Virus record (IMG/VR): IMGVR_UViG_2681813321_000001
Location: 1-4,125 of that record
Length of the DNA: 4,125 bases
DNA from: a virus
Taxonomy: Duplodnaviria; Heunggongvirae; Uroviricota; Caudoviricetes
Reading direction: 5' to 3' (one strand)
How positions within the stretch are numbered: the stretch's first letter is position 1; each line of letters begins with the position of its first letter. Shown piece by piece: positions 1 to 4,125 of this stretch. A program made the translations under genes and the position numbers. The notes under the pieces were generated by a model, which saw only the letters and a program-made list of their open reading frames with translations, did not search any database and was not told the DNA's origin.

Positions 1-192
1 CTATTTCACCTTAATCTCAACATTTCGCAGCTTTAGCTCTACTGGCAGGTCTGACTTTCCTGTTAATGCTAATGCGAGATTTTCAGGAGTAATGAGAGCA
101 GTTATTGTTTTCCCCATCGCCAGACGAATAATCATTCGTATCTCGCGATCGTCACATGCTCCCGGTCGAACAATTGATATTTGTCCGTTCAT
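1..192 (-). CDS. small hypothetical prophage protein (63 aa)
   Basis: Minus-strand ORF ending with TAG at 3..1. The track start at 213 is a TTG codon; the in-frame ATG at 192..190 is preceded by AAGGAG with a 6-nt spacer and sits 1 nt after the TGA of the upstream gene (196..194), so I place the start at 192. No family recognised. Confidence 0.45.
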   Translation of the reverse strand: MNGQISIVRPGACDDREIRMIIRLAMGKTITALITPENLALALTGKSDLPVELKLRNVEIKVK

Positions 193-193
193 C

Positions 194-661
194 TCACTCT
201 CCTTTGATGCCAATGTTTACAGCCTGACAAGCCTCTTTGAGCACCCAGTCAACAGCGTCTTTCCATGCTCCGGTTTCGACTGGCGGATTTTCACTCTTAA
301 CCTGTTCATAGAAGCGCACCGCTTTAATCAATCCTTCGGGTGTCAGTGGCACAGGCTGGGCCGTGAATAACGCCTGAATTTCATAGTTCGGCCTGTCGTT
401 GCAATCCTCTTTTGTCGGTACATATTTCCAGTCACCAACCCACGGCTTCTCCTGAAAGTTCGTAACGCCTTTTCTCACGTAGCGATATCGCCATGTCACC
501 GGTTCGGCTTCCAGCGATGCCAGCGCGACTTTAAATGCGGTAAGTACGTTTTTAACCACATCGATTTTGAATACTATTTCATCACATACAAACGATTTAT
601 CGTCTACTACCGTTTCAATTCCGGTAATCGTGTTTTGTAGCCATTTGGTTAATTCAGCCAT
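194..661 (-). CDS. hypothetical prophage protein (155 aa)
   Basis: ATG at 661..659, TGA at 196..194; a long ORF on the same strand as all neighbours and tightly coupled to the next gene. Preceded by the only sizeable intergenic gap among the small genes (662-792). No family recognised. Confidence 0.6.
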   Translation of the reverse strand: MAELTKWLQNTITGIETVVDDKSFVCDEIVFKIDVVKNVLTAFKVALASLEAEPVTWRYRYVRKGVTNFQEKPWVGDWKYVPTKEDCNDRPNYEIQALFTAQPVPLTPEGLIKAVRFYEQVKSENPPVETGAWKDAVDWVLKEACQAVNIGIKGE

Positions 662-670
662 TTTTCATTA

Positions 671-686
671 CCGCCCTTTCGGGCGG
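671..686 (-). promoter_or_regulatory. GC-only 6-bp stem with GAAA tetraloop (minus strand CCGCCC-GAAA-GGGCGG) 9 nt upstream of the start codon of the 155-aa gene
   Basis: Read directly from the sequence. It overlaps the position where a Shine-Dalgarno element would sit (AAGGG is in the loop and 3' stem). Not followed by a U-tract on either strand. Confidence 0.3.
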
Positions 687-742
687 TCTCCTGATGTTCT
701 GAGAGTGCAGGAATCCCTCCGGTTAAGGATTTAATAAAATTC

Positions 743-780
743 ACTTCTGATTTAAATTTTTCAGTGTTTTGTTGTCAGGT
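743..780 (-). promoter_or_regulatory. candidate sigma70-like promoter in the 131-bp AT-rich intergenic region
   Basis: On the minus strand: CTGACA (plus coordinates 778..773), a 17-nt spacer, then TTAAAT (755..750). Matches are 5/6 and 4/6 to consensus. Weak, and by eye only. Confidence 0.2.
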
Positions 781-792
781 GGTTTATCGCCT

Positions 793-1104
793 TTATGCTT
801 CAACCTTATTTCTCAGCCATACACAAACCGGACCATCTTCAGTGTCATGAATGGAACCAATGAACCAGCCTTCACCTTCCGGGCGCTCCGGTTTCCAGGA
901 GGCAATATCGGGACCATCTGCGTCCAGATTAAAATCATCTTCATCCATAGTTCTGATGGTCCATTGAAGATTATTTCCCTCCATCCATGCGTTAAACTCT
1001 TCCGTTGAAATATGTTCTCTACCATCACAGAATTTTTCATATTCAGGATGCGTCCAGCAGCCATATTCATCACGTACTACTGGTATTTCTTTAATTTCAT
1101 TCAT
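793..1104 (-). CDS. hypothetical strongly acidic small protein (103 aa)
   Basis: ATG at 1104..1102 preceded by GGGAG with a ~7-nt spacer; overlaps the end of the upstream gene by 8 nt. By my count about 25 Asp/Glu against 9 Lys/Arg. Contains GEGWFIGS, similar to GEGWLIGW in the 120-aa protein. Confidence 0.6.
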   Translation of the reverse strand: MNEIKEIPVVRDEYGCWTHPEYEKFCDGREHISTEEFNAWMEGNNLQWTIRTMDEDDFNLDADGPDIASWKPERPEGEGWFIGSIHDTEDGPVCVWLRNKVEA

Positions 1105-1351
1105 TTCTGTTCTCCCACGTTTTCAGACTTTCACCACAGAACGGACAAAATGAAACCCGCACTGGTGATTTAGAAAATTCACCGGAACGCAACATCACCA
1201 AATCAGGGCCGCGAGTTAAACTCTCATTCCAGATTTTGTATATCAGCAGACCTTTTCGCGCCGTGTATTCAGCATCATGCTCAAGGGATTTTGCCAGTGC
1301 TGCACATGGTTCTATCTTATTGCCATTAATTTGGCATTTTGACTCACTCAC
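1097..1351 (-). CDS. hypothetical small Cys-pair protein (84 aa), possible zinc ribbon
   Basis: The track ORF begins at a GTG at 1387; I prefer the in-frame GTG at 1351..1349 because it is preceded by AAGGAGG (1364..1358) with a 6-nt spacer and forms a GTGA overlap with the upstream stop (1350..1348). The protein has C-x12-C near the N-terminus and CPFC near the C-terminus. Confidence 0.5.
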   Translation of the reverse strand: MSESKCQINGNKIEPCAALAKSLEHDAEYTARKGLLIYKIWNESLTRGPDLVMLRSGEFSKSPVRVSFCPFCGESLKTWENRNE

Positions 1352-1587
1352 TGGTTGCCTCCTTTGCGGATCTGCGCTGCGATGCACGAAAAAAAAGACT
1401 CTCGCGTATGACTGTTAAGAGCTGGCGCGAACGCCGCGTTAAGAACGGCAGCATCACAGCCGTCATCGATATAGAGCGCAATTTTTTTCTCTAGGCGTGC
1501 TTTAGCTTCCTGCAACTGCATACCCCGGCACGCACGCGGGATATACTCAGCAATTTGAGCGATAGATTTTTCGTTCTGTTTAAACAT
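1348..1587 (-). CDS. hypothetical prophage protein (79 aa)
   Basis: ATG at 1587..1585 preceded by GAGGTG; overlaps the upstream gene's TAA (1582..1580) by 8 nt; TGA at 1350..1348. No family recognised. Confidence 0.55.
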   Translation of the reverse strand: MFKQNEKSIAQIAEYIPRACRGMQLQEAKARLEKKIALYIDDGCDAAVLNAAFAPALNSHTRESFFSCIAAQIRKGGNQ

Positions 1588-1783
1588 GCTTCACCTCGAT
1601 AGGCTTGATGGTATCGATCAGCAGTCGGCGGCGAGTATTTTCTGCAAAGTGGCGGCGTCCGGTTTCTTTGTGGTAAAACTCGTTTTTTCCGACGACCCAC
1701 ATCCGCTTTGTCTGGTGCAGTTTTTTTACCTGCGGACCGTCTCGGGTGATAACAATTCCCGTATGAGTTTTTATCACGCTCAT
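1580..1783 (-). CDS. hypothetical small basic protein (67 aa)
   Basis: ATG at 1783..1781 forms an ATGA overlap with the stop of the upstream gene (1782..1780); GGAG lies ~9 nt upstream. Lys/Arg-rich (about 14 basic against 6 acidic), so possibly nucleic-acid binding. Confidence 0.5.
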   Translation of the reverse strand: MSVIKTHTGIVITRDGPQVKKLHQTKRMWVVGKNEFYHKETGRRHFAENTRRRLLIDTIKPIEVKHV

Positions 1784-2142
1784 TTCTTATTCTCCGGTGC
1801 TTTTGGCATTACTGCCCAGTGAGTGATATTGACGTTTTCAAGGTCCCCGACCTGAAATGTCCACTGCCATTCTCCGGTTTCTTTTTGTCCCCAGGTGTAC
1901 CAGAGAGAACGCCAGCCAATCAGCCAGCCTTCTCCGTTAGCATCAAATAACAGAACACTTTCATTTGCTGGCGGCAGTTCAGCTGACACTGGCATTATTT
2001 TGTTTTCCAGTGCCGCACATTTAGCTTCAAGCGCATCGAATTTACGTACCAGGTACTCAGCATTTGTTTCATTCACTTTCAGATCTCGCGGTACACATTT
2101 CCCGCGAAGAAACCCTTCCATTTCGAAAACATTCATGCGCAT
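1780..2142 (-). CDS. hypothetical prophage protein (120 aa); by position and length the yfdS-equivalent gene, with a DUF551-like C-terminus
   Basis: ATG at 2142..2140 with GGAG ~9 nt upstream; overlaps the yfdR stop (2135..2133) by 10 nt. It lies immediately downstream of yfdR, as yfdS does in CPS-53 as I recall, and has the same length. The C-terminal ITHWAVMPKAPE resembles the THWMPLPEPP ending I associate with DUF551 phage proteins; this needs a database check. Confidence 0.6.
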   Translation of the reverse strand: MRMNVFEMEGFLRGKCVPRDLKVNETNAEYLVRKFDALEAKCAALENKIMPVSAELPPANESVLLFDANGEGWLIGWRSLWYTWGQKETGEWQWTFQVGDLENVNITHWAVMPKAPENKK

Positions 2143-2669
2143 TTGCGTAACTCCGATAACTCGTTAAAACGTTCCATAAACATCCCGTAGGCATGGCCTG
2201 GTGACAGTGGAATAACTTTGAACATCTCTGTTGCCGGGATGCCTTCCAGTACAGGCCAGAAAGAGCCATCATCAAGCCCGAGATCGCGGCGTTCGGTTGC
2301 CAGCATAATGAGATCGGCATATTTCACTGGCGTGCTCATAACAGGAGGTAACCCGTATTTCTCACGGATTACGGCGTCTATTTTTTCTTCCATCCGTTTA
2401 TAGTCAGGAAGAAGTCGTTTCAGTGGCGCGGGGATGTCCTGGCAATATGCTTCTGTTGCATCATGCATTAACGCTTCAAAAGCAAATTCCTGCGGCACCA
2501 GCTGGCTGCAAAGCACCGCATGCTGGGCGACACTGTAGAAGTGTGAAAGATGTCCTGCAAAGCGACAGATATTTGAAAGGGAAACTGCGATATCGTTAAT
2601 CACGATGTCGTCTTTATTTATCTTGTCATAATAAAAATGCTTCCCGGAAAAAGTTTTAATAAATGACAT
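2133..2669 (-). CDS. yfdR: HD-domain phosphohydrolase, YfdR-like (CPS-53 prophage), 178 aa
   Basis: The protein starts [21 protein letters not shown] and carries HD-superfamily motifs (AGHLSH, then LMHDATEAY, then downstream Asp residues). The track ORF starts 9 codons earlier at a GTG (2696) that is itself part of the Shine-Dalgarno GTGGAGAAC; the ATG at 2669..2667 with GGAG 8 nt upstream gives 178 aa, the length I recall for E. coli K-12 YfdR. Confidence 0.85.
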   Translation of the reverse strand: MSFIKTFSGKHFYYDKINKDDIVINDIAVSLSNICRFAGHLSHFYSVAQHAVLCSQLVPQEFAFEALMHDATEAYCQDIPAPLKRLLPDYKRMEEKIDAVIREKYGLPPVMSTPVKYADLIMLATERRDLGLDDGSFWPVLEGIPATEMFKVIPLSPGHAYGMFMERFNELSELRKCA

Positions 2670-2918
2670 TTTGTTCTCCACGTATATGCACTGCACCGCG
2701 CTGAATTCTGGTAAAAGGAAGCCCTCACCATCCGGTGATTATTGAGTTAATTACGTTTCCATAAATGCCCCCGCAGGGGCATTTGCAGTAATGAAATCAG
2801 GCGGTGAAAGTACCAATAAAGGTTTCTACTTTGCTGTCTTTGAATTTCTCAACAAGCAGATCACGAAATTCGTTAGCCATTTCTTCCTGCAACGCTTCCA
2901 GCTGAATAATGCGCAGAA
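2246..2918. repeat. tandem direct repeat, copy 1 (673 bp): yfdR 5' two-thirds, yfdR leader/intergenic, and the 3' end of the yfdQ-like frame
   Basis: Direct comparison with 2919..3592: about 99% identical (6 substitutions plus one 1-nt indel). Begins with CCAGTACAGG (2246-2255). Confidence 0.9.
2763..2784 (-). promoter_or_regulatory. perfect 9-bp inverted repeat (AAATGCCCC / GGGGCATTT, 4-nt loop) in the yfdR leader; possible weak terminator, attenuator or processing stem-loop
   Basis: Read directly from the sequence, 13-34 nt downstream of the chimeric ORF stop and ~95 nt upstream of the yfdR ATG. On the transcribed minus strand the stem is followed by AUUUAUGG, only a short U-run, so not a strong canonical intrinsic terminator. 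Confidence 0.35.
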
Positions 2919-3342
2919 CCAGTACAGGCCAGAAAGAGCCATCATCAAGCCCGAGATCGCGGCGTTCGGTTGCCAGCATAATGAGATCGGCATATTTCAC
3001 TGGCGTGCTCATAACAGGAGGTAACCCGTATTTCTCACGGATTACGGCGTCTATTTTTTCTTCCATCCGTTTATAGTCAGGAAGAAGTCGTTTCAGTGGC
3101 GCGGGGATGTCCTGGCAATATGCTTCTGTTGCATCATGCATTAACGCTTCAAAAGCAAATTCCTGCGGCACCAGCTGGCTGCAAAGCACCGCATGCTGGG
3201 CGACACTGTAGAAGTGTGAAAGATGTCCTGCAAAGCGACAGATATTTGAGAGGGAAACTGCGATATCGTTAATCACGATGTCGTCTTTATTTATCTTGTC
3301 ATAATAAAAATGCTTCCCGGAAAAAGTTTTAATAAATGACAT
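2797..3342 (-). CDS. chimeric ORF from tandem duplication: YfdR N-terminus (141 aa) fused in frame to YfdQ C-terminus (40 aa), 181 aa
   Basis: The 5' part (3342 down to ~2929) is nearly identical to yfdR 2669..2256 (1 synonymous difference); the 3' part (2918..2797) is nearly identical to the last 122 nt of the gene at 3592..3471 (1 non-synonymous difference, Leu vs Val). The join falls in the shared 10-bp CCAGTACAGG, which encodes P-V-L in both parents. It has the same RBS and ATG context as yfdR (GTGGAGAACGAAATG). The HD motifs lie in the retained N-terminal part. Whether it is expressed or functional is unknown. Confidence 0.5.
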
Positions 3343-3592
3343 TTCGTTCTCCACTTTATATGCGCTGCACCGCGCTGAATTCTGCTAAAAGGAAGCTCTC
3401 ACCATCCGGTGATTATTGAGTTAATTACGTTTCCATAAATGCCCCCGCAGGGGCATTTGCAGTAATGAAATCAGGCGGTGAAAGTACCAATAAAGGTTTC
3501 TACTTTGCTGTCTTTGAATTTCTCAACAAGCAGATCACGAAATTCGTTAGCCATTTCTTCCTGCACCGCTTCCAGCTGAATAATGCGCAGAA
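2919..3592. repeat. tandem direct repeat, copy 2 (674 bp)
   Basis: Begins with CCAGTACAGG (2919-2928); the same 10-mer recurs at 3593-3602 immediately after the copy, giving three occurrences at every repeat boundary. Differences from copy 1 (copy-2 coordinates): 3250, 3345, 3355-3356, 3364, 3385, 3397, 3566. Confidence 0.9.
3437..3458 (-). promoter_or_regulatory. second copy of the same 9-bp inverted repeat, downstream of the yfdQ-like stop
   Basis: Identical sequence to 2763-2784, displaced by 674 bp as part of the tandem duplication. Confidence 0.35.
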
Positions 3593-4125
3593 CCAGTACA
3601 GGACGATCGCCAGTGATAATGCTGAGGCGTAATTTAAACGGACGTTCTTTCAGGCCTTCAAACGGAACGCATTTAAATTCAAATGCCACTGGCATAATGT
3701 CTTTGGTTTTCGCTTCGACAGACTCCATCAGGGAGCGTTTGCCGCTGAAGTCATTGTCTTCAAAATCAGCGGTCTGGTTTGCTTCAATTGTGATTTTACG
3801 GACTGCCGCAGCCGCTTTGGTTGCCTGAATGGTGTCACCATTAGCATCAAAGCCCACAAGGTAGTCGGCCCAGTCTTCAATCCATTCTGCCAGTGACTTC
3901 TGGGAGTTACGCTCGCCATTAACAGACAACAGAGCAGAAAACGGTGCTGTCTTTTTCAGTTTGAGGGTGGCGGTGTTATCTGCGTGACCTGGTTCATCAA
4001 TAGTACCCAGGTTAAGCACACTGACGGCTCGCATATTATCGGCATCGATAAAGCAGCGGGTGCCTTCATCTGCAAGATCTTTAGAATAACGGGTAAAGTC
4101 ATCGATGCTGGCAGTGGAAAGCGCA
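3471..4125 (-). CDS. yfdQ: YfdQ-like prophage protein (DUF2303 family as I recall), 5'-partial; upstream neighbour of yfdR
   Basis: The reading frame is open from the window edge (4124) to TGA at 3473..3471, at least 217 codons. The track start at 4034 is only the first in-frame ATG; the frame continues upstream with no stop, so the true start is outside the window. Assignment rests on position immediately upstream of yfdR plus size (K-12 YfdQ is 274 aa as I recall), not on a verified alignment. Confidence 0.7.

Follow-up and report, generated by a model that had tools for sequence, protein, structure and literature searches.

A known yfdQ-yfdR-yfdS prophage module carrying a tandem duplication and a hybrid yfdR-yfdQ reading frame

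The 4,125-nucleotide stretch of viral DNA analyzed here (the window) carries the yfdQ-yfdR-yfdS block of Escherichia coli prophages, an already known module. Apart from a private tandem duplication with a hybrid gene composed of parts of yfdR and yfdQ, it shows nothing unusual. The duplication is probably a neutral structural variant, and the hybrid is most likely a recent by-product, neutral or mildly deleterious, and not an adapted new gene. We regard the explanation as a whole (a yfdQRS module of an early operon, a YfdR linked to DnaA, a duplication formed at a microhomology, and a hybrid left as its by-product) as quite probable.

Intact yfdR (minus strand, 2669..2133) encodes a protein of 178 amino acids that starts with MSFIKTF and has a GGAG Shine-Dalgarno sequence 8 nt upstream of its gene. 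The first-pass annotation had assigned this reading frame to YfdR, and the assignment is borne out by near-identity to YfdR of E. coli K-12 (b2361): 175 of 178 residues are the same, without gaps, and the three differences (residues 151, 155, and 169) all fall within the C-terminal 28 amino acids. PHROG 318 matches the protein with an E-value of 4e−110, and under a DNA match of 99.7% identity RefSeq names the product "yfdR: 5'-deoxynucleotidase" (WP_000008178.1). The His and Asp residues of the metal site are likewise conserved on proper alignment. Among 42 homologues, H50, H69, D70, and D78 are invariant, and E73 and D119 are conserved in at least 90%. The HD pair (H69-D70), E73, and D78 align with H68-D69, E72, and D77 of YfbR, and by analogy with the motifs VAQH and KYAD and from the alignment with Atu1052, H50 would be the first His and D119 the last Asp of the site.

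The AF2 model of YfdR has 8 helices (pLDDT of 86.9). Its best solved match in Foldseek is Atu1052 (PDB accession number 2gz4; TM of 0.81, E-value of 3.5e−9), a structure that is also found by sequence (2e−13), and the next matches, OxsA, HDDC2, and YfbR, all have E-values above 0.1. In the C-terminal part, P154, P157, and F164 are invariant in the 42 homologues, and residues 157 to 177 form a confident helix in the model that is also aligned in 2gz4. Pfam matches to both DUF2303 and HD families had been expected for the module; the first was found for YfdQ, as described below, but intact YfdR stayed beneath the cut-offs of the HD families, with 24.3 bits on PF12917 (YfbR-like; gathering cut-off, 25.9) and 17.0 bits on PF13023 (HD_3; cut-off, 22.5). 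Its score with the NCBIfam model of the YfbR equivalog was 19.9 versus 122. Judged by its sequence, YfdR is a distant HD relative and not a YfbR equivalog. The HD assignment draws on motif conservation, fold, and orthology with K-12 YfdR rather than on a Pfam score above threshold, and the protein is predicted, with good probability, to be a small all-helical HD-domain metal phosphohydrolase.

The two flanking genes are equally well defined, and with protein identities of 98 to 99% for all three, the module proposed in the first-pass annotation holds. The yfdQ gene (minus strand, 3471..4125; reading frame 4124..3471) is cut at its 5' end by the window edge, leaving residues 58 to 274 of 274, of which 214 of 217 are identical to K-12 YfdQ. 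This visible part scores 246 bits on Pfam PF10065 (DUF2303; cut-off, 26.6) and matches PHROG 210, and the full-length cluster with 100% identity to it is P0267. The yfdS gene (minus strand, 1780..2142) encodes a DUF551-related protein of 120 amino acids, identical to K-12 YfdS in 116 of 117 residues and matched by PHROG 583 at 8e−82. Its score on Pfam DUF551 is below the cut-off (19.9 versus 22 bits), although the K-12 orthology holds. The first 10 nt of yfdS are at the same time the last 10 nt of yfdR, and yfdS extends beyond position 2133, where the module had been thought to end on the left.

All genes of the window lie on the minus strand. Downstream of yfdS, positions 1 to 1783 hold six small reading frames with unassigned functions: 67 amino acids (1783..1580, directly after yfdS), 79 (1587..1348), 84 (1351..1097), 103 (1104..793), 155 (661..194), and 63 (192..1). 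Most of them overlap their neighbors by 4 to 8 nt. None of the six is yfdT, and the first one (1783..1580) is unrelated to it. The gene order runs from a cI-like repressor gene through yfdP, yfdQ, yfdR, yfdS, the small reading frames, and a DUF551 gene to an exonuclease gene, xis, and int, and a RefSeq-annotated, near-identical stretch matches the DNA of the window at 99.7% overall. We place the window, with the same good probability as the explanation as a whole, in the leftward (pL-type) early operon of an SfV/mEp460-like lambdoid E. coli prophage. Transcription would start at a pL-type promoter, as inferred from the gene order; within positions 2100 to 4125 we found no σ70-like promoter, and the terminator-like matches on the coding (minus) strand were unconvincing. 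Searches with Rfam (E-value of ≤1) gave no match in the window, and neither did the PADLOC models of defense systems for any of the 10 proteins (E-value of ≤0.01). The yfdQ-yfdR-yfdS module is present in approximately 3,000 of 5,426 complete E. coli genomes, often several times, in up to 5 to 7 places per genome, and it also occurs in the leftward early operon of many lambdoid phages.

Self-comparison of the window revealed two head-to-tail repeat copies, copy A (2246..2928, 683 nt) and copy B (2919..3602, 684 nt), with a duplication unit of 673/674 bp. The duplicated N terminus of the HD protein that had been noticed at first reading is thus real. Three segments make up copy B: 441 nt from the 5' end of yfdR, the yfdQ-yfdR intergenic region, and the final 132 nt of yfdQ, stop codon included. 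The two copies overlap in the 10-nt microhomology CCAGTACAGG at the junction (2919..2928), and the same word stands at both parental sites, 2246 to 2255 in yfdR and 3593 to 3602 in yfdQ. On the coding strand it encodes Pro-Val-Leu, in frame in both genes, and it is the single longest exact word common to the yfdR and yfdQ regions. In 25% of shuffles, a word of 10 nt or more was shared. The 10-nt word itself is unremarkable; what counts is that the join is placed exactly on it.

The copies differ by 7 substitutions and 1 indel (approximately 1.2%), and this divergence means that a very recent, simple duplication needs an extra step, with a second yfdQR module as the donor in gene conversion or the partner in recombination. 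The differences are partly clustered in the intergenic region between yfdQ and yfdR. In copy B of this region (3343..3470, minus strand), a hairpin at approximately 3435 to 3460 immediately follows the yfdQ stop codon, and the hybrid gene's GGAG ribosome-binding site lies here as well; this copy represents an allele that we call L001 type. In copy A (2670..2796, minus strand), with the hairpin at approximately 2761 to 2786 and the GGAG site of intact yfdR, five linked sites at 2672 to 2723 represent a different natural allele (L003/K-12 type), so that a short patch in copy A, 52 nt or longer, comes from another allele. To account for different alleles in the two copies, one must assume either that a further event (recombination or conversion) took place or that two distinct parents contributed. 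No database sequence was 100% identical to part A (1 to 2928) or part B (2919 to 4125) of the window, and both parts are closest to one lineage (L126/L001). With both parts nearest to the same lineage, a simple two-parent origin is not favored over duplication followed by gene conversion.

The hybrid reading frame (minus strand, 2797..3342) encodes 181 amino acids, or 185 from an upstream GTG start at 3354, and fuses YfdR residues 1 to 147 in frame to YfdQ residues 237 to 274, with a junction that reads ...GSFWPVL/VLRIIQ... Both parents are recognizable in the product: it has Pfam matches to both YfbR-like and DUF2303 (26.4 bits on PF12917, above the cut-off of 25.9), residues 1 to 143 match PHROG 318, and residues 139 to 181 match PHROG 18285/210. 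The hybrid keeps all metal-binding and catalytic residues of YfdR, and its gene is preceded by a second copy of the yfdR ribosome-binding site. It loses YfdR residues 148 to 178, which comprise a conserved loop and the C-terminal helix with P154, P157, and F164, and gains an unrelated strand-helix-strand tail from YfdQ. According to the predicted structures, a YfdR helix of approximately 21 residues would be exchanged for a YfdQ helix of 19 residues. The yfdQ-derived tail also has a private nonsynonymous change, Val to Leu, at position 2892.

Why is this arrangement seen only here? When 5,426 E. coli genomes and 50,697 phage records were searched by megablast with the junction, only two-piece matches were obtained, their pieces lying approximately 683 bp from each other as in the usual single-copy arrangement, and scans of IMG/VR, the GTDB representative genomes, and the JGI metagenomes for the exact junction 39-mer and 22-mer came back empty; as a positive control for these scans, the wild-type site was present in at least 120 viral contigs. 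A duplication absent from every collection searched could be a chimeric molecule or a misassembly, caused by template switching in amplification or by the joining of two allelic yfdQR modules. The different natural alleles in copies A and B are what one would expect if reads of two modules had been combined, E. coli genomes do contain several such modules, in the up to 5 to 7 places mentioned above, and the window is short. However, a word of 10 nt is too short to mislead a k-mer assembler, which means that junction-spanning reads must exist; the use of the longest available microhomology is a signature of real illegitimate recombination, the perfect register continues on both flanks, and other, independent rearrangements of the yfdQ-yfdR gene pair in public data document that the locus does rearrange. 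We consider an artifact unlikely and proceed with a real duplication.

Could the hybrid then be a functional new gene? It might provide an extra DnaA-binding HD core, act as a dominant-negative partner of YfdR, or serve as a tether to the contacts of the YfdQ helix. The in-frame fusion with its own ribosome-binding site, the full set of catalytic residues, the replacement of one helix by another of similar length, and the Val-to-Leu change in the tail would fit such a role. However, a join is expected to be in frame by chance in 1/3 of cases, a single private substitution does not count as evidence for selection, and the invariant P154, P157, and F164 have gone together with the confident C-terminal helix. 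The exact hybrid protein, with either start codon, had no copy in the gene index, no full-length homologue was found among the best 120 matches listed, and there was no second occurrence in any database searched. In addition, a tandem duplication this large is unstable and does not usually persist. A function of the hybrid is doubtful, and we consider a functional new gene very unlikely. Slightly less probable still is a newborn gene for an HD core, catalytically competent or able to bind DnaA, that carries the C-terminal helix of YfdQ and alters the strength of a host initiation shutdown, by coupling YfdR to the partners of YfdQ or by poisoning YfdR oligomers, with the allele differences as a sign that the duplication has been maintained over time. 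A change of dosage or specificity through the duplication, as suggested in the first-pass annotation, is weakly grounded because the extra copy is a truncated hybrid that lacks the conserved C-terminal helix and has no other occurrence in the collections searched.

The link to host replication comes from published work on K-12. YfdR binds DnaA domains I-II, with contact to domain I at Phe46, and competes moderately with DiaA and DnaB, and multicopy yfdQ plus yfdR plus either yfdS or yfdT inhibits initiation at oriC (Noguchi & Katayama, Front Microbiol 2016;7:239, PMC4776307). The account of this paper in the first-pass annotation, YfdR-DnaA binding and inhibition of initiation by the overexpressed cluster, agrees with its content, and the DnaA finding was still cited as such in 2025. 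Of the published inhibiting set, the window has yfdR and yfdS intact and yfdQ from residue 58 on, and it lacks yfdT. [quoted passage not shown] All that is known of the replication phenotype comes from these K-12 genes in multicopy or overexpressed. DnaA binding is assumed for the YfdR allele of the window, with its three C-terminal differences from K-12 YfdR, and for the hybrid.

It is possible, though we do not favor it, that the true role of YfdR is nucleotide-pool chemistry on dNMPs or on a modified or signaling nucleotide early in infection, with DnaA binding as a side effect of overexpression and with YfdQ and YfdS acting in DNA metabolism together with YfdR or independently. RefSeq and PHROGs annotate the family as 5'-deoxynucleotidase or deoxyribonucleoside 5'-monophosphate phosphatase, and the strict conservation of every metal-binding and catalytic HD residue throughout the family points to selection for catalytic activity. 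At 22,772 cluster representatives, the family is very large and reaches hosts well outside those whose DnaA has a Phe46 interface of the E. coli type, the same operon of related prophages encodes a dATP/dGTP pyrophosphohydrolase domain, and the possible artifact conceded for the overexpression effect would point in the same direction. Against this stand the specific, Phe46-dependent binding of purified YfdR to DnaA (PMC4776307) and the nucleotide affinities of YfdR, which, as Noguchi and Katayama relay from Zimmerman et al. [quoted passage not shown] The two roles are not mutually exclusive.

We hypothesize that upon prophage induction the operon is transcribed and that YfdQ, YfdR, and YfdS dampen initiation on the host chromosome; YfdR may also act, or may originally have acted, as a weak 5'-deoxynucleotidase. 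The duplication presumably arose by illegitimate recombination at the 10-nt microhomology between yfdR and yfdQ, and it would have spared yfdR and, as far as the window extends, yfdQ, with the in-frame hybrid gene inserted between them. Few accessory blocks are as common in E. coli lambdoid prophages as this module, and the DnaA link, published in 2016, stems from multicopy work with a cryptic-prophage allele. Inducible phages such as mEp460 and the Stx2 phages have the same genes in their early operon, and there the idea of a host-replication shutoff is directly testable. The window offers a clean natural example of a chimeric reading frame from a microhomology-mediated tandem duplication, and the hybrid, which lacks the YfdR C-terminal helix and keeps the active site, is a ready-made construct for locating the DnaA-binding part of YfdR.

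Compared with known systems, the closest counterpart is yfdQ-yfdR-yfdS-yfdT (b2360 to b2363) of the K-12 cryptic prophage CPS-53 (KpLE1), which has the same three proteins in the same order (98 to 99% identity), with a yfdQ-yfdR gap of 127 to 128 nt and a 10-nt overlap of yfdR and yfdS in both. However, CPS-53 has yfdT where the window has the unrelated 67-amino-acid frame, it lacks the extra hybrid frame that comes with the tandem duplication, and it is a different prophage; the near-identical relatives of the window adjoin zur/dinF and not argW. The lambdoid phages mEp460 and mEp460_4F5, SfV (orf29 to orf31), and phiSTEC1575-Stx2k and the Stx2c-converting phages, all viable now or once, have the same early-left module and 97 to 99.5% DNA identity over most of the window. 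Unlike the window, they carry a single yfdR and no junction, and mEp460 has an Ead/Ea22-like gene in place of the 84-, 103-, and 155-amino-acid frames. At the protein level, YfbR (2par/2pau), HDDC2, OxsA, and Atu1052 share with YfdR the all-helical HD fold, the H...HD...D metal site, and the E and D of the HDxxE(x4)D segment. YfdR and YfbR, however, have approximately 33% identity over just 40 residues (hhalign probability of 55%), and only Atu1052, whose function is unassigned, is a clear structural relative. Microhomology-driven tandem duplications and fusions in mosaic lambdoid phages are likewise head-to-tail, joined at a short word, and productive of chimeric reading frames; unlike those, the duplication in the window combines copies that carry different natural intergenic alleles.

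Every long ORF of the window lies on the minus strand. The ORF listing reads, in the direction of transcription, as a 5'-truncated yfdQ (4124..3471), a 128-nt spacer (3470..3343), a hybrid ORF of 181 aa (3342..2797), a 127-nt spacer (2796..2670), yfdR (178 aa; 2669..2133), yfdS (120 aa; 2142..1780), which overlaps yfdR by 10 nt, and six small ORFs (1783..1) with overlaps of mostly 4 to 8 nt. The locus encodes, in an early-operon context, near-identical versions of E. coli K-12 YfdR (175/178 identical residues) and YfdS (116/117) and, for the part inside the window, YfdQ (214/217). These identities bear out the yfdQ-yfdR-yfdS module recognized in the first-pass annotation; its coordinates, 2133 to 4125, were correct, except that yfdS sits just to the left of 2133. 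No yfdT was found after yfdS, the ORF at that place being unrelated. In RefSeq, 99.7%-identical DNA is labeled "YfdQ family protein" and "yfdR: 5'-deoxynucleotidase." Judged by sequence, this is a prophage module already known and named, and what is new is confined to a singleton tandem duplication with a fusion, whose mechanism is of an ordinary type.

In an alignment of 42 YfdR homologues (61 to 98% identity), H40, H50, H69, D70, and D78 are invariant, and conservation reaches at least 90% at E73, D119, and E126; BLASTP and hhalign pair H69-D70, E73, and D78 with H68-D69, E72, and D77 of YfbR. The HD site of the window's YfdR is intact. Significant similarity and conserved His/Asp residues, the points on which the HD assignment could have failed, are both present. 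The AlphaFold2 model is an eight-helix bundle (pLDDT 86.9, pTM 0.86) with Atu1052 (2gz4) as the sole strong solved relative (Foldseek TM-score, 0.81; sequence E-value, 2e-13); the next Foldseek matches, OxsA, HDDC2, and YfbR, have nonsignificant E-values. The match to PHROG 318 ("deoxyribonucleoside 5' monophosphate phosphatase") has an E-value of 4e-110. The Pfam HD match that had been expected did not materialize, as PF12917 (24.3 versus 25.9 bits) and HD_3 (17 versus 22.5 bits) both stay below their curated thresholds, and on the NCBIfam model for YfbR equivalogs the protein falls far short (19.9 versus 122 bits). We therefore classify it as an exact YfdR orthologue and a distant member of the HD superfamily rather than a YfbR equivalog.

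The link to DnaA given in the first-pass annotation goes back to a published paper, which bears it out (Noguchi and Katayama, Front Microbiol 2016;7:239; PMC4776307). [quoted passage not shown] It has been shown elsewhere that YfdR binds DnaA domain I and that multicopy YfdQ/R/S inhibits initiation (PMC4776307). Deletion of yfdQRST causes neither an initiation nor a hydroxyurea phenotype, and the authors "cannot exclude" an overexpression artifact; by analogy with lambda P, they speculate that the genes formerly aided a propagating phage in shutting down host replication (PMC4776307). They also cite Zimmerman et al. 2008 for nucleotide affinities of YfdR much below those of YfbR (PMC4776307). 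YfdR still figures in a 2025 eLife paper as a prophage inhibitor that rivals DnaB for DnaA domain I; our literature search found no later functional work on YfdQ or DUF2303, and a structure search gave no informative solved relative of the YfdQ fold. We hypothesize that upon prophage induction the operon would be expressed and host initiation dampened, and the phosphohydrolase chemistry of YfdR may represent either a parallel role or the ancestral one. None of the ten proteins matched a defense-system model, no Rfam family was matched, and no promoter-like site was found in 2100 to 4125.

The hybrid ORF is the product of a tandem repeat with a period of 673/674 nt, whose copies A (2246 to 2928) and B (2919 to 3602) overlap in the word CCAGTACAGG. 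Each of the two genes has this word once, yfdR at 2246 to 2255 and yfdQ, close to its end, at 3593 to 3602; it is the single longest exact word common to the two regions. Since 25% of shuffles also have a word of 10 nt or longer in common, its existence is unremarkable; the telling point is that the join uses it. On the coding strand it encodes Pro-Val-Leu, with yfdR and yfdQ using one and the same frame, and the join, which follows GSFWPVL, is therefore in frame.

The junction was absent from complete E. coli genomes and from GenBank phages, which gave only two-piece matches, about 683 bp apart. The junction 39-mer and 22-mer were likewise not found in IMG/VR, GTDB representative genomes, or JGI metagenomes, in a scan whose positive control, the wild-type site, appeared in at least 120 viral contigs. 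A k-mer assembly artifact is an unlikely source of this junction, since a shared stretch of 10 nt could not produce it, and we give rather little credence to an amplification chimera or another artifact of the sample. The copies differ by seven substitutions and one indel. Five differences are linked within 52 nt of the yfdQ-yfdR spacer (2672 to 2723) and are not random: copy A has the spacer allele of strain RM10809-3 and, partly, of K-12, and copy B has that of the closest relatives. Among 125 fetched loci, each full 60-mer spacer haplotype is exact in six to seven, and recombinant combinations of the two number zero; only 2892A is private. Linked natural alleles in the two copies therefore indicate that a second yfdQR module took part, as donor in gene conversion or as partner in recombination, and an E. 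coli genome has up to 5 to 7 yfdQR-type places. Outside the 52-nt patch, the nearest lineage for either copy is that of the compared prophages L126 and L001. The simplest history would be a microhomology-mediated duplication in an L126-like prophage, together with a short gene-conversion patch donated by another yfdQR module; the alternative is a join between two different parents.

A stable, GC-rich 8-bp hairpin, AAAUGCCCC-UGCG-GGGGCAUUU, directly follows the yfdQ stop codon in both repeat copies (2761 to 2786 and 3435 to 3460, minus strand). Because it lacks a proper U-tail, its role may be that of a weak terminator or of an RNA-stabilizing element; the folds of the whole spacers show no significant gain in stability over shuffles (z, -1.4 and -1.9).

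The hybrid ORF has its own copies of the spacer, the hairpin, and a GGAG site on its 5' side. Its product joins YfdR 1-147 to YfdQ 237-274 and retains all HD residues. Missing are YfdR residues 148 to 178, with P154, P157, and F164 (invariant in the 42-homologue alignment) and the confident C-terminal helix 157 to 177 of the YfdR model, which aligns in Atu1052 too. The transplanted tail corresponds, in the model of YfdQ (pLDDT 74), to the end of a beta-strand, helix 241 to 259, and a final strand; 2892A changes a Val to Leu in the tail. A gene-index lookup did not find the hybrid protein, and the best 120 matches listed included no end-to-end homologue. Since the gene is private, has lost a conserved structural element, and would be joined in frame by chance in 1 of 3 cases, it is most probably a by-product that is neutral or does slight harm. 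That it alters dosage or specificity, as proposed in the first-pass annotation, is conceivable, the open reading frame being the one point in favor.

Several other, independent rearrangements of the yfdQ-yfdR pair are on record in public protein collections (proteins P0001, P0005, P0011, P0024, and P0033), including an internal 33-aa YfdR duplication, three distinct deletion fusions of YfdQ with YfdR, and one read-through fusion of YfdR with YfdS. Unless these cases are assembly errors, the locus seems prone to illegitimate recombination. In the wider YfdR family, proteins of 350 to 400 aa (P0122, P0125, P0128, and P0135) carry a tandem pair of YfdR-like HD domains; duplication of such a domain has thus been fixed elsewhere in nature.

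Further down the operon, the DUF551 gene carries a fused dATP/dGTP pyrophosphohydrolase domain (PF04447) in the related prophages L127, L129, and L130, and hence a second nucleotide-hydrolase activity lies in the same early operon as YfdR. The slot from 194 to 1351, between the 79-aa and 63-aa ORFs, is mosaic among otherwise near-identical prophages; its ORFs of 84, 103, and 155 aa are shared with L001, L126, and L130-L133 and set the window apart from L005, L127-L129, and L134-L135. The 84-aa ORF (1097 to 1351, minus strand; PHROG 4030, unknown function) contains two pairs of Cys residues, one being a C-terminal CPFC, which suggests a small zinc-ribbon protein. The operon's only sizeable noncoding gap (662 to 792; 130 nt) holds a GC-rich hairpin, ACCGCCCGAAAGGGCGGT, which lies shortly before the 155-aa ORF starts and has no Rfam match. 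In the slot at 194 to 1351, mEp460 and others have a single Ead/Ea22-like gene in place of the three ORFs.

Follow-up and report, generated by a model that had tools for sequence, protein, structure and literature searches.

A 673-bp tandem duplication on a 10-bp direct repeat in a lambdoid prophage region, with an in-frame yfdR–yfdQ hybrid reading frame

Bacteria are known to undergo spontaneous duplications and deletions in which direct repeats about 10 bp long or longer mark the endpoints (PMC3411829). In the rearrangements described for Salmonella, the copies lie head to tail, a short direct repeat marks the junction as well as either end, and the endpoints share no other homology (PMC3411829). 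The window analysed here, a stretch of 4,125 nucleotides of viral DNA taken at its full length, contains an array with these same properties, the repeat being 10 bp long. However, whereas the Salmonella events were observed in a rare subpopulation (PMC3411829), the array of the window is part of an assembled genome; moreover, its copies differ by a block corresponding to another natural allele, and its junction lies in frame between two genes.

In genes, gene order and spacing, the window resembles the prophage CPS-53 of E. coli K-12 and the mEp460-like lambdoid phages, and its flanks are 99.4–99.7% identical to mEp460_4F5 and to prophages adjoining zur/dinF. CPS-53 and the mEp460-like phages possess one yfdQ and one yfdR gene with nothing between them, as the first-pass annotation had correctly stated for K-12, whereas the window has an additional, hybrid ORF. 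YfdR is an HD-domain protein which binds DnaA, and over-supply of YfdR and YfdQ together with YfdS or YfdT inhibits the initiation of replication; deletion of the gene cluster left hydroxyurea resistance and the regulation of initiation unchanged (PMC4776307).

All genes of the window are on the minus strand. In the direction of transcription, yfdQ is followed by a 128-nt spacer, an ORF of 181 codons, a 127-nt copy of the spacer, yfdR, and seven small phage ORFs to which no function was assigned. The yfdR gene (2133..2669, minus strand) codes for a protein of 178 amino acids belonging to the HD-domain 5'-deoxynucleotidase family; a protein identical to it is on record for thousands of assemblies. 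The yfdQ gene (DUF2303; 3471..4125, minus strand) is represented by its last 217 codons and the stop codon, its N-terminus being located past the window end. The claim that both parent genes stay intact thus holds for yfdR, and for yfdQ over these 217 codons, which is the extent of the gene inside the window.

A direct repeat search of the window returned two pairs, 2246-2545/2919-3218 (100% identity) and 2683-2928/3357-3602 (98%), with a spacing of 673 and 674 nt, respectively. They form one tandem array of two head-to-tail direct copies, 2246-2918 and 2919-3592, which are 98.8% identical and agree with the boundaries first proposed. Tandem Repeats Finder gave no output for this 673-nt array, the longest period covered by the program being 500. 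Copy 1 (2246..2918, minus strand) comprises yfdR codons 1-141, a hairpin-containing leader of 127 nt, and those 40 codons of the hybrid ORF which derive from yfdQ. Copy 2 (2919..3592, minus strand) comprises codons 1-141 of the hybrid, a hairpin-containing leader of 128 nt, and the genuine 3'-terminal 40 codons of yfdQ.

The decamer CCAGTACAGG occurs exactly three times, at positions 2246, 2919 and 3593. The first occurrence is the native yfdR site (2246..2255, codons 139-141, P-V-L) and the third is the native yfdQ site (3593..3602, likewise P-V-L, 43 residues from the C-terminus), while the second, at 2919..2928, constitutes the novel junction, yfdQ-derived on its low-coordinate side and yfdR-derived on its high-coordinate side. 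All three ORFs, yfdR, the hybrid and yfdQ, read the string in frame 0 (CCT GTA CTG), so the placement of the boundaries on a shared P-V-L-encoding sequence was borne out; comparison of the array flanks detected no more similarity beyond it. In the collapsed single-copy yfdR–yfdQ segment, about 0.9 shared 10-mer pairs are expected and two were observed, CCAGTACAGG being one of the two longest direct repeats of this region. The existence of the pair is hence unremarkable, and the telling point is the exact coincidence of the novel junction with this repeat; ten matching bases at a blunt, homology-free join would have a probability of about 4^-10. The chance of an in-frame outcome is one in three.

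Both native sites, 673-674 bp apart, were found in 19 of the 22 single-copy relatives compared, including K-12, which indicates that the substrate for such a duplication is common. With the decamer at the junction as well as at either end, and with both sites in single-copy relatives, the earlier proposal of microhomology-mediated illegitimate recombination gains support. We consider it probable that one illegitimate duplication of 673 bp at CCAGTACAGG took place in a prophage and that the hybrid is its by-product. The setting would be an E. coli strain with a lambdoid prophage, mEp460-like and related to CPS-53, in which a single RecA-independent event doubled the segment between CCAGTACAGG in yfdR and CCAGTACAGG in yfdQ, by replication slippage, template switching, or unequal exchange of sister or co-resident molecules. 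Due to the same reading frame at both sites, the junction would have attached the C-terminal 40 residues of YfdQ to residues 1-141 of YfdR, to give the new transcript order yfdQ – hybrid – yfdR, each with its own copy of leader, hairpin and RBS. The intergenic part of copy 1 may have taken the allele of a related prophage by homologous recombination, either later or in the same event.

The duplicated leader contains few recognizable signals. A GC-rich hairpin of 8 bp (2764..2783, minus strand; AUGCCCC-UGCG-GGGGCAU on the RNA) is situated just 3' of the stop codon of the hybrid ORF, and its twin (3438-3457, minus strand) lies 3' of the yfdQ stop codon. Compared with shuffled sequence, the predicted fold of the duplicated spacer is not significantly stable (z -1.2 to -1.6). 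Searches against Rfam identified no known RNA in the whole window, duplicated leader included, and a promoter scan of positions 2000-4125 revealed no sigma-70-like site. Since the relatives show the gene order repressor, then yfdP-yfdQ-yfdR and so forth toward the integrase, we infer that the hybrid is located in the early-left operon of the prophage, where it would be co-transcribed with its neighbours and, given this location, expressed mainly upon induction.

Among 5,426 complete E. coli genomes, NZ_CP148277.1 contains the closest relative of the window, a prophage adjoining zur/dinF. Its corresponding region measures 3,452 bp, compared to the 4,125 bp of the window, and is thus single-copy; if copy 1 is removed from the window, the two sequences differ at 6 of 3,452 sites. 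Besides K-12 CPS-53, all 33 other relatives fetched are single-copy, as are the closest phage records, mEp460_4F5 and phiSTEC1575-Stx2k, and three neighbouring proteins that were looked up occur in single-copy contexts only. A junction query of 120 nt had to be dropped, because its halves, which lie 683 bp apart in single-copy genomes, were joined by the search and produced thousands of spurious matches. We therefore used a junction probe of 46 nt (18+10+18 nt), which passes the E-value limit only on a contiguous match. This probe had no match in the 5,426 complete E. coli genomes or in the plasmid collection, whereas a native probe of the same design, used as a control, matched 2,381 of the 5,426 genomes. 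Exact searches for the junction 28-mer GCGCAGAACCAGTACAGGCCAGAAAGAG in species-representative genomes, metagenome contigs and viral contigs, and for a junction 22-mer in species-representative genomes and metagenome contigs, were likewise negative, and the duplication junction was not found in the phage collection.

At the protein level, exact look-up of the hybrid in its 181-aa and 185-aa versions returned no record, and a search of 5.8 billion protein clusters showed no such hybrid among the best 120 matches listed; in this set, near-identical proteins did not exceed a query coverage of 78%, and all matches with higher coverage were YfdR homologues of 59–68% identity. The reciprocal 673-bp deletion junction was also searched for and not found, and hence nothing marks the CCAGTACAGG pair as a recurrent hotspot. 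Public data contain this duplication only once. The copy number of the segment in other genomes, which the first-pass annotation had proposed to check, was one in all the relatives fetched, and its suggestion that the duplication may be strain-specific stands as far as public data show, with no second instance in any collection searched.

A singleton junction also calls to mind an artefact, in which each prophage would carry one yfdQ–yfdR unit, and the array, the divergent patch, or both would stem from mis-assembly, mis-polishing or a chimeric template. As a variant of this explanation, the source possibly harbours two related prophages with different alleles, whose paralogous reads were mis-polished; indeed, many E. 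coli genomes contain 2-5 copies of the yfdQ–yfdR module, which makes a patch of that kind plausible. However, the overlaps used by assemblers greatly exceed 10 bp, and a junction exactly on a rare 10-bp repeat shared by both genes is a biological signature (PMC3411829). Moreover, a small duplication of a comparable kind was seen in an independent genome. GCA_900449155.1 contains a perfect 49-bp tandem duplication in yfdR (L017:5531-5628) which frameshifts the gene; the 9-bp repeat GCTTTGCAG marks its two ends as well as its junction, and the GCTTTGCAG pair is present in the window, too. This case and that of the window thus have in common that yfdR is affected and that a short direct repeat marks both ends and the junction, but in GCA_900449155.1 the duplicated segment is far shorter, the copies show no differences, and yfdR was inactivated with no hybrid gene arising. 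Considering these points together with the allele pattern described below, we regard an artefactual origin as unlikely.

Other rearrangements of the two genes are found in public assemblies, namely deletion fusions of yfdQ and yfdR and a 33-residue internal duplication in YfdR. The fusions P0011, P0024 and P0033 resemble the window in that they code for in-frame fusion proteins of yfdQ and yfdR. However, they are deletions which connect the N-terminus of YfdQ to YfdR, whereas the duplication in the window connects the N-terminus of YfdR to the C-terminus of YfdQ and keeps the parent genes. Taken together, these additional yfdR/yfdQ rearrangements suggest ordinary mutational churn in prophage accessory genes. 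The type of event is already known, and its mechanism is textbook.

The two copies are not exact duplicates. They differ at eight positions, comprising seven substitutions and one indel, and six of the eight differences crowd into a 52-bp part of the intergenic leader (random placement, p about 3e-4). In this cluster (2672..2723), copy 1 has T, a 1-nt gap, G, A, G and C in place of the C, T, T, G, C and T of its counterpart in copy 2 (3345-3397). The description of the locus as a plain tandem duplicate is correct with respect to the array, but it overlooked these eight differences and their clustering, and the history thus goes beyond a single simple slippage. Among the relatives, the yfdQ–yfdR spacer falls into two allele groups, an A-type, which is K-12-like, and a B-type. 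The spacer of copy 2 is of the B-type, the same as in the nearest single-copy relatives, and copy 1 contains the A-type block (2672-2723) in an otherwise B-type unit. A stretch of 86 bp around this block is present with 100% identity in many genomes, and in 294 records with at least 99% identity; a similar mosaic occurs in the single-copy NZ_CP171869.1.

Since the copies differ in a clustered block that corresponds to a natural allele, the array is neither a fresh exact duplication nor a simple assembler copy; a duplicate made by an assembler would normally be identical or show scattered errors rather than a 52-bp block of natural-allele sequence. A mis-polished patch may still be compatible with the clustered pattern. 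The cluster at 2672-2723 is probably a gene-conversion-like patch from the other allele, and the duplication was probably followed by, or made through, recombination with a related prophage. The simplest reading of the sequences would be duplication in a B-type prophage and a subsequent short conversion tract from a co-resident related prophage. If real, the allele patch would be a sign of fast short-tract exchange among related prophages.

RecA can act on a direct repeat of 673 bp and collapse it. Persistence of the array until such a patch was acquired is therefore somewhat unexpected, except if two different alleles had taken part in its formation. The different natural alleles on the two copies would be accounted for if the array had arisen in a single step from two molecules that were not identical, such as a resident prophage and a lambdoid phage, infecting or induced; phage recombinases may have assisted. 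Lambdoid prophages with the yfdQ–yfdR module are mosaic and often co-resident. However, outside 2672-2723 the same B-type haplotype extends through both copies and both flanks, and a short internal patch suits conversion better than a single crossover. In addition, the exact parental combinations are absent from the 5,426 genomes, the best matches being 99.4% identical for the left flank plus copy 1 and 99.8% for copy 2 plus the right flank. We consider this one-step route unlikely, and return to a duplication within one prophage as the probable origin of the array.

The hybrid ORF (2797..3342, minus strand) codes for 181 amino acids, made up of YfdR residues 1-141 and the C-terminal 40 residues of YfdQ. 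Its first 141 residues are identical to those of YfdR, the remaining 37 residues of which are replaced, and its tail differs from the C-terminus of YfdQ by a single change (L151 instead of V). As in yfdR, a GGAG ribosome binding site is located 6 nt 5' of the ATG; the stop codon is of the yfdQ type. Coordinates, RBS and the lengths of the three segments had all been given correctly beforehand. The two yfdR-derived copies show a single coding difference, which is synonymous (L31, CTT/CTC).

The invariant residues H40, H50, H69 and D70 as well as the nearly invariant D129 are all inside residues 1-141, and the hybrid accordingly retains the HD-motif residues (H...HD...D) of YfdR and of the Atu1052-like HD-domain phosphohydrolases. 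In the Pfam YfbR-like family it scores 26.5 bits against a cut-off of 25.9. In NCBIfam NF003009 (YfbR equivalog, 5'-deoxynucleotidase), for which the cut-off is 122 bits, the hybrid and native YfdR reach 23.6 and 19.9 bits, respectively; as judged from these scores, both proteins fall outside the YfbR equivalogs, to which YfdR is only distantly related. The score in Pfam PF10065 (DUF2303) is 25.9 bits, below the cut-off of 26.6, and the match is limited to the final 38 of the 269 profile positions; by this measure the hybrid would not be counted as a DUF2303 member.

The HD fold of the hybrid is not complete, as the C-terminal segment and helix (142-178) are swapped for 40 unrelated residues of YfdQ; the match of the hybrid to PHROG 318 ends at residue 143. 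The lost YfdR tail contains G143, P154, P157, F164, R167 and F168, which are invariant or nearly invariant in homologues down to about 60% identity, and aligns with PDB 2GZ4 (Atu1052, a solved relative) as far as residue 175. The model of native YfdR has a pLDDT of 87.5, a confident helix at 157-177, and a TM score of 0.82 to 2GZ4 over the full length, whereas the model of the hybrid has a pLDDT of 63, with values <50 in the tail as compared to 83-96 for the same segment of native YfdR. Both proteins were modelled from the same shallow alignment of 25 sequences, in which the tail of the hybrid was paired with non-homologous residues; for native YfdR four of the five models were also poor. The comparison is thus only suggestive of an impaired fold of the hybrid.

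With its conserved C-terminal helix lost and its model poor, the hybrid is most likely a neutral or defective by-product. The idea that a domain-swapped HD variant is newly forming here finds no support, since the 37 residues that were lost include invariant positions and a confidently modelled helix of the fold shared with PDB 2GZ4, and the model of the hybrid is poor. Selection of the duplication for gene dosage was considered and rejected; it is unlikely because the duplication brings no additional intact yfdR or yfdQ.

An alternative view is that the hybrid is a selected, functional HD/DnaA-binding protein with a C-terminal YfdQ segment, which alters the control of prophage or host replication. 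The intact in-frame ORF with full RBS and leader, the presence of all HD-motif residues in 1-141, the synonymous nature of the lone coding difference between the yfdR-derived copies (L31 CTT/CTC), and the binding of DnaA by YfdR along with the joint action of over-supplied YfdQ, YfdR and YfdS/T (PMC4776307) would be in line with such a role. However, conserved elements of the fold are gone and the model is poor, there is no second occurrence in any collection, and one synonymous change is far too little to suggest purifying selection. Moreover, one in three fusions would be in frame by chance. Hence we regard a selected function as highly improbable. It is equally hardly to be expected that the hybrid is stably kept and expressed, with the HD/DnaA-binding core of YfdR joined to a strand-helix-strand from the C-terminus of YfdQ. 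If this were true, the hybrid would physically link two parts of the YfdQRST inhibitor of replication initiation or exert a dominant modifying effect on them, and a stably kept hybrid would represent the birth of a new gene by duplication and fusion, caught in a prophage.

Viewed as the probable by-product of a single duplication, the array does not reveal a new system; its value is that of an illustrative case and of a possible strain marker. If real, it would be a clean natural example of a chance repeat of 10 bp giving rise to an in-frame hybrid gene while both parents remain intact. Duplication-fusion events of this type are raw material for new genes, here in a fast-evolving accessory region of a prophage.

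At another relative locus (L017; GCA_900449155.1, UGBS01000001.1, which shares its record with L026), yfdR contains a perfect 49-bp tandem duplication (L017:5531-5628) that is bounded by the 9-bp repeat GCTTTGCAG, with copies at 5531, 5580 and 5629, and that shifts the reading frame past about residue 54. The window has the same pair of 9-mers at 49-bp spacing (CTGCAAAGC at 2506/2555), which is repeated in copy 2. Public assemblies also contain, as assembled, a putative YfdR variant with a 33-residue internal tandem duplication (protein P0001) and three different putative in-frame yfdQ-yfdR deletion fusions (P0011, P0024 and P0033).

In the yfdR-type leader of copy 1, a 9-bp hairpin (GGUGAGGGC...UUUUACC) is predicted, and two allele-patch differences (2711/2723 in copy 1 vs 3385/3397 in copy 2) fall on opposite sides of it. 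Since this hairpin is absent from the predicted fold of the copy 2 leader, the two leaders may differ in folding. The yfdQ-type codon in the context ...LEA[X]QEE... (window 2892 in copy 1, 3566 in copy 2) has three alleles at its first base: copy 1 reads TTG (Leu), copy 2 reads GTG (Val) and the nearest relatives have ATG (Met). Each of these is also a possible start codon. The A at 2892 appears to be private to the window, because the best 120-nt matches reach 99.2%.

The small ORFs downstream of yfdR, all of which match PHROGs of unknown function, follow each other with overlaps of 4-10 nt (window 2133-2142, 1780-1783, 1580-1587, 1348-1351 and 1097-1104), among them the overlap of a 120-aa YfdS-like ORF with yfdR. 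Short overlaps of consecutive ORFs are a typical feature of phage early genes with translational coupling.

Many of the closest relatives share one chromosomal site, beside zur, yjbJ (CsbD), dinF and lexA (loci L001, L008, L015, L021, L025-L027, L030, L033 and L034). The annotation of L001 places a partial tRNA-dihydrouridine synthase gene at this site, which suggests prophage integration into dusA. Several E. coli genomes (matches H8-H11, H13-H14 and H18) carry a yfdQ split by IS1 or IS600-type insertions, as at L027:4230-5386, a further sign of decay of the module in many lysogens.

Follow-up and report, generated by a model that had tools for sequence, protein, structure and literature searches.

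Probable import of a foreign leader allele into one copy of a tandem yfdQ-yfdR duplication in a lambdoid prophage

The two copies of a tandem duplication in a lambdoid prophage differ at only a handful of sites, most of which lie close together in the leader preceding yfdR. This cluster is very probably the product of an import, by recombination or gene conversion, into copy A of the duplicated segment, and not of drift after the duplication. Both leaders are exact natural alleles, the background of copy A is that of copy B, the left boundary of the exchanged tract is discrete, and the event is private to the lineage. The window considered here is the whole stretch of 4,125 nucleotides (positions 1 to 4,125 of the IMG/VR virus record IMGVR_UViG_2681813321_000001), and its features are collected in Table 1. 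In the history that we propose, a 673-bp segment running from the interior of yfdQ to the interior of yfdR would have been duplicated head to tail at a 10-bp microhomology, an event that would have placed an in-frame chimera of YfdR(1-141) and the last 40 aa of YfdQ between yfdQ and yfdR. Copy B would have kept the leader native to this phage lineage. Homologous recombination or gene conversion would have replaced part of copy A, namely a tract no shorter than 52 bp and no longer than about 330-350 bp that takes in the spacer and the bases around the Shine-Dalgarno (SD) box of the intact yfdR. The incoming sequence would be a leader allele that is common in other yfdQ-yfdR prophages, and the two singleton differences between the copies would have origins of their own, in point mutations or in additional small imports.

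Matching to the annotations of close relatives identifies the window as the early-left region of an mEp460-like lambdoid prophage, with mEp460_4F5 (99.4%) and phiSTEC1575-Stx2k (99.5%) as the nearest phage records. Every long ORF is on the minus strand, and the assignments of yfdQ and yfdR are backed by Pfam. Downstream of yfdR lie small overlapping ORFs, and the genes of the region also include a yfdS-like one. Between 1348 and 2142 on the minus strand successive ORFs share 4-10 bp (the yfdR stop at 2133 and the next start at 2142; 1780/1783; 1580/1587), a layout usual for translational coupling in phage early operons; in contrast, the spacer between yfdQ and yfdR measures 127 nt. A terminator scan also recovered, on the plus strand at 2587-2611 and 3260-3284, a 10-pair hairpin with a T-rich tail that is antisense within the 5' coding part of yfdR. 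It is present in both copies, the count of such elements is not above that in shuffled sequence, and it is probably due to chance. In E. coli ECL27977 and ECL27829 (sheep), which harbor close prophage relatives, an IS1A insertion has left yfdQ as two DUF2303 fragments; this is a separate private disruption of the same gene that is involved in the duplication of the window.

Table 1. Coordinates of the duplication, its genes, the sites that differ between the copies, and the proposed imported tract
Feature	Position in window	Strand	Description
Copy A	2246-2918 (2246-2928 with microhomology)		673 bp; the downstream copy as transcribed; end of yfdQ, leader A and 5' 424 bp of intact yfdR
Copy B	2919-3592 (2919-3602 with microhomology)		674 bp; end of the intact yfdQ, leader B and that part of the chimera which derives from yfdR
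Junction microhomology	2919-2928; also 2246-2255 (yfdR) and 3593-3602 (yfdQ)		CCAGTACAGG, 10 bp
Intact yfdR	2133-2669	-	178 aa; HD-domain, YfbR-like 5'-deoxynucleotidase; leader A in front
yfdQ (DUF2303)	3471-4125, 5' end beyond the window	-	Carries 3566 C (Val)
Chimeric ORF	2797-3342	-	181 aa: YfdR residues 1-141 plus last 40 residues of YfdQ, in frame; leader B in front
Leader-cluster differences (copy A/copy B)	2672 T/3345 C; 2682 G/3355-3356 TT; 2690 A/3364 G; 2711 G/3385 C; 2723 C/3397 T		
Singleton in yfdR	2577 A (copy A, ancestral)/3250 G (copy B)	-	Synonymous, CTT versus CTC, Leu31
Singleton in yfdQ tail	2892 A (copy A, TTG Leu, private)/3566 C (copy B, GTG Val, major population allele)	-	Nearest relatives have T (ATG Met)
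Putative minimal imported tract, copy A	2672-2723	-	Five sites (T, G for TT, A, G and C) that jointly match a common natural allele
Corresponding native stretch in leader B	3345-3397	-	Identical to nearest single-copy relatives
Probable left (yfdR-side) breakpoint interval	2603-2671	-	Judged against the sampled exact leader-A donors
Right breakpoint interval, if a breakpoint exists	2724-2928	-	Sole donor/recipient difference is 2892, where copy A has a private A
Perfect hairpin	2763-2784; second copy 3437-3458	-	AAATGCCCC-CGCA-GGGGCATTT; 9-bp stem, 4-nt loop; copies identical

Both a repeat finder and pairwise alignment identify a head-to-tail direct repeat with nothing between the copies. Its period is 673 bp for copy A and 674 bp for copy B, and the repeat length, which an earlier note on this DNA had put at 673 bp, becomes 683/684 bp once the microhomology is counted. 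On the coding strand CCAGTACAGG specifies Pro-Val-Leu in yfdR and in yfdQ, and because the same tripeptide is encoded in both genes the fusion is in frame. The segment is present once in every relative, and the best genome matches cover 3452 bp, which is 4125 minus 673. Head-to-tail copies, identity between the ends and the junction, and relatives with a single copy together characterize a microhomology-mediated tandem duplication. The junction was queried with a 36-mer (AATGCGCAGAACCAGTACAGGCCAGAAAGAGCCATC), and no match was found in 5426 complete E. coli genomes, phage records, IMG/VR, GTDB representatives or JGI metagenomes; exact look-ups of 181-aa and 185-aa versions of the chimeric protein likewise returned no record. 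The duplication is private to the source of the window. The last 37 residues of YfdR are missing from the chimera, in which the YfbR-like HD region is retained (Pfam match to residues 41-104), and both of the newly derived-looking singletons, 3250 G and 2892 A, fall within its ORF.

As this structure was recovered from no other collection searched, it might be an artefact of assembly or polishing, in which reads of a paralogous yfdQ-yfdR prophage were mixed into one copy, or in which the duplication itself is a mis-join. The module is indeed often multicopy, occurring at 3509 places in 2772 E. coli genomes with up to 5 per genome. However, the 10-bp in-frame microhomology is much shorter than the k-mers used by assemblers and is typical of real illegitimate recombination. 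Furthermore, paralogous reads would also have brought in the donor markers at 2586, 2601 and 2602 (see below) and would have hit both copies equally, whereas the patch is clean on its yfdR side and confined to one copy. An artefact is hence very improbable.

The copies differ at exactly seven sites in pairwise alignment, all at the positions listed in the earlier note. Five of these, said there to fall within about 50 bp, lie inside 52 bp; when seven sites were placed at random on 683 bp in a simulation, at least five fell within 52 bp with P = 0.0022. The single change in the shared part of yfdR is synonymous, as had been stated, although this part is 424 bp (2246-2669) and not about 415 bp in length. 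The single change in the yfdQ tail is non-synonymous, Leu (TTG) versus Val (GTG), again as had been stated. It affects the first base of a yfdQ codon for which three natural alleles exist, and TTG (Leu) is also found at two other loci (L038 and L040); the combination of leader A with this Leu codon occurs in no complete E. coli genome. The G/TT difference had been placed about 10 nt upstream of the GGAG box, but it is situated 3 nt 5' of the box (CTCC at 2676-2679 on the plus strand) and 13 nt from the ATG.

The clustering (P about 0.002) does not fit uniform mutation after the duplication, as the earlier note had also concluded. The spacer is as variable as silent sites and changes in it are tolerated, which would allow for independent point mutations that arose in a weakly constrained leader after the duplication and came to be clustered by chance. 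Nevertheless, over the same period the sequence outside the repeat shows only one difference from the nearest relative (L099, described below) in 2758 bp, and the five changes exactly reproduce an existing natural allele over 96 nt. As that allele is common and the match to it exact, an origin by stepwise point mutation is effectively excluded.

To compare the leaders with natural yfdQ-yfdR alleles, as the earlier note had proposed, a 96-nt query was taken for leader A (window 2650-2745) and a 97-nt query for leader B, and each variant equals a distinct natural allele exactly. Leader A has 100% full-length matches in many complete E. coli genomes, e.g. in the intD-adjoining prophages of E. coli S88 and O103:H2 12009, with 291 records in the ≥99% band. 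Leader B too has 100% full-length matches, with 121 records in the same band. The closest single-copy loci all carry leader B, namely two from complete genomes (L001 and L002) and two from IMG/VR (L027 and L022, of which L099, IMGVR_UViG_2695420705_000029, and L097 are the respective whole contigs). L099 and the window collapsed to a single copy differ at three positions in 3452 bp (48, 3250 and 3566), and this near-identity indicates that copy B is the native configuration with two single changes. Copy A differs from the family of nearest relatives at 2892 as well as at the five leader sites. The suggestion that a patch had been acquired from a divergent allele by recombination is well supported by these comparisons, as leader A is an exact natural allele and the rest of copy A has the background of copy B and the nearest relatives.

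The joint between leader A and this background appears to be peculiar to the window. The copy-A stretch 2584-2726 (143 nt) has no exact match in IMG/VR, GTDB representatives or JGI metagenomes, and complete E. coli genomes match it at 99.3% at best, whereas the control stretch of copy B, 3257-3400 (144 nt), has 29 exact matches in IMG/VR. Over longer spans no natural allele equals copy A, the best matches being 99.4% (1780-2928), 99.2% (2400-2928) and 99.6% (2650-2928). As the combination of the background with leader A was never sampled, occurring in no complete E. coli genome, it is parsimony that identifies copy A as the converted copy. The donor would probably have been a co-resident or infecting relative, and the exchange would have been carried out by phage Red/Rad52-like enzymes or by host RecA.

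Three exact leader-A alleles (L085, L086 and L087) show about 19 further differences from the recipient family in the shared part of yfdR. Copy A is of the recipient type at all of these, including 2586, 2601 and 2602, where the donor states are C, A and T respectively, and the absence of all these donor markers from copy A shows that the tract is short. The yfdR-side breakpoint could extend to 2578 if the donor resembled L118 (NZ_CP023165.1), which is recipient-like at 2586 and 2601. On the other side, the position equivalent to 2892 is C in all leader-A alleles and A in copy A; since this only informative marker carries a private third allele, the right end is not placeable. These limits correspond to the range of tract lengths given at the outset.

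We infer the order of duplication and exchange as well, and two timings fit: copy A may have been converted after an intramolecular duplication, or the duplication may have arisen in one step between two slightly different genomes. The second course, which is possible but on the whole unlikely, would involve an illegitimate exchange at the 10-bp microhomology between two closely related but non-identical phage genomes in one cell, one parent having leader B and the other being already a leader-A recombinant. All seven differences would then be parental and no later conversion would have occurred, though leader-A recombination would still be involved, having taken place earlier, in a parent with a single copy. 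The instability of tandem duplications and the near-identity of the flanks to L099 both point to a young structure with little time for later events; on the other hand, a two-parent origin needs a cell that contains two near-identical phages. At six of the seven sites only naturally segregating alleles are seen, and at 2892/3566 one of the two alleles is natural, yet the parental haplotypes were found in no collection searched (the best matches were 99.8% for copy B plus flank and 99.4% for copy A plus flank) and the copy-A joint is likewise without an exact match anywhere searched. Natural alleles of the kind needed do exist. L083 (NZ_CP171869.1) is a natural single-crossover recombinant at the 5' end of yfdR, which switches from recipient- to donor-type between 2577 and 2586, and L118 carries G at the 2577-equivalent, a near-A leader and C at the 2892-equivalent.

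L118 unites donor-type states that the two copies of the window hold separately. It is compatible with a variant in which a single donor left complementary patches, the donor-type alleles being found in copy B at the two outermost sites and in copy A at the five between them; however, this pattern consists of three blocks only, which are too few to build upon. When the whole window is compared with L099, eight of the nine differing sites are inside the duplicated 1367 bp (binomial P = 9e-4), and only position 48 is outside. This enrichment becomes marginal if events are counted (four of five, P = 0.044). The site-based enrichment could be read to mean either that the duplicated segment attracts exchange or that the copies come from two parents.

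The import of leader A into copy A, which we prefer as an explanation, was placed in a population context using an alignment of 88 single-copy loci, of which IMG/VR supplied 80 and complete genomes 8. Each of the seven sites is a standing polymorphism among these loci, and nearly all combinations of neighboring markers are present, indicative of free reassortment. In the earlier note, substitutions scattered randomly among single-copy loci were to count against a recombinational patch. Many combinations do indeed occur, but they reflect the pervasive recombination of standing variants and not random new mutation. Nucleotide diversity (pi) in sliding windows is highest, at up to 0.09, in the spacer that separates the hairpin from the SD box; in the patch it is 0.078, against 0.085 and 0.060 at the third codon positions of yfdR and yfdQ, respectively. 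The leader is simply unconstrained, and the clustering is due to a short tract and not to any special property of the leader. Selection on the leader, which the earlier note had allowed as an alternative source of the clustering, is not borne out, given that the diversity of the patch approximates that of silent sites and that the GGAG box, its position at -10 and the energy of the anti-SD duplex (-6.4 kcal/mol) are the same in leaders A and B. Nor is it necessary to invoke a hot spot of recombination or diversifying selection there, since leader diversity equals that at third codon positions and the window contains no Chi site.

A further explanation holds that the foreign leader was kept as it alters how strongly the intact yfdR is translated compared with the chimera, e.g. 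by resetting the dose of YfdR once the duplication had occurred. YfdR binds DnaA, and overexpression of yfdQRST inhibits the initiation of replication (PMC4776307), which implies that dose could matter. The leaders differ at position -3 (A in leader A, G in leader B) and in the predicted probability that the SD box is unpaired, which in a 140-nt context is 0.33 for A and 0.08 for B, values that depend on the model. Such an adaptive divergence is improbable all the same, in view of the identical SD sequence, spacing and anti-SD energy and the silent-site-like diversity of the leader. Neither leader folds better than shuffled sequence (z -1.5 to +0.7), no promoter-like site is present in 2100-3700, and no leader match is found in Rfam at E <= 1. 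An effect on YfdR dose is conceivable, with the predicted accessibility as a weak lead, but the leader change is most likely neutral.

A structured RNA or a promoter in the leader was rejected on the same absence of Rfam matches, promoter-like sites and folds better than those of shuffles. A compensatory hairpin involving the changes at 2711 and 2723 was likewise discarded, inspection having shown that one of them keeps a pair and the other breaks one. Still less probable than an adaptive change in this one prophage is a wider proposal, by which lambdoid prophages would maintain and shuffle a small number of leader alleles that differ in function and determine the dose of YfdR, located in the spacer from the hairpin to the SD box; this lineage would then have kept a foreign leader ahead of the intact yfdR to offset the additional chimeric copy. 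The predicted accessibility of the SD box is the only hint of such dose-setting alleles, and the silent-site-like diversity speaks against them.

The perfect hairpin bordering this spacer begins 13 nt past the yfdQ stop, has no U-tract on either strand and matches no Rfam family. It is strongly conserved in the population alignment, with a pi of 0.014 as against 0.07 in the adjacent spacer. This element could act in stabilizing or processing the transcript, or could be a weak terminator.

The window thus offers a clean, small example of the exchange of a very short tract in lambdoid prophages, with both alleles present in one molecule and one breakpoint bounded to less than 70 bp. It also illustrates that in young prophage duplicates the differences between copies need not measure the time since duplication. 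It implies no new mechanism, element or function and is of low general interest.

Both processes are ordinary ones, of which this is a private instance: a microhomology-mediated duplication, and short-tract recombination between lambdoid alleles. The genes belong to the same families and stand in the same order, with a DUF2303 YfdQ followed by an HD-domain YfdR, as in the yfdQ-yfdR-yfdS-yfdT cluster of the E. coli K-12 cryptic prophage CPS-53 (PMC4776307). They represent another allele in another prophage, and K-12 and all sampled relatives have a single copy without the chimera. In common with other microhomology-mediated tandem duplications, which arise when short direct repeats recombine illegitimately or slip during replication, the copies lie head to tail with no inserted bases, a 10-bp identity is found at the ends and the junction, and the relatives are single-copy; the present case differs in that the 10 bp specify one and the same tripeptide in yfdQ and yfdR, giving an in-frame chimera, and in that the copies are non-identical. 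Relaxed homologous, or homeologous, recombination by Red/Rad52-like recombinases generates mosaicism in lambdoid phages and permits uptake from prophages (PMC2327257, PMC3945230). The case described here resembles such mosaicism in showing a short diverged tract in an otherwise unchanged background, boundaries that would lie in sequence common to both alleles, and markers that reassort among relatives. It differs in that neither donor nor recombinase is visible in the window, and in that the tract was received by one of the two copies in a private tandem duplication, in which the native and the imported alleles stand side by side.
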